From IMG/VR virus record IMGVR_UViG_2671180847_000010, positions 1 to 22,159 of that record: 22,159 bases of DNA; one strand, given 5' to 3'. This DNA comes from a virus. Lineage: Duplodnaviria; Heunggongvirae; Uroviricota; Caudoviricetes. The notes beneath the pieces were generated by a model. That model was given only the letters and a program-made list of their open reading frames with translations. It did no database searches and had not been told where the DNA came from. Shown here one piece after another: positions 1-22,159 of the stretch. The position numbers were made by a program, and so were the translations under genes. How positions within the stretch are numbered: the first letter of the stretch is position 1; every line of letters begins with the position of its first letter.

Positions 1-933
1 ATGGACAACGACAAAATTGATCAACACAGCGACGAAATTGAAGTTGAGAGCGAAGAAAAAGAGCGCGGCAAAAAAATAGAAATAGATGAAGACCGACTCC
101 CCTCCCGGGCGATGGCAATTCATGAGCATATCCGCCAGGATGGTGAAAAAGAGCTGGAACGCGACGCAATGGCGCTACTGTGGTCAGCCATTGCGGCGGG
201 TCTGTCGATGGGCGCTTCGTTACTGGCAAAAGGGATATTTCAAGTCGAACTGGAAGGTGTGCCGGGCAGCTTCTTGCTGGAGAATCTCGGTTATACCTTT
301 GGTTTTATTATCGTCATTATGGCCCGCCAGCAATTATTTACCGAAAATACCGTGACTGCGGTACTACCCGTCATGCAAAAACCGACAATGAGCAACGTCG
401 GCTTACTTATACGGTTATGGGGCGTCGTGCTGCTGGGTAATATTCTCGGGACAGGTATTGCGGCGTGGGCATTTGAATATATGCCTATCTTCAATGAAGA
501 AACTCGCGATGCATTTGTCAAAATCGGCATGGATGTGATGAAGAACACCCCCAGCGAGATGTTTGCCAACGCGATCATTTCCGGCTGGCTGATCGCCACT
601 ATGGTTTGGATGTTTCCTGCAGCGGGTGCGGCAAAGATTGTGGTGATTATATTGATGACCTGGCTTATTGCCCTGGGTGACACCACCCATATCGTGGTCG
701 GTTCTGTTGAAATCCTCTATCTGGTGTTTAACGGTACGCTGCACTGGAGCGATTTCATCTGGCCCTTCGCACTACCTACTTTAGCGGGGAACATCTGCGG
801 CGGCACCTTTATCTTCGCGTTAATGAGTCATGCACAGATTCGTAACGACATGAGCAATAAGCGTAAAGCAGAAGCACGCCAAAAAGCAGAACGTGCGGAA
901 AACATTAAGAAAAATTATAAAAACCCGGCATAA
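1..933 (+). CDS. yfdC: Formate/nitrite transporter (FNT) family inner-membrane protein, host gene
   Basis: 310-aa ORF starting at base 1; hydrophobic multi-helix protein recognised as enterobacterial YfdC; lies immediately upstream of argW as in E. coli K-12 (recalled, not searched). Confidence 0.88.
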   Translation: MDNDKIDQHSDEIEVESEEKERGKKIEIDEDRLPSRAMAIHEHIRQDGEKELERDAMALLWSAIAAGLSMGASLLAKGIFQVELEGVPGSFLLENLGYTFGFIIVIMARQQLFTENTVTAVLPVMQKPTMSNVGLLIRLWGVVLLGNILGTGIAAWAFEYMPIFNEETRDAFVKIGMDVMKNTPSEMFANAIISGWLIATMVWMFPAAGAAKIVVIILMTWLIALGDTTHIVVGSVEILYLVFNGTLHWSDFIWPFALPTLAGNICGGTFIFALMSHAQIRNDMSNKRKAEARQKAERAENIKKNYKNPA

Positions 934-1008
934 ATGGCGAGGGTTTAAGCAATCGAGCGGCAGCGTACTTACCCCGCACTCCATTAGCGGGTATACTCAT
1001 GCCGCATT

Positions 1009-1083
1009 GTCCTCTTAGTTAAATGGATATAACGAGCCCCTCCTAAGGGCTAATTGCAGGTTCGATTCCTGCAGGGGACACCA
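1009..1083 (+). tRNA. argW: tRNA-Arg (anticodon CCU), prophage integration target
   Basis: 75-nt sequence gtcctcttagttaaatggatataacgagcccctcctaagggctaattgcaggttcgattcctgcaggggacacca read directly; cloverleaf-compatible, ends in CCA, anticodon loop CUCCUAA. Matches my recollection of E. coli argW. Confidence 0.93.
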
Positions 1084-1244
1084 TTTATCAGTTCGCTCCC
1101 ATCCGTACCAGTCCGCAAAATCCCCTGAATATCAAGCCTCCCGTAGATTCACAGTTCGTCATGGTTCGCGTCAGATCGTTGACAGCCGCACTCCATGACG
1201 GGTAAAAAGTGGATAAAATAATTTTACCCACCGGATTTTTACCC

Positions 1245-2402
1245 ATGCTCACCGTTAAGCAGATTGAAGCAGCAAAGCCGAAAGAAAAACCATACCGCCT
1301 TCTCGATGGTAATGGCCTGTACCTTTATGTCCCTGTGTCAGGGAAAAAGGTATGGCAGCTTCGCTACAAGATTGACGGTAAGGAGAAAATCCTGACCGTC
1401 GGAAAATATCCGCTTATGACTTTGCAGGAAGCAAGGGATAAGGCATGGACTGCGAGGAAAGACATCTCGGTTGGCATCGATCCGGTAAAGGCGAAAAAGG
1501 CTTCGTCTAACAACAATTCATTTAGTGCGATTTACAAGGAATGGTACGAGCACAAGAAGCAAGTCTGGTCAGTAGGCTATGCAACTGAACTTGCCAAAAT
1601 GTTTGATGACGACATTTTACCCATCATCGGCGGTCTTGAGATTCAGGATATTGAGCCGATGCAACTGCTGGAAGTAATCCGCAGATTTGAAGATCGCGGT
1701 GCAATGGAGCGAGCCAACAAAGCCCGCAGAAGATGCGGCGAGGTTTTCCGTTACGCTATTGTCACTGGTAGGGCTAAATATAACCCGGCACCTGACCTTG
1801 CTGACGCCATGAAGGGATACCGCAAGAAGAACTTCCCGTTTTTACCTGCCGACCAGATCCCGGCATTCAACAAAGCACTTGCAACATTTTCAGGAAGTAT
1901 CGTATCGCTCATTGCGACAAAAGTTTTACGTTATACAGCCCTAAGAACGAAAGAGCTTCGTTCCATGCTATGGAAGAACGTCGATTTTGAAAACAGGATT
2001 ATCACCATCGACGCCAGTGTGATGAAGGGACGCAAAATTCATGTGGTCCCGATGTCAGACCAGGTGGTTGAACTTCTCACTACGCTAAGCTCAATCACCA
2101 AACCAGTCTCAGAGTTTGTTTTTGCCGGGCGCAACGATAAGAAAAAGCCAATCTGCGAGAACGCGGTATTGCTTGTGATCAAACAAATCGGCTATGAGGG
2201 TCTGGAAAGCGGTCACGGATTCAGGCATGAATTCAGCACGATTATGAACGAGCACGAATGGCCTGCTGACGCTATTGAAGTGCAACTGGCACATGCCAAC
2301 GGCGGATCTGTGCGCGGGATTTACAACCATGCTCAGTATCTCGATAAGCGCAGAGAAATGATGCAGTGGTGGGCGGACTGGCTTGATGAAAAGGTGGCGT
2401 AA
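1245..2402 (+). CDS. intS: P4-family tyrosine integrase (IntS-like), transcribed away from argW
   Basis: Tyrosine-recombinase C-terminal region (..HGFRHEFST.., ..RGIYNH..) and an N-terminal region of the kind P4-family integrases carry; sits immediately 3' of a tRNA gene. Start placed at in-frame ATG 1245 (385 aa) rather than the track's GTG 1209; neither has a strong SD. Confidence 0.9.
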   Translation: MLTVKQIEAAKPKEKPYRLLDGNGLYLYVPVSGKKVWQLRYKIDGKEKILTVGKYPLMTLQEARDKAWTARKDISVGIDPVKAKKASSNNNSFSAIYKEWYEHKKQVWSVGYATELAKMFDDDILPIIGGLEIQDIEPMQLLEVIRRFEDRGAMERANKARRRCGEVFRYAIVTGRAKYNPAPDLADAMKGYRKKNFPFLPADQIPAFNKALATFSGSIVSLIATKVLRYTALRTKELRSMLWKNVDFENRIITIDASVMKGRKIHVVPMSDQVVELLTTLSSITKPVSEFVFAGRNDKKKPICENAVLLVIKQIGYEGLESGHGFRHEFSTIMNEHEWPADAIEVQLAHANGGSVRGIYNHAQYLDKRREMMQWWADWLDEKVA

Positions 2403-2575
2403 TGCCACCTCAATATCACACAGGACTATCATCCTTCCTCAAGTCGTTAATCGCGTGCGTAGCCAAACTCAATACATCAACATGTCGAAGCATGATATGC
2501 CATCCTATAAATGAACATAAGAATCATCTTGAAGCGTGAGTGGTAGCGCCTAATAGTTGTTAGAGAATGTAAACA

Positions 2576-2599
2576 CGGCATGCTCAAAGACACATGCCG
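2576..2599. terminator. Candidate bidirectional hairpin between convergent int and tailspike genes
   Basis: Inverted repeat CGGCATG-(10 nt)-CATGCCG, followed on + strand by a moderately U-rich tract (cctttgtaattatt). U-tract is weak on both strands. Confidence 0.3.
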
Positions 2600-2630
2600 C
2601 CTTTGTAATTATTAAAGCTCGTGTGCTTAC

Positions 2631-4538
2631 CTAAGCATTAAACCCTCCGACTCTTACTTTTAACGTGGTAAGCTTAGTATTTACTGTTATTTTTAAAGTT
2701 CCCGAGCCTGCAGCAACAGAGAATAAGCGGCGACCTCCAGATGTACCACCTCCAGCAGGAGGGGTGGTATCGAGTTCGCCTGTGATCGATATTGAAATGG
2801 TACCCTCACGGTTAGCAACGAGTAGCTCTAAACATTCAGCCCAGGTGTTTTGTGCAGAAGACCAAGCATCGATAAGGATTCTCTGTGTCGTTCTGTTTGG
2901 TATTGCGATGGATTTTACTTCACCTTCATTTACCAGACCTTGAAAACGAGTTCCATAATCTATCCAGCTAATGTTATAACCTGCATTTGTTGCAGGGTCT
3001 TGAGAGGTATACCAGGTCTGGGTTCGCACTCCAGTTTGACCGATTGTCAGTAGAGGACGAGCAAACTGATCGCGGTGAATGTATGCGTTAGCCCTTATTC
3101 CATTGCTTTGCAGATCTATATCTGCTGTTCGAGGGTTAGGAAAAGTAGCTTTTCCACCAACATCAAAAACATCATAATGATTTGCAACTGCAGGAATCCA
3201 TCCGTTCCTGTCCAGATTTCTAAAGAAATCCTCGAAAGCCAGCCAGTATGATTGCTGATGACCTAAAAGGTTAGGGTGAACAGTCTGTATTTCAGGGGTC
3301 CGGTCAAATAATGCCGTTTCACCATATTTAGCAACAGCATCAAACCAGTATTTTTCCACATCGATAAGCACGCAACCCATTTCTACAGCGATTTTCCTGA
3401 TCGCATCGTTTCCTCGAAGGAAGCGGACACCTGCTTGAATATTTACCCCATTCCACTCAAACGTGACATTTGAGTTTGCGGCAGATGGTATAATGTCATT
3501 ATCAGAGACTGGGGCCGGAGAAGATGAAGGCCATATTTGAGAAATTCCAGCCGGCATGCTCCAGCTATATTCAGAAATATTCGGATGAGGTGTGGTTGTT
3601 AGCACAACATCCCCGCCGGCCTCCCTGACTAAATTAATAGCATTTCGAAGGCGCTGTTTAAATCCGTTTTCATTGAATGTTTGCCCGGCATTATATTGTG
3701 CGGTAGGAAAATCATTCATTCCATATATAAACAAAGCAATATCAGGATATATTCCTTCAGTAACAACTTCAGGCCATTGGTTAACAATAAAATTATTTAT
3801 CGTTGAACCATTAACAGATTTGTTTGTGAAGTTAATGGGATAAATACGCTGCTTATTTAACGTATCGTTCATATACTCAAAAAATTTAGCAACTGGTGCC
3901 TGTGTTGCTGGATCAGGAAGCGTAGCACCAACCCCAACAGAAGAACCAAACCCATAGAGTCGAAATAAGTTCTGATAGCCAGAAACCCCATGCCGATAAG
4001 CTGTTAATTTATTGACGAAATTTGGGAAAAGGGCCTGTGATGATCCAGACGCAGCACGAATAGAAGCCTCTACCGTTCTTCCTGTTTCAGTCGCAACTAG
4101 GCTAGCACCTTCTTTTGAAGATAATCGGCAGTTAAAATCTGATATCTCATCAATTTCTGATTGTATTGCTGCCAGTAGCTCATCTACGTAGTGACGTAAC
4201 TGGTCAGGCTCGTATTTTAGAACATTAGGAAAATAGAACTGCTGAGCACCATATGCATCATAAACAGCCATAGAATGGCCTTGCACAGTAACGAACTTGG
4301 CAATCTGCCCGTTATATACCGGATATCCAGCAGCGTTAATGATGATTGGTTGCGAAACAGGAACATGAGAGCCGTCTTCGTTCTCTACATAAACCTGAAT
4401 CTGGTTTTCTGGACTTACCGGGTCAGTGTCAATTTTACCGATATAAATTTTTCCATTGGCTACGGCTTTAAAAGAACGAGCCATAGTGAAGAGTTGCGAA
4501 GGCATGCTTACCACAACATTGGCTGTAATGTCTGTCAT
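2631..4538 (-). CDS. Tailspike protein: P22-like head-binding N-terminal domain fused to a non-P22 receptor-binding region with SGNH-hydrolase-like motifs
   Basis: N-terminal ~115 aa ([11 protein letters not shown]...[18 protein letters not shown]...[11 protein letters not shown]) matches the conserved P22 gp9 head-binding domain as I recall it. Downstream region carries ordered motifs GFGSS (aa 196-200), NGST (243-246), GMND (273-276, nt 3711-3722) and VHP (420-422), resembling SGNH blocks I, II, III and V. Confidence 0.9.
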
Positions 4539-4670
4539 TTAATTTGCTCCAGATACAAGGAATCACCGAAGCATGGCTACGGTTGGTGTTTGTTGCATAC
4601 CGAAATGGTACGATTGTTGATTTGTACAGTAGGTTTTACGATGCCATTCCACCCATTTGGTGAGGCATTG
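4539..4670. promoter_or_regulatory. Divergent intergenic region between tailspike (-) and mnt-like (+) starts; presumed promoters/operators
   Basis: 132-bp non-coding spacer between two divergently oriented start codons; GGAG-type SD upstream of each start. Specific -10/-35 elements could not be assigned confidently by eye. Confidence 0.4.
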
Positions 4671-4928
4671 ATGATGTACAGCAAATACGATGAGGCGCAG
4701 TTCCACTTGAGGCTTACGCACGAGTTGCACGCTAAGATTAAGCAACGTGCAAAAATGAATAACAGGTCTATCAATTCCGAAATTGTGGCTACGATGGAAG
4801 AATCACTCTCCAAACCATCACCTGTAAGCGGGTATCGTGATGAAGAAGAGAGGCTGGCCTCATTAATCTCGGAACGAGTAAAAGAAGTTGTGGCTGATAT
4901 CCTTAGAAAAGAAAAAACCCGCAATTAA
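4671..4928 (+). CDS. mnt: Mnt-like ribbon-helix-helix repressor (immI-type)
   Basis: 85-aa product with an RHH N-terminus (FHLRLTHELHAKIKQRA..NNRSINSEIVATMEESL) and the segment SKPSPVSGYR, closely resembling P22 Mnt as recalled. SD GAGG 5 nt upstream of ATG 4671. The track's 217-aa ORF (4275..4928) is an upstream extension that overlaps the tailspike in antisense. Confidence 0.8.
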   Translation: MMYSKYDEAQFHLRLTHELHAKIKQRAKMNNRSINSEIVATMEESLSKPSPVSGYRDEEERLASLISERVKEVVADILRKEKTRN

Positions 4929-4936
4929 GCGGGTTT
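4915..4936 (-). terminator. Rho-independent terminator closing the minus-strand antirepressor operon; mnt stop codon lies in the loop
   Basis: Stem AAACCCGC / GCGGGTTT with 6-nt loop aattaa. On the minus strand the hairpin is followed by TTTTTTC TTTTC; on the plus strand the U-tract is poor. The mnt TAA (4926-4928) is in the loop. Confidence 0.75.
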
Positions 4937-4942
4937 AGTTGG

Positions 4943-5164
4943 TTAGTTATCAAAAAGTCCGTACGTTTCTTCTTCTTCAGGTGTAAGGGGAAGAATCTCT
5001 ACTCTATCTATAGATACCTTTTCAATGTACCCATGAGGTCTACTTAAAATTAAAGCTCTCTCATGCCACAGAACTCCAAGAATGTGATACCTTCCAGCAT
5101 CTCCTTTTACCCTGGCTCTTCCTTTGATTCTTGGCGGCATAATGCCATATCTTTTCTTTGCCAT
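4943..5164 (-). CDS. Hypothetical 73-aa protein, translationally coupled to the upstream antirepressor gene
   Basis: Start ATG overlaps the stop of the upstream gene (TAATG arrangement at 5162-5166); ORF ends just before the operon terminator. No recognisable domain. Confidence 0.5.
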   Translation of the reverse strand: MAKKRYGIMPPRIKGRARVKGDAGRYHILGVLWHERALILSRPHGYIEKVSIDRVEILPLTPEEEETYGLFDN

Positions 5165-5889
5165 TATGCAACATTGCTCCCATGAATCAGGTGTTGTAGT
5201 GCTTTAACACCCTCCGCATTGTAGCGGAATGCTTCCACCTGTTTGCTTGAATGCGCAGATTTATCCAAGAAGAACTTCCCGTACTGCTCAGTTTTGAGGT
5301 TGTTTGCGTTAGCAATGCGACCAATCTTGTTTGCCGTTACTCCAAGCTGCTCTGCAACCTCCCCTGCTGAGTAGTAATGCTCTTCTATTGCTGGAAGAGG
5401 TATTGCATTAAAACCAACTATCGGGTTGATTATGCTTGCTGCCGCAGTCTGCTTTGCTTCCGGCGCAAGATTTGGCATCAAATCTAACAGATTGGTAACA
5501 GCTTCAACCGTCATTTTCAATGTTCGAGCCTGGCGATACTCAACAAGTCCACTCGACGATTTACCGCTTTTAATGTGCGCTTCTTGCATACTTTCAAGTT
5601 TGTCTACAAGTGTTCGGCGAACTGCTTTAGATTCGCGAGCAGCAACACGAAGCGCCTGCTTGATAGTCATGGAGATAACATCAATGTCAGCCCCGTTTTT
5701 CCGACCTACACTTTTTGTGTAGGTCTCGCCCTCCAATTCATCCTCAATTTTCTCGATGAATTTGTTGTTACGTACTGATGGCTCTCCACATAACTTGCGA
5801 GCTTCATTAACCATCATCAGAAGACTTTGGCTGTCAATGGTTTTATCCGTGACAACGGATCCGATGTTTGCTACATTCTTCAAAGTCAT
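5164..5889 (-). CDS. Putative phage antirepressor (Ant/KilAC-like C-terminal region)
   Basis: 241 aa from ATG 5889 with SD AAGGAA upstream (track ORF begins further upstream at 5940). C-terminal segment YSAGEVAEQLGVTANKIGRIANANNLK... resembles KilAC/ANT antirepressor domains; domain call is from memory and needs a profile search. Confidence 0.7.
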   Translation of the reverse strand: MTLKNVANIGSVVTDKTIDSQSLLMMVNEARKLCGEPSVRNNKFIEKIEDELEGETYTKSVGRKNGADIDVISMTIKQALRVAARESKAVRRTLVDKLESMQEAHIKSGKSSSGLVEYRQARTLKMTVEAVTNLLDLMPNLAPEAKQTAAASIINPIVGFNAIPLPAIEEHYYSAGEVAEQLGVTANKIGRIANANNLKTEQYGKFFLDKSAHSSKQVEAFRYNAEGVKALQHLIHGSNVA

Positions 5890-5977
5890 TAGGCATTCCT
5901 TATGTGGTAGTAAGGGTGTGACATAGGCCGCCAGCAGCACACTGGCGGTTTTCTTTTTGCGCCGTCCGGCGCACCAA

Positions 5978-6604
5978 TCAATGAATCCATTCCTCGCCGC
6001 GCAGTTTTGTCAGCATTGGCTGAGCGTTCTTTACGACAAAATTGTTGGTATCAAGATTCTTCATTTCACGAAGAAGTGATTTCTTGGTTTCTTCTGACAT
6101 ATAGCGAGTCTCATATGCAATATCGTAAATTCTTCCTGAAAGCTCAGAACCAATTTGCTTCATTCCTGGGTAGATGTGTTTGCACATTTGTTGACTCTTC
6201 TCCATCCACAATTGTAAGTAGCAGAGATTAACCAGTTCTTCGTCAGTAAACTGTTTTGCAATCGGTGAGCATTCTGCCTGCCGATCCAAAATATCCAGCA
6301 CCCAGCGGCGGAACTCTTTGGCTACCGGAGTGCGAGCAAACATCGCGATTAGGTGGGCACCGCGTAGTGAGAAAACTCGCACTTTTTTGCGATAATTTCC
6401 TGAGGTACTCACTTCGAGTACCTGAGTCATTCCGGCGCTAAACTCATCGCTATACTTGTTATAAATCATTGTTACTGCACGGCTATTTGCATATTTAAGT
6501 GCAGATGCAATATTAGATGATGTAAACCAAACACCATGCATATCACGGGTGGGCACCAACTCAACTCCGTGGAAGTTGTAATCTGATTTTGCTACAATAT
6601 TCAT
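5978..6604 (-). CDS. Bro-N domain protein (antirepressor-like)
   Basis: Bro-N signature (..GVWFTSSNIASALKY..KKVRVFSLRGAHLIAMFARTPVAKEFRRWVLDIL..). Start placed at ATG 6604 preceded by SD AAGGAA; the track ORF starts at an upstream TTG (6709). Confidence 0.8.
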   Translation of the reverse strand: MNIVAKSDYNFHGVELVPTRDMHGVWFTSSNIASALKYANSRAVTMIYNKYSDEFSAGMTQVLEVSTSGNYRKKVRVFSLRGAHLIAMFARTPVAKEFRRWVLDILDRQAECSPIAKQFTDEELVNLCYLQLWMEKSQQMCKHIYPGMKQIGSELSGRIYDIAYETRYMSEETKKSLLREMKNLDTNNFVVKNAQPMLTKLRGEEWIH

Positions 6605-6677
6605 GTTAGTTTCCTTGCATACGGTTACTGACATAGAGGCCCGGTTTGTGTTCGCGCACTGCCGGGCTTCACTATTT

Positions 6678-6851
6678 TTATTGGATGACAACATCGCCCT
6701 TTGCCTCAAGTTTCATCAATAACTCCATTCGATAAGCTATCTCTGCCTGAATTGACCTATGGCATCTTTTTGCTGATTCGCGGATATGTGAATCAACCTT
6801 TTCTGTAAAACGAACCTGACGCGGCTTGATGGAAGATATCTTTTCAGTCAT
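6678..6851 (-). CDS. Arc-like ribbon-helix-helix protein (57 aa), first gene of the antirepressor operon; absent from the ORF track
   Basis: Hand translation of the minus strand: MTEKISSIKPRQVRFTEKVDSHIRESAKRCHRSIQAEIAYRMELLMKLEAKGDVVIQ. SD AGGAG 6 nt upstream of the ATG. RHH pattern (beta strand QVRFTEKV, then two helices) and RSIQAEIAYRME resemble P22 Arc RSVNSEIYQRVME as recalled. Below the track's apparent 60-aa cutoff. Confidence 0.6.
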   Translation of the reverse strand: MTEKISSIKPRQVRFTEKVDSHIRESAKRCHRSIQAEIAYRMELLMKLEAKGDVVIQ

Positions 6852-6950
6852 TATGCACTCCTGTTTTTGAAAAACTCATAATCTCACTTTTTGTAGTTTG
6901 ATTATTCACTCACACTCAGTATGAGTCAATGAATTTTTTATGGTGAACTA
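6852..6950. promoter_or_regulatory. Divergent control region between the antirepressor operon (-) and the CI-like repressor gene (+), with palindromic operator candidates
   Basis: 99-bp spacer between divergent start codons. Contains a 13-bp palindrome GTTTTTGAAAAAC (6863-6875) and an inverted repeat ACTCA-gta-TGAGT (6914-6926). Confidence 0.5.
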
Positions 6951-7592
6951 ATGAATTTTGACGATCAATTCCCATCAAGAGTATCTCTGGCAAGACAGTC
7001 CAGGGGTATGACGCAGGCGCAGTTGTCAAAATTAGCTGGTGTTGTTCAACGTCAAATAGCTGCATACGAGGGTGGTGAGGCTAAACCACGGCTTCGTGTA
7101 TTGCAGGCATTAGCCAACGCATTAGGCACTACGGCTGAGTGGTTAGCTCTGGGTGAAGGTCAGGGGCCTGGAACAAAAAACGTCATGCCTGACGTTCTGG
7201 TAAAGCAAATACCAATCCTCAAACTAGATGAAGTTATGCATTACCTAAACACAGGTGAACATTCATCGTCTAGATTTCATCCGGCAATATACAATGTTGG
7301 TGACTCTGCATTTGCATTGACTATTGAAGGTGAAGCTATGACTACAAGTTCAGGTATTAGCTTTCCCAGAGGATCAGTTGTCACGTTCAGCCCTCTAGTA
7401 AAAGCTAAAAGCAAAGATTATGTAATAGCATCATTGGATAAAGAGCAAATATTGAGCTTCAAGCAGGTTTACATTGGTGAAATAGAGACAAACTTAGTAT
7501 CCCTAAACCCAATGTATCCTAATATTCTTGTTAGAAATGAAGATGTTAGTATTTTGGCAACCGCAGTTTACCTTGAAATCCCGTTGCTTTGA
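6951..7592 (+). CDS. CI/LexA-like repressor: XRE-type HTH plus peptidase S24-like domain with Ala at the nucleophile position (predicted non-cleavable)
   Basis: N-terminal HTH (MTQAQLSKLAGVVQRQIAAYE). C-terminal region aligns by eye to lambda CI: DSAFALTIEGEAM vs CI DSAFWLEVEGNSM, SFKQV vs TFKKL, LNPMYP vs LNPQYP. Nucleophile position is Ala129 (codon gct at 7335-7337); Lys171 is retained; no Ala-Gly in the linker. Confidence 0.9.
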   Translation: MNFDDQFPSRVSLARQSRGMTQAQLSKLAGVVQRQIAAYEGGEAKPRLRVLQALANALGTTAEWLALGEGQGPGTKNVMPDVLVKQIPILKLDEVMHYLNTGEHSSSRFHPAIYNVGDSAFALTIEGEAMTTSSGISFPRGSVVTFSPLVKAKSKDYVIASLDKEQILSFKQVYIGEIETNLVSLNPMYPNILVRNEDVSILATAVYLEIPLL

Positions 7593-7652
7593 TATCCTTT
7601 AGGAAGCGACACATTATCATCCGGTGTTCTGCTCAAAACTAAGGAGGTTGGT

Positions 7653-8042
7653 GTGAAGCTATTTCTTGCTGCTATGTTCTTATTCATATCTTTTGGGGCT
7701 ACAGCAGAGTGCTGGGTCGTTGGAGATATGCGCGGAATAAGCTATTCAGAACGAAATAATTTCCATCCGGAAGAAGATGGTTTTAGTGGAACATTCATCA
7801 TTAAGACAAGCGGTGAAGATGCTAGCATCACATATTCTGGGACAGATGCGGGCGGCATGGCTTACAAAGTATTGTCTAAAAACTCCATCATAGGAATCGG
7901 CGCGAATGGCGAAACTCAACGCGTTATCGACTCATGGGTAATACATCCTACTGGAACAGTTTTAATGTCAAAAACCATTTCCGGTTATGGAAATATGGAT
8001 TCAACCAAAGCTTTTGTTGGAAAAGTAAAAAGAAAATGTTAA
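7653..8042 (+). CDS. Hypothetical exported protein (signal peptide), probably co-transcribed with the CI-like repressor
   Basis: GTG start 5 nt after a strong SD AAGGAGG. N-terminus MKLFLAAMFLFISFGATA-E looks like a Sec signal peptide with an A-x-A cleavage site; two Cys in the mature part. No terminator between it and the repressor gene. No recognisable domain. Confidence 0.7.
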   Translation: MKLFLAAMFLFISFGATAECWVVGDMRGISYSERNNFHPEEDGFSGTFIIKTSGEDASITYSGTDAGGMAYKVLSKNSIIGIGANGETQRVIDSWVIHPTGTVLMSKTISGYGNMDSTKAFVGKVKRKC

Positions 8043-8063
8043 TGATAGGATTATGGCCCTACA

Positions 8064-8249
8064 TCAACAGGTTCCGCGCCCCTGAGTAATTCTGTTGCGG
8101 ATTTGCTTCTTGCGGTGGTTTAAGCTGGATAGCTTGGCTTCTGCTTCTGATATTTGCGCATCTAGATCTTTAAGCTCAAGATCTGAAAGTCGCTGGTCAA
8201 GCAGGGTTTGATTCAACTCAATGTTGTTCAGGCGTTCTTCTATGGTCAT
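8064..8249 (-). CDS. Hypothetical 61-aa coiled-coil protein
   Basis: ATG preceded by a strong SD (TAAGGAG, 6-nt spacer); heptad-like Leu/Ile spacing. It lies directly after a terminator U-tract with no room for its own promoter, so expression is uncertain. Confidence 0.35.
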   Translation of the reverse strand: MTIEERLNNIELNQTLLDQRLSDLELKDLDAQISEAEAKLSSLNHRKKQIRNRITQGRGTC

Positions 8250-8265
8250 GATTTCTCCTTATAAA

Positions 8266-8287
8266 AAACCCACCTGACGGTGGGTTT
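8266..8287 (-). terminator. Rho-independent terminator after the lipoprotein gene (possibly bidirectional)
   Basis: Stem AAACCCACC / GGTGGGTTT, 4-nt loop. On the minus strand it is followed by a U run (TTTTTTAT), 9 nt after the lipoprotein TAA. On the plus strand it is followed by TTTCATTTCTT. Confidence 0.7.
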
Positions 8288-8293
8288 CATTTC

Positions 8294-8713
8294 TTAATCT
8301 TGCTTTGTAGACGGTATAAGGGATGCGTTTGCCTCTTTTGGCTTCAAGGTATACATCCCACCATTAAATGGATCAACAGCAAGCCAACCAATTAACCCAC
8401 CAAACACAAGGTTTCCACCAATATACCAACCATTAGCATTGGCTTTGATTGGCAGGGTAACTGGTTCGTACCCATCCTTCTCCATAGTGATCTGGTAGCT
8501 CTTTTTGCCAAAATAACTACCATCTGACTTGGCAAGAGTTACTCCTTGCGGGGTCTTACCTTGCGCAACAATCACGCCTGATTCGTCTTTTACCTTAAAG
8601 CTCGCACCGGAAGGATTGCTGTTCACTTGCACAAGCTGTGTTTCGTCACCAACAATAGTTGCGCACCCAGATAACATGATAGCGCCAGCAACGACGCTAA
8701 TAATCCTCTTCAT
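8294..8713 (-). CDS. Prophage lipoprotein with PEGA-like motif, insulated accessory gene
   Basis: MKRIISVVAGAIMLSG-C has a lipobox (LSGC) after a hydrophobic signal. Segment NPSGASFKVKDESGVIVAQGKTPQGVTL...KDGYEPVT resembles the PEGA motif. Start at ATG 8713 (track ORF starts 4 codons upstream at 8725). Own terminator downstream; 83-bp non-coding spacer upstream. Confidence 0.78.
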   Translation of the reverse strand: MKRIISVVAGAIMLSGCATIVGDETQLVQVNSNPSGASFKVKDESGVIVAQGKTPQGVTLAKSDGSYFGKKSYQITMEKDGYEPVTLPIKANANGWYIGGNLVFGGLIGWLAVDPFNGGMYTLKPKEANASLIPSTKQD

Positions 8714-8808
8714 ATCAATTTCCATATCTAAAAAACCGGAAACATCCTAATGACAAACCATTCAAATGTGAAGCACGAGATAAGATCAATCCATCCGTGG
8801 ACGACTAA

Positions 8809-10977
8809 TTACTCCTGTGTCATTCCGCTTAGCGATACTACAATCCCAGCCCTCGACAAACGCTGGAACTCTTCGTTTCCTAGTGCATCGCGAATTGCTT
8901 TTACGGCGGCCTTATTTGCCATAAATCTGCGTTCCGCCGCCGCTAATGCGCCATCACTTGCCCCAACCTTAACTGCCTTTGTTGCCTCTTGAACAGCCTT
9001 TTCAATAGCGTAACGACCACTTCTGGTTGCGGATAATTTCGCTATCGATCCTTTTGCTATCGCATCAATTGCTCCACCTGCAGCGCCACCAACTATTGCT
9101 CCAATAACACCTCCTCCAGAGAACCCTGCGATAGCGCCAGCGGTTGGAAAAGCGCCAGACAATACGCTCTCTAAAACTGGATGAAGGCCATTCTCAAGAG
9201 TGCTAATGGCTGGCATAGAGCGCCCTGTCTGTTCAACATATCGAAGTGGCTTTGTTGCAGCTCTTGCAAGTTCTCCGTATGAACTTGTAATCCTGCCAAG
9301 TTCTGGAGAATATCGACTAATTGCCTTCACGTTTTGTGGGGTAAGAATAGTCGCGATATGCTTAATTCCAGCCCCTTCAGACTTACCTCCGCGTACCCCT
9401 TGCGATACCGCATCTTGTAATATTGATGCAATTGCTGGCGCGCGTTCCGACTCAGGTAGGGCGCTTATTATTTTATGAAACTGACCTGTTCCACTTTTTG
9501 CTGAGCCCTGTAACGCCTTAGAGCCATTAGTTACTAACTGATCAGTTGCAAGGTCTCTACCAAACGCTGCTTCAGCCTGTTCTTGTGCTGTAAATCTTGC
9601 CTTTGACAGATCATTAGCTTTTTGCCAGTCATCAAGAAAACCGCCATTTTGAGCCATTATGCGCATATCTTCCGTTGCTGCATCACGAAGCTCAGCCATG
9701 CGCCTTGCCGTATTTGCCTCACCAGACCTTATATACTTCTGCTCTGCGTCAGCAAGTTTACTTCGCCATGCCTTCATGGCATCAAACGTGATTCCTTTTT
9801 TACCAGTTTTAGCATAAGCAGATGCGAATTGTTTCATCTCAGGAGTTAGCGGCATGCCAGCCAAAATATCACCCTGAATTGTAGCGTTCAGGTTTGACAT
9901 TCTGGCCTTTGCGTCAGGCATCGTGGAGCGGACGCTATCCCATGCGGCCTTTTCTGAATTTTTCATTTTATCAATGCTTGCCAAAACCCTCTGTTTTATG
10001 GCTGCACTTTTTTCTGATGCAGTTCCTGCTTCAGCCCCAAACTCATCCAATGCTGAGTTAAATTTCGACTCTATTTCACTGAATGCTTTGGTGTGTGCAT
10101 CCTGTGTAATTCCGGGCTTTGACGCCAGAATCCCCTCCGCCTGAGCAAGACCACGACTACCTGATCTCATGCCAGGAGTTAATGCGTTGATATCTATTCC
10201 AGCAGTATCTGCTGCTTTTGCTATTTCGTCTGACACGTTAGCTGACTGTCTGGCAATAATCTCTCTTCCTGTACCAGACTTTGCCATTTTCGAAACATCA
10301 TTAGCAGAATTCAGTGCTGCACCACCAAGAGCCTGTGAAACCCTTGGCGCAATAACGCGCCCGACACCTGAAAGAACGCCTTGAGCACCAATATTGATAC
10401 CACCGTTAATGGCAGCATTTTGTGCAAAGTCGCCCTCCTGATTTGCAGCATCAGCAAGAGAACCTGCAATCATGTTTCCTGCGGAACCGATATCTCCAGC
10501 GAGCTTTGCTGTCGCTCCAGCAGCTTTTGCCGCTGTGCCAATTGGCAGGAGATACCCACCAAATGTTTCACCGGCTTGCGCCCAACGGTCTGTCGGTCGA
10601 TCGACAGGGCGATAAACATCATCCAAAACCTTGGGGCCACCAAGCCCATGGCTGATTGCATTAATCAGACTTGCGCCACCCTGCAATACGTCAAATGGTA
10701 TGTTTACCAGACCACGACCAGCCTGTTCTGCAATTTGCCCTGCACTTTGACCACCTGTGAGCCAATCGCCAGCTTGTTGCATCAATGATGGTTCTTCTTT
10801 CTGCTGCTGATGCGGAGGGTATGCAGCATAAAACTGATCTCTTGCTTCAGCCCATTTGTCACCAGCCTTAGGGGCAACAACCTCATCAAAATATTGCGCT
10901 TGAGCCTGTGCTTTCTGTTCTTCAGTTAACGCCTGATACTGTGGAGAAGCGATAACATCTTTCCATGCTTTAGCCAT
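8809..10977 (-). CDS. DNA ejection (internal virion) protein, P22 gp16-position
   Basis: Last gene of the late operon, in the position of P22 gene 16. Start overlaps the gp20 stop (ATGA). Gly/Ala-rich hydrophobic segment near the C-terminus. Confidence 0.85.
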
Positions 10978-12326
10978 TAATCACCCCATAAAGACGAGAA
11001 ACCGGACTTATTGCTGTCGCTTCCTGATTTTCGCTCACTAACATATGTGTCATAACCTGATGAACTATATCCCATTGATTCAGCCTCCCTTGCTGCAACC
11101 TTTTGAAATACAGAATATTGCGATCGGATTTCAGATAACTGTTTTCTGACGACCTCTTCAGGCTGTGTTATATCGAGTTTCGCGATCAGGTTTTCCAGTT
11201 TTTGGCCTTCAGCATTGGAGAGGCTACCCATACCTCGCATAGTCTGCACGTTCTGGACAAACGCACCCGACTTTAATTCTTCTATCGCATTACGGTTTGC
11301 AAGCCCTTCAGCACTTGTGAAGCCATCTATATTTCTTCCTTCGAAGCGACCGATACCTTCAAGCTCCTTCTTACCAAGCAAAGAATCAATTTTCTCTATC
11401 CCTCGCTCACCAGTAATCAACGCATTGTTGTAATTATTGTTGCCATCAAGCCATCTCTTAGCCTGAGACATTCTGGCTGACGTTGCAGCTTTACCGGTTA
11501 GAGGATCAATTCCCGTCGCTGCTATCTGTGAGTTAAGAGACAAAACATCCATATCCTGAAGTTGTCCTGCTCTTTCAAGGGCCGCCTGTGACTGCTTAAA
11601 CACATACTTGTCGTGATTCAGTCTTGCCATTTGAGCCTTATAGGAAAGATCCTGCCCCCTAATAGCCCTCGCATTCGTCATGTCATTATTGCGAATGGTT
11701 TCGTTAATTCTTTGCTGCTCCTGCTGGCGACCAACCATCTTATCCTGAACAGCAAAAGCCTTTTCTGGCCCAAGTGCACCGAGAGACATAGTAGTCAGCA
11801 TGTGTGATAGCTGCTCTGGATTCTGGATACCTGTCTGAATCATCCAGTCAGCATTCGCACCCACGCGATTTAACCTGTCCTTGTTGTCAGTAATGAATTT
11901 ACTGTAGGCTTCCGGTCCCTGAGAAAGAGCGACGTTAGCTCTCATGGCTAAATCGCCCATATCGTTGCGTTGCTGCTCATTAAGACCGGAAAACGCCTGT
12001 TGTGCCTGTGCAACAAACGCTGGATTTTCCTGGGCAAACTTAAATAGTCCCGATGGATCACCAGAAGCCCATGCATCAGCGTGAACCTTATTGAACGCAC
12101 TAATCGCTTTCTGTTGCTGTTCCTGCTTATAAATATCAGCAACTCCAGCCAGACCACGTAATGCGGTCAGACCAACGTTATTTGCACCTGATCGAGCCAG
12201 TTCATTGTTTTCGCGGATCAGACCAAGCGTTGCGTTAATGTCGCTTGCCTTTGGCGCATTCTCATTTTGCGCACCGATGCCAGCCAGAAAACCACCAGAA
12301 TTAATACCCTGTTGCCACGTAGCCAT
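10977..12326 (-). CDS. DNA ejection protein, P22 gp20-like
   Basis: 449 aa, in the position of P22 gene 20 between gp7 and gp16 homologues; Gln/Ala-rich predicted helical protein. Confidence 0.85.
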
Positions 12327-12336
12327 TGATTACCCC

Positions 12337-13029
12337 TTAAAACAACGAGCCAAGCAGACCAAGACCAGCACCGATACCAGCACCCCACGGAGTTGATAGC
12401 TCGAGAGCACTGGCTATGCCACCACCCAAAAGCGCACCGGATGCAGCACCACTAACACCCTGCTGCAATGCTGACGGTCTGTTGGCATTTGCCGCTGCAA
12501 GAGCCGCACTTTGCTGCGAAATCTGACTCATGTTGTTGGCATATGTCTGCCCGGCGTTTGCCTGCCCCTGAAGAGCGCCAAGACCGATATTTGCCAGGTT
12601 GTTGTAATTGTTCATTTGTCCAGATAGCCATTGCTGACCAAGCGTTGGTGCGATTGTTGCTAACTGATTACTGGTTGCGGTGGAACCCAATCCACCTGTT
12701 GCTTCCGCTGCCGCCAGACTCTGATAGCGAGCCTGACCAGCAAGATCTTTGTACTGCTGAGAGTTGTAATACTGGTTAAGCGCCTGACCTTGCCCCTCCA
12801 GAGACGATAAGTTCTCGAGGCTGCCGACATACTTCTCAGCCAGAGGAGTAAACGGCTTCAGGTTATTCATGATGGTGTTGAACTGCTGATTTTGCAGGTC
12901 TGCGGCATACTTCTGAGCTTCTGCTGCATACTTAGCGCTTTTATCAGAACTGCCACCTTTCCCACCTTTTTCAGGGCAATAAGGTTCCTCGCCGCGCAGT
13001 TTTCTGCCCAGCTTAAATGCATATAACAT
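12337..13029 (-). CDS. DNA ejection protein, P22 gp7-like
   Basis: 230 aa; N-terminus MLYAF.LGRKLRGEE and Gly-rich hydrophobic C-terminus (..STPWGAGIGAGLGLLGSLF) as in P22 gp7 (recalled); correct operon position. Confidence 0.85.
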   Translation of the reverse strand: MLYAFKLGRKLRGEEPYCPEKGGKGGSSDKSAKYAAEAQKYAADLQNQQFNTIMNNLKPFTPLAEKYVGSLENLSSLEGQGQALNQYYNSQQYKDLAGQARYQSLAAAEATGGLGSTATSNQLATIAPTLGQQWLSGQMNNYNNLANIGLGALQGQANAGQTYANNMSQISQQSAALAAANANRPSALQQGVSGAASGALLGGGIASALELSTPWGAGIGAGLGLLGSLF

Positions 13030-13031
13030 GG

Positions 13032-13487
13032 CTATCTCCCGTGATTCAGGAAGTCGATTAGTTCTTCGCGTGTGGCGCTGTAAAAAGTCACGTCATCCAC
13101 GCCTTTAAAGTATTTCTTGATGGTTCCGACACGCTTAAGGCCAATCATTGCGCAGTAAATCTGCCCGTGGCGGAATTTGCGTGCGGCGAACGATGTGACG
13201 CACTGAACGGTGGTGTTAGTCAGAATATATCGCCAGAACGCCAGCCCGATTTCCTTGCTGAAGCCGCGAACCTCTGGCAGGTACATGGCGTGGCAATCGA
13301 ATGTCAGCGGCTGAATCTCCTGATAGTAAACAATGCCGCCGAACTGCCCGTGCACGTTCACCTCAAAGTAACGGCAATCATGTTTATAGTCGTATCCATC
13401 ACCGTTGTTGCTCCCGGCAATAATGTCAGGGTGATTTCCGACTGCTTCGATCAAGTCGATGTTTCGCGTTGGTTTGAATGTAATCAT
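13032..13487 (-). CDS. P22 gp14-like virion assembly/ejection-associated protein
   Basis: 151 aa; synteny between gp26 and gp7 homologues; N-terminus MI.FKPTRNIDLIEAVGNHPDIIAG resembles P22 gp14 as recalled. Confidence 0.8.
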   Translation of the reverse strand: MITFKPTRNIDLIEAVGNHPDIIAGSNNGDGYDYKHDCRYFEVNVHGQFGGIVYYQEIQPLTFDCHAMYLPEVRGFSKEIGLAFWRYILTNTTVQCVTSFAARKFRHGQIYCAMIGLKRVGTIKKYFKGVDDVTFYSATREELIDFLNHGR

Positions 13488-14188
13488 CAGTCAATCAGCC
13501 CATGTAATCTAAGTGCTGTTTCAAGCGCCAGAATACGCTGCCGCGTCTGCTGCAAACCTGTAGCGAGAGCCGCGACTTCGGATTGTGTGTACGTAGTGCC
13601 GACCGTGTATGACTGGTTAGCGTTGAATGAGCCAAGAAGAGGTATACCTGTGGCTGCAGTCCATCCGGTATTTCTTGCTCCAACAACCTGAATTCCATCA
13701 ACTGAATATGATGTTTTTACATCCAGCGGTGACGCAAGAGACTGCGATTCTGTTACGGTTTTCGATACGTAATCACTCTTAATGTCAGATACATCGCTTT
13801 CTACGCCATCCAGTCTTTGGTCAACAGTGACCAGATGCGCCTGAATATCGATAACCTCATCCAGCAAGTGATCAACATCGCTACGCAGTACGACTATCTT
13901 CCCTTCGGCGGTTGTTAACCTGACCTCAAGGAGATTTATCGCTTTTGTGTTTGCGGTGATTCTTGCGTCGTGATCAGCCAGTTCGACGTCCTGTTCATCG
14001 TTTTTTACCTGGGCATCGTAAGCGCCCTGACCAGCCTGATTTGCCTTCCCGGCAATTGCACCGACATCAGCACCCTGATTTATGACATACAGAAGGTAAG
14101 ACTGGCTGAATATATTGCGTGGAAGGATTGATGTATCGAGCCGCGTCGCCTGCACAATAACAGGGGTGTTGAGATTCGAATCAGCCAT
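13487..14188 (-). CDS. Tail needle protein, P22 gp26-like
   Basis: 233 aa; conserved N-terminal region ([67 protein letters not shown]) and C-terminal ..HGLID as in P22 gp26 (recalled). Confidence 0.9.
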
Positions 14189-15606
14189 TACTCAATCCTT
14201 ATCTGGCAACCAGACAGGGTGACAGGTGACTTCGTGATAACGCGCAATTTGAAACCGACATTTTTCCTGATGCGCCCGACACGCTTCCACAAAACGCGTT
14301 TGTCGTAAACGAACGGTTCATTCTGCTCAATCATCTGCTCACGACCGTAATTGATGCCGTCAGTAGTTGCAGAGAGAAAAAGGCGGTCAGCGTACTGCGC
14401 AACACCCGTTGAAGATTCAACTTCAAGGTCGAAAACTCTGGCGTTATCCGCTTTGAACAACGGAGTAAACAGCAGGTGTTCCTGTTGCTTGTCGTACTGG
14501 CTGCTGATGTCGAATTGCAATTTCCCGGTCACGGAATCCAGCTTATCGCCGCACGTTATCTGATTGCCTTCGTAAATGAAGTCGATAGCGCGGTACACAT
14601 CGTCATACAGGCCTGTTTTCAGTACACACCATTGCGGACCATTGGCGCTTGAAGATGCGTCGTACACCAGAACATGGCGCGGAAGATGGATAATCAGCAG
14701 CTCATGCGCATCAAAGCGCAACGATTCCATCACGCCATCAGCCAGTTCATCAGCAGTGTAGGAGCGGAGGATTTTCTCAATGCTCGCGCTGGCGATTGGT
14801 GACACCTGACCGGAGCCGATGATGTATACAGACGGCGCACCTGTTGCCGGATTGCTGATGAATGCATAAGAATCAGCAAACGGCGTTTTGCAGTAAGTCC
14901 CGGCGATGCCTTTTTGCACCATCAGTGATGGCTGTGCGACATACAAAGCAGCACCAACGGTGGTTGCGCCAGTCAGGGAGAAATATTCAATCGTCGATGA
15001 ACCAAAGCAGACGATGAAGTCTCGCCATGTTCCGATGCCAATGATGCCGTCAGGCTGAGACTCAGCACGATATTGTGCGCTGTATCGGTCAGGATGCGAT
15101 TCGTCTTCAAGGTCAGTGATAAACCATGAATCAGTGCCGTCTTTTGACCACGCATAACGCCCACGTAAACGCGTAATGTCGCGAACCGAACCTAACTCAT
15201 ACTGCGTGAATCCGCTGTCCGCAGGCCAGTTTGAGACGGTTTTAACCGTGCCATCATAGCGATACTCGACCAGTTTCCCGTTAACGCCTACCGCCTGTGA
15301 TGTCCGACCATGCGCCATTGATACACGACCACTTCCGGCGACGTCACCGACTTCGCTTTCGCCTTTGTAGAGCTTGCCGCCACACACGCGATAAACAGCA
15401 CTCTGCGCCATGTTGTACTCGACGCCTCGAGATATACCGTTCACATCAGAACGTTTGGCAATGCCCGGGAATGAGCGAAGATATCCGCTGCTGTTGAGTA
15501 TTTCTTTGGGTGTAGCCAGCATATTCACTGGCAGATAGTCGATATAGTCGGCGTTTCGGAAATCTTTGCCGACACCTTTCATAAGCGGAAGTTGCTGAAC
15601 CGGCAT
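14188..15606 (-). CDS. Tail accessory factor, P22 gp10-like
   Basis: 472 aa; near-identical over long stretches to P22 gp10 as I recall it ([45 protein letters not shown]...). Confidence 0.92.
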
Positions 15607-15615
15607 TTATTCACC

Positions 15616-16077
15616 TCACGTACTCGGATCATCTTTCTCGATGTAAAACCGATTCCACGTAAACGCGCTTTTGTTACCACTACCGCGAGGCATATCATTT
15701 CGCCGCTCAAGTGGTGGTATTTTGGTTAAAGCGATACAGATTGTCTGATATGCACTGGCAGCAGCGGTAAGGAGAGCGTCTGACGGCTGAATGACGTTAT
15801 CCATGCACACTTGCACAGCGAGTTTCAAAGCGACGCCATCATTTGCCCATGCAGGGATACCTGAATCATCGTCAGGTAACGGCATGATGCCGTTTTCTGT
15901 ATCCGCAAACTGATATCCAAGCTCGATACCTTTCTCCTGCCATGCTGCCATCATGTCTTCGAGGTCATTAATGGCATCTTCTATTGCCTGAGGGTCGGCA
16001 TCTGTCAACGTGGCATTGGAATACAGCCCGGCTTTTCGTAAAGCCTTAAGAACGAGATCACCCTTCGTTTTCGCCAT
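15616..16077 (-). CDS. Tail accessory factor / head completion protein, P22 gp4-like
   Basis: 153 aa; N-terminus MAKTKGDLVLKALRKAGL resembles P22 gp4 (..KTKGDLV.AALRKLG..); position between the coat-proximal small ORF and gp10. Confidence 0.85.
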   Translation of the reverse strand: MAKTKGDLVLKALRKAGLYSNATLTDADPQAIEDAINDLEDMMAAWQEKGIELGYQFADTENGIMPLPDDDSGIPAWANDGVALKLAVQVCMDNVIQPSDALLTAAASAYQTICIALTKIPPLERRNDMPRGSGNKSAFTWNRFYIEKDDPST

Positions 16078-16246
16078 CTTCTTCCGCCTTAGCCACTTTT
16101 TGCTTCGTTGCGGTTTCTTCAGGGGTTTTTACCCAGCCTTTTTTCAGGTGAGATTTAACTTCTTCGTCATCAACAATGATGTAATCGACAGCAAACTGAC
16201 CACAGGTGATCATGTTTCCAGGCTTATAGAGCATTGTTCGTGCCAT
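16058..16246 (-). CDS. Small hypothetical protein (62 aa) between coat and gp4 genes
   Basis: ATG 16246 preceded by SD GGGAGAAG, immediately after the coat terminator; overlaps the gp4 start by 20 nt. The track ORF (75 aa) starts upstream inside the terminator. Confidence 0.5.
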   Translation of the reverse strand: MARTMLYKPGNMITCGQFAVDYIIVDDEEVKSHLKKGWVKTPEETATKQKVAKAEEDGENEG

Positions 16247-16260
16247 TGTCTTCTCCCAAT

Positions 16261-16281
16261 AAAAATGGGGCCGAAGCCCCA
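16261..16281 (-). terminator. Intrinsic terminator immediately after the coat gene
   Basis: On the minus strand: stem GGGGC, loop TTCG (UUCG tetraloop), stem GCCCC, then ATTTTTATT, beginning a few nt after the coat TAA. Confidence 0.7.
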
Positions 16282-16287
16282 CCAAAA

Positions 16288-17541
16288 TTACTGCCCGGCA
16301 ATAACGATGCCCGTATATTCAGGAACAAGTACAGAGCAACCGTACAGAGTGGTGAAACGAGCAGTGGTTACGCCTTTGATGTGGTCGAAGGCGTAAGACA
16401 TGATCAGCGTAGCGCCCTGCTCGGTGGTTGCTGTCATTACCTGTGGACCCTGACCAGTCGGGAACGCCAGTTTGCCGTACATCAGCTCAACAGAACCATC
16501 GGCCCAGAACAGGTTAGCCGGTGCGGCATTTTTGTTGAGAATGGTGATTGCTGCACCATTTGCCGCGTTAGCATCAACGTTTGCATATGGACGGCTGGCG
16601 ACATCTGCGTTGCCAGGCGGCAGAATTTTCGGGGAGATAGTCACTGTCGTTCCGCTTACTGCCAGAACGCGGAATACCTGCGGCTGCCCGGTGGTGTCTT
16701 TGGTGATCTGGTGTACAGAATTCACGCCAGCAATGGTGAACGCATCACCAACCTGCAACCCAGATGCAGATACCGTAATAGTCCCCTGTCGGTTATCCAC
16801 TGGCATATCGTTGGCATCTTTCGCTTCAACCTTGTGCGCAGGTTCAGCCGCCAGCGTCAGGGAAGTTGCTGTACCCTTCGGAACACGACCAGAAATATCG
16901 GTCTTGTAGCTATCGAAGGACGCAACCGGAGGGATCTGCGCTTTTTCGTATGCTGTCAGGGTTGCGCCCTGAGCATAGGCACGGTGACCAAGCTCGCCAG
17001 CAAGGTCTTTGTAGTTGAAGGGGTTCCAGAAAGAGCGGCGGTTGATACCCTGTGGTACACCAATCGCCGTCATGGTGGCATCAATACCTGCCGCACAGTT
17101 CCACAAATCACGGCCCTGTGAACCAGTGGTTGAGTCAGCCATTGTGATCACGTTAGTAGCACGCTGCGTGACCATGGAAATCAGGTCAGAGTCAATCTGT
17201 GCAGCAAGGCGCATACCTGCGGCGCGACCAGCTTCAGTTTTATGTTCCGGGTCACGCATTTCACGCGCATCCAGAGTGTACAGAATGTTTTTCGGCTCCT
17301 TGAACACAGAAGGAACAAGGCGCTGAACCAGTGCTGTTGGCGTTTTGCTGCTGAGGTCGAGGCCTTCCTCAATATTCATGTGGTAATGCTGCGGACGATA
17401 CAGAACATCACCTGCTCGCTGCATTGCTGTATCACCGGGACGGAATTTTTTAGCGTTACGGGAAACTACGCAGGCGGCCTCAAAGCCTTCAACGTAGTTT
17501 TCGAACATGATTTCAAGGTCTTTTGCTAATTGGTTAGTCAT
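16288..17541 (-). CDS. Major capsid (coat) protein, P22 gp5-like
   Basis: 417 aa in the position after the scaffold gene; SD GGAG upstream; shares conserved segments with P22 coat as recalled (e.g. ..NVFWADD.. vs ..NLFWADG..). Confidence 0.9.
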   Translation of the reverse strand: MTNQLAKDLEIMFENYVEGFEAACVVSRNAKKFRPGDTAMQRAGDVLYRPQHYHMNIEEGLDLSSKTPTALVQRLVPSVFKEPKNILYTLDAREMRDPEHKTEAGRAAGMRLAAQIDSDLISMVTQRATNVITMADSTTGSQGRDLWNCAAGIDATMTAIGVPQGINRRSFWNPFNYKDLAGELGHRAYAQGATLTAYEKAQIPPVASFDSYKTDISGRVPKGTATSLTLAAEPAHKVEAKDANDMPVDNRQGTITVSASGLQVGDAFTIAGVNSVHQITKDTTGQPQVFRVLAVSGTTVTISPKILPPGNADVASRPYANVDANAANGAAITILNKNAAPANLFWADGSVELMYGKLAFPTGQGPQVMTATTEQGATLIMSYAFDHIKGVTTARFTTLYGCSVLVPEYTGIVIAGQ

Positions 17542-17559
17542 GCTTAATGCTCCGATAGG

Positions 17560-18453
17560 TTATTTTTTTGCCTTTTTAGCGGCGAAATACGGCGTCCAGT
17601 CACCAGTTTCCAGCGCCTTGGCTTTCAATTTGTCGAGGTTGTTGATTACTGCGCCGTTGCTCCCCTTAACTGTCGGGGTTGTGGCTGCCGTGGTTTTTGC
17701 TTTTGGCATGATTCTGGCCTTCGATTCGATACGTTCCAGCAGACGACCAATTGCTACGGGGTTGGTAGCTTCTGCCAGTTGCTTGCGCAGTTCAGCGTTG
17801 CGACCGAGTGCCAGAACAACGATTTCCGGCTTCTCTGACTCAAGAAGGATCATGTCCTGAATATGAACAGGAACATCTTCGCGTACAGCCTGCTCTGCAT
17901 CCTGGTAGCCAGCCACTTTCAGTGCTTTTACTCTCTGCATGTAATTGGCTGCTTTCTGCTGAAGCGTTGCGGTACGCGCCTCTTCCTCTCGTTTCCGCTC
18001 TCGTACTTGCTCCTGGTATTTGCCGTTATCCTCTGCCCACTTAGCCATGCGTTGCTGATAGATTTCTTCATCGAAACCGATGTCCTCATCATCCAGTTTT
18101 GGCATTCGCGGTGGTTGAGTGATTACCGGCTGCTGCTCGACGGGTTTCTGAGACTGACGCATCAGCTCTTTCAGCTCGCGGTCTTTCTCTTTAATCGTCT
18201 TGCGCAAGTGTTTTACCAGTCCATGCTCAGCTCCATCTTCGCTGGTTGGCGAGTCCAGCTTTTCGTCACCAAAGTAGAATTCCTGTTCTGATTCGTCGTC
18301 ATCAGTTTCAGTAGCTTCCTCTGCATCATTGCCGGAGGACTCACTGCCATCTTCTGTTTCGACTTCTTCAGCCAGTTCGACATCATCAGGAATCTGCTCT
18401 GACGCGTCGGTTTCGATTTCAACTTCTGGTGTGTTTTCTGCCATCTGGTCCAT
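17560..18453 (-). CDS. Scaffolding protein, P22 gp8-like
   Basis: 297 aa; highly acidic N-terminus and charged predicted helical body, Lys-rich C-terminus; located between portal and coat genes. Confidence 0.88.
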   Translation of the reverse strand: MDQMAENTPEVEIETDASEQIPDDVELAEEVETEDGSESSGNDAEEATETDDDESEQEFYFGDEKLDSPTSEDGAEHGLVKHLRKTIKEKDRELKELMRQSQKPVEQQPVITQPPRMPKLDDEDIGFDEEIYQQRMAKWAEDNGKYQEQVRERKREEEARTATLQQKAANYMQRVKALKVAGYQDAEQAVREDVPVHIQDMILLESEKPEIVVLALGRNAELRKQLAEATNPVAIGRLLERIESKARIMPKAKTTAATTPTVKGSNGAVINNLDKLKAKALETGDWTPYFAAKKAKK

Positions 18454-18543
18454 TTGTTACCCCTGTTTACTCGATGTTCAGCCCATCGGAAGGCAATAGG
18501 GTGCCAGGCCTCATAAAGACAGCCATTGCACGTTATGGGTTAA

Positions 18544-20742
18544 TTACTGCTGTGGTTGTTGCTGAGTTGATTTTTGCAGGATGCTGCTGATGTCCATGCG
18601 CTGCGCATGGCCCTGTGCCTGACTTTTCAGGACAAGCTCTGCATCAGCACGGGCATTATCTCCTTGCTGTTGCTGGAACTGTCCGAGCAGTTTCAGAGCC
18701 TCGCGGATATCAGATTTCTGCTGGCTATCGGCAGATGCGAGGATTTTCACAACGTTTGCCGCTGCAACCTGAGCATCAGTCTGTGCCTGGAATGCTTTAA
18801 CCTGAATGGCTGCCTGTTCGTTCTGCGCTTTCTGCAATTCAGCCTGACCTGCAAGAAGCTGACCTTGCGCTGCAACCATAGCCGGATCTGGCTGACTGGC
18901 CTGTTGTTGTTTCGCCTGCTCAACCATCTGCTGTTCTTCTGGTGTTCTCGGCTTGATAACTCCAGACAGAAGCAACTGATTGCGGTTGTATTCTTTAAGG
19001 TCGCCCATCCCTTCGCCGTCCATATTGTCGAGAATCATCGACGATACAAGGTCGTGCTTCGGCGTTCCTGGTGGGATAAGTGCCAGCATGGAAAGTAACG
19101 ACTTAACCGTTGCATCACGGCGAGTAGCGAACGACTGACCGACATCGACAGTCACTTCATAGTTGCCCTGCGAAAGGTCATTAAGCGCGATAACCTGCCC
19201 TGTCTGACGGTCAACCACTTCACCAGTCATCAGCGCCACGTCATCGCTGCCGTCCTCATTAACGATACGCATCGGCGTATCACTGCCATAGACCTCACGC
19301 GCCATAGAAAGCCACACAACGCCAGCGCGACGCATGGATTTAGCCATGTTGTCCATGTAGATATAGGACTGCGTGTCCATCCGATTAAAGATGCTATCAA
19401 CGGTATCGGTAGCGACGTTGCTCGGCATGTTCTCAAGCTGCGACGCACCTGTAATTTGCTGAATAGCCGTTCCGGTGTACTGCAATAGCCCGGCAAGAGC
19501 TGGAGGCATTTGTGTCGGAGGTGTATAACTGCTGACCTGAGCCTGCGCAGTAATATCTCCGTTTTTGTTTTTCAGACTGACCATCGGCAGGAACGCCGGG
19601 CGCTTTTTGTTGCGCTCCGCCCAATGAGTGGCAAGAGGACCAGGAATCATGTCAACATCAACTACAGGAATGCCATCACCGCCAGCCTGAGTAGCGTTAT
19701 CTGCAATCATGGAAACCATCAGGTTCTCAAGACGCTGTGCATCCATCGCTTTTGCTGCGTGGCCTTCGATTCGCTCCTGATTATCAACAAATGAACGACG
19801 CCCATATACCGGGATGAGAGGAATATGTTCGCCCGGAATACGCTTCGGTTCTTCCAGCCATTCAGCGCCAGACAGAAGACCGCAATAAACTCGGCGTTTC
19901 TTCACTGTCCGCTCACCAATCAGTTCGAATGCACCATCGGTCAGCTCGTCGACAATATCTTTGATTTGCTCTTCATCATAGATTGCCGTTTCTCCGCTAA
20001 CAGGGTTGCGCCACGCCGTGAGCTTCACCTTCTCTATGCGAACTTCGTAGTAACGTCCAACATAGATGGCGTCAGGCGTTGACCAGTCATACTGAGTACC
20101 AGTGTCATCCCGAGAAAGGCTTGCCGCAATGGAATCAGGGTATTCAGCCTCGAACGCTTTAGGCGTCATGGAGAACATTTCCATAGCCCACATAGCATCA
20201 GAGCGGTCATATTGTTTGCTGTCCTGATCGAAGAAGACGCATGTCGCTGGGTCGTAAACAGGAAGAAGGCTGATGCGTCTCTGCTCGTTACTCGGATCCA
20301 TTTCATCTTCGTAATCGGCACACATGCGGAAACAACCGAATCCGCCCGTTACAGCATCATCAAATGCGTTATCACACGCTTCGCCACCGGATGTTTCCTG
20401 ATAGTCAGCGCGGAATTTGCCGTTCATCTTTTCGGCTAACGCTTCCGATGCCTTATCGTCCTTCGGCCTGAATTTAACGCTGATGTGATTCTGTCGATAC
20501 TCGCCAATGATGCGATCACATTCACGGGCAATCTTATTCAGTTCAAAACGCGGATAATGCTCAAACCTGCCTTCATCAAATGAGTAACCAGCGTTTGTGC
20601 TGCCTTCCCACTGTGCGCCGGATACCCGGACGAAACGTTGAGCCTCAATAATCTGCTCACGCATATCCTGCGTTGCTGACCAGGCATTATCAAAGTTGCA
20701 CAGCACCTTGCGATGCCAGTCATTCATCTTTTTTTCTGCCAT
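18544..20742 (-). CDS. Portal protein, P22 gp1-like
   Basis: 732 aa; conserved portal segments (..GEHIP..PV.G.., ..TPEEQQ..VE..Q...Q.DPAMV.AQG.LL.GQAEL.KAQN.. and C-terminal Gln-rich helical barrel) as in P22 gp1 (recalled); follows terL with a 1-nt gap. Confidence 0.92.
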   Translation of the reverse strand: MAEKKMNDWHRKVLCNFDNAWSATQDMREQIIEAQRFVRVSGAQWEGSTNAGYSFDEGRFEHYPRFELNKIARECDRIIGEYRQNHISVKFRPKDDKASEALAEKMNGKFRADYQETSGGEACDNAFDDAVTGGFGCFRMCADYEDEMDPSNEQRRISLLPVYDPATCVFFDQDSKQYDRSDAMWAMEMFSMTPKAFEAEYPDSIAASLSRDDTGTQYDWSTPDAIYVGRYYEVRIEKVKLTAWRNPVSGETAIYDEEQIKDIVDELTDGAFELIGERTVKKRRVYCGLLSGAEWLEEPKRIPGEHIPLIPVYGRRSFVDNQERIEGHAAKAMDAQRLENLMVSMIADNATQAGGDGIPVVDVDMIPGPLATHWAERNKKRPAFLPMVSLKNKNGDITAQAQVSSYTPPTQMPPALAGLLQYTGTAIQQITGASQLENMPSNVATDTVDSIFNRMDTQSYIYMDNMAKSMRRAGVVWLSMAREVYGSDTPMRIVNEDGSDDVALMTGEVVDRQTGQVIALNDLSQGNYEVTVDVGQSFATRRDATVKSLLSMLALIPPGTPKHDLVSSMILDNMDGEGMGDLKEYNRNQLLLSGVIKPRTPEEQQMVEQAKQQQASQPDPAMVAAQGQLLAGQAELQKAQNEQAAIQVKAFQAQTDAQVAAANVVKILASADSQQKSDIREALKLLGQFQQQQGDNARADAELVLKSQAQGHAQRMDISSILQKSTQQQPQQ

Positions 20743-20743
20743 A

Positions 20744-22159
20744 TCAACCTACACCACAAGGAATTGAGTAACTGGAATAGTCGGGTTGCGCAGCCGACTC
20801 CGGGCAATGCATGCACATCATCAGCGCATCAGCCAGGTTAGGAGATGGAATACCGAGCTTCTGCTTCATTTCGACCTTAGTCATAAGCTCCAGCTTCCCG
20901 TTGTTATTGAATTTGCGCTGAATCTGCGTCAGTTCTGCAAACAGCTTCTCCAGCATCTTCTCGCCTATCGCTTCTTTGTCGAAACTCAGCATGTCGTCGG
21001 GGTCTGCATACTCACCGTGAACAACCGCCCGATATGTCAGATACAGCCTGTCAGCCAGCGCGTAATAGAATTGCGCTCGCTTATTGCGGAATACATCGCC
21101 AATAGTGCGAACGTTGTCGCCCTGTACGACTTCATCAGCCCATGCTCCGGCCTGGTAAGGCGCATCTTCATCGAATGGCGATTCGCTACCCTTGAACATC
21201 GTGGCGGTGATTTTCTTGCCGGAGAACGCTTCCGTTGTCTGTCTGCGTAGCCCGGCACCAACACCATCACCATCCCACAGGTAATGGTCAGCGCCGTCTT
21301 CAATCGCCAGCGAAGTAGCCCAGTCAGCACCCTCGTTGATGTCCATCAGCAGACCTTCGGCAATGCGCTTAACTACCGAACCGTGACGCGATGCATAACC
21401 TTTAGCATCTGGCCCTGTATCTGACGGGTCGTGCGCAGAGACAACCGCACCTTTCGCTTTCCATCCGAGTTTCTTGTGCGCATCGGTTGCGGCTTCAAGC
21501 CATTCACGTTTGATGATTGCCATATCACTTGCGCTTACTGGCTCACCAAGCCAGATGTGACGATATAGTGTCGGATTTCTGCGTTTGCACTCTTCCATCT
21601 CCAGACGGAGAACTTCAGGAAAGTGCGGGTTGTCGGTGTAGTTCACTGTCAGCAGGCAAATATCATCGGGAGGATTTACAACGAATCGCTGATAGGTATC
21701 GTCGAGGATGTTCTTAGGGTTGAAGCTCACCCATATTTCGGAAAACGGCTTGCGGATGGTTGGTATCAGAATATCCCATGATTCCTTCGTTACCGCTTCC
21801 GCTTCCTCCACCCAGCAGATATCAATACCTTCGAGCGATTTAATCTTCGTCGGGTTGTTTTTTATGCCGTAGAACATGAATTCAGCATTCGTTCCGAGAT
21901 GACGAATCATTGAACGCTGAATTTCAAACTCAGACGAATACCCTTCCCGCTCTATAGTGTCTTCAAGCAACCGGATTACCGAATCGCTGATACTGTTTTG
22001 CAGTTCACGAGCGCAGAGAATACGCACAGGCTGCCGACGCGCCGCCTCAACAAGCAGCCTCGCAATTGCCCATGACTTACCGCTACCTCGACCGCCTTTG
22101 GCGACTTTGTAGCGATGCGCCTCAATGAACGGTTCAAAGATAGGATTAATCGAGGTCAT
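20744..22159 (-). CDS. Terminase large subunit (Sf6 gp2 / P22 gp2-like)
   Basis: 471 aa; Walker A motif KGGRGSGKS near the N-terminus; N-terminus MTSINPIFEPF matches what I recall of Sf6 gp2. The start codon is the last three bases of the window, so upstream signals and terS are not visible. Confidence 0.92.
   Translation of the reverse strand: MTSINPIFEPFIEAHRYKVAKGGRGSGKSWAIARLLVEAARRQPVRILCARELQNSISDSVIRLLEDTIEREGYSSEFEIQRSMIRHLGTNAEFMFYGIKNNPTKIKSLEGIDICWVEEAEAVTKESWDILIPTIRKPFSEIWVSFNPKNILDDTYQRFVVNPPDDICLLTVNYTDNPHFPEVLRLEMEECKRRNPTLYRHIWLGEPVSASDMAIIKREWLEAATDAHKKLGWKAKGAVVSAHDPSDTGPDAKGYASRHGSVVKRIAEGLLMDINEGADWATSLAIEDGADHYLWDGDGVGAGLRRQTTEAFSGKKITATMFKGSESPFDEDAPYQAGAWADEVVQGDNVRTIGDVFRNKRAQFYYALADRLYLTYRAVVHGEYADPDDMLSFDKEAIGEKMLEKLFAELTQIQRKFNNNGKLELMTKVEMKQKLGIPSPNLADALMMCMHCPESAAQPDYSSYSIPCGVG

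Follow-up and report, generated by a model that had tools for sequence, protein, structure and literature searches.

A P22-type tailspike from an Escherichia coli prophage joined to a predicted SGNH O-acetyl esterase module

The tailspike gene of a P22-like (Lederbergvirus-type) prophage located at argW of E. coli encodes a P22-type head-binding domain followed by a receptor-binding part that resembles SGNH/GDSL hydrolases in its sequence profile, in four motif blocks and in its predicted fold. Taken as a whole, the homology and modeling data are best explained by a polysaccharide O-acetyl esterase tailspike with an acquired receptor-binding cassette and a Ser-His dyad-like active site, and we regard this explanation as probable. 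The gene lies in a 22,159-nt stretch of viral DNA (record IMGVR_UViG_2671180847_000010), which was analyzed at its full length and is referred to below as the window. All residue numbers are those of the 635-aa tailspike protein.

Results

The Tailspike Gene Belongs to a P22-like Prophage at argW

The window opens with E. coli chromosomal sequence (yfdC, argW, and intS) and continues into a P22-like prophage (Table 1). The order of the genes, with ejection proteins, antirepressor and Arc-like genes, tailspike, intS and tRNA-Arg following one another, fits that expected around a P22-like tailspike. Within the immI-like block, a predicted cleavable repressor occupies the place that Mnt has in P22 and could couple antirepressor expression to SOS induction.

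Table 1. Features of the window that relate to the tailspike gene (aa, residues of the tailspike)
Feature	Position	Strand	Basis
tRNA-Arg(CCT) argW, prophage attachment site adjoining yfdC	1009..1083	+	ARAGORN, E. coli annotation
IntS-type integrase, convergent with the tailspike gene	1209..2402	+	ORF listing; annotated intS in E. coli genomes
Terminator-like hairpin 3' of the tailspike stop codon	2575..2600	-	Consensus scan, pattern match only
Tailspike gene, 635 aa + stop codon	2631..4538	-	ORF listing
C-terminal beta-sandwich, variable distal domain, aa 484-635	2634..3089	-	
Low-confidence linker between the two domains, aa 445-483	3090..3206	-	pLDDT 37-51
SGNH/GDSL hydrolase domain, aa 184-444, with a ~50-aa insertion at aa ~320-370	3207..3989	-	
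Block V, QTVHPN (aa 418-423), H421 = predicted general base	3270..3287	-	H421-P-N invariant
Block III, GMND (aa 273-276), N275 = predicted oxyanion-hole asparagine	3711..3722	-	Invariant 39/39
Block II, NGST (aa 243-246), G244 = predicted oxyanion-hole glycine	3801..3812	-	G244, S245 invariant
Block I, GFGSSV (aa 196-201), S200 = predicted nucleophile	3936..3953	-	Invariant 39/39
Start of the shared receptor-binding cassette (neck), aa 138-183	3990..4127	-	Homology onset
Helical linker, aa 116-137	4128..4193	-	Helix in AlphaFold2 model
P22-type head-binding (virion anchor) domain, aa 1-115	4194..4538	-	Pfam PF09008, PDB match, nt identity
immI-like block between ejection genes and tailspike	4674-7592		
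Arc-like gene	~4674-4928	+	
73-aa protein, no assigned function	4943-5164	-	
Antirepressor genes, two	5164-5940 and 5978-6709	-	
CI/LexA-like HTH + Peptidase_S24 repressor, divergently transcribed	6951-7592	+	
gp7/gp20/gp16 ejection protein homologues, upstream of the tailspike, same strand	8809-13029	-	

Two further genes of the prophage deserve mention. A 129-aa protein encoded on the plus strand (7653-8042) has a signal-peptide-like N terminus (MKLFLAAMFLFISFGATAEC...), matches phrog_2651 and stands out by its low GC content (40.5%); it may be a candidate for a moron or a superinfection-exclusion function. The N-terminal ~230 residues of the 722-aa gp16-type ejection protein (8809-10977, minus strand) also match PHROGs annotated as transglycosylase and "lytic tail fiber," and a Pfam SLT domain is found in a related gp16-type copy on another contig with an identical tailspike (L006).

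NCBI lists an identical 635-aa protein, present on at least 14 contigs, as "phage tailspike protein" and as "SGNH/GDSL hydrolase family protein"; both Pfam domains are already assigned to it there. The identical tailspike is found in P22-like prophages (L006-L011) that have clearly different immunity and accessory genes. On one contig (L007:6001-7908), it lies directly beside dacD-sbmC-yeeA, with no integrase adjacent, and this copy marks either a second chromosomal insertion site or a prophage remnant. The exact chimera was absent from the cultured phages in the collection and from the complete RefSeq E. coli genomes searched.

The Head-Binding Domain and the Junction with the Receptor-Binding Part

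Pfam Head_binding (PF09008) covers residues 1-113 of the tailspike (E = 1.5e-66). In a PDB sequence search, residues 1-123 matched Sf6 gp14 (7sg7; E = 3e-64), to which they are 86% identical by tblastn, and the DNA encoding residues 1-115 shares 93-95% nucleotide identity with the tailspike genes of other E. coli P22-like prophages. In the same PDB search, similarity to the tailspikes of P22, Sf6, and HK620 breaks off at residues ~119-123 in every case, from which we conclude that the rest of the protein is unrelated to the endorhamnosidase. Both halves of the first interpretation of this gene, made from the sequence only (hereafter, the sequence-only reading), are thereby confirmed: the first ~115 residues are a P22 head-binding domain, and the remainder does not resemble the P22 endorhamnosidase.

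The 22-residue linker that follows (residues 116-137) resembles neither parental lineage, and a search of 5,426 complete E. coli genomes with its coding sequence gave no match. The implication is that the linker either came from a third donor or diverged rapidly where the two parts recombined. Homology to a 720-aa E. coli prophage protein (see below) and to phage K30 gp17.3 starts just beyond the linker, at a neck motif around residue 138. The GA-L-V/I-G junction motif of the neck is also found in the tailspikes of phages g341c and HF4s. HF4s, a P22-like phage that infects the G7C host, was considered as a further carrier of an esterase tailspike and rejected, for its Pfam matches are of the beta-helix type and the alignment beyond residue ~140 is spurious.

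The Receptor-Binding Part Has an SGNH Fold and a Non-canonical Active Site

The Pfam profile Lipase_GDSL_2 aligns with residues 208-428 at 40.4 bits (E = 5.7e-10), above its gathering score of 32.9 bits, in a match that begins downstream of block I. To follow conservation, we used an alignment of 39 homologues reaching down to 32% identity, in which G196, G198, S199, S200, G244, S245, G273-M-N-D276, and H421-P-N423 are invariant. With a profile match above the cut-off and blocks that are invariant in 39 homologues, the motifs are not a product of chance. The four motifs listed in the sequence-only reading, GFGSS at residue 196, NGST at 243, GMND at 273, and VHP at 420, were found exactly at these positions, and their key columns are the invariant ones.

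Alignment with related proteins allowed us to assign likely roles to individual residues. Block II aligns with "SGDT" of g341c, block III with GIND of g341c and with block III of the esterase LAE5 (5jd3), and block V with "HPNLAGHQ" of LAE5. Both BLAST and profile alignments place G198-S199-S200 over the G-D-S of g341c and of G7C gp63.1, and S200 is therefore the predicted nucleophile. Of the two serines put forward earlier for this role, S200 is thus retained and S199, which sits at the Asp of GDS, is dropped. The proposal of block V at VHP likewise holds for H421, which is invariant, and fails for the triad Asp expected three residues upstream, where Q418 is found. Across the family, this position is occupied by Gln in 26 of the 39 homologues and by Glu in the other 13, never by Asp, so that the canonical block V pattern D-x-x-H is lacking. 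Despite Q418, the sequence evidence supports placing the receptor-binding part in the SGNH/GDSL superfamily.

Outside the four SGNH blocks, H318 (in TTTPHP, residues 314-319) and D393 and E395 (in D-V-E, residues 393-395) are also invariant across the family. Together with the ~50-aa insertion, which falls between blocks III and V, these residues may help to form the groove for the substrate or stand in for the missing triad acid.

An AlphaFold2 monomer model of residues 125-635, built on the family alignment (mean pLDDT 82.4), consists of a helical neck, an alpha/beta domain (residues ~184-444), a linker (~450-480), and a beta-sandwich (~484-635). In the predicted structure, the alpha/beta domain adopts the three-layer alpha/beta/alpha SGNH fold. 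When the model was compared with the PDB using Foldseek, the best matches were carbohydrate acetyl-esterases, namely the acetyl-mannan esterase CEX (6hh9/6hfz; E = 3.5e-9), Axe2, and LAE5, and the SGNH esterase domain of G7C gp63.1 was also matched. Searches of the PDB by sequence were less informative: a single-sequence search matched the head-binding domain only, and a profile search gave weak SGNH matches (LAE5, E = 1.2e-4).

A beta-helix appeared neither among the fold matches nor in the profile results. The idea that the protein is a conventional beta-helix depolymerase tailspike, whose SGNH motifs are coincidental, is refuted by these fold and profile data, and we found nothing in its favor; its probability is negligible. 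Profile match, invariant blocks, and fold matches are three independent lines of evidence that support the central proposal of the sequence-only reading, in which the head-binding domain of P22 is combined with a receptor-binding module of the SGNH esterase kind. Two kinds of check that it suggested, profile search and structure prediction, came out the same way, with Lipase_GDSL_2 scoring above the Pfam threshold and a predicted fold that matches acetyl-esterases and gp63.1 instead of a beta-helix glycosidase.

A Model for Tailspike Function

In the mechanism that we propose, residues 1-115 would plug the protein into the tail, and the spike would be a trimer, as assumed by homology with the P22 and Sf6 tailspikes. 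After the helical linker, the cassette would present the neck, the SGNH hydrolase domain, and the C-terminal beta-sandwich in this order, and the SGNH domain, as an O-acetyl esterase, would deacetylate a polysaccharide on the host surface. S200 would attack the acetyl ester with H421 as the base, while the backbone amides of S200 and G244 and the side chain of N275 would stabilize the oxyanion. With either Q418 or a main-chain carbonyl orienting H421, the site would resemble a Ser-His dyad and do without the usual Asp. Repeated rounds of binding and deacetylation would move the virion down to the membrane and leave the polymer uncut, a mode of action demonstrated for G7C gp63.1. Glycan binding and specificity would probably come from the C-terminal sandwich, which evolves faster.

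With Q418 in place of the triad Asp and GSS instead of GDS in block I, activity could be reduced or altered. In the extreme case, the SGNH domain would be a dead or very weak "pseudo-esterase" that serves as a carbohydrate-binding adhesin only. The change of Asp to Gln in block V and of Asp to Ser in block I could be read this way, as could the K30 homologue, an accessory second receptor-binding protein beside the large gp17 fiber. We nevertheless find a pseudo-esterase improbable. Even homologues of only 32% identity retain the nucleophile Ser, both residues of the oxyanion hole, and the catalytic His without exception, a constancy that would be difficult to account for if the domain did not catalyze, and related SGNH receptor-binding proteins from prophages hydrolyze pNPA (PMC13123978). 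In addition, SGNH enzymes that have no functional block V Asp, among them many CE2 esterases and a Streptomyces scabies esterase, are active Ser-His dyads (PMC9487903). Hence Q418 represents a variation and is not evidence of inactivity.

A catalytically active domain could also act as a GDSL-type lipase or deacylase on outer-membrane lipids or on lipid A acyl chains, instead of on sugar acetyls. This is very unlikely indeed: among the fold matches whose substrate has been described, carbohydrate acetyl-esterases and the G7C esterase rank highest, phage receptor-binding proteins of the same class tested so far are all polysaccharide deacetylases, and an SGNH domain placed distally on the spike would meet glycans first. 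An esterase directed at polysaccharide acetyl groups is thus the activity that we prefer.

The Receptor-Binding Cassette Is Found on Different Anchors

The DNA encoding residues ~141-608 is 96% identical to that of a 720-aa "SGNH/GDSL hydrolase family protein" (WP_064764887, WP_000218898), and over residues 131-635 the tailspike shares 95% amino acid identity with this E. coli prophage protein. The 720-aa protein has a 215-aa N-terminal anchor of its own and belongs to another prophage type, at yfgI, where its gene precedes a holin/GH19 endolysin cassette. Klebsiella prophages encode proteins that are 85-88% identical to the cassette.

More distantly, the cassette shares 49-63% identity over residues ~138-635 with phage "tail fibers," and residues 139-634 match PHROG 18703, annotated as "tail fiber," with E = 5e-290. 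Members of this PHROG, from phages of Klebsiella and E. coli, are proteins of the Przondovirus phages K30 (gp17.3), KpV289, KpV766, and KL01, of the N4-like phage P184, and of the ~145-kb phages VLCpiM5b and AV124. They have the same non-canonical GSS and Q/E-x-x-H blocks as the tailspike described here but are attached to T7-type, N4-type, or myovirus anchors, or are free-standing second receptor-binding proteins; gp17.3 of K30, for instance, is a second receptor-binding protein after the gp17 fiber. The P22 head-binding domain is absent from all phage proteins listed in PHROG 18703.

The two domains of the cassette have diverged to different extents. In P0044, identity is 86% for the SGNH domain and 44% for the C-terminal sandwich, and in distant members an SGNH domain of 45-48% identity is joined to unrelated C termini. 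The better conservation of the SGNH domain fits a conserved catalytic unit combined with a variable binding or specificity unit.

Judging from its homologues, the receptor module is a mobile cassette that was acquired horizontally. The exchange of modules surmised in the sequence-only reading is borne out by this mosaic homology, in which a near-identical cassette is carried by different anchors. The other argument once offered for a swap, AT-richness, does not hold up as well. The receptor-binding part (43.0% GC) is indeed below the virion genes (46-53%), but there is no compositional step at the domain junction, the head-binding domain having 42.6% GC and the immunity region 40-45%. Since these are as AT-rich as the receptor module, base composition does not mark the swap, and we discarded GC content as a marker. 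With P22-, T7-, N4-type, and myovirus anchors, the predicted esterase cassette provides a clean natural example of anchor swapping.

Comparison with Known Deacetylating Receptor-Binding Proteins

A tailspike made of a head-binding and a GDSL domain is not new. The precedent is Salmonella phage g341c, a Lederbergvirus that we take to be the same phage as c341. Its tailspike, gp14, contains Head_binding and Lipase_GDSL_2 (PF09008 + PF13472), as in our case, with a nearly identical head-binding domain and with blocks I-III that can be aligned. Its SGNH domain, however, is only remotely related to that of our tailspike (hhalign probability 87%, E = 4e-6, blocks I-III only); the 792-aa protein has the canonical GDS and D-x-x-H, and its C-terminal ~430 residues are unrelated. 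With only blocks I-III alignable and unrelated C-terminal halves, the receptor parts of the two proteins are not orthologous.

The two phages also differ in what adjoins the tailspike. In g341c (L003:3001-6918), an O-polysaccharide acetyltransferase gene lies after the GDSL-type tailspike gene and converges on it, and the phage thus encodes an O-acetyl-removing enzyme, the tailspike, as well as an O-acetyl-adding one. In our prophage, no O-acetyltransferase gene adjoins the tailspike: the 228-nt spacer between tailspike and intS contains a terminator-like hairpin only, with no ORF and no conversion gene in the ORF listing. It had been proposed that the esterase "replaces" an Sf6-type O-acetyltransferase. 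A virion esterase takes acetyl groups off at adsorption, and the acetyltransferase of a conversion gene puts them on in the lysogen. These are chemically opposite reactions that belong to different stages, and g341c encodes both, in adjacent genes; the notion of a replacement is therefore unsupported, and a conversion gene is simply absent from the spacer before int. As for the activity of the Salmonella phage, baseplate parts of c341 deacetylate O-antigen, according to the passage of PMC5380687 that cites the original work (Iwashita & Kanegasaki 1976).

The protein gp63.1 of the E. coli podovirus G7C (PDB 4qnl) is the structural and functional reference, and its SGNH fold is similar to that of the domain described here. 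At the sequence level, hhalign gave a probability of 14% and phmmer found nothing. The anchor of gp63.1 is Tail_spike_N/gp10-like and its block I a canonical GDS, whereas our tailspike has a P22-type anchor and GSS; the Pfam domains Tail_spike_N, Gp63_3rd, G7C_GBD, and G7C_C are all present in gp63.1, and none is found in our tailspike.

Temperate phages of Klebsiella provide another parallel. The prophage SGNH tail fibers 164_08-KL2 and 174_38-KL55 hydrolyze pNP-acetate and were proposed to be capsule deacetylases (PLoS Biol 2026, PMC13123978). They are SGNH receptor-binding proteins of temperate phages, as is the protein studied here, but have fiber-type, not P22-type, anchors. SGNH receptor-binding proteins have also been noted in Przondovirus and Mydovirus (PLoS Biol 2026, PMC13123978; 2026 preprint).

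On the strength of these homologies, our protein is most likely a member of the known deacetylating receptor-binding proteins, in a subfamily with a slightly unusual active site. It is not the founder of a new class, given that its architecture, the concept, and even its database annotation were there before. Deacetylating receptor-binding proteins are now recognized as a frequent alternative to depolymerases, above all in temperate phages, and few have a defined substrate. Possible uses include the prediction or engineering of host range and an enzyme that strips acetyl decorations from E. coli or Klebsiella capsules.

Capsule or O-Antigen as the Candidate Substrate

Complete-genome carriers of a near-identical module fall into at least two lineages. 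We inspected the capsule and O-antigen loci of one genome from each of two lineages, BE311 and WCHEC005784, both with a 95%-identical, differently anchored cassette. BE311, from a piglet, has a group 1 capsule locus (galF-wzi-wza-wzb-wzc-wbaP-...-wzx-gnd; L014:15928-34094) that includes an acetyltransferase gene; the adjoining O9-family O-antigen cluster is broken by IS elements, with wzm truncated and wbdC fragmentary. WCHEC005784, from a human, has a different group 1 locus, which is initiated by wcaJ and includes an acyltransferase gene (L017:6556-27822), and an O9-family cluster in which wzm is truncated next to an IS element. O8/O9 polymannoses are not known to be O-acetylated. Among 5,426 complete E. 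coli genomes, wzi is present in 577. LS992185 was not counted as an independent data point, being of the same lineage as WCHEC005784, and an attempt to locate the capsule locus of strain IH5 by synteny failed on a rearranged genome.

These Klebsiella-like group 1 capsule loci, together with the concentration of the family in Klebsiella and in the capsule phage K30, make a Klebsiella-type group 1 capsule bearing O-acetyl groups our preferred candidate substrate, ahead of O-antigen, with a chance of being right that we put at about even. Coming from two lineages with different K loci and a differently anchored homologue, the association with capsule is a lead that hints at such a substrate. That a P22-like coliphage can be specific for capsule is known from CUS-3, in which a head-binding domain 92.5% identical to ours is joined to a capsule-specific receptor module, though that module is an endosialidase that cleaves the K1 capsule and not an esterase.

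The same esterase mechanism could instead be directed at O-acetylated O-antigen, as in G7C gp63.1 and c341. Characterized P22-like tailspikes mostly target O-antigen, G7C and c341 (the latter as cited in the passage of PMC5380687 mentioned above) deacetylate it, and a 2026 preprint suggests non-capsular targets, such as O-antigen, for Przondovirus SGNH tailspikes. We consider an O-antigen substrate somewhat unlikely, given the O9-family clusters with wzm truncated beside an IS element in both inspected carriers, the concentration of the family in capsulated Klebsiella and in the capsule phage K30, and the capsule specificity of CUS-3.

If the substrate is capsular, as we favor, an acetylated epitope might be shared across K-types, because a near-identical cassette is present in E. 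coli strains that differ in their K loci, and one of 85-88% identity in Klebsiella prophages. One could then envisage a P22-like coliphage that adsorbs to group 1 capsules of the Klebsiella type by removing their O-acetyl groups with a non-canonical SGNH site, without depolymerizing the capsule, the tailspike acting as a semi-generalist "capsule key." This full scenario is speculative, and we would sooner bet against it than for it, by a good measure. If true, the "capsule key" would be one that travels among at least five phage architectures and two genera of hosts.

One further feature of the loci inspected is that the capsule locus of WCHEC005784 contains, immediately ahead of gnd, a gene for a "right-handed parallel beta-helix" protein.

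Follow-up and report, generated by a model that had tools for sequence, protein, structure and literature searches.

How is an antirepressor operon controlled when it occupies the immI position of a P22-like phage but lies among regulators arranged differently from those of P22, and does the Mnt homologue next to it belong to its circuit? The immI region of P22 is a textbook circuit and, to our knowledge, the P22 version is the only one studied. The question arises for positions 4671–6950 of a stretch of tailed-phage DNA of 22,159 nucleotides, which is called the window here. The reading that we favour, and hold to be reasonably probable, is that the interval is a mosaic in the late operon of a P22-like (Lederbergvirus) prophage, in which a portable antirepressor cassette, with a CI-like protein as its repressor, lies beside a separate Mnt unit.

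An immI-type region with an adjoining Mnt unit

The interval is an immI-type antirepressor region ("ant moron", HS-1 type) of a P22-like phage. It lies inside the late operon, between a gene 16-type ejection protein gene (8809–10977, minus strand) and the tailspike gene (2631–4538, minus strand), and the gene order is the same in phage JEP4 and in a RefSeq prophage. JEP4 (MT740315) carries the same interval in the gene 16–tailspike slot with 97% identity, and 26 E. coli genomes contain the module with a coverage of at least 80%, a recurrence which argues against a chance pattern of open reading frames. The prophage of E. coli HS is 99–100% identical to the interval except for an IS3 insertion. 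It was mapped earlier as the "HS-1" ant moron, with the remarks that arc is apparently absent and that its control must differ from that in P22 (Villafane et al. 2008, PMC2629481). The interval is no new kind of system but an already-mapped variant of a fast-changing island before the P22-like tailspike. The JEP4 and HS records go no further than gene boxes or automatic names ("C2", "Rha", "KilA", "mnt"). A sequence-only reading of the window had placed the genes, the terminator and the Mnt stop codon within the terminator loop, and all of them are found where it put them; Pfam and homology searches likewise confirm an immI-type antirepressor region with a true Mnt homologue, antirepressor-family genes and a CI-like gene. 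Terminator-like sites are frequent between 4300 and 7800, with 10 observed against 3.1 expected. PADLOC returned only generic HTH matches, from the CI-like protein, and no defence-system component, and membership in a defence system was rejected on this basis.

The Mnt homologue (85 aa, 4671–4928, plus strand; Pfam Arc, 9.9e-15) is 48% identical to P22 Mnt over 73 residues, C-terminal region included. It has an RHH domain with a GRS-x-NSE motif and the Mnt C-terminal tetramerisation region, and its DNA-reading strand has Q-H-R compared to H-N-R in P22 Mnt. The gene converges on the operon and diverges from the tailspike gene. Its stop codon, TAA at 4926–4928, lies within the loop of the intrinsic terminator of the operon strand (4915–4936, minus strand), which was recognized by its hairpin, its fold energy and its positional equivalent in P22. 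The hairpin, AAACCCGC-AATTAA-GCGGGTTT, is followed on the minus strand by TTTTTTCTTTTC and folds with –13.9 kcal/mol (z = –4.07 vs shuffles). A terminator before the tailspike gene had been taken as a difference from P22, but the P22 record annotates one between ant and gene 9.

The hairpin with the stop codon in its loop is kept with differing upstream genes in VSe13, Kp30, the Citrobacter locus L131 and the Buttiauxella locus L139, and VSe13 has the mnt/terminator unit without this operon, retaining a 96-aa antirepressor fragment. A lone Mnt homologue also adjoins the tailspike gene in Sf101, there without the stop-in-loop hairpin. In the intergenic region between mnt and the tailspike gene (4539–4670), delimited with the P22 control-region annotation and an alignment of 16 variants, the block 4594–4670 is conserved, also in Sf101, whose Mnt is 68% identical. 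The only conserved palindrome near mnt is the near-palindrome ATACCGAAATGGTAC at 4597–4611, directly preceding a putative promoter of mnt (TTGTTG, 17 bp, TACGAT), and the geometry of the two is the same as that of the P22 mnt operator and mnt promoter. Judged by eye, these elements may serve as operator and promoter. A second palindrome, at 4565–4583, was rejected as an Mnt operator, being a conserved tailspike-leader hairpin that P22 has too. By these comparisons, mnt, terminator and tailspike leader travel as a separate unit, independent of the operon.

The first of the alternatives is that three proteins, the CI-like one, the RHH one and the Mnt homologue, act on one antirepressor promoter, in a denser, rearranged immI, as the sequence-only reading had proposed. 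A stretch of 3 kb holds all three regulator genes, the Mnt protein is truly homologous to the repressor of the P22 ant operon, and JEP4 and about 26 E. coli genomes keep the whole arrangement. Yet the mnt/terminator unit keeps its structure next to unrelated upstream genes, and in phage L and ST64T a Mnt homologue adjoins the tailspike gene where there is no ant operon at all (PMC8022706). The Mnt allele is about twice as frequent in E. coli as the CI/RHH pair (64 vs 28 genomes of the same set), and two of the related cassettes, L171 and L169, have no Mnt adjoining. The operon promoter region (6852–6950) contains no copy of the conserved palindrome found next to mnt, and sequence comparison gave no candidate there for a Mnt-type operator either. 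A single circuit is on these grounds unlikely, though it is the least unlikely of the alternatives. These comparisons do not place Mnt in the circuit of this operon, though it may still act at the operon promoter.

The ant gene, its partner gene and their predicted antisense RNAs

The antirepressor gene ant (208 aa, 5978–6604, minus strand), whose true start is the ATG at 6604, encodes a protein with Pfam Bro-N (1.9e-10) and P22_AR_C (2.8e-14) domains. Its C-terminal domain is 29% identical to the C-terminus of P22 Ant (E = 1e-9), the whole protein is 76% identical to the Ant of SPN3UB, which sits under a Mnt/Arc pair, and it falls into PHROG 245, "anti-repressor Ant". By these matches the protein is a complete antirepressor with the two-domain architecture Bro-N + P22AR_C. 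Next to it lies a 241-aa ORF (5164–5889, minus strand; PHROG 1726), which is an "anti-repressor" by annotation only. In 11 species this gene always adjoins a gene of the 208-aa type, and its product is a distinct partner from a different family. The antirepressor function, which had been thought to be split over the two genes, is therefore not divided between them. Pfam and NCBIfam hold no family for the 241-aa and 73-aa proteins, and searching the PDB by sequence with either the 241-aa or the 208-aa protein yielded nothing beyond chance or low-complexity matches. The C-terminal ~55 residues of the 241-aa protein are predicted to form a MerR/Xis-like winged helix, and no homology to P22 Ant or to characterised antirepressors was detectable. 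As the fold is of a DNA-binding type and antirepressor homology was not found, calling the protein a second antirepressor is an assumption. The last gene of the operon, a 73-aa ORF (4943–5164, minus strand; PHROG 4977, unknown function), is annotated in JEP4 and in RefSeq genomes; in other species it was not seen next to the 241-aa gene. The stop codon of the 241-aa gene and the ATG of this ORF overlap (TAATG), which points to translational coupling of the two.

Two antisense units face the two large genes. We identified the first, sarA (6590–6678, plus strand), by direct comparison with the annotated P22 sar, as a match to P22 Psar/sar and to SPN3UB; an Rfam scan of the whole window found tRNA only and no match to a sar family. 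The extended –10 element of sarA, TGCTACAAT (6590–6598), lies inside the first ant codons, and the predicted RNA (~6605–6678) would cover the ant start codon and Shine–Dalgarno sequence, ending in a hairpin (6636–6670) followed by a T-run. The two-hairpin fold is that of P22 sar (z of –5.69 vs –5.26). There are 61 unique variants in viral contigs; on a stem specified by hand, pairing in the terminator reaches 89.5%, and 22 cells are changed on both sides. RNAalifold on a MAFFT alignment of 35 sar variants was discarded, since the subfamilies were misaligned and the consensus was poor.

The second unit, sarB (5849–5961, plus strand), came from a promoter and terminator scan together with covariation. 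It has a –35 element GTGACA (5849–5854) and an extended –10 element TGCTACATT (5869–5877) inside the first codons of the 241-aa gene, and the predicted RNA (~5884–5961) would cover the start codon and Shine–Dalgarno sequence of that gene. The terminator reads GCCGCCAG-CAGCACA-CTGGCGG and is followed by TTTTCTTTTT. Promoter hexamers, hairpin and T-run are kept in 13 of 13 other loci listed, although coding constraint could account for part of the conservation of the promoter. In an alignment of 12 sequences (the window and 11 loci from different species), five of the eight pairs of the terminator stem show compensatory change, 98.9% of the cells are paired, and the covariation score was reached by none of 500 shuffles. 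In folding energy sarB is only modestly better than shuffles (z = –1.84). In L169 the same unit lies ahead of a gene of the pRha family. Both ant and the 241-aa gene thus have an antisense promoter and a terminator that shows covariation; sarA and sarB, as predicted antisense RNAs, are new in this analysis.

These features bear on the second alternative, that the two large proteins are not antirepressors but DNA-binding regulators of Bro-N/KilA/MerR-like type, or effectors directed at the host or at competitors. Bro-N is a DNA-binding-type domain in Pfam, the winged helix of the 241-aa protein comes without similarity to P22 Ant, and the "anti-repressor" names are annotation only. Against this, the 208-aa protein shares the P22AR_C domain with P22 Ant, which is experimentally defined, the same cassette in L171 carries a full Ant with P22_AR_N and P22_AR_C, and the logic of sar RNA, RHH protein and maintenance repressor is that of P22 immI. 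We regard this alternative as slightly less probable still than the single circuit. The cassette would then be a tightly gated module for an early function or a weapon between phages, and not an immunity region.

Control region and CI-like repressor

The operon and the CI-like gene diverge from a control region at 6852–6950, delimited by a promoter scan and by palindromes. A predicted sigma-70 promoter for the operon, on the minus strand, consists of TTGACT (6929–6924), a 17 bp spacer and AATAAT (6906–6901). The 19-bp palindrome ACTCACACTCAGTATGAGT (6908–6926), unique in the window, lies between –35 and –10, and the 13-bp palindrome GTTTTTGAAAAAC (6863–6875) lies in the leader, directly before the ribosome-binding site. 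Both were found with a custom script for short operator-like palindromes, which a generic inverted-repeat finder missed. The –35 sequence TTGAC(T/A)CAT is common to L136 and L141, and CTCA-N3-TGAG to L169; the promoter-overlapping palindrome is not kept in L171, L136 and L139. The transcription start sites, and the binding of a given protein to either palindrome, are inferred. Inspection by eye did not find a LexA box (CTG-N10-CAG) in the control region.

The first gene of the operon encodes a 57-aa protein (6678–6851, minus strand) that is probably an RHH protein, as suggested by several weak but concordant matches. Comparison with Arc/Mnt by hhalign gave a probability of 78% and an E-value of 1.9e-5, the best PDB match is AmrZ (E = 0.015), and the Pfam matches to ParD_like (8e-4) and Arc (0.011) are both below cut-off. 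BLAST detected no similarity to P22 Arc. A single-sequence AF2 model was uninformative, giving one long helix in which the RHH fold is not seen. The gene accompanies the CI-like gene in L141, L169 and L171. The protein, named Arc-like from the sequence alone, is Arc-like by position and probable fold only, and not by detectable similarity to P22 Arc.

The CI/LexA-type repressor gene (213 aa, 6951–7592, plus strand; Pfam HTH_3, 9.3e-13, and Peptidase_S24, 1.3e-12) encodes a protein that matches the C-terminal domain of lambda CI and the N-terminal domain of the 434 repressor. In seven contexts (the window, L136, L139, L141, L169, L171 and L172) a member of its family lies divergent from an antirepressor operon, and these contexts cover three different Ant architectures and three phage morphotype backgrounds. 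The same slot is taken by a Mnt/Arc-type RHH repressor in 8 of the 11 species representatives with a full-length 241-aa homologue, and also in SPN3UB. Taken together, this conservation makes it probable that the CI-like protein is the maintenance repressor of the operon and the functional analogue of P22 Mnt.

It could be argued that the CI-like gene is an independent moron giving immunity against another phage, with the operon controlled by the RHH protein and the antisense RNAs only. The gene does lie in a moron-rich interval, the one in which P22 carries sieA, and is followed by other likely exclusion genes (7653–8725). This explanation is nevertheless improbable, as the family stands head-to-head with an antirepressor operon in all seven contexts and in all three morphotype backgrounds, and its position is interchangeable with that of Mnt-type repressors.

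The CI-like protein does not retain the Ser–Lys catalytic dyad. In the HMMER alignment to the C-terminal domain of lambda CI, an alanine (EGEAM) stands opposite Ser149 of lambda CI while the lysine is kept, and the family alignment shows KLDEV in the linker and no Ala-Gly cleavage site. Most relatives in this alignment retain GDSM, so the loss of the serine is specific to the lineage of this protein. LexA and lambda CI are known not to cleave once this Ser has been mutated to Ala. The proposal that the CI-like protein is an SOS sensor, whose RecA-stimulated self-cleavage would derepress the operon and let the antirepressor induce the prophage, draws on the LexA/CI two-domain architecture and on the dyad kept in many relatives, but it was rejected as highly improbable on the Ser-to-Ala change, with the Ala-Gly site also absent. 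The main C2 repressor of JEP4, encoded in a canonical c2-cro-c1 region of its own, is already of the cleavable type (Ala-Gly, Ser and Lys kept). Such a sensor would correspond, in phage-encoded form, to the LexA control of antirepressors in Gifsy phages or coliphage 186 (Tum). The sequence-only reading had overlooked the loss of the serine, and the two antisense units as well.

The proposed circuit among known systems

Building on the observed gene content, homologies, loss of the catalytic serine and conservation of the architecture, the mosaic that we favour would work as follows. Unit A (~4943–7592) would be the portable antirepressor cassette. Its non-cleavable CI-type repressor, made from the plus strand, would bind the promoter-overlapping palindrome and keep the operon off in the lysogen, doing the job of Mnt in P22. 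In an infected cell without this repressor, the operon promoter would fire and produce the 57-aa RHH protein, the Bro-N/P22AR_C antirepressor, the 241-aa partner and the product of the 73-aa ORF, and the RHH protein would shut the promoter down again, like Arc. By pairing with their ribosome-binding sites, sarA and sarB would block translation of the two large genes, which may be most important for read-through late transcripts. The antirepressor would inactivate C2/CI-type repressors, its presumed targets, by binding. Unit B (~4539–4936) comprises the Mnt homologue, a putative control region upstream of it and the conserved tailspike leader. The bidirectional hairpin of this unit, which encodes the Mnt C-terminus and stop, would end transcripts from the operon promoter before the tailspike gene, and late antiterminated transcripts would read through it, as in P22.

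With P22 immI the region has in common its slot in the late operon, a repressor gene divergent from the operon (here that of the proposed maintenance repressor), a first gene for a small, probably RHH, protein, a predicted sar RNA whose start lies within the first codons of ant and which would cover the ribosome-binding site of that gene, an Ant with a P22AR_C domain and a terminator before the tailspike gene. It differs in that a CI-type HTH/S24 protein fills the slot of Mnt, while the Mnt homologue is encoded downstream, convergent with the operon; the probable RHH protein shows no sequence relationship to Arc, the N-terminus of Ant is Bro-N and not P22_AR_N, and there are a second large gene with its own sar-like RNA and the 73-aa ORF. 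The HS-1 moron and JEP4 have essentially the same DNA, with no structural difference. Cassettes of the SPN3UB type, which lie among siphovirus tail genes, have the same operon logic, the closely related Ant, a sar homologue and a second Ant-like gene downstream, but two RHH regulators of the P22 type, a second gene of another family and another insertion site. The lone mnt genes of L, ST64T, Sf101 and VSe13 share the divergent mnt–tailspike junction and the conserved intergenic block, and VSe13 also the stop-in-hairpin terminator, but no functional antirepressor operon lies upstream. As in the LexA-controlled antirepressors (Gifsy-1/3, coliphage 186 Tum, SPC32H Ant), a repressor of LexA/CI fold stands over an antirepressor operon; here, however, it is encoded by the phage and lacks catalytic serine and cleavage site, and no SOS input is expected.

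More tentatively, the cassette may exemplify a "double antirepressor" island that is portable and widespread among enterobacterial phages, with the lone Mnt genes as guards. Such an island would combine two different Ant-like genes, each behind its own sar-type antisense gate, with a small RHH feedback repressor and an interchangeable maintenance repressor, either a Mnt-type RHH or a CI-type protein whose S24 domain would have decayed to a pure dimerisation module. It would insert at varied late-operon sites in podoviruses and siphoviruses, and a lone Mnt beside the tailspike gene would silence the ant promoters of superinfecting relatives and not be a decaying remnant.

The HS-1 variant gains a proposed, testable wiring, with a non-inducible CI-type protein in the role of Mnt, an unrelated RHH protein in that of Arc and duplicated antisense control. 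Regulators, antirepressor genes and antisense units are exchanged as separate building blocks, which is relevant to the ways in which temperate phages overcome one another's immunity in polylysogens. Annotation is affected too, as public records label the CI-like gene "C2" and Mnt "partition ATPase".

An ant moron of the HS-1 type

The window is the end of a P22-like (Lederbergvirus) prophage. The sequence-only reading had described 4671–6950 as an immI-like module, and this holds: the interval lies between the genes for a gene 16-type ejection protein (8809–10977) and for a tailspike with a P22 head-binding domain found by domain search (2631–4538, – strand), a position named the "ant moron" in P22-like phages (Villafane et al. 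2008, PMC2629481). We assign it with high confidence to the HS-1 type. Ten ant moron types were recognized among sixteen genomes, that of the E. coli HS prophage ("HS-1") included, and the apparent absence of arc from HS-1 was taken to suggest control of ant unlike that in P22 (PMC2629481). The layout of the interval is therefore already on record; an analysis of its regulation is not. The ORF list, the sequence and Pfam also bear out the gene set first proposed. It comprises a Mnt homologue (4671–4928, +; Pfam Arc) and, on the – strand, ORFs of 73 (4943–5164), 241 (5164–5889) and 57 aa (6678–6851) and the 208-aa ant gene (5978–6604; Pfam Bro-N and P22AR_C), which in fact begins with the ATG at 6604. 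The 213-aa CI-like gene (6951–7592, +; Pfam HTH_3 and Peptidase_S24) is divergent from this operon.

We consider it rather probable that the module is wired as follows: the CI-like protein would act as maintenance repressor of the antirepressor operon, the 57-aa probable ribbon-helix-helix (RHH) protein would exert feedback on it, two antisense RNAs, sarA and sarB, would act on ant and the 241-aa gene, and Mnt would stand outside the circuit as a separate unit. The module is a variant within the known ant moron region. To a P22 specialist its exchanged regulators and doubled antisense control would be neat but, in a region already known to be so fluid, unsurprising, and nothing in the module opens a long-standing question.

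Positions 4400–7700 are 97% identical to phage JEP4 (MT740315), with the same gene order, and occur at a coverage of at least 80% in 26 of 5426 complete E. coli genomes. The HS prophage matches the interval with 99–100% identity. Some carriers hold inactivated copies, since among the matches to 4400–7700 IS3 breaks the module in HS (NC_009800) and IS100 splits it in E. coli MS15236 (NZ_CP082094). PADLOC found no defence-system membership for the module.

The CI-like protein and the predicted operon promoter

At all seven loci compared, the CI-like family lies head to head with an antirepressor operon. The gene stands opposite the RHH, Bro-N/P22AR_C Ant and 241-aa genes in the window, opposite ant and 241-aa homologues at the loci L136, L139 and L141, and opposite a P22_AR_N gene in L172. 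In L169 (3134–4681) it faces Bro-N and pRha genes, between siphovirus tape-measure and minor-tail genes, and in L171 (1974–4660), without mnt, a full P22_AR_N/P22_AR_C Ant and the 241-aa gene; the L171 cassette immediately precedes a different spike, of the Tail_spike_N type. A Mnt/Arc-type RHH protein fills the slot instead in eight of the 11 species representatives with the ant/241-aa pair, and in phage SPN3UB. The simplest reading of these exchanges is that the CI-like protein would functionally replace Mnt. It is an extra repressor, because the c2-cro-c1 immunity region of JEP4, an ordinary one, lies at another locus.

A role of the CI-like protein as SOS switch is rejected on account of the replaced catalytic serine and the missing Ala-Gly. 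In an HMMER alignment with the C-terminal domain of lambda CI, the nucleophile Ser149 is matched by Ala (EGEAM) and Lys192 by Lys, and a family alignment confirms the serine replacement and places KLDEV at the position of Ala-Gly in lambda and JEP4 C2. LexA/CI-type proteins without the serine do not self-cleave, and the CI-like protein thus cannot serve as such a switch. As GDSM is mostly retained in relatives (P0123, for example), both at 81% and at no more than 49% identity, we infer that the serine was lost in the window lineage, and separately in L139 and in the related protein P0142. The L169 repressor copy has the catalytic serine.

The 57-aa protein had been called Arc-like. Its probable RHH core, at residues 10–43, stands on several weak results that concur: hhalign against Arc/Mnt gives a probability of 78% (E 1.9e-5), the best solved structure is AmrZ (E 0.015), and Pfam ParD_like and Arc fall slightly under the cut-off. 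BLAST finds no similarity to P22 Arc. A single-sequence structure model was uninformative. The protein accompanies the CI-like gene in L141, L169 and L171 with 63–90% identity; the cargo of this pair differs between L169 and L171.

The top promoter-scan match for the operon is sigma-70-like (TTGACT, 17 bp, AATAAT; 6929–6901), and this predicted promoter encloses a 19-bp palindrome, ACTCACACTCAGTATGAGT. The –35 is common to L136 and L141 and the CTCA-N3-TGAG core to L169. The element is not shared by L171, so we assign the palindrome as operator only tentatively.

Two proteins and two predicted antisense RNAs

The antirepressor function had appeared to be split between two genes, which our comparison contradicts. 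The 208-aa protein has both domains, Bro-N and P22AR_C, and is homologous to P22 Ant in the C-terminal one. It is 76% identical to the Ant of SPN3UB, a phage in which Mnt, Arc and Ant are arranged in the classical way. Every one of the 11 species representatives in which the 241-aa homologue is full-length has an ant homologue directly upstream of it, and other Ant-like families take the second position in L169 and SPN3UB. The complete domains, the constant adjacency of ant and the swapped second gene therefore indicate that the operon carries two different proteins.

The circuit as first described had also missed two antisense RNA units. On the + strand, 6590–6678 (sarA) matches the annotated P22 sar unit: its extended –10 lies inside the first ant codons (TGCTACAAT, compared with TGCTATACT in P22), its start adjoins the ant start codon, and it has the two-hairpin fold of P22 sar (z –5.69 vs –5.26). 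A pattern scan found the promoter/start motif in at least 120 viral contigs, with 61 distinct RNA variants; pairing in the outer terminator stem reaches 89.5%, and 22 cells are changed on both sides. The second unit, sarB, spans the beginning of the 241-aa gene. A –35 GTGACA and extended –10 TGCTACATT (5849–5877) are followed by the complement of the start codon and Shine-Dalgarno, then GCCGCCAG-CAGCACA-CTGGCGG and TTTTCTTTTT. The hexamers persist in twelve diverged loci, synonymous codon positions included, as do the hairpin and T-run. In the stem 98.9% of cells are paired, five of eight pairs show compensatory change, and none of 500 shuffles reaches its score. Because only its antisense side carries the T-run, the hairpin is no terminator for the operon. 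The unit also precedes the pRha-family second gene in L169. The sar RNA of P22 restricts the synthesis of Ant, and a second copy would imply that the second gene needs equally tight gating.

Directly after the ant stop codon and past the sarB T-run lies a GC-rich hairpin, TGCGCCG-TC-CGGCGCA (5958–5973); similar GCGCC...GCGC elements are retained in L129, L131, L137, L139 and L141.

The Mnt unit, the operon terminator and flanking genes

A terminator containing the Mnt stop codon had been noted at 4915–4936 and is present. The hairpin, AAACCCGC-AATTAA-GCGGGTTT, is followed on the – strand by TTTTTTCTTTTC, holds the TAA (4926–4928) in its loop and folds with –13.9 kcal/mol (z = –4.07). It is not a departure from P22, whose record likewise has an annotated terminator between ant and gene 9. 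The gene 16–tailspike region sets the number of late transcripts that reach the tailspike gene (PMC2629481).

At 48% identity to P22 Mnt over 73 residues, the 85-aa protein is by sequence a genuine Mnt homologue, with Q, H and R in the DNA-reading strand compared with H6, N8 and R10 in P22. Its gene, the hairpin encoding its last codons and stop, and a conserved upstream block (4594–4670) travel together, and by this pattern are a separate unit. The stop-in-loop hairpin recurs in JEP4, VSe13 (with only an antirepressor fragment upstream of mnt), Klebsiella phage phiKp_30, Citrobacter L131 and Buttiauxella L139, where it is kept though Mnt identity is only 49%. In Sf101 a Mnt homologue is the sole gene between gene 16 and the tailspike gene, and phages L and ST64T retain only mnt there (PMC8022706). 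At a coverage of at least 80%, 64 E. coli genomes have the mnt allele and 28 the CI-like/RHH pair. The sole conserved near-palindrome beside mnt, ATACCGAAATGGTAC (4597–4611), lies directly upstream of a candidate mnt promoter, a geometry matching the P22 mnt operator/promoter, and the operon control region lacks a copy of it. A palindrome at 4565–4583 is rejected as Mnt operator: it is a conserved tailspike leader, kept in P22 (two copies upstream of gene 9), CUS-3, HK620, Sf6 and epsilon34, and it is the limit of shared DNA, called "boundary sequence" in the CUS-3 record. The sequence thus gives no indication that the operon is regulated by Mnt, whose inclusion in the operon's circuit is not upheld. 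The hairpin-forming sequence at 4565–4583, ACCGAAGCATGGCTACGGT, precedes the start codon of the tailspike gene by 25 nt.

Besides the head-binding domain (residues 1–113), the tailspike carries a GDSL/SGNH esterase domain in place of a beta-helix glycosidase spike, which suggests a receptor-deacetylating spike. A yfdC-like formate/nitrite-transporter gene (1–933), tRNA-Arg(CCT) (1009–1083) and the integrase gene (1209–2402, +) follow one another, and the last converges on the tailspike gene across only ~230 bp. No gtr or oac conversion genes occur in 1–2630. Relative to the attachment site, the integrase lies towards the tailspike, unlike in P22. The yfdC–int junction recurs in Salmonella contigs L172 and L173, where it is followed by a remnant in which a CI-like gene and a P22_AR_N gene diverge. 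Three small moron-like genes occupy the slot of P22 sieA (7653–8725) and may have exclusion functions: a 129-aa signal-peptide protein (7653–8042, +; PHROG 2651), a 61-aa coiled-coil ORF (8064–8249, –) and a 143-aa lipoprotein (8294–8725, –; PHROG 6823) with weak Cor/PEGA similarity.

Annotation problems affect records MT740315, KJ832078 and NC_002371. In public records the CI-like gene of the JEP4 immI region is mislabelled "repressor protein C2", Mnt homologues appear as "partition protein ATPase" or "chromosome segregation ATPase", as in the description of PHROG 795, and the Bro-N/P22AR_C and 241-aa genes are labelled "Rha" and "KilA".

Follow-up and report, generated by a model that had tools for sequence, protein, structure and literature searches.

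The small open reading frame that closes the antirepressor operon of a P22-like prophage, here called ORF73, is a real gene under purifying selection. The interpretation that we favour, and consider reasonably probable, is that this gene is optional, stand-alone cargo and probably no obligatory subunit of an antirepressor. Independent action appears the most likely mode because not a single neighbouring gene is conserved family-wide and because some close relatives keep the antirepressor gene and lack precisely ORF73. The gene was found in a stretch of 22,159 nucleotides (IMG/VR virus record IMGVR_UViG_2671180847_000010, the whole of which we refer to as the window) that represents a P22-like (Lederbergvirus-type) prophage adjoining tRNA-Arg(CCT). 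A preliminary description of this DNA had placed a 73-aa ORF there without giving its strand; the ORF is confirmed, reads on the minus strand and has the translation MAKKRYGIMPPRIKGRARVKGDAGRYHILGVLWHERALILSRPHGYIEKVSIDRVEILPLTPEEEETYGLFDN.

ORF73 closes a P22-type immI (arc-ant) operon as its last cistron (Table 1). In P22 the immI operon is transcribed from P_ant, a promoter shut off by Arc, and receives in addition read-through from P_late (PMC12111858). The window has a promoter-like site that holds the position of P22 P_ant, and on the strand of ORF73 no promoter-like site was found directly upstream of the gene. The true start of Ant-like gene 1 is likely the ATG at 5889, as in the annotation of phage JEP4, and that of Ant-like gene 2 likely lies at ca. 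6616. Ejection-protein and head genes follow beyond the LexA/S24-like gene.

Table 1. Features of the window around ORF73, in window coordinates.
Feature	Position	Strand	Remarks
Integrase	1209..2402	+	
Tailspike	2631..4538	-	
Mnt-like Arc-family repressor gene	4671..4928	+	Convergent with ORF73
Intrinsic terminator of the operon	4905..4936	-	8-bp stem, 5 GC pairs, then T-run
ORF73	4943..5164	-	Last cistron; PHROG 4977; predicted SH3-like barrel, basic N-arm, acidic C-terminal helix
TAATG stop/start overlap, Ant-like gene 1/ORF73	5162..5166	-	Anatomy of translational coupling
GGGAG, Shine-Dalgarno-like	5177..5181	-	12 nt 5' of the ORF73 ATG, within the end of the Ant-like gene
Ant-like gene 1	5164..5940	-	PHROG 1726 'anti-repressor'; without Pfam domain
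Ant-like gene 2	5978..6709	-	Bro-N and P22_AR_C domains
Arc-like ribbon-helix-helix gene	6678..6851	-	First cistron of the operon
Sigma-70 promoter-like site	6901..6929	-	TTGACT-17-AATAAT, 10/12, consensus match only
LexA/S24-like HTH gene	6951..7592	+	Divergent from the arc-ant operon

Several features of this region are worth recording in their own right. The immI region seems to hold two repressor genes, the Mnt-like one and the LexA/S24-like one, whose product is annotated as 'repressor protein C2' in JEP4 and as 'LexA family protein' in strain A41. Two different antirepressor-like genes stand in tandem in one operon (window 5164-6709, minus strand); P22 has a single ant gene. At the other end, an IntS-like integrase gene comes after tRNA-Arg(CCT) and is located directly beside the tailspike gene (window 1009-4538), a layout that is identical in E. 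coli AHB3 and that puts the attachment site on the opposite side of int with respect to the P22 map. Opposite the start of Ant-like gene 1 there is also a candidate sar-like antisense RNA (window 5849-5958, plus strand), with a promoter-like GTGACA-17-TACATT with TG at 5849..5877 and a plus-strand terminator at 5925..5951 (10-bp stem and T-run). The putative transcript, ca. 75 nt long, would span the ATG at 5889 together with an AAGGAA ribosome-binding site, and its predicted fold consists of two hairpins (-25.1 kcal/mol, z = -1.86); an Rfam scan of positions 4400..7700 gave nothing above threshold.

The junction between the antirepressor gene and ORF73 is constant. The ATG of ORF73 (5164..5162) and the TAA of the upstream 258-codon Ant-like ORF (5166..5164) have one base in common, giving the TAATG already pointed out in the preliminary description. 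We read the same overlap in 41/41 viral loci, all of them with the junction GGGAG[T/C]AATGTTGCATAATGGCA, in which only the T/C position between GGGAG and TAATG varies. The GGGAG would act as a Shine-Dalgarno sequence, at a spacing larger than the optimal one. On the other side of the gene, the hairpin AAACCCGC-TTAATT-GCGGGTTT, followed by TTTCTTTTCT (4936..4915, minus strand), begins 7 nt past the ORF73 stop, and the same palindrome also terminates the convergent mnt-like gene. In all 41 viral loci a terminator is found within ca. 10 nt of the ORF73 stop, belonging to one of two types according to the context, and the operon terminator is also present in relatives devoid of ORF73.

To assess selection we compared 45 copies of the gene (41 IMG/VR loci, phage JEP4, E. 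coli A41, the frameshifted copy of E. coli MB06231 and the window itself), which represent 19 DNA alleles, 18 of them intact and coming from 44 loci. The intact alleles segregate at 16 synonymous and 6 non-synonymous sites (out of 48 and 171 available sites, respectively), i.e., a pN/pS of ca. 0.105 in the annotated frame, and when the same 22 variable sites are read in the five other frames they are mostly non-synonymous. The protein changes are all conservative (R5K, P10S, R18M, A37S, V50I, and V55I). Among 5426 complete E. coli genomes the gene is present in 54 and is annotated as intact in 52 of these; a 1-nt deletion was found in two of the 54 copies, those of strains A10 and MB06231. The idea of a genuine last cistron, put forward in the preliminary description, is thus borne out by purifying selection, by the TAATG/GGGAG junction kept in every viral locus and by the terminator that always lies close 3' of the gene.

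Some apparent variants and contrasts disappeared on inspection. The N-terminal variants P0003, P0004, and P0006 were first taken as compensated frameshifts, but the scrambled N-termini of P0003 and P0006 are sequencing or assembly artefacts, since every neighbouring gene is fragmented in their assemblies. These public assemblies (L083 and L084) contain many indel errors that generate false protein 'variants' of ORF73, and conservation analyses based on protein clusters alone can be misled by indel-rich assemblies of this kind. Along similar lines, ORF73 (95-100% DNA identity) seemed better conserved than the Ant gene (85-100%), but an unusual conservation was ruled out, as the low Ant values come from one divergent patch (window ca. 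5650-5860, minus strand) and the remainder is 91-100% identical. Prophages with 91-100% identity elsewhere share only 55-70% in this hypervariable patch. By it the N-terminal part of the Ant-like protein falls into two allele classes, and the patch may determine specificity. There is also a 67-aa variant in Salmonella enterica serovar Kentucky (P0002), so that the window-type gene is present in Salmonella too. It has an in-frame deletion of six residues (KVSIDR) that takes away part of the last two predicted strands, and this copy may be non-functional.

No domain had been recognised in ORF73 before, and this holds for Pfam (only DUF6552 at 12.2 bits, below the cut-off of 27), NCBIfam and PADLOC. 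It does not hold for PHROGs, where the phrog_4977 HMM matches the protein end to end (residues 1-73 against profile positions 1-73 of 73, E 1e-53, 180 bits); the annotation of PHROG 4977 is unknown function. A word-indexed search of 5.8 billion proteins retrieved only near-identical copies, and a single one of 50,697 phage records, JEP4, carries the gene. True homologues (35-47% identity) emerged when 1.84 billion cluster representatives were scanned exhaustively with HMMER, and profile searches gave 79 and 59 homologue clusters, every one of them 'hypothetical' and none with a Pfam domain. The exhaustive searches add in this way ca. 100 clusters of small proteins, 30-45% identical to ORF73, from Pseudomonas, Stutzerimonas, Serratia, Klebsiella, Citrobacter, Salmonella, and Paraburkholderia. 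For each of ten distant members tested phrog_4977 was the sole match, at E-values of 1e-5 to 1e-13, far weaker than that of ORF73, which suggests that the profile of PHROG 4977 derives from sequences close to the window protein. The extended family is rare: a sub-alignment search found the Pseudomonas-type homologue at 7 loci among 185,579 species genomes, and the P. aeruginosa homologue used as query retrieved nothing in viral contigs. Scanning the longer homologues for fused domains gave none above threshold, and no paper on the family was found by accession numbers or by PHROG identifier.

The members share a recognizable architecture. From the annotated methionine they begin with the motif M-x-[RK]-K-x-YG-x-MPP-x-P, continue with a segment (K/R)GDAG-x-Y-x-V-W-G-x-D-W, in which W33 is invariant, and include a further segment V-L-x-D-R-A-G-x-E-W-x-P-I-x-x-V. 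The basic N-terminus and acidic C-terminus described earlier for the window protein turned out to be a trait common to the family. Among 60 homologues the N-terminal arm has a mean charge of +4.1 and is positive in 98%, and the C-terminal tail has a mean of -3.1 and is negative in 93%.

With an alignment of the 60 sequences, AlphaFold2 gave a model (pLDDT 87.5, pTM 0.69) with strands at residues 16-19, 26-32, 37-41, 47-51, and 55-58 and a helix at 62-72; the single-sequence run produced the same five strands and a shorter C-terminal helix (62-68) at a pLDDT of 73. The predicted fold class is an SH3-like five-stranded barrel, with a topology like that of small beta-barrels such as Tudor, KOW, the integrase C-terminal domain and Sso7d-like proteins, but no solved structure is similar to it in sequence, and a profile search of PDB sequences retrieved nothing. 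Foldseek searches with both models (twice against PDB, once against BFVD) returned generic small barrels only, including Tudor, KOW, SH3, and retroviral integrase C-terminal domains and ribosomal proteins. At best, E was 0.06 in PDB and 0.004 in BFVD, the latter to an uncharacterised protein, and no match in either database had E < 0.001. Since the Tudor, KOW, SH3, and integrase matches have query-normalised TM-scores of 0.5-0.6 at E 0.06 or worse, the modelled resemblance is one of fold class, and says nothing specific on homology or function.

The distant homologues live in very diverse genomic contexts. In podovirus prophages of Klebsiella, Serratia, and Stenotrophomonas the homologue comes after genes for internal-virion proteins and a small membrane-protein gene, and lies upstream of the lysis cassette or the terminase, and of the tailspike. 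A Pseudomonas megaplasmid and ICE-like contigs carry it beside SprT-like, DNA methyltransferase, and helicase genes, another locus has it near DUF4326, AbiEii and a polyvalent ART protein, and on Salmonella plasmid-like contigs it is found near TIR/SLATT genes, RelB/YafQ, Hha, and ProQ. When all neighbours were compared against each other across these contexts, the ORF73 family member was the only conserved gene. Most neighbours of the Pseudomonas, Klebsiella, and Serratia homologues are without a family in Pfam or PHROGs, and where matches did occur they pointed to phrog_684 (a virion structural protein), to a phosphohydrolase or to families without a known function. Separately, some Klebsiella and Stenotrophomonas podoviruses (L011, positions 5258-6659, minus strand, and also L060, L061, L065, and L075) have after the homologue a gene pair in the opposite orientation, of 416-423 aa (phrog_5990, unknown function, no PADLOC match) and 41-46 aa. 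This pair looks like another cargo insertion, because it is absent from sister phages.

Locally, the association with the antirepressor gene is strict. With one exception, every intact window-type copy lies directly at the 3' side of Ant-like gene 1 with the 1-nt overlap, an adjacency seen in 40 of the 41 viral loci, in phage JEP4, in strain A41 and in the 54 E. coli genomes. The exception is an IMG/VR prophage (L039) in which an IS3-family element (4561-5744, with ORFs of 112 and 272 aa) splits Ant-like gene 1 and leaves ORF73 intact. The pair is also found in an E. coli A41 prophage with baseplate genes, where the similarity covers window positions 4927 to 5956 and both the upstream antirepressor and the terminator are different from those of the window. 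Such a joint move into a phage of another type fits a functional pair. The association is nevertheless not reciprocal. The Ant gene is present in 91 of the 5426 E. coli genomes, ca. 37 of which (ca. 40%) do not have ORF73. At the two loci that were examined, those of Klebsiella phage phiKp_30 and E. coli OZ040950, ORF73 is missing as a clean 223-nt gap, with ca. 14 nt standing in place of window 4941..5163, and the mnt-like gene, the terminator and the Ant gene are retained, the latter with its C-terminus (HGSNVA*) unchanged. This replacement of window 4941..5163 by ca. 14 nt, recorded in L002 and L003, lies between flanks that are 86-97% identical.

The preliminary description had suggested that ORF73 could be a partner or modulator of the antirepressor, and had named a lack of ORF73 conservation in close relatives that keep the Ant gene as counter-evidence, which is in part what we found. 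Taken to its full extent, the suggestion would make ORF73 a protein devoted to Ant-like protein 1, be it as chaperone, modulator or anti-antirepressor, with the translational coupling providing a fixed ORF73:Ant ratio. The constant adjacency with its conserved overlap, and the travel of the pair to another phage backbone with other flanking elements, speak in favour of it. However, beyond this local linkage the proposal was not borne out. Part of the close relatives with the Ant gene, among them phiKp_30 and those ca. 37 E. coli genomes, do without ORF73, and the Ant C-terminus remains the same where the gene is missing. The same ORF73 is paired with both N-terminal allele classes of Ant, and the homologues with 30-45% identity reside in antirepressor-free surroundings with no conserved neighbour, save for one Serratia locus with an ORF6N gene two genes downstream. 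The antirepressor gene and the ORF73 family, in short, do not co-occur wherever either is found. The constant adjacency itself would reflect few independent events, because the window-type subfamily is at least 95% identical in DNA. We therefore regard a dedicated Ant partner as unlikely, the strictness of the local linkage being the reason why it retains some weight; a lineage-specific interaction with this Ant protein may exist, and ORF73 is probably no obligatory antirepressor subunit.

Two other explanations concern the nature of ORF73 itself. One is that there is no gene at all, just a chance ORF in a spacer or regulatory stretch between the Ant gene and the terminator, as might be thought from the lack of a Pfam or NCBIfam domain, the absence from some close relatives and the 1-nt deletion in two of the 54 E. 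coli copies. This is effectively refuted and is left with hardly any probability, given that the pN/pS of ca. 0.1 is specific to the annotated frame, that homologues in other genera have a conserved N-terminal motif starting at the annotated ATG and that the alignment-based prediction yields a confident fold. The other sees ORF73 as a small protein that binds nucleic acids much as Sso7d or the retroviral integrase C-terminal domain do, and that would influence transcription, the stability of RNA or DNA transactions, in the element or in the host. The data are compatible with such a role: almost all family members have the basic N-arm, the acidic tail could be autoinhibitory or partner-binding, and the top fold matches include the SIV/HIV integrase C-terminal domain, the KOW domains of Spt5/NusG and ribosomal proteins. 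Yet these matches are weak (E 0.06 or worse in PDB) and point equally to the peptide-binding Tudor and SH3 domains, and no similarity to a solved structure exists at the sequence level, so that we consider this specific role quite improbable.

Among known systems, the nearest operon analogue is icd of phage P1, which like ORF73 is a 73-codon ORF in an antirepressor (immI) operon with an overlap of a few bases with the antirepressor gene. It is located upstream of ant1, whereas ORF73 is downstream of the Ant gene. The annotation of icd has it inhibit cell division and makes it necessary for ant to be expressed. P1 Icd was rejected as a homologue because BLASTP with ORF73 gave no alignment at E up to 100. 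The other obvious comparison is with morons. P22-like phages have a variable region of morons or cargo genes between the ejection-protein genes and the tailspike, and ORF73 sits within this region; the homologues of the Klebsiella, Serratia, and Stenotrophomonas podoviruses occupy an equivalent late-region slot. The gene-sized presence or absence between conserved flanks is also moron-like. A classic moron comes with its own promoter and terminator, but ORF73 lacks a separate promoter and depends on coupling to the Ant gene in its anatomy.

Returning to the interpretation of ORF73 as optional, stand-alone cargo, the following scenario can be proposed. ORF73 is the translationally coupled last cistron of the P22-type immI operon in this Lederbergvirus-like prophage by tRNA-Arg(CCT), and lies exactly between the Ant stop and the operon terminator, so that it would inherit the expression of the ant operon. 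By analogy with P22, it would be made in a burst from P_ant once the DNA has entered or repression is lifted, and also by late-promoter read-through. The product would be a 73-aa cytoplasmic protein, predicted to consist of an SH3-like barrel, a basic K-x-YG-x-MPP-x-P arm and an acidic C-terminal helix. The family as a whole, i.e., PHROG 4977 and its distant relatives, is a single-gene cargo module of unrelated mobile elements, carried among others by P22-like and other podovirus prophages, by Pseudomonas megaplasmid and ICE-like elements and by Salmonella plasmid-like contigs. As the gene stands alone on phages, plasmids, and ICE-like elements whose hosts belong mostly to gammaproteobacterial genera, we infer that ORF73 most likely acts alone on a target shared by these hosts, be it a protein or a nucleic acid; the same distribution argues against a phage-specific partner.

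A role in anti-defence or host takeover is compatible with the data as well; what supports anti-defence is solely that SprT-like and DNA methyltransferase genes, and defence islands, are loosely associated with the family. In the boldest version, members of the extended PHROG 4977 would form a new class of SH3-like effectors that target the host on their own, for example in anti-defence or host takeover, expressed here in the first burst from P_ant upon DNA entry and with the N-terminal arm and the acidic tail as determinants. We think this rather unlikely, if worth stating. The plainer view is that ORF73 is an ordinary accessory small protein of phages and mobile elements, whose family is now defined more widely. 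In practical terms, the frame 4943..5164 deserves annotation as a real gene, a wider, mostly gammaproteobacterial family with a defined motif and fold class can be built around PHROG 4977, and the label 'Ant partner' should not be propagated. If ORF73 is only an accessory gene, the value of all this is one of bookkeeping. If it were a true effector with a host target it would matter more, as a small and autonomous protein, conserved across phages, plasmids, and ICE-like elements, that could easily be tested.

Follow-up and report, generated by a model that had tools for sequence, protein, structure and literature searches.

How is the synthesis of an antirepressor kept in check in a P22-like prophage whose immunity region appears to carry no arc gene? 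The question is raised by the window analysed here, that is, the whole stretch of 22,159 nucleotides of IMG/VR record IMGVR_UViG_2671180847_000010. Its DNA forms the left arm of a P22-like prophage (Lederbergvirus, E. coli HS-1 / phage JEP4 type), which adjoins a tRNA gene (1009..1080) and runs from the integrase through the tailspike gene (2631..4538, minus strand), a variable region and the ejection protein genes (from 8809, minus strand) to the virion assembly genes. Positions 6500..7100 share 100% identity with E. coli HS (NC_009800), and positions 5900..7700 (1.8 kb) match Escherichia phage JEP4 at 97% identity across the 87% that aligns. The variable region between the homologues of genes 16 and 9, which is immI in P22, was named the 'ant moron' by Villafane et al. 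(2008; PMC2629481), who noted that arc genes were apparently missing from the ant morons of HS-1 and CUS-3, so that ant would have to be controlled differently there. The gene order of the HS-1 ant moron in E. coli HS matches that of the window, except that an IS3 element is present in HS.

The 57-aa gene and its neighbourhood

Our analysis centres on a small gene upstream of ant, referred to here as RHH57, and on the genes around it:

6678..6851, minus strand: RHH57, a gene for a putative divergent Arc-family ribbon-helix-helix (RHH) protein of 57 aa, assigned from its ORF, profiles and predicted fold
6858..6862, minus strand: Shine-Dalgarno sequence AGGAG of RHH57, 6 nt before its ATG
5978..6604, minus strand: ant, the antirepressor and second gene of the operon, 208 aa from the ATG at 6604, with Pfam Bro-N and P22_AR_C domains and a match to phrog_245 (Ant) at 4e-54
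5164..5889, minus strand: third gene of the operon, anti-repressor/KilA-type, 241 aa, matching phrog_1726 at 1.7e-100 and called 'KilA protein' in JEP4
4943..5164, minus strand: fourth gene of the operon, 73 aa, belonging to phrog_4977, for which no function is given
6951..7592, plus strand: gene of a CI-like repressor, divergent from RHH57, 213 aa, with Pfam HTH_3 (9e-13) and Peptidase_S24 (1e-12) domains

An ORF listing with a floor of 30 aa returned RHH57 at 6678..6851 on the minus strand as a 57-aa frame with the translation MTEKISSIKPRQVRFTEKVDSHIRESAKRCHRSIQAEIAYRMELLMKLEAKGDVVIQ, running from an ATG to a TAA stop that is included in the coordinates. This agrees with the clean frame that the initial annotation had translated by hand, and the strong Shine-Dalgarno sequence described along with it is present at the expected distance. 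The ATG is the sole possible start, as the frame is closed by a TGA 27 nt upstream of it. An ORF of this size by itself proves nothing, since such frames are common by chance: 47 ORFs of at least 30 aa overlap the 4.5 kb from 4500 to 9000. What places RHH57 above chance is its conservation, as seen in intact frames, in the ratio of nonsynonymous to synonymous differences and in a match to phrog_10182 that spans residues 1-57 of 57 (E 2.3e-37). All of the related loci fetched (about 45) keep the frame unbroken, and the AGGAG is retained in all divergent relatives compared but one (AGGAT in L002). Against 13 distinct divergent nucleotide versions, from copies in E. coli, Klebsiella, Yersinia and Pantoea, pN/pS ranges from 0.085 to 0.31 (pN 0.06-0.21), with synonymous sites near saturation among these versions (pS 0.6-0.84); the Providencia copy is likewise intact. 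These values point clearly to purifying selection on the amino-acid sequence. The gene is encoded by 36 viral contigs and 3 genomes, and a large protein collection holds 30 relatives with 79-93% identity from Salmonella, Klebsiella, Serratia, Hafnia, Atlantibacter, Enterobacter and Yersinia. RHH57 is a genuine conserved coding gene, and the conservation in related prophages on which the initial annotation had staked its reading is found throughout.

The same annotation had called the gene unlisted and most easily missed by automated annotation. The former holds only for the ORF track from which it had worked, as the gene is already in public records, namely as JEP4_15 (QOC67864.1) in the JEP4 record and as ECHS_RS25735 (WP_021518013.1) in RefSeq E. 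coli HS, each time as a 'hypothetical protein'. The latter is outdated, given that it is called in PGAP as well as GenBank records. In contrast to these calls, the 2008 comparative paper described the HS-1 ant moron as apparently without arc (PMC2629481). The locus tag ECHS_RS25735 is out of series in HS, which suggests that the gene was added at re-annotation, and such a later addition would fit the 2008 statement. A single Yersinia homologue (n=1) carries the name 'Arc family DNA-binding protein', and a literature search on the RHH57 family or on JEP4 regulation returned nothing specific. The gene was hence known before as a hypothetical protein; what is added here is its assignment as a divergent Arc.

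The position of RHH57 at the head of the antirepressor operon stands as initially proposed: the gene precedes ant by 73 nt on the same strand, no terminator was found on the sense strand within this gap, and a promoter-like site lies upstream. The layout resembles that of P22 immI in that the ant operon opens with a small RHH gene. It differs in the divergent gene, which encodes a CI-like repressor with HTH_3 and Peptidase_S24 domains, whereas P22 has the RHH protein Mnt in this place; a Mnt-like Arc-domain gene exists at the far end of the ant operon (4671..4928, plus strand). In the CI-like repressor, EGEAM aligns opposite EGNSM of lambda CI. The S24 domain thus differs from those of CI and LexA in having Ala for the catalytic Ser (GEAM), and because of this replacement RecA-stimulated, direct self-cleavage is unlikely.

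Comparison with other E. coli prophages suggests how RHH57 came to occupy this slot. About 50 E. coli genomes share the 5' end of ant and the spacer with the window (6500..6684) and diverge beyond, with an 'Arc family DNA-binding protein' encoded upstream of the divergence point. For instance, in E. coli ACN001 a canonical 57-codon Arc (MSDVLYSGRKSQSFQLRLPARMKEEIRRVAEMDGISINSAIVQRL...) precedes an identical ant 5' end and spacer and faces a divergent Mnt-type pseudogene. ACN001 becomes identical to the window from the stop codon of the 57-aa gene onwards, which marks a mosaic junction. A junction at this very point, together with the same ant in ACN001, argues that RHH57 is a positional replacement of canonical arc in a mosaic cassette.

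The arrangement itself reaches well beyond HS-1 and JEP4. An HTH-S24 repressor, a small RHH gene and Ant/KilA/Bro-N genes are laid out in this way in 16/16 distinct close loci. The pairing with an HTH-S24 gene is also found around four relatives of RHH57 with 33-43% identity and, on those of their contigs that are long enough, P22_AR_N, KilA-N or Bro-N genes come next. The HTH domain, the spacer and the RHH gene form the best-conserved block. The three-part HTH-S24/RHH/Ant module is conserved.

Relationship of RHH57 to the Arc family

Whether RHH57 is an Arc-like RHH protein, as the initial annotation had proposed from the pattern of its translation, depends on how far one looks beyond the single sequence. 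Searched alone, RHH57 scores 16.0 bits against Pfam Arc (PF03869), below the cut-off of 20.4 (E 0.011), and its nominally best Pfam match is ParD_like (PF11903) at 19.8 bits, again below the cut-off, here 23 (E 8e-4). A phmmer search of the single sequence against the PDB returned AmrZ alone (E 0.8), an NCBIfam search gave nothing useful, and there are weak matches to partition-protein phrogs and to TprA. The likeness to Arc is therefore weaker than the hand reading had implied, as the single sequence misses the Pfam Arc gathering score.

Profiles built from the family recover the relationship. With the alignment of the close family (A2, at least 81% identity), an hmmsearch against 1.84 billion representatives yielded eight more relatives, 56-97 aa long, at E-values from 4e-8 to 8e-4, and the matches include P0036 (E 7.7e-4), a protein that bears PF03869 Arc domains. 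A second alignment (A4) comprises the family and its 33-43%-identical relatives, with no canonical Arc protein among them, and as a profile against the PDB it matched AmrZ at E 5e-6. A third one (A3, 18 members), which is a family set of the A4 type with two bridging relatives added, matched AmrZ at 1.8e-9, single-chain Arc (pArc) at 1.9e-6 and Arc at 5e-4. Additionally, hhalign of A2 against a small Arc/Mnt/AmrZ alignment gave a probability of 91% (E 1e-6), Pfam Arc is matched at E<=0.1 by 13/18 members of A3, and distant members of the family bear a precomputed 'Arc (weak)' match. The comparison with RHH families by profile, proposed at the outset as a check, thus does find similarity. Matches to PPR repeats in the A4 search of the PDB were rejected as an artefact, as they are summed 13-residue 'LeLlekleqkG' matches with no single stretch passing.

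Structure prediction depended on the alignment supplied. With the shallow A2, AF2 returned one continuous helix (residues 17-50), a model that we judged uninformative for an obligate dimer and left out of the fold search. With a diverse alignment (A7), it predicted an extended segment at 11-16 (pLDDT ~90), a helix at 17-29, a turn at 30-33 (C-H-R-S) and a second helix at 34-51, with an overall pLDDT of 87, in a model that may have been steered towards an RHH-like shape by a bona fide Arc-domain protein contained in A7. The predicted topology is that of a strand-like segment followed by two helices with a short turn (beta-alpha-alpha); in a monomer model DSSP was unable to call an RHH strand. 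In a Foldseek search of the A7 model against the PDB, the first ~20 matches are all RHH proteins (Arc, AmrZ, NikA, CopG), with probabilities of 0.77-1.00, mostly above 0.85, and with weak E-values (0.05-2) of the kind expected for so small a domain. Superposition of AmrZ on the model gave an rmsd of 1.0 A over 41 columns with 33-34% identity.

The residues that the family keeps are telling in this respect. All alignments of RHH57 with Arc are ungapped and in one register, in which residue i of RHH57 corresponds to residue i-1 of Arc. Invariant in the extended family are Q12, R14 and Y40, and nearly invariant are A27, R32, I38 and R41. Q12 and R14 align to N11 and R13, residues with which Arc contacts bases in the crystal structure of its complex with the operator (1PAR). 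R32-E37-R41 align to R31-E36-R40, the buried salt-bridge triad of Arc whose residues are replaced in the 'MYL' mutant (1myl, 1b28), and both of these structures appear among the Foldseek matches of the RHH57 model. Finally, R32-S/T33 aligns to Arc R31-S32, the N-cap position of helix B for phosphate contact.

Compared with P22 Arc (PDB 1ARR/1PAR), RHH57 is alike in size (53-57 aa), in heading the ant operon, in its predicted beta-alpha-alpha topology and in the ungapped correspondence of R32-S33, E37, I38 and R41 with Arc R31-S32, E36, I37 and R40. It differs in that it is only ~21-24% identical, has Pro10 aligned to Arc Q9 and has C-H-R-S in the inter-helix turn where Arc has N-G-R-S; moreover, no Arc-type TAGA operator is seen at its locus. 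The closest solved structure, by sequence and by superposition, is Pseudomonas aeruginosa AmrZ (PDB 3QOQ), an Arc-family RHH protein that shares the H-R-S turn with RHH57, as opposed to G-R-S. AmrZ differs in that it is encoded on the chromosome, regulates globally, is 108 aa long and has an oligomerisation domain at its C-terminus, with no phage or antirepressor context. Taken together, the profiles and the predicted fold support RHH57 as a diverged RHH protein of the Arc family within the MetJ/Arc/CopG superfamily, even though its single sequence stays under the Pfam Arc cut-off.

This assignment corrects the earlier remark on HS-1 (PMC2629481), whose type of ant moron does have an arc equivalent, one that has diverged beyond the reach of simple similarity searches. 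The true difference between the HS-1 ant moron and P22 is the CI-like maintenance repressor, the arc equivalent being present in diverged form. The assignment also offers a function prediction for phrog_10182 / WP_021518013.1 and relatives, which are almost always a 'hypothetical protein' in databases. RHH57 is a divergent example of the well-known small phage regulators and brings no new kind of mechanism.

The control region and the proposed role of RHH57

If RHH57 acts as Arc does, its target should lie in the 99 bp between its gene and that of the CI-like repressor (6852..6950), where three elements were considered:

6901..6929, minus strand: candidate Pant-like sigma-70 promoter, TTGACT (6929-6924), 17-nt spacer and AATAAT (6906-6901), matching 10/12 of the consensus
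6863..6875, no strand: A/T palindrome GTTTTTGAAAAAC with 6+1+6 arms, between the promoter and the Shine-Dalgarno sequence, the candidate operator of the initial annotation
6913..6925, no strand: palindrome ACTCAGTATGAGT, a candidate operator half-site region overlapping the -35 box

The promoter-like site is not significant alone, with one found against 2.0 expected in shuffles, and most of the divergent loci compared have a site of the form TTGAC(T/A)-17-(T/A)A(T/A)(T/A)AT in the corresponding place (L006 differs). We infer that it acts as a promoter.

The palindrome at 6863-6875 exists as described, but as an operator it is unsupported. It is not unusual, as the probability of at least one such palindrome in a shuffled 99-nt spacer is 0.13 and palindromes of the GTTTTTGAAAAAC type number 23 window-wide against 21+/-5 in shuffles. 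Nor is it conserved, being absent from the L005, L029 and L006 groups, which keep the predicted DNA-reading strand KPRQVRF. Two other elements are better conserved. The first is the 7-mer ACTCATA/TATGAGT, which is present twice in opposite orientation, at 6874-6880 and at 6920-6926, with one arm inside ACTCAGTATGAGT, and which has 3 copies in 22 kb, 2 of them in the control region; the second is the block TATGAGTTTT(T), common to the window and the L005, L029 and L006 groups. An attempt to assign operators by co-variation of half-sites and reading heads failed. Both the RQVRF strand of RHH57 and QRQIAAYE, the HTH helix in the CI-like protein, are conserved across the same groups, also where the half-sites differ, and the half-sites are therefore not assignable to one protein or the other.

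The reading that we favour, with a probability of about 65%, is that RHH57 is a diverged Arc-family RHH protein, promoter-proximal in the ant operon, that acts as P22 Arc does. It would be made from the Pant-like promoter along with Ant, would dimerise via an antiparallel beta-ribbon and would bind operator DNA inside the divergent control region. Once bound, it would lower the activity of its own promoter, Pant, and probably also of the divergent one of the repressor, and antirepressor synthesis would be a brief, self-limiting burst. In the lysogen, Pant would be kept repressed by the CI-like HTH-S24 protein rather than by Mnt. Dimerisation, DNA binding, the identity of an operator and negative autoregulation, a plausible role that the initial annotation had proposed, are steps that we infer by analogy with Arc.

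The alternative that survives best gives RHH57 a role like that of Cro. Together with the CI-like HTH-S24 protein it would form a bistable second immunity switch, in which RHH57 mainly shuts off the CI-like gene and commits the cell to Ant. The local architecture lends itself to this idea, as a CI-like gene stands divergent from a small DNA-binding gene at a distance of 99 bp, as in cI-OR-cro, the pairing of the two genes persists at 33-43% identity, and conservation within the module is highest over HTH domain, spacer and RHH gene. The likeness to lambda-type cI-OR-cro and to systems with LexA-controlled antirepressors lies in the pairing of an S24 repressor with a small, divergent DNA-binding gene and in an antirepressor as output; the difference from cI-OR-cro is that the small protein here has a predicted RHH fold instead of a Cro fold. 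Since Arc, whose canonical form occupies the same slot, is known to repress Pant as well as Pmnt, one reading does not shut out the other. A Cro-like role is compatible with everything seen and overlaps with our best explanation, from which it differs in emphasis only; as the principal role of the protein we consider it unlikely.

A second alternative dispenses with DNA binding: RHH57 could modulate Ant or the CI-like repressor by protein contact, or the ORF could be kept for translational coupling or mRNA structure. The single long helix of the first AF2 model and the marginal likeness of the single sequence to Arc would suit such a role. On the other side are the signature of purifying selection on the amino acids themselves, the uniformly RHH top matches in Foldseek and, above all, the invariant residues, which fall on the base-contact and core salt-bridge positions of Arc; because of this pattern a role without DNA binding is disfavoured, and we regard it as improbable. 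It is harder still to believe that RHH57 has nothing to do with ant control and is, for example, a ParD/CopG-type antitoxin or a regulator of partition or conjugation: such a role would draw on ParD_like as the best single-sequence Pfam match and on the weak matches to partition-protein phrogs and TprA, but that ParD_like score is sub-threshold, no locus has a toxin-like neighbour, with Ant/KilA/Bro-N always downstream, and Arc and AmrZ rank first in profile and fold matches.

Building on the Arc-like reading, one may go a step further and view the triad of HTH-S24, RHH57 and Ant/KilA as a distinct, widespread 'second immunity' cassette, in which two unrelated DNA-binding folds, the CI-like HTH and the Arc-like RHH, would compete on the 99-bp region to gate the release of the antirepressor. 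The triad occurs in P22-like prophages and others from Escherichia, Salmonella, Klebsiella, Yersinia, Serratia, Hafnia, Pantoea and Providencia. The catalytic Ser of the S24 domain is kept in most versions of the triad and lost in that of E. coli HS-1/JEP4. In Gifsy phages, 186 (Tum) and N15 (AntC), antirepressor expression is controlled by LexA. Triads that keep the Ser might couple Ant release to RecA/SOS with no need for LexA, and the GEAM version of HS-1/JEP4 might be uninducible and serve as a Mnt-like lock. This wider proposal is a tentative one, on which we would not bet at even odds. Either way, the cassette is a compact, conserved set of three parts that could be used to test how prophages gate antirepressor release.

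A candidate antisense element over the ant start

In P22 immI, an antisense RNA, sar, spans the ribosome-binding site of ant. In the window, one further element lies on the opposite strand, over the gap between RHH57 and ant:

6602..6690, plus strand: candidate sar-like cis-antisense RNA or structured arc-ant spacer, with two hairpins, complementary to the ribosome-binding site and start of ant

An Rfam search for sar at these positions gave only a sub-threshold SymR-like match (E 0.09), and a terminator scan did not call the element. Its predicted fold has an MFE of -35.1 kcal/mol (z -5.1), the second hairpin is GC-rich and followed by a U-tract, and a promoter-like motif of the form TGGAA-N(15-17)-TGnTACAAT lies upstream on the plus strand. 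The two-hairpin shape recurs, with different stem sequences, in 11/12 divergent loci folded, and the remaining one (L005) retains the second hairpin only.

A candidate antisense element and a possible alternative Ant start

The spacer between the 57-aa gene, a diverged Arc-family ribbon-helix-helix (RHH) gene that heads the operon, and the antirepressor gene ant is covered on the opposite strand by a predicted structured element:

6602..6690 (+), two-hairpin element antisense to the 57-aa gene/ant spacer, spanning the ant ribosome-binding site and start

Its minimum free energy is -35.1 kcal/mol (z -5.1), and a U-tract follows the second, GC-rich hairpin. Upstream, at about 6573..6598 (+), there is a TGGAA-N(15-17)-TGnTACAAT-like motif. 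Of the 12 divergent loci that were folded, 11 share the two-hairpin architecture but differ in stem sequence; the exception, a related locus (L005), has the second hairpin only. An Rfam search with the element gave nothing above threshold; a SymR-like match scored E 0.09. The element looks like a sar-type antisense RNA of phage P22, and we consider it a candidate for one. The same spacer is also open in the frame of ant (6605..6695, -): an in-frame ATG at 6695 overlaps the 3' end of the 57-aa gene, and initiation there would lengthen Ant by 30 residues (MLSSNKNSEARQC...). The frame stays open in most relatives and also in the Arc version of E. coli ACN001; this may be a side effect of the conserved hairpin, or it may reflect an alternative Ant start.

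Mosaicism and the relationship to HS-1

Comparison with E. coli ACN001 revealed a sharp mosaic junction that coincides exactly with the stop codon of the 57-aa gene (6678..6684 in the window versus 3179..3185 in the ACN001 locus, L004). Downstream, the spacer and ant are about 99% identical, whereas upstream the ACN001 DNA is unrelated and carries a canonical Arc and an Mnt pseudogene. The Arc version occurs in about 50 E. coli genomes and the window's version in 27. The third operon gene, of KilA type (5164..5889), is intact in the window and in the closely related phage JEP4 but is split by an IS3-family element in E. coli HS (L003 1589..2736), and the window is therefore a relative of prophage HS-1 and not HS-1 itself.

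Other regulators and neighbouring genes

4671..4928 (+), Mnt-like Arc-domain gene, 85 aa (Pfam Arc, 1e-14; 'regulatory protein mnt' in the JEP4 annotation)

This gene lies at the distal end of the ant operon, convergent with it and divergent from the tailspike gene; together with the 57-aa gene, it brings the region to two RHH genes, in addition to the divergently transcribed CI-like repressor (6951..7592, +). In the latter, residues 125-129 read EGEAM where lambda CI has EGNSM, so that alanine replaces the S24 catalytic serine (lambda S149), whereas the lysine (lambda K192) is retained within SFKQ. Relatives at other loci have GESM, GNSM, GDSM or ISM at this site. Because of the serine-to-alanine replacement, the HS-1/JEP4 version is probably incapable of self-cleavage and of direct SOS induction.

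The stretch 7653..8725, which separates the ejection-protein genes from the CI-like repressor, contains small moron-like ORFs:

7653..8042 (+), 129-aa protein with a signal-peptide-like N-terminus
8064..8249 (-), 61-aa ORF, coiled-coil-like
8294..8725 (-), 143-aa ORF, lipoprotein-like

In E. coli HS, a different gene takes their place.

Follow-up and report, generated by a model that had tools for sequence, protein, structure and literature searches.

Which proteins, acting at which sites, keep the antirepressor genes of the Escherichia coli HS prophage under control? Antirepressors decide prophage induction, including that of other phages in the same cell, and their silencing bears on both stability and cross-induction. 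Villafane et al. 2008 (PMC2629481), in whose terms this part of P22-like genomes is the 'ant moron', described prophage HS-1 as carrying antirepressor genes with an 'apparent lack of arc' and suggested a control unlike that of P22. The window analysed here, the whole stretch of 22,159 nucleotides, is a P22-like (Lederbergvirus) prophage of E. coli HS, with 100% identity to NC_009800 and 99.3% identity to phage JEP4. An earlier note on this DNA had named two palindromes in a divergent control region as the best candidate binding sites for three regulators, a CI-like, an Arc-like and a Mnt-like protein. A sequence check found both palindromes where that note had placed them (Table 1), and the control region is indeed divergent and flanked by the Arc-like (RHH) and the CI-like gene. 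The operon promoter, the conserved block at 6871-6887 and the fact that the CI-like protein has lost its catalytic serine had been absent from that note.

Table 1 Coordinates of the genes and control elements of the antirepressor cassette in the window
Feature	Position	Strand	Basis or remark
Mnt homologue	4671-4928		Convergent to the operon; adjoins the tailspike gene; Pfam Arc 1e-14
orf73	4943-5164	minus	In the operon, after the KilA-like gene
KilA-like gene	5164-5889	minus	In the operon, after the antirepressor
Antirepressor, Bro-N + P22_AR_C	5978-6604	minus	Operon gene 2; Pfam and JEP4 annotation
Candidate sar-like antisense RNA	6590-6685	plus	Extended -10 TGcTACAAT at 6590-6598, two hairpins, U-run
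RHH (Arc-like) gene, 57 aa	6678-6851	minus	Start at 6851; operon gene 1
Palindrome 1, GTTTTTGAAAAAC	6863-6875		6-bp arms with central G; in the 5' leader
Left block, AAACTCATAATCTCAC	6871-6887		Conservation island in alignment A4
-10 hexamer AATAAT	6901-6906	minus	Consensus scan; RHH-antirepressor operon promoter
Palindrome 2, ACTCAgtaTGAGT	6914-6926		ACTCA-N3-TGAGT; 24 nt upstream of the CI-like ATG at 6951; over the operon promoter
Invariant block, ATGAGTCAATG	6921-6931		Right half-site fused to the -35; invariant in alignment A4
-35 hexamer TTGACT	6924-6929	minus	Consensus scan; RHH-antirepressor operon promoter (P_ant-like)
CI-like repressor, 213 aa, HTH_3 + Peptidase_S24	6951-7592	plus	Pfam; divergent from the RHH-antirepressor operon

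The control region comprises the 99 bp between the RHH gene and the CI-like gene (6852-6950), and upstream of the latter an in-frame stop and a conserved SD (GGTGA, 6942-6946) confirm its start. DNA searches yielded one match in the phage collection (JEP4) and 28 full-length copies in E. coli genomes, all at least 99% identical. Because these near-identical copies were of no use for footprinting, diverged copies were sought via protein, and with the CI-like and the 57-aa protein as queries about 120 modules with about 55 distinct intergenic sequences were found. The arrangement was common to all homologues and comprised a gene of about 57 aa, 97-105 bp of intergenic DNA, a CI-like gene, and antirepressor genes of the Bro-N/P22_AR/Rha type. 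The phage backbones around them differed, some carrying P22-like tailspikes and others holding the cassette between siphovirus tape-measure and tail-tip genes, which indicated that the cassette is mobile. Its hosts included Escherichia, Salmonella, Klebsiella, Yersinia, Pantoea, Xenorhabdus, Morganella and related Enterobacterales. The antirepressor cassette is thus portable, with 6852-6950 as its control region, and is located here in the 'ant moron' of the HS prophage. A literature search found no paper that characterises this cassette.

A sigma-70 promoter for the RHH-antirepressor operon, TTGACT-17-AATAAT, was found on the minus strand of this region, matching the consensus at 10 of 12 positions. 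In a weight-matrix scan of distinct homologous intergenic regions, TTGAC(T/A) followed after 16..18 bp by a -10 was the best promoter in 46 of 46. Its position was also fixed: in most homologues the -10 ended 48-51 nt ahead of the RHH start, and in a few with longer intergenic regions this distance was up to 53-63 nt. From the promoter spacing we infer that transcription of the operon starts near 6894. Numbered from this predicted start, palindrome 2 extends from -32 to -20 and the stretch 6887-6874 from +8 to +21, and palindrome 1 lies at about +20 to +32, before the SD. On the opposite strand, the scan of the 46 homologous regions returned no consistent high-scoring promoter for the CI-like gene. 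Two overlapping candidates were noted in the window, one with its -10 at 6920-6925 and its -35 at 6899-6904, the other with its -10 at 6900-6905; the -10 candidates in the area of 6920-6925 (CAGTAT/TATGAG) score poorly in the window itself.

In 5000 dinucleotide shuffles of the 99 bp, at least one perfect 6+6 inverted repeat with a spacer of at most 3 was obtained with P = 0.14, and two or more 5+5 inverted repeats with P = 0.15, so that neither palindrome is beyond chance and the dyads by themselves are no evidence. For the pentamer ACTCA/TGAGT, 0.5 occurrences were expected in the 99 bp and four were present, three forward (6874, 6908 and 6914) and one inverted (6922; P = 0.0006 for the four), and the tetramer CTCA/TGAG was present five times (P = 0.0016), in an enrichment test that was picked post hoc, with the sequence already seen, and whose P values should be weighted accordingly.

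Conservation across homologous regions, which the earlier note had named as a check, separated the two palindromes: the dyad of GTTTTTGAAAAAC was not kept, and the arms CTCA..TGAG of ACTCAgtaTGAGT were kept in five of six diverged lineages around the spacers GTA, TAA, TGA, TTA and AGA. The corresponding sites read TCTCATAATGAGT, TCTCATGATGAGT, ACTCATTATGAGT and GCTCAAGATGAGT at loci whose CI-like proteins are 92%, 81%, 76% and 49% identical, all with the arms kept, and the sole locus that had lost the dyad was the one at 71% identity (AGTGTTAATGAGT). The flanks of the palindrome, like its three central bases, varied among the diverged loci. Even within the clade of at least 99% identity, three of the seven polymorphic positions were 6918, 6919 and 6920, and none fell in ACTC, TGAGT, the -10, the -35 or 6871-6887. 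Conserved arms around a variable centre are the pattern expected of an operator that is read at its outer bases. The right arm of ACTCAgtaTGAGT overlaps the -35 hexamer, and its conservation is therefore partly owed to the promoter. More widely, a local dyad at the -35 was present in about 60% of the clade representatives, with a different sequence in each clade, and was absent in L046 (CI-like identity 71%) and in about 40% of the representatives. A 17-bp dyad, CTCACACTCAGTATGAG at 6909-6925, had also been considered and was dropped for the 13-bp form, as it was not conserved in L041 or L043. Judged by sequence comparison, ACTCAgtaTGAGT is very probably a true repressor binding site over the promoter of the antirepressor operon.

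The CI-like protein has a 434-type HTH in an N-terminal domain that shares 40% identity with the corresponding domain of the 434 repressor. Its C-terminal domain aligns with that of lambda CI (EGEAMT versus EGNSMT), with Ser149 changed to Ala and Lys192 kept, and its linker contains no Ala-Gly cleavage site; GDSM is kept in relatives outside this clade. Since both the S24 nucleophile and the Ala-Gly site are gone, repression by the CI-like protein would be expected to be insensitive to RecA and SOS, and the protein would act like Mnt, not as an SOS sensor. This suggests that it is a functional analogue of P22 Mnt. In JEP4, the primary c2/cro immunity region is separate and has P22-type operators, and its c2, with an intact GDSM, shares 26% identity with the CI-like protein, which is thus a second repressor.

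The first residue of its recognition helix, QRQIAAYE, aligns with Gln28 of 434 repressor, and among the homologues this residue went together with the promoter-proximal hexamer, which adjoins GTCAA: Q or H with ATGAGT, P or S with T(T/A)GAGT, and R with TGTGT. The rule is imperfect, as the L089 clade has Q with a different palindrome and L122 has V with ATGAGT. No such partition was seen with the RHH protein. The RHH type KPISYRP was found beside all three hexamer types (in L083, L032 and L084, where the proteins of L083 and L084 are almost identical and that of L032 is related), and the type KPMAYRM beside both ACTCAT-type and ACAC-type regions. The hexamer type thus tracks the CI-like clade and not the RHH type, and palindrome 2 was assigned to the CI-like protein on this ground; the CI-like and RHH genes are tightly linked, so that most of the covariation is confounded by shared descent and the separation depends on few recombinants. 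As for the earlier proposal that both palindromes are operators, ACTCAgtaTGAGT held up by its promoter overlap, its conserved arms and its agreement with the CI-like clade, and GTTTTTGAAAAAC did not, as its dyad decays.

The left block contains ACTCAT (6874-6879, about +16 to +21), which is an inverted copy of the ATGAGT at 6921-6926, 47 bp from it, and a second CTCA 8 bp away. This pairing of ACTCAT and ATGAGT across the promoter was present in all ATGAGT-type homologues. In other clades the two hexamers were found to change in concert, being TTGAGT/ACTCAA in L032 and ATGTGT/ACACAT in L097-99, and passing from CATATG/CATATG in L089 to CATGTG/CACATG in L090. Loci from Pantoea/Rosenbergiella carried two ACAC..GTGT palindromes, the most distant clade had ACTTCAT three times, and L122 had ATGAGT five times; no match between left and right hexamers was seen in the clade L028/L037/L084. 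A lone distal half-site such as ACTCAT is unusual for a CI-type dimer. The left block is probably a distal operator element, a candidate for cooperative binding by the CI-like protein, the RHH protein or both.

What has been described so far, namely the features of the sequence with their conservation and covariation and the assignment of protein families and active sites, leads us to predict a start site, an assignment of proteins to sites and a regulatory outcome as follows. The strong minus-strand sigma-70 promoter (-35 at 6929-6924, -10 at 6906-6901) would drive the RHH-antirepressor operon. A dimer of the CI-like protein at the 13-bp 434-type operator ACTCAgtaTGAGT would block RNA polymerase at this promoter and so keep the antirepressor silent in the lysogen. 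The half-site ACTCAT would serve as the distal element for cooperative binding by the CI-like and/or the RHH protein, and the latter, an Arc analogue made from its own operon, would be a feedback repressor. The scheme in its entirety, comprising the CI-like operator ACTCAgtaTGAGT, the distal element, the RHH feedback and the exclusion of palindrome 1 as an operator, is moderately probable in our judgement. By its predicted parts, the cassette is a widespread, uncharacterised variant of the P22 immunity I switch in which a protease-dead 434/lambda-type repressor replaces Mnt. A bolder version, which we offer as speculation, would make it a self-contained, horizontally mobile 'anti-immunity' switch, where the protease-dead CI/434-type protein in the role of Mnt clamps the antirepressor promoter through inverted half-sites on both sides (6874-6879, 6921-6926 and the local dyad), wraps or loops the DNA in place of using classical adjacent operators, and responds to a signal other than RecA with its degenerate S24 domain as sensor or interaction surface.

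Four matches of the 57-aa protein to RHH families, each weak, were concordant: ParD_like (8e-4, Pfam), CopG (0.019), Arc, and Mnt (1.7e-3), with CopG (0.019) and Arc coming from a profile search of the PDB. An hhalign comparison with P22 Arc was in register (P = 4.6e-4) and placed P10, Q12 and R14 of the 57-aa protein on Q9, N11 and R13 of Arc. The strand residues K9 and R14 and the RS turn were invariant among homologues. An AF2 monomer model, built on a shallow alignment, gave one long helix (pLDDT 83) and was uninformative because the RHH fold exists only as an intertwined dimer.

It is conceivable, if unlikely, that the TGAG/CTCA repeats of palindrome 2 and of the left block are sites of this RHH protein, which would bind short direct and inverted repeats as omega, CopG and MetJ do, and that the CI-like protein binds elsewhere or acts indirectly. 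In P22, the site of Arc lies between the -35 and the -10 of Pant and corresponds in position to palindrome 2. On the minus strand the left block reads GTGAGATTATGAGT, a repeat in tandem with a period of 8 bp, and TGNG-N4-TGNG pairs occur at its position together with several CI types. Further points on this side are the invariance of K9, R14 and the RS turn and the presence of 'AAAACTCATA' in all RHH type A clades, including the L089 clade with its different CI-type palindrome. However, near-identical RHH proteins (L083 and L084) lie beside unrelated control regions, RHH type B is combined with both ACTCAT-type and ACAC-type regions, and the promoter-proximal hexamer partitions with the recognition-helix residue of the CI-like protein. 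A search by covariation for an operator of the RHH protein likewise revealed no motif that follows RHH type. Palindromes centred on the -10 in some clades (such as AGCATAATATGCT in L047 and AGGATGATTATTATCCT in L084) were tried as RHH operators and rejected, as they differ between loci with the same RHH protein. The best candidate for an RHH operator appears to be the TGAG repeats of the left block with their 8-bp spacing.

Somewhat more doubtful is the view that the region has no dedicated operator at all, palindrome 2 having been kept for its right arm as the -35 and for its centre, CAxxAT, as the -10 of the CI-like gene, and palindrome 1 and the dyad symmetry being products of chance in AT-rich DNA. 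That neither palindrome beats the shuffles would agree with this, as would the overlap of TGAGT with TTGACT and the plus-strand promoters of some homologues whose -10 lies exactly there (TTGGTG-17-CATAAT in L041, TTGTTG-17-CATGAT in L043 and TTAACA-17-TAATAT in L036). In the window, though, CAGTAT and TATGAG make poor -10 candidates, and the left arm CTC(A), which is part of neither the -35 nor the proposed -10, stays constant among varying neighbours. The enrichment of ACTCA/TGAGT (P = 0.0006), and the joint changes of the distal inverted copies and the proximal hexamer seen in several clades, are also hard to square with a promoter explanation.

Palindrome 1 directly abuts the SD of the 57-aa gene (AGGAG on the minus strand, plus-strand CTCCT at 6858-6862), and could in principle serve the Arc-like protein or Mnt as operator, blocking transcription or translation of the operon beside the SD; we consider this very improbable. 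It is a perfect 6+6 repeat between the predicted start and the SD, its dyad survives a common G/A polymorphism at the centre, and the T-run/A-run character is widespread at this position. Against this, the dyad decayed among the homologues, with four of six pairs left in L041 (GTTTATGTAAAAC), five in L043 (GTTTATGAAAAAC), three in L045 (GTATCTAATAAAC) and five in L046 (GTTTTATAAAAAC), no compensatory changes across these four loci, and loss of the dyad in L047. It was also missing in the L027 and L089 clades, even though their RHH beta-strand is identical (KPRQVRF). The leader RNA showed no structure (z = -0.25), the chance probability of the repeat was 0.14, and there is no linkage between the cassette and the Mnt homologue. 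What is conserved at this position is a T-run and an A-run, that is, an A-rich mRNA stretch just 5' of the SD. Palindrome 1 is thus probably an incidental T-tract/A-tract junction in an unstructured AU-rich leader and not a specific operator.

The place of Mnt among the proposed three regulators became doubtful as well. The Mnt homologue was found only in P22-like backbones, including that of L034, where Mnt is 89% identical and the control region of the cassette is different, and it was absent from siphovirus-borne cassettes. It goes with the P22-like backbone and not with the cassette, and is therefore unlikely to act at 6852-6950. Upstream of mnt itself (4539-4670), no convincing dyad for a Mnt operator was detected, and comparison of this stretch with P22 revealed no similarity beyond the tailspike leader.

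The candidate antisense RNA on the plus strand covers the ribosome-binding site of the antirepressor gene, and the arms of one hairpin lie at 6636-6644 and 6662-6670. Its minimum free energy was -33.8 kcal/mol, with z = -5.0. In Rfam, no family above threshold was found in the window except a tRNA, and a search of 6500-7000 by E-value yielded no more than a weak symR-like match (E = 0.09).

SOS control of the operon, through host LexA or RecA-stimulated self-cleavage of the CI-like protein, would be in keeping with the many LexA-controlled antirepressor genes, for example those of the Gifsy phages, in work cited in PMC7067206, and with the S24 domain of the CI-like protein, but it is largely refuted in silico and deserves almost no credence, as the CI-like protein has Ala for the catalytic Ser and no Ala-Gly site, and as 6852-6950 contains no LexA box (CTGT-N8-ACAG, at most two mismatches; 80 in the whole window versus 89.6 expected, the chance level), just as the earlier note had reported.

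A small operator palindrome is by itself routine phage biology. For the antirepressors of the HS prophage, likely controllers have now been identified, namely a cryptic RHH protein and a CI-like protein without the catalytic serine, together with the promoter and, from sequence, the most probable operator of the antirepressor genes.

Compared with immunity I of P22 (mnt/arc-ant/sar), the cassette in the HS prophage occupies the same genomic place, between the gene 16 homologue and the tailspike. In both, a small RHH gene is the first in the antirepressor operon, a maintenance repressor is encoded divergently across a control region of about 100 bp, and an antisense RNA, here a candidate, lies over the ribosome-binding site of the antirepressor. 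The two differ in that the divergent repressor here is a 213-aa HTH/S24 protein and not the RHH tetramer Mnt, in that the RHH protein is so far from Arc that it was reported absent (PMC2629481), and in that the predicted operators are unrelated to those of Arc and Mnt. In addition, the true Mnt homologue is located 1.9 kb away, in an orientation convergent to the operon, and where the cassette is carried in siphovirus tail regions Mnt is missing.

With the CI repressors of 434 and lambda, the CI-like protein shares its domains, 40% identity to 434 in the N-terminal one and alignment with lambda CI in the C-terminal one, and its predicted operator shares the short dyad with conserved outer bases and variable centre, the promoter overlap and the presence of several half-sites. 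The predicted operator is 13 bp (ACTCA-N3-TGAGT) instead of 14 or 17 bp, with one clear dyad and lone half-sites 40-47 bp away in place of three adjacent operators. The catalytic serine is lost, and the target would be the antirepressor operon rather than the lytic early promoters, c2/cro being separate. As in the LexA-controlled antirepressors of the Gifsy phages, 186 (Tum) and N15 (AntC), a repressor of the LexA/CI (S24) superfamily would silence an antirepressor promoter. Unlike in those systems, the repressor is phage-encoded beside its target, a LexA box is lacking and self-cleavage of the protein is not expected, with no link to DNA damage evident.

The CI-like protein (6951-7592) has lost the catalytic residue of its S24 domain: serine is replaced by alanine in EGEAMT (codons 7326-7337), giving GEAM instead of GxSM. 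Sequence inspection and alignment showed no Ala-Gly cleavage site in this protein. Homologues that are 81% and 49% identical to it still have the serine, as do all of the distant ones, which makes its loss a recent, clade-specific event. In many of the distant homologues (265-287 aa; P0015-P0021), the S24 domain is followed by a further C-terminal stretch of about 60 residues that looks coiled-coil-like and is missing in the window protein.

The public annotations of the CI-like gene and of the RHH gene, which encodes an Arc-like protein, disagree. In JEP4, a phage 99.3% identical to the window, the CI-like gene (L001, 5424-5993) is named 'repressor protein C2' and starts later than in the window, and the RefSeq name is 'helix-turn-helix domain-containing protein'. 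In several metagenome contigs, the start was placed too far upstream, at an ATG within the candidate operator, palindrome 2. The 57-aa RHH protein is annotated as 'hypothetical protein' nearly everywhere.

The centre of palindrome 2 (6918-6920) comprises three neighbouring positions that are polymorphic among otherwise near-identical prophages, with the alleles GTA, GCA and CTA, and also G-GAA, in which the last arm base is altered. This central variation may reflect tuning of operator affinity. A second perfect ACTC-N5-GAGT site, ACTCACTTCGAGT, was found within an inverted repeat (6403-6423) with 8-bp arms, AGGTACTC and GAGTACCT, and this site is followed by TGAGTCA. About 0.3 ACTC-N5-GAGT sites are expected across the whole window, and ACTCACTTCGAGT, which lies some 500 bp away from palindrome 2, may act as a distal operator or may have arisen by chance.

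Features located in the window by sequence analysis
Feature	Position	Strand	Remarks
tRNA gene	1009-1080	+	63 bits
True Mnt homologue	4671-4928	+	LSKPSPVSGYR motif; Pfam Arc, 1e-14
Second perfect ACTC-N5-GAGT, ACTCACTTCGAGT	6407-6419		inside the antirepressor gene
Candidate antisense RNA	6590-6685	+	between the genes for the RHH protein and the antirepressor; predicted
129-aa protein	7653-8042	+	signal peptide
61-aa protein	8064-8249	-	
143-aa protein	8294-8725	-	lipoprotein-like, PEGA domain

The candidate antisense RNA has an extended -10 element, TGcTACAAT (6590-6598), followed by a pair of hairpins and a U-run, and the loop of its first hairpin is complementary to the Shine-Dalgarno sequence of the antirepressor gene. 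Its predicted fold has a minimum free energy of -33.8 kcal/mol (z = -5.0), and a search of Rfam returned no matching family. The segment 6600-6684 is common to the window and to E. coli prophages with a canonical Arc gene, and 85% matches to 6634-6687 were found close to Icd-like genes in numerous genomes.

The stretch that separates the CI-like gene from the gene 16 homologue (7600-8800) also holds three small genes; they are probably extra moron genes, because the JEP4 annotation is blank where the window carries them. The tRNA gene is located towards the window's left end, not far from the tailspike end of the prophage, and may mark the prophage integration site.

The true Mnt homologue is flanked by the tailspike gene and by the end of the antirepressor operon, towards which it is transcribed convergently and with which it has a bidirectional terminator-like hairpin (4915-4936) in common. 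No operator for this homologue was identified in 4539-4670. Compared with P22 Mnt, the homologue in the window has a different beta-strand, AQFHLRL.

Follow-up and report, generated by a model that had tools for sequence, protein, structure and literature searches.

A CI-like repressor with an inactive-looking S24 domain as the probable SOS-blind regulator of a mobile antirepressor cassette in P22-like and other phages

The window, that is, the whole stretch of 22,159 nucleotides that was analyzed, is a P22-like (Lederbergvirus) prophage in which the gene at positions 6951 to 7592 on the plus strand encodes, from an ATG start, a 213-aa repressor recognized from the open reading frame (ORF) list, Pfam, a match to lambda CI, and an AlphaFold2 model. 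According to the ORF map and the annotation of Escherichia coli HS and phage JEP4, this gene lies between the DNA-transfer (gene-16-like) and tailspike genes, in the immI or “ant moron” slot. Divergent from it is an operon transcribed leftward on the minus strand. The first gene of the operon (6678 to 6851) encodes a 57-aa Arc-like RHH protein, as indicated by profile comparison with the PDB, Pfam, and synteny; the profile of the small proteins matched pArc (7e-5), AmrZ (2e-4), Arc (3e-3), and Mnt (0.011), and the Pfam Arc model was matched by 9 of 17 members. The next gene, antirepressor gene 1 (5978 to 6709), carries Bro-N and P22AR_C domains by Pfam and matches the PHROG anti-repressor Ant (1e-65). 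Its real start is probably internal; the RefSeq annotation of E. coli HS, a genome in which the adjoining antirepressor gene is interrupted by an IS3 element, gives 208 aa. Antirepressor-like gene 2 (5164 to 5940) belongs to PHROG 1726 (“anti-repressor”), is annotated “KilA protein” in JEP4, and likely starts at the ATG at residue 18. The last gene of the operon (4943 to 5164) encodes 73 aa with no assigned function (phrog_4977) and is followed by a terminator-like hairpin (4915 to 4936). A true homolog of Mnt (4671 to 4928; 1mnt, E = 8e-17) is encoded beside the tailspike gene, where the operon has its distal (3′) end. The immI-equivalent position and the divergence from an Arc-like/Bro-N/Ant operon, both of which had been predicted from the letters of the DNA, were borne out by these neighbors, Pfam, and the PDB profile.

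The repressor consists of an HTH (approximately residues 7 to 67; 6969 to 7151), a flexible linker (approximately residues 68 to 85, with low AlphaFold2 confidence at residues 77 to 82), and an S24-fold domain (residues 86 to 209; 7206 to 7577). Pfam placed HTH_3 (PF01381) at residues 14 to 65 (E = 9e-13, above the curated cutoff) and Peptidase_S24 (PF00717) at residues 108 to 206 (E = 1.3e-12; 47.9 bits against a cutoff of 23.3), and no NCBIfam model reached its cutoff for this protein. When all PDB sequences were searched with phmmer, the best match was between residues 108 to 206 and the C-terminal domain of lambda CI (E = 1e-7), and the N-terminal domain of the 434 repressor was matched as well (E = 4e-6). 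The AlphaFold2 model, built on 23 family sequences, had a mean pLDDT of 86.5, and its best fold match in the PDB was full-length lambda CI (3bdn; E = 2e-11). Foldseek aligned the C-terminal domain of the model with lambda CI 1f39_A at an rmsd of 1.8 Å over 98 columns, with a TM score of 0.84 and 32% identity; this structure comparison holds at the level of the domain, and the residue register was taken from the sequence alignments. At such similarity, the register against lambda CI is not in doubt. PDB entry 1jhh, which is LexA S119A, was among the fold-search matches.

HMMER and MAFFT alignments placed Ala129 (codon gct, 7335 to 7337, plus strand) in the column of the Ser nucleophile (S149 of lambda CI and S119 of LexA) and Lys171 (codon aag, 7461 to 7463, plus strand) in the column of the general base (K192 of lambda CI and K156 of LexA). 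In the phmmer alignment, TIEGEAMT of the query was paired with EVEGNSMT of lambda and SFKQV with TFKKL, and the same register was obtained when MAFFT was run with lambda CI and E. coli LexA on three independent sequence sets. The columns of the Ala-Gly scissile bond were occupied in the MAFFT alignment by Val95 and Met96 (7233 to 7238, plus strand). The sole Ala-Gly of the protein, at residues 29 and 30, falls within the HTH, and neither AG nor CG occurs from residue 31 to residue 213. Furthermore, residues 92 to 101, the segment in which the scissile bond is expected, were modeled by AlphaFold2 as a helix, whereas the corresponding segment of LexA and CI is a strand-loop. Thus, among the S24 catalytic features, the fold and the Lys are present, and the Ser nucleophile and the Ala-Gly (or Cys-Gly) scissile bond are absent. 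The Ser-to-Ala replacement at codon gct, the central claim of the original prediction, was confirmed by phmmer, MAFFT, and Pfam, and the kept Lys general base and the linker devoid of Ala-Gly that had been proposed with it also stood; the profile search and the alignment with CI and LexA established the S24 domain and the columns of the dyad, and the fold agreed at the domain level.

Both LexA S119A and lambda CI S149A are non-cleavable. In view of the behavior of these mutants, and of the replacement of Ser by Ala in a protein without the Ala-Gly, RecA-stimulated self-cleavage of the 213-aa repressor should not be expected, and its C-terminal S24-fold domain is, as judged from the aligned residues, a pseudo-peptidase. 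The protein resembles lambda CI, 434 CI, and P22 C2 in its two-domain architecture of HTH and S24 fold and in the Lys general base, and differs from them in having Ala for Ser, Val-Met for Ala-Gly, and a cleavage segment that is predicted to be helical. Proteins of this type are currently labeled “helix-turn-helix domain-containing,” “repressor C2,” or “LexA family protein,” and the latter two labels wrongly imply SOS cleavage.

The repressor gene and the Arc-like/antirepressor operon are separated by a divergent control region of 99 bp (6852 to 6950), and the spacer measures approximately 97 to 100 bp in most of the family. Among four promoter-like sites in a 4-kb scan, the top score was obtained for a leftward sigma-70-like promoter, TTGACT-17-AATAAT (6901 to 6929, minus strand; 10 of 12 consensus positions), which reads into the operon. 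Across the family, no non-coding element is better conserved than its −35 block (ATGAGTCAATG on the plus strand). Between the −35 and −10 elements, and overlapping them, lies a 13-bp palindrome, ACTCA-GTA-TGAGT (ACTCAGTATGAGT; 6914 to 6926), a candidate operator. The pattern CTCA-N3-TGAG was kept in four of five clade members, with the left arm of the palindrome conserved in the closest clade only. A further conserved block with repeated CTCA half-sites (AAAACTCATAATCTCAC; 6871 to 6888), located in the leader of the leftward operon, appeared as a footprint among clade members with saturated synonymous sites; it is a candidate for a second operator or for part of the repressor's own promoter. 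Judged by consensus, the 4-kb scan offered nothing convincing as a rightward promoter from which the repressor gene could be transcribed. Comparison of approximately 30 intergenic regions gave no firm family-wide operator; recurrence was limited to the −35 block and an ACTCA-type element, and the arms differed by clade. The control region at 6852 to 6950 contained no match to the LexA box CTGT-N8-ACAG with one mismatch allowed. The original prediction had drawn an analogy with prophages that use SOS-controlled antirepressors, and this model was rejected for the locus because the LexA box is absent from the control region.

The arrangement recurred far beyond the window. The HTH-S24 gene was divergent from a gene of approximately 57 aa in 10 of 10 annotated contexts and in 44 of 45 distinct IMG/VR loci; antirepressor genes followed downstream in 19 of the 20 loci whose downstream genes were checked, and in 9 of 10 sampled loci the next gene carried an antirepressor domain. 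One to three antirepressor genes were present per cassette, with Bro-N, P22_AR_N, P22_AR_C, pRha, ORF6N, ANT/KilAC, and KilA-N domains. The cassette occupied P22-like immI slots (the window, JEP4, and L009), siphovirus tail gene clusters (L003, L010, L082, and L084), and sites adjoining an integrase (L005 to L007), and in L008 it was found in a prophage with its own lambda-type CI beside the N gene. This recurrence in several backbones and locations indicates that the cassette is a mobile, self-contained module, and the position of the locus, called unusual in the original prediction, is not peculiar to this prophage, as the same three-part cassette recurs in many phage backbones. A portable unit of pseudo-S24 repressor, Arc-like protein, and antirepressors thus moves between podovirus and siphovirus backbones. 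The “ant moron” of the E. coli HS-1 prophage was described in the 2008 epsilon34 paper, in which moron of the HS-1 type was read as lacking arc and a control mechanism different from that of P22 was considered to be needed (PMC2629481). The Arc-like small protein, identified here by profile, corrects the arc-less reading, and the 213-aa protein is a candidate regulator for the question, raised in 2008, of how the antirepressors in HS-1-type ant morons of P22-like phages are controlled.

Phage JEP4 encodes an identical protein, annotated “repressor protein C2” (dS of 0.07 and dN of 0 between the window and JEP4), and it also has, separate from this protein, a C2 in immC with a canonical SAG cleavage site, the GDSM serine, and the TFKK lysine. 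Since JEP4 combines the identical protein with a separate, cleavable C2, and since L008 has its own lambda-type CI, the 213-aa repressor is, by these comparisons, not the master repressor of the prophage but a second, accessory one; the prophage's own immC lies outside the window. In this respect, too, it is unlike lambda CI, 434 CI, and P22 C2, as it appears to regulate an accessory cassette and not to be the master repressor of immC.

We consider it probable that this dimeric CI/434-type protein is a dedicated Mnt-like repressor of the mobile antirepressor cassette, uncleavable and blind to RecA and SOS, with an S24 fold that is kept for dimerization. The domains, the substitutions, the selection on the gene, the synteny, the promoter-like site, the likeness to Arc, and the C2 of JEP4 are the direct observations that point to this reading, and from them we infer DNA binding, repression, non-cleavage, and the role in dimerization. 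In a lysogen, the repressor would bind the candidate operators overlapping the leftward promoter (6929 to 6901) and silence the antirepressors, in the way that Mnt acts in P22 immI, and after infection the Arc-like protein would provide feedback shut-off, as in P22. Because the repressor would be unable to cleave itself, the lock on the antirepressors would be blind to RecA and SOS, and SOS induction of the prophage would proceed via the separate canonical C2 in immC. The S24-fold domain would be retained for dimerization and cooperative binding. It is conceivable, if less likely, that the Mnt homolog (4671 to 4928) controls the leftward operon instead, although its gene is located distally, beside the tailspike gene. 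Antirepressors can inactivate the repressors of co-resident prophages, and in polylysogens of E. coli and Salmonella an SOS-blind lock would therefore have consequences for prophage cross-talk, immunity to superinfection, and induction behavior. The dead serine and the concept of an SOS-blind repressor are no great surprise to a specialist; the cassette is coherent and testable.

The likeness to P22 immI extends to the slot between the homologs of gene 16 and gene 9 (tailspike), to a maintenance repressor whose gene diverges from an operon with an Arc-type RHH gene at its head and a P22AR_C/Bro-N antirepressor gene within it, to a promoter that overlaps the presumed operator, and to a repressor that is not, or in the present case would not be, cleavable through SOS. 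There are also differences: Mnt of P22 is an 83-aa RHH protein, whereas the protein described here has 213 aa with an HTH and an S24 fold; the operon contains two antirepressor-type genes and a 73-aa ORF; and the true Mnt homolog is separate, while the cassette also occurs outside P22-like phages.

Alternatively, the 213-aa protein might activate the divergent small gene and the antirepressor operon, or act as a sensor for them, in the manner of the TF-smORF induction modules of Vibrio and Aeromonas phages; it would switch the antirepressors on in response to some SOS-independent cue that is perhaps sensed by the pseudo-peptidase domain. A divergent factor and small ORF with a fixed short spacer do resemble the modules described previously (PMC10432266), a dead C-terminal domain under purifying selection would fit the binding of a ligand or partner, and no other cue for derepression is apparent. 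However, the small ORF encodes an Arc-like DNA-binding RHH protein instead of some new antirepressor peptide, the leftward promoter comes close to consensus and should need no activator to fire, the palindrome between −35 and −10 is in a repressor-type position, and the layout mirrors that of P22 mnt and arc-ant; an activating or sensing role is improbable on these grounds.

Non-self-cleaving repressors combined with antirepressors are also found in the GfoR-GtgR systems of Gifsy-1, Gifsy-2, and Gifsy-3, in 186 (Tum), and in N15 (AntC), and in these systems, as here, antirepressor genes lie in the late or tail region. In the Gifsy, 186, and N15 systems, however, it is the master repressor that cannot be cleaved, and the antirepressor is under the control of host LexA (PMC3121763), whereas the present locus is without a LexA box, the master C2 is cleavable (as seen in JEP4), and the non-cleavable protein would be the antirepressor's own regulator. 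The nearest regulatory precedent is, by analogy, the Fels-1 antirepressor FsoA, which Lemire et al. reported to be under the control of a phage repressor and not of LexA (PMC3121763).

Given the well-documented inactivation of non-cleavable repressors by antirepressors in the Gifsy phages (PMC3121763), it could be proposed that the 213-aa protein is itself also a target of the adjoining antirepressors, with Ant binding and inactivating it in a self-amplifying switch and the protein adding a second layer of immunity by repressing lytic genes. The presence of two or three different antirepressor-type proteins, more than one target would need, is in keeping with this idea. It nevertheless seems quite unlikely, as JEP4, which carries the identical gene, possesses an entire immC of the canonical type, cleavable C2 included, the family resides in tail clusters and integrase-adjacent sites far from the regions of lytic promoters, and a LexA box that could start the loop is missing. 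The original prediction had placed the repressor under antirepressor-mediated control; with the separate C2 of JEP4 and CI of L008, the evidence points in the opposite direction, to a local regulator of the antirepressor operon.

Loss of the cleavage apparatus was not confined to the window clade. Among 67 distinct family sequences, Ala-Gly was present at the scissile columns in one (P0016, which also has Ser and Lys). Ala occupied the nucleophile position in three groups: the window clade, another clade independent of it (L051/L053), and a divergent one that combines it with Arg in place of Lys. Gly occupied this position in two sequences, and several lineages showed Arg, Met, or Val where the Lys is expected. 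As reconstructed from these alignments, Ser has been lost in at least three separate lineages. In relatives with identities as low as 72%, the Ala129 codon was GCT or GCA, and P0003 (81% identical), which has Ser (TCT), was nested among these Ala sequences within the window clade, indicating that the nucleophile position toggles by single-base changes. On the question, raised with the original prediction, of whether Ala is conserved among homologs, it is kept in these relatives and not in P0003 or in the other lineages with Ser or Gly. Approximately 60 to 70% of the family members keep Ser and Lys though they lack Ala-Gly, and in these the kept residues may have a role such as non-canonical cleavage or a structural one.

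As a control, the family profile was searched against 1.84 billion cluster representatives, which yielded 137 full-length HTH-S24 proteins. Ala-Gly was present at the aligned site in 35 of these, and 33 of the 35 keep both Ser and Lys; classical CI-type representatives thus display V-x-A-G together with Ser and Lys, and the alignment therefore detects cleavage sites where they exist. Ser and Lys were both kept in only 60 of the 102 proteins without Ala-Gly, which indicates that loss of the cleavage site goes with decay of the dyad. Ala-Gly was found in 33 of 89 more distant representatives versus only 2 of 48 family-proper sequences. Ser was missing in 21 of the 137 representatives (approximately 15%), mostly with Ala instead, so that a dead S24 nucleophile is not rare. 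Naturally dead S24 domains are, by this count, common among such regulators, and the dead active site is, on the same alignments, a trait of the family and not an accident. Other S24 homologs that are not peptidases share the S24 fold and a catalytic dyad that is not intact, and the present family is distinguished from them by its constant linkage to the Arc-like gene and antirepressors and by repeated independent losses of the dyad. In the literature searched, no characterization of the HTH-pseudoS24 family was found, the HS-1 moron is depicted solely in the 2008 epsilon34 paper, and a paper on the antirepressor of the Stx phage Phi24B offered nothing that bears on this module; to our knowledge, the family, its linkage to the Arc-like gene and antirepressors, and the repeated dyad losses are seemingly undescribed.

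With the cleavage site apparently decaying first and the Ser/Lys dyad afterward, the family offers a clean natural example of the passage from enzyme to pseudoenzyme in which the scaffold is still under selection. An evolutionary series that goes further than this is conceivable but rather speculative: the ancestor might have been a LexA-like self-cleaving sensor that freed the antirepressors upon DNA damage and was repeatedly turned into an SOS-blind lock, and the pseudo-peptidase domain might now be a receiver for another signal or partner. If so, the cassette would plug into unrelated phages as a portable, SOS-independent switch for induction and anti-immunity.

The repressor would stay responsive to SOS if cleavage persisted through a non-canonical nucleophile or site, or if a different S24 protease, for instance C2 or LexA, cut it in trans. 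Lys171 is kept, Thr and Ser residues follow Ala129 (GEAMTTSS), and the Ser and Lys that most relatives have without Ala-Gly hint at a non-canonical site. Residual cleavage is nevertheless very doubtful, because the nucleophile and the scissile dipeptide are both gone, the segment of the site is predicted to be helical and not the strand-loop of LexA and CI, and the Ser-to-Ala mutants of LexA and lambda CI are non-cleavable; moreover, the interchange of Ser and Ala (TCT in P0003 versus GCT or GCA) and the replacement of Lys by Arg, Met, or Val elsewhere suggest that the catalytic constraint is relaxed. The reading as an uncleavable, Mnt-like repressor of the cassette accords with these features.

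The gene was found, at 98 to 100% identity, in 28 of 5,426 complete E. coli genomes and in 24 IMG/VR contigs; the copy in E. coli HS is 100% identical and is annotated only “helix-turn-helix domain-containing protein.” Because the gene occurs in the 28 E. coli genomes, in JEP4, and in the 24 contigs, the Ser-to-Ala replacement is not, on this distribution, a sequencing accident. The reading frame was intact in all copies. In deeper pairs, analyzed by the Nei-Gojobori method, dS was saturated and dN was 0.06 to 0.2 in both domains; dN/dS was approximately 0.05 to 0.13 where dS was computable, values that give an upper-bound impression only, since dS was saturated for most pairs. Both domains of the repressor are, by these estimates, under strong purifying selection. 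The notion of a decaying relic, in which the protein is non-functional moron cargo and Ser-to-Ala a part of pseudogenization, could draw on the high genetic flux of the ant-moron region with degraded ant and arc in other P22-like phages (PMC2629481) and on the IS3 insertion in E. coli HS, and it is scarcely tenable, as it is largely refuted by the intact frames and the selection on both domains and is further opposed by synteny, spacer length, and a promoter that are strictly conserved across relatives at 35 to 99% identity.

An exported protein of 129 aa, encoded at 7653 to 8042, was considered as a conserved partner of the repressor, with which it had originally been paired, and was rejected. 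Its gene is absent in JEP4 and replaced by another in E. coli HS, and the remaining contexts all have it on the opposite strand or have a different gene. In the sigma-70-like scan, this gene had a promoter-like site of its own (7589 to 7617).

A genuine Mnt homologue of 85 aa is encoded on the plus strand at window positions 4671-4928 (phmmer against PDB entry 1mnt, E value of 8e-17), and the region therefore contains two maintenance-type repressors. The gene is convergent with the antirepressor operon and is located between that operon's end and the start of the tailspike gene; its product may control a remnant Pant-like promoter leading into the tailspike gene. Between the Mnt homologue gene and the 73-aa open reading frame of the operon is a GC-rich hairpin (4915-4936) with T-runs on either side, which looks like a bidirectional terminator common to both convergent transcription units.

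The first gene of the leftward operon (6678-6851, minus strand) encodes an Arc-like ribbon-helix-helix protein of 57 aa, with profile matches to pArc, Arc, AmrZ, and Mnt. According to a published analysis (PMC2629481), arc is apparently absent from the HS-1-type "ant moron". In the E. coli HS locus (L001, 17138-18285), an IS3-family element splits the second antirepressor-like gene of the cassette, which, unlike in E. coli HS, is uninterrupted in the window.

The plus-strand gene at 7653-8042, encoding a 129-aa protein with a signal-peptide-like N-terminal segment (phrog_2651), is an independent moron and not a partner of the repressor. It has a promoter-like site of its own (7589-7617) and is also present in Salmonella phages Emek and ST-35; JEP4, a phage with an identical repressor, lacks it, and E. 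coli HS carries a different gene at this place. Farther along, two minus-strand genes encode a 61-aa coiled-coil-like protein (8064-8249; phrog_7586) and a 143-aa lipoprotein-like protein (8294-8725; phrog_6823) with a weak Cor-type signal-peptide match; their homologues in epsilon34 are genes 14/15.

Many relatives of the repressor (260-290 aa) have an extra C-terminal extension of about 50 aa after the S24-like domain, charged and with a heptad-like pattern. Its carriers include family members P0012-P0021 and L044-L068 (for example, L009:6001-6819), and it is missing from the window repressor and its clade. The representative search also matched five very long proteins of 640-2,332 aa (P0023, P0025, P0039, P0044, and P0049), in which a segment hit by the HTH portion of the repressor-family profile is present in 7-16 tandem copies.

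What the first reader, a model, noticed from the sequence alone, without database searches (positions are those of the whole stretch)
7653..8042. Exported protein of unknown function co-transcribed with the repressor
A 129-aa ORF with a strong SD, GTG start and a classical signal peptide sits 60 bp downstream of the CI-like repressor with no terminator between them. Genes expressed with a repressor in a lysogen are often exclusion or conversion functions (rexAB with lambda cI, for example). A periplasmic protein here is a candidate for blocking superinfection or altering the envelope. I recognise no domain, so it may be a novel family.
Basis: partly seen in the sequence, partly recalled or inferred. 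Interest (0 to 1): 0.55.

Follow-up and report, generated by a model that had tools for sequence, protein, structure and literature searches.

The report
Exported Hex-like prophage exclusion protein
The ORF is a real, exported small beta-barrel protein of a P22-like E. coli prophage; it is not a new family but a distant relative of phage 434 Hex, a lysogen-expressed protein known to exclude phage P22, and its features suggest that this family works in the periplasm, not in the cytoplasm as published.

Summary
ORF 7653-8042(+) has 129 codons, a GTG start 5 nt after AAGGAGG, a Sec-type signal peptide (cleavage ATA|EC), and lies 60 bp after an HTH+S24 repressor gene with no terminator between. 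It is under purifying selection (pN/pS 0.17; intact in all 80 IMG/VR copies).

It is not a novel family. It belongs to phrog_2651 with phage 434 Hex and Sf6 gp38 (27% identity; hhalign 98%). Hex is co-transcribed with 434 cI and is required for exclusion of P22.

Three corrections:
- The repressor is not the main immunity repressor. It sits in the immI region in Mnt's place and lacks the S24 nucleophile Ser and the Ala-Gly cleavage site.
- Linkage to it is rare (2 of 80 viral loci; 2 of 5426 E. coli genomes). The constant neighbour is ejection gene 16 (73/80), the slot that sieA holds in P22.
- All 111 aligned family members keep a signal peptide, and 110 keep both terminal Cys. AlphaFold gives a closed beta-barrel (pLDDT 94). 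This fits poorly with the published cytoplasmic "repressor protection" mechanism.

Best reading: a periplasmic superinfection-exclusion moron. The mechanism is inferred, not shown.

The parts
7653..8042 (+). Hex-like gene, 129 codons plus stop. Signal peptide is codons 1-18 (7653-7706). The mature 111-aa protein (7707-8039) starts E-C-W and ends in Cys129.
   Evidence: ORF list. phrog_2651 at 4.6e-60. BLASTP against 434 Hex gives 27% identity, E 6e-11; hhalign probability 98.3%. AlphaFold models have pLDDT 86.5 and 94.3 and show a 9-strand closed barrel. pN/pS is 0.17.
7641..7647 (+). Shine-Dalgarno AAGGAGG, 5 nt before the GTG start.
   Evidence: Sequence. Conserved in all contexts compared.
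7609..7658 (+). Shared leader and mosaic joint (leader, SD, GTG AAG). This is the only upstream sequence that travels with the gene.
   Evidence: Homology to other prophages starts at 7609-7635. Phage JEP4 keeps the repressor, this leader and GTGAAG, then continues into an unrelated 62-aa membrane ORF.
7589..7617 (+). Weak sigma-70-like site TTGATA-17-CATTAT overlapping the repressor stop codon. A possible internal promoter, no better than chance.
   Evidence: 9 of 12 matches, and 5 sites found against 5.0 expected. The -35 part is not conserved in other contexts.
6951..7592 (+). Upstream repressor gene, HTH_3 plus an S24-like domain. It sits in the position that mnt holds in P22 immI. It is predicted not to self-cleave (GEAM instead of GDSM, no Ala-Gly).
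   Evidence: Pfam. Alignment with LexA and 434 cI. P22 immI map.
6678..6851 (-). Arc-like ribbon-helix-helix gene, divergent from the repressor.
   Evidence: Weak Pfam Arc/ParD-like matches (0.011 and 0.0008) and phrog_10182. RefSeq annotates the homologue as an Arc family protein.
5978..6604 (-). Antirepressor-like gene (Bro-N plus P22_AR_C). The probable start is the ATG at 6604.
   Evidence: Pfam. Sequence and SD at 6600-6615.
8064..8249 (-). 61-aa coiled-coil ORF (phrog_7586), convergent with the hex-like gene.
   Evidence: The same ORF is present in phage Emek.
8266..8287 (-). Strong rho-independent terminator that ends the late/ejection operon on the minus strand. It is the nearest hairpin downstream of the hex-like gene on the plus strand.
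   Evidence: On the minus strand the stem is followed by TTTTTATAA.
8294..8725 (-). 143-aa lipoprotein gene (lipobox LSGC, phrog_6823) between gene 16 and the terminator. A second candidate envelope moron.
   Evidence: It is the neighbour of the hex-like gene in 21 of 80 viral loci.
8809..10977 (-). Gene-16-like ejection (DNA transfer) protein gene. The hex-like gene is normally its convergent neighbour.
   Evidence: Synteny with gp20 and gp7. A gp16-like gene lies within 300 bp in 73 of 80 loci.

Best explanation
The ORF encodes a Hex-family protein: a small protein exported by the Sec pathway that folds in the periplasm into a closed beta-barrel, clasped by a disulfide between Cys20 (second residue of the mature protein) and the C-terminal Cys129. 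It is a moron of a P22-like (Lederbergvirus) prophage of E. coli. Here it has been joined, through a portable 45-nt leader, to the 3' end of the immI-region repressor gene, so it is most likely made in the lysogen by read-through from that gene.

Its most likely job is superinfection exclusion from within the periplasm. It would bind a component that an incoming phage must deploy there, most plausibly the ejection proteins or channel, or a virion-borne wall hydrolase of P22-like phages, and so stop genome entry.

Status of each step:
- Shown here: the gene is real and under selection; the export signal and Cys pattern are conserved; the fold is predicted with high confidence; the ORF belongs to the Hex family; family members recur in lysogeny-expressed slots.
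- Taken from the literature: 434 hex is co-transcribed with cI and is required for exclusion of P22.
- Inferred: periplasmic location, expression in this lysogen, the target and the step that is blocked.
For: Family membership:
- Both the window ORF and 434 Hex hit phrog_2651 (4.6e-60 and 1.4e-58).
- BLASTP gives E 6e-11 and hhalign gives 98.3% probability.

Export:
- Signal-peptide features are present in 111/111 members.
- The Cys after the cleavage site is present in 111/111 and the C-terminal Cys in 110/111.
- A second Cys pair is present in 60 members and absent in 45, with 6 irregular cases.
- The sHex fragment recovered by Shkilnyj et al. starts at E43 of their 158-aa ORF. That is exactly the first residue after the predicted cleavage site ANS|ECW.
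[quoted passage not shown] By inference this is typical of jamming the export machinery.

Fold:
- pLDDT 94.3 with 111 sequences; N-terminal helix plus nine strands.

Lysogeny-type contexts in independent lineages:
- Behind cI in 434, Sf6, HK446, HK633, Sf101 and a 30%-identical metagenomic relative.
- In a repressor-side operon of another prophage.
- Next to rexA/rexB in a siphovirus tail region.
- Convergent with gene 16 in four divergent P22-like lineages, the slot that sieA holds in P22.

Other:
- Tandem paralogues at 36% identity and one contig carrying both the window type and the 434 type suggest target-specific binders.
- Phenotype and co-transcription of the prototype: PMC3564112.
Against: - No experiment places any family member in the periplasm.
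- The only biochemical study assigns Hex a cytoplasmic activity, inhibition of RecA-stimulated cleavage of the 434 and P22 repressors.
- The exclusion phenotype is known only for the 434 protein, which is 27% identical to this one. The step that is blocked was not available to me.
- Some family members are outside phages: an integron cassette and a chromosomal gene between atp and metA. The function need not concern phage.
- Expression in this lysogen is inferred only from the lack of a terminator.
Confidence: 0.55

Rival explanations
1. It is a periplasmic immunity or inhibitor protein against antibacterial enzymes rather than phages. Examples would be an orphan immunity protein against type VI peptidoglycan-hydrolase effectors, or a lysozyme inhibitor in the manner of PliC/MliC. 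The prophage would carry it to raise the fitness of the lysogen.
For: - In 13 of 80 viral loci the gene directly follows a Rap1a-domain immunity gene on the same strand (Pfam Rap1a 9.7e-15).
- Family members also occur as an integron cassette and as a lone chromosomal gene.
- Tandem diverged paralogues are also typical of immunity gene arrays.
Against: - No sequence relation to MliC (hhalign 3%), and no Pfam MliC hit in 111 members.
- No effector gene lies next to any member examined.
- The only phenotype known in the family is phage exclusion.
Confidence: 0.2
2. It is a cytoplasmic 'repressor protection protein', as published for 434 Hex. It would bind the neighbouring S24-type repressor and prevent RecA-stimulated self-cleavage, stabilising lysogeny.
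For: - Shkilnyj et al. 2013 (PMC3564112) report three results: a hex replacement raises spontaneous induction 30-fold in recA+ cells only; a Hex fragment partly complements; and the fragment inhibits cleavage of the 434 and P22 repressors in vitro.
- In this window the gene again follows an S24-family repressor gene.
Against: - The signal peptide and paired cysteines are conserved across the family, which points to export.
- The active fragment sHex is only the first half of the barrel and was purified through guanidine.
- The hex mutant was a cat cassette with its own promoter and terminator placed just after cI. By inference, an effect on cI expression was not excluded.
- The repressor in this window has Ala in place of the nucleophile Ser and no Ala-Gly site, so there is nothing to protect.
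- 78 of 80 loci with this gene have no adjacent S24 repressor.
- Members occur in tail-gene regions, an integron cassette and a bacterial chromosome.
Confidence: 0.08
3. It is a periplasmic ligand-binding or carrier barrel (calycin, avidin or fatty-acid-binding-protein style). It would alter envelope physiology or virulence of the lysogen with no role in exclusion.
Against: - None of these matches is significant (Foldseek E >= 0.0096, TM <= 0.46).
- No ligand-handling genes are nearby.
- Recurrent placement in exclusion or defence slots is not explained.
Confidence: 0.1

Closest known systems
Phage 434 Hex (heterologous exclusion protein; annotated 'repressor protection protein'), identical in kind to Sf6 gp38
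   Same: - Same PHROG (phrog_2651). Alignable end to end, with the same signal peptide, the ECW start of the mature protein and the C-terminal Cys.
- Also placed just after an HTH+S24 repressor gene on the same strand.
   Different: - Only 27% identical.
- In 434 the gene overlaps cI by 4 nt inside the immunity region (immC) and is always linked to it (79/79 loci).
- Here it lies 60 bp after an immI-region repressor that appears unable to self-cleave. That linkage is rare, and the usual home of this subfamily is beside ejection gene 16.
P22 SieA (superinfection exclusion A)
   Same: - Same genomic slot: convergent with ejection gene 16, between it and immI (compared).
- Expressed from the prophage and acts at the envelope on incoming P22-like DNA (review PMC11436027).
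   Different: - Unrelated in sequence (hhalign 0.1%).
- SieA is an integral inner-membrane protein with several hydrophobic segments. The ORF here is a soluble exported barrel.
Lambda RexA/RexB and other genes co-transcribed with cI
   Same: Same logic of a non-essential gene riding on the repressor transcript in the lysogen. One family member lies next to rexA/rexB and others sit in the rex position behind cI.
   Different: No sequence or structural relation. Rex is a cytoplasmic/inner-membrane abortive-infection pair (established knowledge), not an exported protein.
T4 Spackle (Sp), and PliC/MliC lysozyme inhibitors
   Different: No detectable homology. Any inhibitory activity is untested here.

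Membership tests
Hex family (phage 434 Hex / Sf6 gp38; phrog_2651) | Sequence homology to 434 Hex over the full length | tested here: met
   phrog_2651 at 4.6e-60 for the ORF and 1.4e-58 for Hex. BLASTP 27% identity over 128 aa, E 6e-11. hhalign probability 98.3%, E 2.5e-14.
Hex family (phage 434 Hex / Sf6 gp38; phrog_2651) | N-terminal signal peptide, Cys at +2 of the mature protein, and a Cys at the C-terminus | tested here: met
   Present in the ORF, in Hex, and in 111/111 (N-terminal Cys) and 110/111 (C-terminal Cys) aligned members.
Hex family (phage 434 Hex / Sf6 gp38; phrog_2651) | Encoded downstream of a repressor gene and transcribed with it in the lysogen | tested here: inconclusive
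   Adjacency is met: a 60-bp gap with no terminator. Transcription cannot be tested with these tools. The repressor is an immI-type one, not cI, and the linkage is rare for this subfamily.
Hex family (phage 434 Hex / Sf6 gp38; phrog_2651) | Excludes a heterologous superinfecting phage (P22 in Salmonella) | not testable with these tools
   The phenotype is reported only for 434 Hex (PMC3564112, citing Susskind and Botstein 1980).
Hex family (phage 434 Hex / Sf6 gp38; phrog_2651) | Inhibits RecA-stimulated self-cleavage of its repressor | not testable with these tools
   This needs biochemistry. Indirectly unlikely here, because the neighbouring repressor lacks the Ser nucleophile and the Ala-Gly site.
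MliC/PliC lysozyme inhibitors (Pfam PF09864) | Match to the family profile or to E. coli MliC | tested here: not met
   No Pfam hit in the ORF or in any of the 111 family members. hhalign of the family against E. coli MliC gives probability 3%.
MliC/PliC lysozyme inhibitors (Pfam PF09864) | Small eight-stranded antiparallel beta-barrel | tested here: inconclusive
P22 SieA | Homology to SieA; integral membrane protein | tested here: not met
   hhalign probability 0.1%. SieA has several hydrophobic segments, whereas the mature ORF product has none.
P22 SieA | Gene lies convergent with ejection gene 16, on the immI side | tested here: met
   Met for the subfamily: 73 of 80 loci, compared with P22. 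In this window two small genes (8064-8725) lie between the ORF and gene 16.
Bacterial lipoproteins | Lipobox [LVI][ASTVI][GAS]C with the Cys at +1 | tested here: not met
Glu is the commonest residue there across the family (38/111). A few members do have A-G-C.

The most novel reading that the evidence does not exclude
The whole Hex family would be a widespread class of exported, disulfide-clasped beta-barrel proteins that block incoming phages from inside the periplasm. The family has at least 124 clusters at 50% identity and occurs in P22-like, lambdoid and siphovirus prophages and in an integron cassette. Different paralogues would be tuned to different phage ejection machineries. The published cytoplasmic 'repressor protection' activity of 434 Hex would then be a side effect of the constructs used. 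This would explain the 1980 hex exclusion phenotype and add a soluble periplasmic protein class to the known superinfection-exclusion mechanisms.
Probability: 0.35. Interest if true: 0.65.

Novelty: new member of a known kind. Interest (0 to 1): 0.45.

Why it matters
Hex was named in 1980 for excluding P22. It has had only one molecular study, which treated it as a cytoplasmic protein and used an ORF extended 24 codons upstream.

Three points here give a concrete, cheap set of experiments that could settle how Hex works. The family is uniformly signal-peptide-bearing with paired cysteines. It is predicted with high confidence to be a closed barrel. It recurs in the slots where prophages keep exclusion genes: behind cI, beside rexAB, and in the sieA slot next to the ejection genes.

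If the periplasmic reading is right, these proteins are probes for the least understood step of podovirus infection, the passage of the ejection proteins and DNA through the periplasm. They would also be a defence family missing from PADLOC 2.0.0, the only defence catalogue checked here (no hit).

For this window alone, the result is modest: a hypothetical gene receives a family name and a testable role.

Tried and rejected
- **Family libraries.** Pfam, NCBIfam and PADLOC gave nothing for the ORF. Pfam on all 111 family members gave only scattered chance hits.
- **Solved structures by sequence.** Nothing with the single sequence, and only E >= 0.35 with the family profile.
- **Specific family candidates.** The MliC/PliC idea was rejected on sequence. 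SieA homology was rejected. A lipoprotein reading was rejected because Glu precedes the Cys.
- **An own, conserved promoter.** Upstream sequences from seven contexts share only about 25-45 nt before the start codon. The one promoter-like site is at chance level.
- **Genome-contig scans.** Two ran and found no relative, probably because only one genome per species is held.
- **Word-indexed protein search with the family profile.** It added little. The full HMM scan was what opened up the family.
- **Tight functional pairing with the repressor.** Considered and rejected on the counts.

Full report
**1. Setting**

The window is one end of a P22-like (Lederbergvirus) prophage in an E. coli-type chromosome. 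From left to right it holds:
- a host formate/nitrite-transporter-family gene (1-933);
- an IntS-like integrase gene (1209-2402);
- a tailspike gene with a P22 head-binding domain and a GDSL esterase domain (2631-4538, minus strand);
- an immI-like regulatory region;
- the ejection genes gp16-like (8809-10977), gp20 (10977-12326) and gp7 (12337-13029), followed by further virion genes.

The closest phage records are JEP4, Emek, epsilon34 and ST-35. Two complete E. coli genomes carry the repressor-plus-ORF segment at 98% identity.

**2.

The ORF 7653-8042(+) has 129 codons and a GTG start, with AAGGAGG 5 nt upstream. The upstream ORF 6951-7592 matches HTH_3 and Peptidase_S24 and ends 60 bp before the GTG. 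That gap contains no terminator-like site and no structure beyond what shuffled sequence gives.

The N-terminus MKLFLAAMFLFISFGATA|EC has the three parts of a Sec signal peptide.

The gene is real. All 80 related IMG/VR loci keep an intact 129-codon frame starting at the same position, with GTG in 67 and ATG in 13. The pooled pN/pS against the window is 0.17 for the mature part. RefSeq annotates a later Met8 start, which the comparative data do not favour.

**3. What it is**

Pfam, NCBIfam, PADLOC and PDB sequence searches find nothing. PHROGs places the ORF in phrog_2651, annotated 'unknown function'.

A word-indexed search found only close relatives. A full HMM scan of 1.84 billion representatives found 124 cluster representatives, most of them full-length at about 120-160 residues.

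Using two distant members as tblastn queries against phage genomes led to the key result. The family includes the gene directly downstream of cI in phages 434, lambda-imm434, HK446, HK633, Sf101 and Sf6 (gene 38). In the 434 records it is annotated 'repressor protection protein'. This is Hex.

The relation of the window ORF to 434 Hex is direct:
- BLASTP gives 27% identity over 128 residues, E 6e-11.
- hhalign gives probability 98.3%.
- Hex itself scores 1.4e-58 on phrog_2651.

**4. What is known about Hex**

According to Shkilnyj, Colon and Koudelka (PMC3564112):
- Susskind and Botstein showed that Salmonella lysogenic for lambda-imm434 excludes P22, and that hex mutants do not. The name stands for heterologous exclusion.
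- RT-PCR shows that the PRM transcript runs through hex.
- Replacing hex with a cat cassette raised spontaneous induction 30-fold in recA+ cells only.
- Full-length Hex was lethal when over-expressed.
- A 6-kDa fragment, 'sHex' (E43-N103 of a 158-aa ORF), partly complemented the mutant. It inhibited RecA-stimulated cleavage of the 434 and P22 repressors in vitro, but not of the lambda repressor or LexA.

**5. The family looks exported**

I translated the DNA given in that paper. Their 158-aa ORF is the 134-aa protein plus 24 upstream codons that overlap cI. E43 is exactly the first residue after the predicted signal-peptidase site ANS|ECW. sHex covers only the first half of the barrel.

Across 111 aligned members:

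| Feature | Members |
|---|---|
| Hydrophobic core in the leader | 111/111 |
| K/R in the n-region | 109/111 |
| A, S, G or T at position -1 | 103/111 |
| Cys two residues after the cut | 111/111 |
| Cys at the C-terminus | 110/111 |
| Second Cys pair, about 10 residues apart | present in 60, absent in 45, irregular in 6 |

Paired, co-varying cysteines behind a signal peptide are the signature of a protein that folds in an oxidising compartment.

AlphaFold2 gives an N-terminal helix followed by nine strands forming a closed up-and-down barrel. pLDDT is 86.5 with 8 sequences and 94.3 with 111. The first and last strands are neighbours, so the two terminal cysteines can clasp the barrel. This last point is inference, because I could not read the model coordinates.

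Fold searches return only generic small barrels. The family has no relation to MliC.

**6. Where family members sit**

*The window-type gene (88-98% identical copies).* In 80 IMG/VR loci, the downstream neighbour is a convergent gp16-like ejection gene within 300 bp in 73. This is the slot that sieA occupies in P22, 22 bp from gene 16. SieA is an unrelated membrane protein.

The upstream neighbour varies:

| Upstream neighbour | Loci (of 80) |
|---|---|
| 143-aa lipoprotein gene | 21 |
| 121-aa hypothetical gene | 14 |
| Rap1a-domain immunity gene | 13 |
| SocA/Panacea-domain gene | 9 |
| P63C gene | 8 |
| mnt | 8 |
| ant | 4 |
| window-type S24 repressor | 2 |

Among 5426 complete E. coli genomes, about 120 carry most of the gene, but only 2 have it joined to this repressor.

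The only upstream sequence that travels with the gene is a leader of about 25-45 nt containing the SD. Phage JEP4 keeps the same repressor, the same leader and GTG AAG, but then continues into an unrelated 62-aa membrane ORF. The start codon region is therefore a mosaic joint, and the window's arrangement is a recent recombinant.

*Distant members (21-48% identity):*
- between gp16 and the tailspike in other P22-like prophages, once as two tandem paralogues 36% identical to each other;
- beside a tailspike remnant in Rahnella;
- overlapping cI by 4 nt in a lambdoid prophage, just before N;
- fourth gene of an operon, one of two transcribed divergently, in the early region of another prophage;
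- on the opposite strand inside a siphovirus tail-gene block, next to rexA/rexB in one variant;
- as a cassette in an integron array with 18 attC-like repeats;
- as a lone chromosomal gene between the atp operon and metA.

The 434-type gene is always directly behind 434 cI (79/79 loci with enough upstream sequence), but those loci are essentially one conserved module. One viral contig carries both the window type and the 434 type.

**7. The neighbouring repressor**

It lies divergent from an Arc-like gene (6678-6851) and an antirepressor-like gene (5978-6604). That is the position of mnt in P22 immI. An ordinary Mnt-like gene is also present at 4671-4928.

Aligned with LexA and two cI proteins, the repressor has GEAM where they have GMSM or GDSM. 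It also has no Ala-Gly in the linker, while the catalytic Lys is kept. It is therefore predicted not to self-cleave. If so, there is no RecA-driven cleavage for a 'protection' protein to prevent at this locus.

**8. Mechanism**

The best-supported reading is a periplasmic superinfection-exclusion protein made by the lysogen.

Expression is inferred from the missing terminator, from the known expression of the mnt-position repressor in P22 lysogens (established knowledge of immI), and from the 434 precedent. Action in the periplasm is inferred from section 5.

The target is unknown. Three things make the ejection apparatus or a virion wall hydrolase the most economical guess: the excluded phage in the prototype is P22; the gene's usual home is beside the ejection genes in the sieA slot; and diverged paralogues co-occur.

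Rivals are:
- an immunity or inhibitor protein against antibacterial enzymes, suggested by the Rap1a neighbour and the non-phage copies;
- the published cytoplasmic repressor-protection role;
- a ligand-binding barrel.

Their evidence is set out in the rival entries. I put about 0.9 on 'exported Hex-family barrel encoded by a prophage moron', and about 0.55 on the full statement including exclusion.

**9. Novelty and verdict**

The ORF is a new member of a known but poorly understood kind. Its 'novel family' suggestion and the weight it placed on the repressor linkage do not hold.

The point of wider interest is that sequence and structure evidence for the whole family conflicts with the only published mechanism for its prototype.

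Noticed in passing
window 6951-7592 (+): The HTH+S24 repressor has GEAM in place of the GDSM/GMSM nucleophile motif and no Ala-Gly cleavage site, while the catalytic Lys is kept. It is probably a non-cleavable pseudo-peptidase repressor. It occupies Mnt's position, divergent from arc/ant.
   Followed up: partly
window 4671-4928 (+): A separate Mnt-like Arc-family gene (85 aa, good SD) lies next to the tailspike gene. The ant operon is therefore flanked by two different repressor genes.
   Followed up: partly
window 2631-4538 (-): The tailspike combines the P22 head-binding domain with a GDSL esterase/acylhydrolase domain. This suggests a receptor-deacetylating rather than an endoglycosidase tailspike.
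   Followed up: no
window 8294-8725 (-): A 143-aa lipoprotein gene (lipobox LSGC, phrog_6823, weak PEGA match) is the last gene before the late-operon terminator. It is the divergent neighbour of the hex-like gene in 21 of 80 viral loci and is a second candidate envelope or exclusion moron.
   Followed up: partly
window 8064-8249 (-) and 8266-8287: A 61-aa coiled-coil ORF (phrog_7586) with a good SD lies just downstream of the strong minus-strand terminator. The same terminator-then-orf61 order is seen in phage Emek.
   Followed up: no
window 7609-7658; L002 (JEP4) 5010-5242: The leader, SD and GTG AAG form a portable joint. JEP4 has the same repressor and leader but a different downstream ORF, a 62-aa hydrophobic protein (phrog_21338). 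This looks like cassette-style swapping of morons at a shared translation start.
   Followed up: partly
L085 and L176 (both from IMGVR_UViG_648276644_000012): One 41-kb viral contig carries both a window-type hex-like gene (near the ejection genes) and a 434-type hex gene (behind cI).
   Followed up: no
L017 3359-3745 and 3778-4164: Two tandem family members, 36% identical to each other, sit between gp16 and the tailspike in a P22-like prophage. Each has its own signal peptide and terminal Cys pair.
   Followed up: partly
L014 1-10010: A family member (P0044) is one cassette in an array of small same-strand genes separated by 18 copies of a 75-nt attC-like repeat, that is, a chromosomal integron.
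   Followed up: partly
L021 7559-8822: rexA and rexB homologues lie inside a siphovirus tail-gene block, immediately beside a hex-family gene. A sister prophage (L020) has two unrelated small genes in their place. This looks like a defence or moron hot spot.
   Followed up: no
proteins P0012, P0014, P0016-P0022: Several E. coli clusters are frameshifted or truncated versions of the gene. One of them has 642 member sequences and a replaced C-terminal strand. The gene therefore decays in some prophages.
   Followed up: no
L007 4350-5341: In one subgroup (13 of 80 loci) the order is mnt, a Rap1a-domain T6SS-type immunity gene, then the hex-like gene, all on one strand. This subgroup has a different signal-peptide sequence.
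   Followed up: partly

Follow-up and report, generated by a model that had tools for sequence, protein, structure and literature searches.

A conserved 61-codon protein-coding gene abutting a lipoprotein-gene terminator in a P22-like prophage

The small open reading frame (ORF) located on the minus strand between the lipoprotein gene and the exported-protein gene of the window (the whole 22,159-nucleotide stretch of IMG/VR virus record IMGVR_UViG_2671180847_000010 analyzed here) is a genuine protein-coding gene, conserved and kept under purifying selection. A real small protein had been considered as one possibility in the original prediction, made from the DNA letters alone, and it is now strongly supported by the purifying selection, by the preservation of the frame and stop codon and by the presence of a Shine-Dalgarno (SD) site in unrelated contexts. 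As a hypothetical gene it has already been catalogued, and the architecture around it is well understood. The explanation that quite probably accounts for the whole is an accessory gene of the ant moron, which would be read from a late antiterminated mRNA and whose close contact with a terminator represents a recombination joint.

Prophage Layout and Gene Neighborhood

The window covers the right-hand portion of a prophage of the P22-like type (Lederbergvirus), which has inserted at a tRNA-Arg(CCU) gene (Table 1). The minus strand carries, in this order, the genes for the large terminase, portal, scaffold, coat, further virion proteins and DNA-transfer proteins, and everything from the terminase to gp16, as well as the small ORF and the tailspike gene, is co-directional; the late promoter and the Q gene fall outside the window. 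The layout of positions 1–2402 matches that of phage Kapi1, which integrates at argW.

Table 1. Positions of the main features of the window (hyphens in the strand column are minus signs).
Feature	Position	Strand	Basis or remark
Host formate/nitrite-transporter-family gene	1–933
tRNA-Arg(CCU), argW-like	1009–1083		Rfam match at 1009–1080
Integrase gene	1209–2402		Transcribed away from the tRNA
Tailspike gene	2631–4538	-	Next phage gene after the integrase
Third late-direction intrinsic terminator	4915–4936	both possible	Upstream of the tailspike gene; matches the position of the P22 post-ant terminator
Exported-protein gene, phrog_2651	7653–8042	+	N-terminal signal-like segment; downstream of the S24-type repressor gene (6951–7592)
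61-aa protein-coding gene, phrog_7586 family	8064–8249	-	ORF and translation, PHROG match, pN/pS, RefSeq CDS, AlphaFold2 helix
Shine-Dalgarno TAAGGAG	8255–8261	-	5 nt before the ATG of the small ORF; sequence and duplex energy
Intrinsic terminator of the lipoprotein moron	8263–8288	both possible	Scan, fold, epsilon34 homology
Lipoprotein gene, epsilon34 gp15-like, phrog_6823	8294–8725	-	PHROG E 2.6e-86, alignment from residue 5
gp16-like DNA-transfer gene	8809–10977	-	Last of the DNA-transfer genes
Hairpin and T-run after the coat gene	16264–16283	-	Followed by an SD and a 62-codon ORF (16058–16246)

Several features of the neighborhood deserve a separate description. The usual place of Mnt is occupied by an HTH_3 + Peptidase_S24 repressor gene (6951–7592, plus strand), whose product is LexA/CI-like and presumably self-cleaving. 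It is divergent from an Arc-like gene (6678–6851, minus strand) and an Ant antirepressor gene (5978–6709, minus strand), and a good promoter-like site, TTGACT-17-AATAAT (6929–6901, minus strand), lies in between, an arrangement that suggests an SOS-cleavable control of the antirepressor instead of Mnt. E. coli HS carries this segment with 100% identity. It was found in 50 of 5426 genomes and in none of the 63 IMG/VR loci carrying the small ORF. A genuine gene for an 85-aa Arc/Mnt-family protein (4671–4928, plus strand; PF03869, E 1e-14) was found inside a longer spurious ORF (4275–4928), divergent from the tailspike gene, which starts at 4538, and not adjacent to arc/ant; its stop overlaps the bidirectional terminator hairpin 4915–4936, as is the case with mnt in epsilon34. 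The first Ant gene is followed by a second antirepressor gene (5164–5940, minus strand; phrog_1726, E 2e-100), so that the ant moron carries two antirepressor-type genes, and also by a 73-aa gene (4943–5164, minus strand; phrog_4977). A plus-strand terminator-like hairpin (5925–5951) between the antirepressor genes overlaps the GTG (5940) listed as the start of the second one.

Sequence and Conservation of the Small ORF

The translation of the small ORF (61 aa) is MTIEERLNNIELNQTLLDQRLSDLELKDLDAQISEAEAKLSSLNHRKKQIRNRITQGRGTC, starting with ATG at 8249–8247 and ending with TGA at 8066–8064 of the minus strand. Its SD, described as strong in the original prediction, proved to be so: TAAGGAG (8261–8255) gave a predicted pairing energy of -9.3 kcal/mol with the 3′ end of the 16S rRNA, a level of -9 kcal/mol being reached by only 0.8% of the 874 ATGs of the window (mean -2.2), and it was unpaired in the local fold. 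The other parts of the predicted setting were recovered as well: the lipoprotein terminator, i.e., the hairpin 8288–8265 with its U-tract, sits just upstream on the same strand, the gap between the small ORF stop and the stop of the convergent exported-protein gene measured 21 nt (8043–8063), and, in agreement with the supposed lack of room for an own promoter, a consensus scan, which may overlook an atypical promoter, found the 250 nt upstream of the small ORF to be free of promoter-like sites both in the window and in 44 of 62 loci. Among the 18 loci with such a site, the -10 element overlapped the start codon in 15.

Since the window contains 150 ORFs of at least 40 aa, the length of 61 codons is unremarkable by itself, and it is the conservation data that raise the small ORF above chance. 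The phrog_7586 HMM matched over the full length (residues 1–61 on profile positions 1–61 of 61, E 7.1e-44, 148.5 bits), and the corresponding 61-aa hypothetical CDS, WP_062886867.1, was annotated by PGAP/RefSeq at the homologous place in E. coli ETEC1747. In E. coli, 130 of the 5426 complete genomes carried the DNA of the small ORF with 90–99% identity; the other carriers were two isolated phages, Kapi1 and Emek, the record S.Kent 1-2-1 and 63 IMG/VR viral contigs. The frame was intact in 61 of the 63 IMG/VR loci, the two exceptions being an ACG in place of ATG and a 5′-truncated copy.

The 63 comparable sequences contained 46 distinct DNA alleles with zero indels, only TGA or TAA as the stop codon and 48 variable sites, 27 of which fell on codon position 3. 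The comparison of synonymous with non-synonymous changes, proposed earlier as a check, gave a pN/pS of 0.095 for the ORF frame (Nei-Gojobori, 46 alleles from the 63 sequences), with 0.034 for codons 1–46 and 0.46 for the variable tail (codons 47–61). The values in frames +2, +3, -1 and -3 ranged from 1.1 to 2.8, and the in-phase antisense frame -2 gave 0.25 but was closed by stop codons. In the wider family, the indels (one 11-residue deletion and one 3-residue insertion) stayed in frame, and 15 alignment columns were invariant down to 55–75% identity, with the Serratia homologue included. Frame-disrupting changes in conserved homologues, which would speak against a gene, did not show up in this material.

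The proteins catalogued as phrog_7586/WP_062886867.1, Kapi1_061 (QOC59577.1, vB_EcoP_Kapi1) and the unnamed ORF of vB_SemP_Emek were 92–98% identical to the small-ORF protein, and in Kapi1 and Emek the ORF had the same position (from gp16 to mnt/arc/ant/tailspike) and the same orientation as in the window. The annotation of Kapi1_061 adds 31 codons at the N terminus, which overlap the divergent Kapi1_060 and lack conservation in the other contexts; therefore, the 61-codon form represents the conserved unit.

Predicted Protein and Its Relatives

AlphaFold2 modeling with the family alignment produced one continuous helix spanning residues 3–59 (pLDDT 93.7). The heptad repeat, which had been called plausible, is a real pattern, although with one stutter: hydrophobic residues occupied six of the eight a/d positions within residues 3–28 and eight of the ten within residues 26–57. 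The charges were split along the helix, with 10 D/E and 4 K/R in residues 1–40 and 6 K/R but no D/E in residues 41–61, and the latter part had no hydrophobic run. The product is predicted to be a 7-kDa single long amphipathic helix of the coiled-coil type, acidic toward the N terminus and with a basic tail at the C terminus; this anatomy suggests that it acts through oligomerization or partner binding, rather than as an enzyme or in a membrane.

Distant homologues were recovered neither by a word-indexed search of 5.8 billion proteins nor by an exhaustive phmmer search of 1.84 billion representatives: the matches comprised only the close family from Escherichia, Salmonella and Serratia, plus three long generic coiled-coil proteins. 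No copy was detected in other species by scanning genome contigs with one genome per species, and the other proteins encoded in the window showed no significant similarity (best E 0.39, with the product of ORF 13487–14188). The AlphaFold2 helix had zero Foldseek matches in PDB, so that the fold says nothing on function. The Pfam, NCBIfam and PADLOC searches yielded only sub-threshold coiled-coil noise, with no NCBIfam or defence-system model matched.

The name "XhlA family" has been attached by CDD and PGAP to the longer annotated versions of the protein. Both XhlA and the small-ORF product are short phage proteins with an N-terminal coiled-coil segment, but the Pfam XhlA model (PF10779) scored below its cut-off (15.1 bits versus the gathering threshold of 34.7, E 0.027). 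The weak alignment placed residues 3–55 on profile positions 2–49, and the profile positions 50–67, which we take to be the C-terminal membrane segment, were unmatched. The tail of the small-ORF protein is basic/polar without a hydrophobic segment, and the whole is modeled as one amphipathic helix. Neither the longer annotated forms of 89 and 92 aa (P0002, P0003) nor the diverged members P0025 and P0030 had an XhlA match at E ≤ 0.1. A second candidate, DUF3847 (PF12958), was rejected as well, with 16.8 bits versus the threshold of 40 and residues 26–56 aligned to positions 2–32 of the 81 in the profile. The conserved gene is, therefore, the 61-codon frame and not its 89–92-codon "XhlA family" version, and the XhlA label should be dropped.

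Upstream Terminator and Module Exchange

The terminator ahead of the small ORF consists of a 10-bp hairpin with a GC-rich core (8288–8265, minus strand), beginning 5 nt past the lipoprotein stop codon (8296–8294) and followed by UUUUUUAU. Its fold of -16.2 kcal/mol (z = -3.1) was equalled by one of 200 shuffles. The hairpin is probably bidirectional, ending also the plus-strand repressor/exported-protein transcript. The lipoprotein gene, which likely starts at ATG 8713, encodes an LSGC lipobox and has a weak PEGA match; a promoter-like site, TTCACA-17-TAGGAT, lies upstream of it at 8772–8744, and together with the terminator this is the classic moron anatomy.

The homology with epsilon34 covers window positions 8263–8773 and ends between the U-tract and the SD. 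In the epsilon34 record, the same hairpin is annotated as a Rho-independent terminator, overlapping/abutting the 3′ end of mnt. Because epsilon34 carries the lipoprotein gene (gene 15) and the hairpin without the small ORF, and because its homology stops at 8263, the tight abutment of the U-tract and the SD is a recombination joint of two shuffled modules, one made of the lipoprotein gene with its terminator and the other of the SD with the ORF. In one IMG/VR locus (L053, ~2960–2990), the loop of the terminator hairpin reads TGAC, while GTCA is found in most loci; a loop occurring in either orientation fits a palindromic bidirectional terminator module inserted both ways round.

The edges of the second module were sharp: in the 130 E. 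coli genomes the homology blocks mostly began 0–15 nt before the ATG and mostly ended 0–6 nt past the stop of the small ORF. Among the 63 viral loci, at least six unrelated upstream contexts and four downstream contexts were present. Every upstream context supplied a suitably spaced SD-like site (AAGGAG, TAAGGA, TAAGGT or AGGA). The duplex energies ranged from -9.3 to -3.9 kcal/mol, and in approximately half of the homologues the SD was weak, near -4 kcal/mol. Of the 62 loci whose 5′ end is intact, only 19 had a terminator hairpin upstream; in the remaining loci the start of a divergent gene was immediately upstream of the small ORF. Kapi1 has no terminator ahead of the ORF, unlike the window.

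The small ORF was absent from P22 and epsilon34 and, on account of this comparison, is dispensable, i.e., a non-essential accessory gene of the P22-like (Lederbergvirus) phages. A typical moron is an independent expression unit with a promoter and a terminator, whereas the small ORF has neither of its own and is late-directed. With the lambdoid morons (Juhala/Hendrix; epsilon34 gene 15 with its terminator, P22 pid) it shares the presence or absence among close relatives. Three genes of related phages were rejected as relatives or counterparts: pid of P22 is transcribed against its neighbors between orf25 and orf80, while the small ORF is late-directed and located elsewhere, and the two are unrelated; P22 orf59a and phage L orf62 had no tblastn similarity in the phage collection, with orf59a, moreover, on the opposite strand.

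Late-Operon Position and Source of the mRNA

The small ORF was located between gp16 and the mnt/arc/ant/tailspike genes in the late direction in all 63 IMG/VR loci; the agreement in orientation was scored where the neighbor was detected (gp16 in 24 loci and tailspike in 59), with no counter-example. Kapi1 has a Q antiterminator gene (Kapi1_036), and its late genes, from holin to tailspike, form one co-directional array on the strand that also bears Kapi1_061. The accessory region between gp16 and tailspike was named "ant moron" by Villafane et al. (PMC2629481), according to whom it is crossed by PLate transcription in P22, the phages treated there being without the small ORF. No strong late-strand terminator was detected after the small ORF stop, the next one being a weak 6-bp hairpin (7780–7763) inside the convergent gene.

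Three strong late-strand terminators of the P22 type were identified in the window: after the coat gene (16283–16264), after the lipoprotein gene (8288–8263) and before the tailspike gene (4936–4915). The lipoprotein terminator resembles the intra-operon terminators of the P22/lambda type in that a hairpin with a U-run is followed at once by an SD and a late-direction ORF. The recurrence of this order after the coat gene, mentioned in the original prediction, was verified: the hairpin 16283–16264 is followed by TTTTATT, GGGAGAAG and ATG 16246. The P22 record has a stem_loop at 6102–6119 after gene 5 and then orf69, as well as a terminator at 16012–16035 between ant and gene 9. Intra-operon late terminators, including one after the coat gene, and their possible roles are discussed in the phage L paper (PMC8022706). 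Unlike the P22 intra-operon terminators, the hairpin 8288–8263 is not among the conserved elements of the late operon and arrived with the lipoprotein moron. As separate observations, the coat-gene stop, hairpin and 62-codon ORF (16058–16290) match the annotated stem-loop and orf69 of P22, and Kapi1_051, the counterpart of the post-coat ORF, is annotated from a start upstream of the hairpin, the gene as annotated there being probably too long.

By analogy with P22, an RNA polymerase modified by Q/gp23 would ignore the lipoprotein terminator ahead of the small ORF by reading through 8288–8263, and equally the post-coat terminator and the one ahead of the tailspike gene. The mRNA of the small ORF would be the long antiterminated late transcript, which crosses the region to reach the tailspike gene, and the ORF would be translated from its own ribosome-binding site without an own promoter. 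Late Q/gp23-antiterminated transcription may thus both supply the mRNA and set the timing, the protein being made late in lytic growth, while in a lysogen the own, unmodified transcript of the lipoprotein moron would stop at the hairpin. The original prediction had proposed that the protein could be made by terminator read-through. What stands of this is that late transcription is expected to cross the site; since the ORF is late-directed between gp16 and tailspike and PLate crosses the region, programmed Q/gp23 antitermination appears likelier than leakage.

The same hairpin is also at the center of another, unlikely, explanation, namely that the small ORF is a lysogenic-conversion gene, whose transcripts start at the moron promoter and leak through the terminator, so that the protein acts in the lysogen; late expression would be compatible with this. 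It is favored by the promoter-like site upstream of the lipoprotein gene (8772–8744), by the adjoining genes of the ant moron, which are typical prophage-expressed accessory genes, and by Kapi1_061 not being among the undetected genes in the RNA-seq paper on the Kapi1 lysogen (PMC12922286), which implies some transcript in lysogen cultures. This transcript could come from either spontaneous induction or lysogenic expression, and spontaneous induction, as noted in the same paper, explains reads of lytic genes in lysogen cultures. Furthermore, the hairpin with its 10-bp stem, -16.2 kcal/mol and six U is a canonical strong terminator, and an upstream gene bearing a terminator is present in only the 19 loci mentioned above, whereas elsewhere a divergent gene starts there and no co-directional moron promoter is available.

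Convergent Transcription and the Antisense Question

The small ORF was always followed by a convergent gene of the prophage side: the order mnt-062-...-060-059 in Kapi1 and the S24 repressor and exported-protein genes in the window. In one of the downstream contexts, that of locus L057, the convergent gene (3264–3800, minus strand, 178 aa) is co-directional with an mnt-like gene and abuts it, being another accessory gene on the mnt-side operon. The hairpin 8266–8287 is the only plus-strand terminator-like site past 8042, and since no other precedes it, the opposite-strand transcript probably continues across the small ORF in antisense. The expression of the small ORF could be dampened by such convergent transcription, coming from the repressor/exported-protein or mnt side.

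The location of the ORF at the collision of the late and mnt-side operons, together with the dipolar helix and its basic tail, gives rise to the idea that the product regulates the immI/ant-moron region in the late phase or acts there as an anti-defence factor, with the mRNA doubling as an antisense partner in a lysogenic/lytic switch. If this were true, the protein might neutralize a prophage-expressed exclusion or repressor protein; we regard it as a long shot. Even less probable is that the amino-acid sequence is irrelevant and the frame is open only to keep ribosomes on the late mRNA toward the tailspike gene, guarding it against Rho-dependent polarity or against duplex formation with the convergent antisense transcript. 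The ORF indeed always occupies the place at which late transcription runs into the 3′ end of the opposite-strand operon, and it has no detectable relatives or domain; however, the pN/pS of 0.034 in codons 1–46 against a synonymous diversity of 0.158 indicates selection on the residues themselves, the 15 invariant columns extend to the Serratia homologue, and P22 and epsilon34 reach the tailspike gene without such an ORF.

The suggestion that the strand encodes an antisense RNA instead, i.e., that the ORF is untranslated and the conserved block either acts as antisense RNA on the plus-strand operon or serves as a linker for recombination, is hardly credible: although the block lies wholly antisense to what is probably the 3′ UTR/intergenic part of that operon and is a unit of mosaic exchange, its substitutions have a three-base periodicity with an excess at third positions in one frame only, start, stop and SD are kept in unrelated contexts, the sense strand folded no better than shuffles (z = +0.50), the antisense value (z = -1.98) came mostly from the terminator hairpin, and Rfam at gathering thresholds returned nothing at the small ORF, its only hit in the window being the tRNA.

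Significance for the P22-Like Phages

The importance of the small ORF beyond annotation is small, and its position on the U-tract does not point to an unusual regulatory device. The family illustrates cleanly how a cassette of about 200 bp, consisting of an SD and an ORF, serves as a unit of phage mosaicism, and an SD touching the U-tract of a terminator in a phage late operon may be read as a signature of module shuffling under antitermination.

What the first reader, a model, noticed from the sequence alone, without database searches (positions are those of the whole stretch)
8266..8808. Insulated lipoprotein gene with PEGA-like motif in the position where P22 carries sieA
Between the last ejection-protein gene and the regulatory island there is a single lipoprotein gene (lipobox LSGC) with its own upstream spacer and a strong intrinsic terminator. 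This is the promoter-gene-terminator layout typical of lysogen-expressed accessory genes. It occupies the slot where P22 has the superinfection-exclusion gene sieA, but encodes an unrelated envelope lipoprotein. Phage lipoproteins such as T5 Llp and phi80 Cor exclude superinfecting phage by masking outer-membrane receptors, so a similar role is plausible.
Basis: partly seen in the sequence, partly recalled or inferred. Interest (0 to 1): 0.55.

Follow-up and report, generated by a model that had tools for sequence, protein, structure and literature searches.

The report
Prophage moron encoding an envelope lipoprotein
A small, self-contained gene cassette in a P22-like E. coli prophage encodes an outer-membrane lipoprotein of unknown function (the phage ε34 gp15 family); it is a reasonable but untested candidate for blocking infection by other phages.

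Summary
Window 8294-8713 (minus strand) encodes a 139-aa lipoprotein with lipobox LSGC, Cys17 and Ala at +2. It has a PEGA-like β-sandwich and a strong intrinsic terminator, and lies directly 3' of ejection gene 16.

It is not a new gene. It is 99% identical to Salmonella phage ε34 gp15 (phrog_6823, "hypothetical") and occurs in about 2% of complete E. coli genomes.

What this analysis adds:
- The unit is a discrete cassette, about 8262-8773. At least three different left contexts join at a σ70-like -35 box, and at least three right contexts join after the terminator.
- Homologues 68-77% identical sit in other tail-gene slots of siphovirus prophages, including the tail chaperone/tape-measure slot where HK97 carries its exclusion gene 15.
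- The gene is under strong purifying selection (dN/dS 0.04; 74 of 74 copies intact).
- Homologues up to 78% identical are ordinary chromosomal genes, part of a large unnamed proteobacterial family.

Two corrections. Nothing insulates the gene from late read-through upstream. P22 sieA occupies the same slot but on the opposite strand.

Function is unproven. Entry exclusion leads (about 0.35), nearly tied with a host-envelope fitness role. Interest is moderate to low.

The parts
8767..8772 (-). Predicted σ70 -35 hexamer, TTCACA. It marks the left (5') boundary of the mobile cassette.
   Evidence: Consensus scan. Homology to ε34 and to other left contexts begins exactly at CTTCAC. Promoter activity has not been tested.
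8744..8749 (-). Predicted -10 hexamer, TAGGAT, with a 17-nt spacer to the -35.
   Evidence: In the 720R6-type allele the hexamers (TTCACG and TAAGAT) and the 17-nt spacing are kept although the spacer sequence differs. TAGGAT plus the following GTTTCYG is also kept in homologues 77-80% identical in other phages.
8714..8743 (-). Discriminator and 5' leader with a GGAA Shine-Dalgarno (8720-8723). GUUUCC (8738-8743) is complementary to the Shine-Dalgarno region.
   Evidence: Read from the sequence. The accessibility test was inconclusive for this allele.
8294..8713 (-). Lipoprotein coding sequence, 139 aa (ε34 gp15 family, phrog_6823, WP_000821345).
   Evidence: dN/dS is 0.038 and 74 of 74 copies are intact.
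8663..8713 (-). Signal peptide (residues 1-16) and lipobox LSGC, with the lipidated Cys17.
   Evidence: PS51257 rule met, Ala at +2. Cys is invariant in the alignment.
8435..8653 (-). PEGA-like β-sandwich domain (residues 21-93).
8351..8434 (-). Family-signature Gly-rich hydrophobic segment NGWYIGGNLVFGGLIGWLAVDPFNGGMY (residues 94-121).
   Evidence: Nearly invariant across the family. Kyte-Doolittle 19-residue mean 1.3. Low-confidence two-helix prediction, flanked by a confident strand that returns to the sandwich.
8259..8288 (-). Intrinsic terminator (hairpin 8265-8288 plus U-run). It marks the right (3') boundary of the cassette.
   Evidence: -16.2 kcal/mol, z = -4.45. Conserved with loop variants, and three different downstream contexts begin after the T-run.

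Best explanation
Window ~8262-8773 is a moron: a self-contained cassette made of a σ70-type promoter, a lipoprotein gene and an intrinsic terminator. It sits in the variable "ant moron" region of a P22-like prophage integrated at argW.

The product would be cleaved and lipidated at Cys17 and, with Ala at +2, sorted by Lol to the inner leaflet of the outer membrane. There a PEGA-like β-sandwich, which starts only about 7 residues after the lipid anchor, is held against the membrane. A conserved Gly-rich hydrophobic hairpin (residues 94-121) probably dips into the membrane or mediates oligomerisation or partner binding.

The cassette's own promoter would let it be expressed from the repressed prophage. 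Its co-orientation with gene 16, with no upstream terminator, means it is also transcribed late.

Most likely role: it alters the lysogen's envelope so that incoming phages are blocked at or just beneath the outer membrane (superinfection or entry exclusion). It would do so by binding a conserved host envelope component rather than a fast-evolving phage protein.

Shown:
- the gene, the lipobox, the fold class and the terminator;
- the cassette boundaries and the multi-slot distribution;
- purifying selection.

Inferred:
- promoter activity, lipidation and outer-membrane location;
- the re-entrant topology of the hydrophobic segment;
- the exclusion function.

Confidence by layer: about 0.85 for "moron encoding an envelope lipoprotein"; about 0.35 for the exclusion role.
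For: Cassette nature:
- Left contexts of ε34 type, window type and 720R6 type all join at the -35 box. Right contexts (mnt, the 61-aa ORF, another gene) all join after the terminator.
- Ninety-two Stx-type phages share the tail chaperone T / tape measure H flanks without the roughly 0.5-kb insert.

Recurrent capture by temperate phages, always co-oriented with the tail or ejection genes:
- after gene 16 in P22-like phages;
- between T and the tape measure in E. coli prophages, the slot where HK97 carries exclusion gene 15 (PMC3594210);
- just upstream of the tape measure in Proteus;
- between tail genes I and J in Pseudescherichia.

Slot precedent:
- P22 carries sieA in the slot after gene 16. 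SieA blocks DNA delivery through gp16 and gp20 (PMC10883804).
- No P22-type sieA co-occurs with the cassette in 81 loci.

Selection and phage type:
- dN/dS 0.038, 74 of 74 copies intact. Against distant homologues, dS is saturated while dN is 0.14-0.33.
- Among isolated phages, close copies (≥97% identity) occur only in temperate Lederbergvirus, which fits a lysogen function.

Lipoprotein signal.

Precedent from established knowledge: the lipoproteins Cor, Llp and Ltp act as exclusion factors.
Against: - No experimental data exist for any family member. There was no literature hit, and ε34 gp15 was listed as unknown in 2008.
- The protein is not related to Cor, Llp, Bor, SieA or HK97 gp15, and it has no PADLOC hit.
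- Homologues 68-78% identical are stand-alone chromosomal genes in Enterobacter and Fukatsuia, and a 52% identical one is in Zoogloea. The family has 5501 cluster representatives. This suggests a general envelope function that phages merely borrowed.
- The same cassette sits behind two different gp16 types, so there is no sign of co-evolution with ejection proteins.
- The promoter is a weak consensus match (9 of 12), and such matches are not enriched over shuffles.
- GC content is only slightly lower than in the flanks: 0.43 against 0.48.
- The slots involved are general moron hot spots, so position alone is weak evidence.
Confidence: 0.35

Rival explanations
1. Lysogenic-conversion fitness factor. 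The lipoprotein does in E. coli what its chromosomal homologues do elsewhere: a general outer-membrane or periplasmic job. Examples are envelope stabilisation, resistance to stress, serum or bile, or organising outer-membrane proteins, in the manner of Bor/Iss, TraT or SlyB. The prophage benefits by raising host fitness, not by blocking phages.
For: - Close full-length homologues lie in non-prophage chromosomal contexts: Enterobacter at 78%, Fukatsuia at 68% next to rpoE-rseABC and dsbB, and Zoogloea at 52% next to dsbA.
- The family is very large and conserved, with an invariant signature.
- Very low dN/dS and no diversification.
- In the E. coli siphovirus prophages it co-resides with a porin moron.
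- The layout of lipid anchor, β-sandwich and Gly-rich hydrophobic hairpin loosely recalls SlyB (own knowledge; not detected by any search).
Against: - No sequence or profile link to Bor, TraT, Gly-zipper or SlyB families.
- The chromosomal contexts share no operon that hints at a pathway.
- Repeated capture specifically next to DNA-delivery genes, in slots known to hold exclusion genes, is equally or better explained by exclusion.
Confidence: 0.33
2. Lytic-cycle accessory. The gene is made mainly from late read-through transcripts and acts during or after lysis. For example, it could mask receptors on lysing cells and debris so that progeny are not wasted (as T5 Llp does), or it could aid envelope disruption.
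For: - The gene is co-oriented with the late operon in every phage context, and no terminator lies between gene 16 and the gene.
- Late transcription is known to pass through this region to reach the tailspike gene (PMC2629481).
Against: - It has its own conserved promoter-like element and terminator.
- It is absent from many otherwise syntenic, viable phages.
- It is found only in temperate phages and prophages and in chromosomes.
- P22-like receptors are O-antigen polysaccharides, which a periplasm-facing lipoprotein could not mask.
Confidence: 0.1
3. Passenger gene with no current function for the phage: a hitch-hiking bacterial gene in a recombination hot spot.
For: The region between gene 16 and the tailspike gene is in rapid flux, with ten gene arrangements in sixteen genomes (PMC2629481). 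No function is known.
Against: All 74 prophage copies are intact, there are 49 nucleotide alleles, and dN/dS is 0.038. The promoter hexamers and the terminator are conserved. The gene has been acquired independently in at least four slots.
Confidence: 0.03

Closest known systems
Salmonella phage ε34 gene 15 product (ACF16641.1; phrog_6823; E. coli WP_000821345.1)
   Same: The same protein: 99.3% identical, the same slot after the gene-16 homologue, and the same terminator.
   Different: In ε34 an hkcB homologue lies between gene 13 (the gene-16 homologue) and gene 15, and mnt follows the terminator. Here hkcB is absent and a 61-aa ORF follows. Function is unknown in both.
P22 SieA (phrog_7745)
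   Same: Occupies the slot immediately 3' of ejection gene 16. It has its own promoter and is expressed from the prophage as an envelope protein (PMC10883804).
   Different: SieA is a polytopic inner-membrane protein encoded on the opposite strand. There is no sequence relationship. SieA's targets, gp16 and gp20, are known; nothing is known for the lipoprotein.
HK97 gp15 moron (YebO-like exclusion protein)
   Same: Homologues of the lipoprotein occupy the same tail-chaperone / tape-measure slot in E. coli siphovirus prophages whose tape measure is HK97-like. Both are morons with bacterial chromosomal relatives.
   Different: gp15 is a small inner-membrane protein, unrelated in sequence. gp15 diverged from YebO at its C-terminus, whereas the phage lipoprotein stays conserved over its full length with chromosomal homologues.
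Cor (φ80/N15/HK022) and T5 Llp exclusion lipoproteins
   Same: Small phage-encoded outer-membrane lipoproteins. Cor is a prophage-expressed gene in the tail region.
   Different: Only the signal peptide matches Cor: NCBIfam 13.3 bits against a cut-off of 31, and the PHROG match covers residues 1-20. No T5-like or φ80-like phage appears among the tblastn matches. Cor and Llp inactivate FhuA; no target is known here.
λ Bor / Iss and plasmid TraT
   Same: Lipoproteins carried on mobile elements and expressed in the carrier cell, with a host-fitness role (own knowledge).
   Different: No Pfam Lambda_Bor or TraT match. The fold is different.
PEGA domain (PF08308) proteins, e.g. archaeal S-layer stalk SlaB
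   Different: The score is below Pfam's gathering threshold. The family-defining C-terminal Gly-rich motif is not part of PEGA.

Membership tests
Bacterial lipoprotein (Lgt/LspA/Lnt substrate) | Signal peptide with a positive n-region, a hydrophobic core and a lipobox [LVI][ASTVI][GAS]C, with Cys at position 15-35 | tested here: met
   VVAGAIMLSGC, Cys17, K2/R3. Cys is invariant in 22 homologues. 124 of 150 distant representatives pass the strict rule, and most of the unmatched sequences printed (12 of the 15 shown) still carry a Cys followed by A-[ST]-[IL].
Bacterial lipoprotein (Lgt/LspA/Lnt substrate) | Actual diacylglyceryl modification and signal peptidase II cleavage; outer-membrane sorting (no Asp at +2) | not testable with these tools
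   Ala is at +2 here and in 113 of 124 family members, and Asp never occurs there. Localisation is inferred from the +2 rule only.
Pfam PEGA domain (PF08308) | Score at or above the gathering threshold (20.8 bits) | tested here: not met
   17.5-17.6 bits, E = 0.004. Only 7 of 22 homologues give any hit at E < 1.
Pfam PEGA domain (PF08308) | Prealbumin/PEGA-type β-sandwich fold | tested here: met
Moron (Juhala/Hendrix sense) | Presence/absence polymorphism between otherwise syntenic phage genomes | tested here: met
   Ninety-two Stx-type phages share the T-H flanks without the insert. P22-like phages carry other genes in the slot.
Moron (Juhala/Hendrix sense) | Own terminator | tested here: met
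   -16.2 kcal/mol, z = -4.45, conserved across contexts. Caveat: in the E. coli T-H slot a similar hairpin exists even without the insert.
Moron (Juhala/Hendrix sense) | Own promoter, active in the lysogen | tested here: inconclusive
   TTCACA-17-TAGGAT matches 9 of 12 consensus positions, and such matches are not enriched over chance. However, the hexamers and spacing are conserved while the spacer diverges, and the -35 is the cassette boundary. No expression data.
Moron (Juhala/Hendrix sense) | Base composition distinct from its neighbours | tested here: inconclusive
   Cassette GC 0.434 against 0.482 for gp16 and 0.477 for the whole window. The difference is small.
Cor exclusion lipoprotein (NF047972 / phrog_1119) | Full-length profile match above the cut-off | tested here: not met
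   13.3 bits against a cut-off of 31, residues 1-30 only. The PHROG match covers residues 1-20 only.
SieA (phrog_7745) | Sequence homology; polytopic inner-membrane protein | tested here: not met
   BLASTP E = 0.039 over 31 hydrophobic residues. No phrog_7745 hit. There is only one moderately hydrophobic segment.
T5 Llp, λ Bor, HK97 gp15 | Sequence homology | tested here: not met
   tblastn against 50,697 phage records matches only ε34, Gally, 720R6 and a Caulobacter phage. No Lambda_Bor Pfam hit.
Known anti-phage defence proteins (PADLOC-DB 2.0) | Profile match | tested here: not met
   No families matched.
Superinfection-exclusion function (any family) | Reduced plating, adsorption or DNA entry of challenge phages when the gene is expressed alone | not testable with these tools
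   Needs experiments. Only positional analogy is available.

The most novel reading that the evidence does not exclude
A large, unnamed proteobacterial outer-membrane lipoprotein family is a new class of entry-exclusion factor. Its members combine a membrane-proximal PEGA-like β-sandwich with a conserved re-entrant Gly-rich hairpin. Temperate phages of at least three architectures have captured it independently as a promoter-to-terminator cassette and placed it beside their DNA-delivery genes: gene 16 in P22-like phages and the tape measure in siphoviruses. The protein would act from the outer-membrane/periplasmic side on a conserved host component needed for the trans-envelope DNA conduit. 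In addition, the 6-nt discriminator is complementary to the Shine-Dalgarno sequence. That would give IS10-like fold-back inhibition, so that only transcripts from the cassette's own promoter (in the lysogen), and not late read-through transcripts, are translated.
Probability: 0.15. Interest if true: 0.65.

Novelty: new member of a known kind. Interest (0 to 1): 0.35.

Why it matters
If the protein proves to block phage entry, it would add an outer-membrane/periplasmic counterpart to the inner-membrane exclusion proteins SieA and HK97 gp15. It would also assign a function to a lipoprotein family with thousands of members, and explain why phages repeatedly place it next to their DNA-delivery genes.

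If instead it is an envelope fitness factor, it is one more Bor-like conversion gene.

Either way the cassette is compact (about 510 bp), has well-defined ends and is easy to test. As it stands it is a well-characterised "hypothetical" gene, not a surprise.

Tried and rejected
Searches that gave nothing useful:
- Pfam, NCBIfam, PHROG and PADLOC scans gave no functional family.
- A PDB sequence-profile search gave only weak Cna-B-like repeats.
- The afdb50 library was unavailable.
- Literature searches for the RefSeq accession, and for PEGA with prophage or lipoprotein, found nothing on this family. PMC3430355 (Cumby et al. 2012) is not held, so HK97 gp15 facts come from PMC3594210.
- Rfam found no RNA family in the cassette.

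Checks that were uninformative:
- Longer family members were scanned for informative fusions. Only one OmpA-barrel fusion turned up, and it may be a gene-calling artefact.
- Cluster look-ups gave almost no names.
- Chromosomal contexts share no operon.

Ideas rejected or left open:
- A σE-type promoter (GGAACTT-N16-TCTGA) was considered by eye. It was rejected because the -35 part is not conserved among variants.
- The fold-back hairpin that would sequester the Shine-Dalgarno was tested by base-pair probabilities against shuffled upstream sequence. It was suggestive in three variants (3-7 of 200 shuffles as low) but not in the window allele (83 of 200) or in two others.
- The MAFFT alignment of the leaders (A4) mis-registers the Shine-Dalgarno columns.
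- The ORF-lister start at 8725 was rejected in favour of 8713.

Full report
**Setting**

The window is one end of a P22-like prophage.
- It is integrated at tRNA-Arg(CCT) (1009-1083), next to a formate/nitrite-transporter-family host gene, followed by an integrase (1209-2402).
- On the minus strand run the late genes: portal and head genes, gp7 (12337-13029), gp20 (10977-12326), a 722-aa gene-16 homologue (8809-10977), and then a variable region up to the tailspike gene (2631-4538).
- The finding lies at the gene-16 end of that variable region. Casjens and co-workers called this region the "ant moron" (PMC2629481).

**The observation**

The ORF is on the minus strand (8294..8725 in the mechanical list). 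The real start is almost certainly ATG 8713:
- GGAA lies 6 nt upstream of it;
- the upstream ATG is missing from the 720R6-type allele;
- homologues start MKK/MKR at this position;
- both ε34 and PGAP annotate 139 aa.

The N-terminus MKRIISVVAGAIMLSGC satisfies the PROSITE lipoprotein rule, with Cys17 and Ala at +2. The Cys is invariant.

Downstream lies a hairpin at 8265-8288 followed by a U-run. Its energy is -16.2 kcal/mol, z = -4.45, and none of 200 shuffles folds as well.

The 8714-8808 spacer has no significant structure (z = +1.4). Nothing therefore stops late transcripts from gene 16 entering the gene, and "insulated" applies only to the 3' side.

**The protein**

- Pfam reports PEGA only below threshold: 17.5 bits against 20.8. 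Some PGAP records name it [quoted passage not shown].
- An AlphaFold2 model built on 22 homologues gives a confident β-sandwich for residues 21-93. Residues 96-120 are a low-confidence pair of short helices. A confident strand at 121-131 follows.
- Two regions are conserved most strongly. One is the residues immediately after the lipid-bearing Cys (C-A-[ST]-I-[VI]). The other is the Gly-rich hydrophobic segment NGWYIGGNxVFGGLIGWxxVDPFNGGMY. The sandwich is variable by comparison.
- The hydrophobic segment scores Kyte-Doolittle 1.3 over 19 residues. In the model the chain is predicted to resume β-strand structure immediately after it. I therefore read it as a re-entrant or interaction hairpin rather than a membrane-spanning helix. 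This is inference from the model.

**What it is known as**

- The protein is 99.3% identical to gp15 of Salmonella phage ε34. It also occurs in coliphages Gally and vB_EcoP-720R6.
- It belongs to phrog_6823, "unknown function".
[quoted passage not shown] It places genes 14 and 15 in the ant moron.
- 126 of 5426 complete E. coli genomes carry it at ≥90% nucleotide identity.
- I found no paper on its function.

**Cassette structure**

I compared 80 IMG/VR loci, ε34, 720R6 and E. coli prophages.

Left side. Three unrelated upstream sequences all become homologous exactly at CTTCAC, the predicted -35 (TTCACA, 8772-8767):
- the end of gene 16;
- the hkcB region;
- a third sequence, in 720R6-type phages.

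In the 720R6-type allele the -35 (TTCACG), the -10 (TAAGAT versus TAGGAT) and the 17-nt spacing are all retained, while the spacer itself is different.

Right side. Three different continuations begin directly after the terminator's T-run:
- mnt;
- the 61-aa ORF seen here;
- another gene.

The unit that moves is therefore about 8262-8773: promoter, gene and terminator, the textbook moron layout. The promoter is a modest consensus match, and its activity is inferred from this conservation pattern, not shown.

**Distribution**

The family is much wider than P22-like phages.
- A 68%-identical homologue, seen on 445 contigs, lies between the tail chaperone T and an HK97-type tape measure in E. coli siphovirus prophages such as that of ED1a.
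- Ninety-two Stx-type phages have the same flanks at 91-93% identity without the roughly 0.5-kb insert.
- This is the slot in which HK97 carries gene 15, the founding moron, which encodes an inner-membrane superinfection-exclusion protein (PMC3594210).
- A 71%-identical homologue lies just upstream of a λ-type tape measure in Proteus prophages.
- A 77%-identical one lies between tail genes I and J in Pseudescherichia prophages.
- In every phage context it is co-oriented with the tail or ejection genes.
- Stand-alone chromosomal copies also exist. These are Enterobacter at 78%, Fukatsuia at 68% beside rpoE-rseABC, a 64% copy in a chromosomal island, and Zoogloea at 52% beside dsbA.
- A profile search finds 5501 cluster representatives at E < 0.001. 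Among the 150 best, the median length is 170 aa, and they typically carry an extra C-terminal tail of about 45 residues that the phage forms lack.

**Selection**

- All 74 P22-like prophage copies are intact. They comprise 49 nucleotide alleles, with mean dN 0.007, mean dS 0.185 and a ratio of 0.038.
- Against the siphovirus and chromosomal homologues, dS is saturated while dN is only 0.14-0.33.
- The gene is clearly functional. It evolves conservatively, with no sign of arms-race diversification.
- The same cassette follows both P22-type and HK620-type gene 16.

**Comparison with sieA**

- P22 sieA lies immediately after gene 16 with its own promoter, but on the opposite strand.
- The two proteins are unrelated. 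None of 81 cassette-bearing loci has a P22-type sieA within 5 kb, and no window ORF that I scanned matches the SieA PHROG.

**Function**

Nothing computed here establishes it. The cases for and against exclusion are as follows.

For an exclusion role:
- the moron layout;
- restriction to temperate phages;
- occupancy of two slots where characterised exclusion genes sit (sieA and HK97 gene 15);
- the precedent of the exclusion lipoproteins Cor, Llp and Ltp.

Against, or neutral:
- non-membership of all those families;
- near-full-length conservation with ordinary chromosomal genes;
- these slots being general hot spots for inserted genes.

I rank entry exclusion, acting on a conserved host envelope component, first at about 0.35. 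A Bor/SlyB-like host-envelope fitness role is a near tie at about 0.33. A lytic-cycle role gets about 0.1, and a functionless passenger about 0.03.

**A side observation**

The 6 nt between the -10 and the expected start site (GUUUCC, 8743-8738) are complementary to the Shine-Dalgarno region. Similar pairings, some with compensatory outer pairs, are predicted in most upstream variants.

This could mean that read-through late transcripts sequester the ribosome-binding site while transcripts from the cassette's own promoter do not, as in IS10 fold-back inhibition. A pairing-probability test was suggestive for three variants but not for the window allele. I leave it as a lead.

**Verdict**

This is a known "hypothetical" gene, now better delimited, and a new member of the known class of moron-encoded envelope lipoproteins. 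Interest is 0.35.

Noticed in passing
window 1-2402: This is a prophage end. A formate/nitrite-transporter-family host gene (1-933) is followed by tRNA-Arg(CCT) at 1009-1083 and a tyrosine integrase (1209-2402). The element is therefore a P22-like prophage integrated at argW.
   Followed up: partly
window 2631-4538 (-): The tailspike has a P22-type head-binding N-terminus joined to a GDSL/SGNH esterase-like domain instead of the usual endorhamnosidase β-helix. This suggests a deacetylase-type receptor-modifying spike.
   Followed up: no
window 4641-7592: The region between gene 16 and the tailspike gene holds two antirepressor modules. The first has an Mnt-like gene (~4641-4928 +, 48% identical to P22 Mnt), a 73-aa ORF and a phrog_1726 antirepressor (5164-5940 -). 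The second has a BRO-N/P22_AR_C Ant (5978-6709 -) and a 57-aa ribbon-helix-helix protein (6678-6851 -). These are divergently paired with a 213-aa CI/LexA-like HTH + S24 peptidase repressor (6951-7592 +), in place of Mnt.
   Followed up: partly
window 7653-8042 (+): A 129-aa protein with a cleavable-looking signal peptide (MKLFLAAMFLFISFGATAEC...), in phrog_2651 of unknown function, lies downstream of the CI-like repressor. It is also found in Salmonella phages Emek and ST-35 and in many cassette-bearing loci. It may be a second envelope or periplasmic accessory protein.
   Followed up: no
window 8064-8249 (-): A 61-aa coiled-coil ORF (phrog_7586) with a strong AAGGAG Shine-Dalgarno starts 10 nt after the lipoprotein terminator's T-run. 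It accompanies the cassette in a minority of loci and is absent from ε34. It could only be transcribed by read-through of the terminator.
   Followed up: partly
window ~8046-8064: There is a mosaic junction here. No complete E. coli genome covers both sides. Sequences left of ~8046 and right of ~8057 each match different prophages at 98-99% identity.
   Followed up: partly
window 8718-8743 (-), and L020, L032, L042, L102: The discriminator GUUUCC immediately after the predicted -10 is complementary to the Shine-Dalgarno region. Outer pairs vary in a compensatory way among variants (G·U, C-G, A-U, G-C). This could be fold-back inhibition of translation on read-through transcripts. The statistical test was inconclusive for the window allele.
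   Followed up: partly
L003, L005, L006, L007 (about 10260-11424): The E. coli siphovirus prophages that carry the lipoprotein homologue between T and H also carry a porin (OmpC-like, Porin_1) gene inserted between tail genes M and L. That is a second envelope moron in the same tail operon.
   Followed up: no
L014 1639-1685 versus L005 6415-6477: The T-H intergenic region of Stx-type phages that lack the insert already contains a terminator-like hairpin. In that slot the terminator after the lipoprotein gene may therefore be resident rather than brought in by the cassette.
   Followed up: partly
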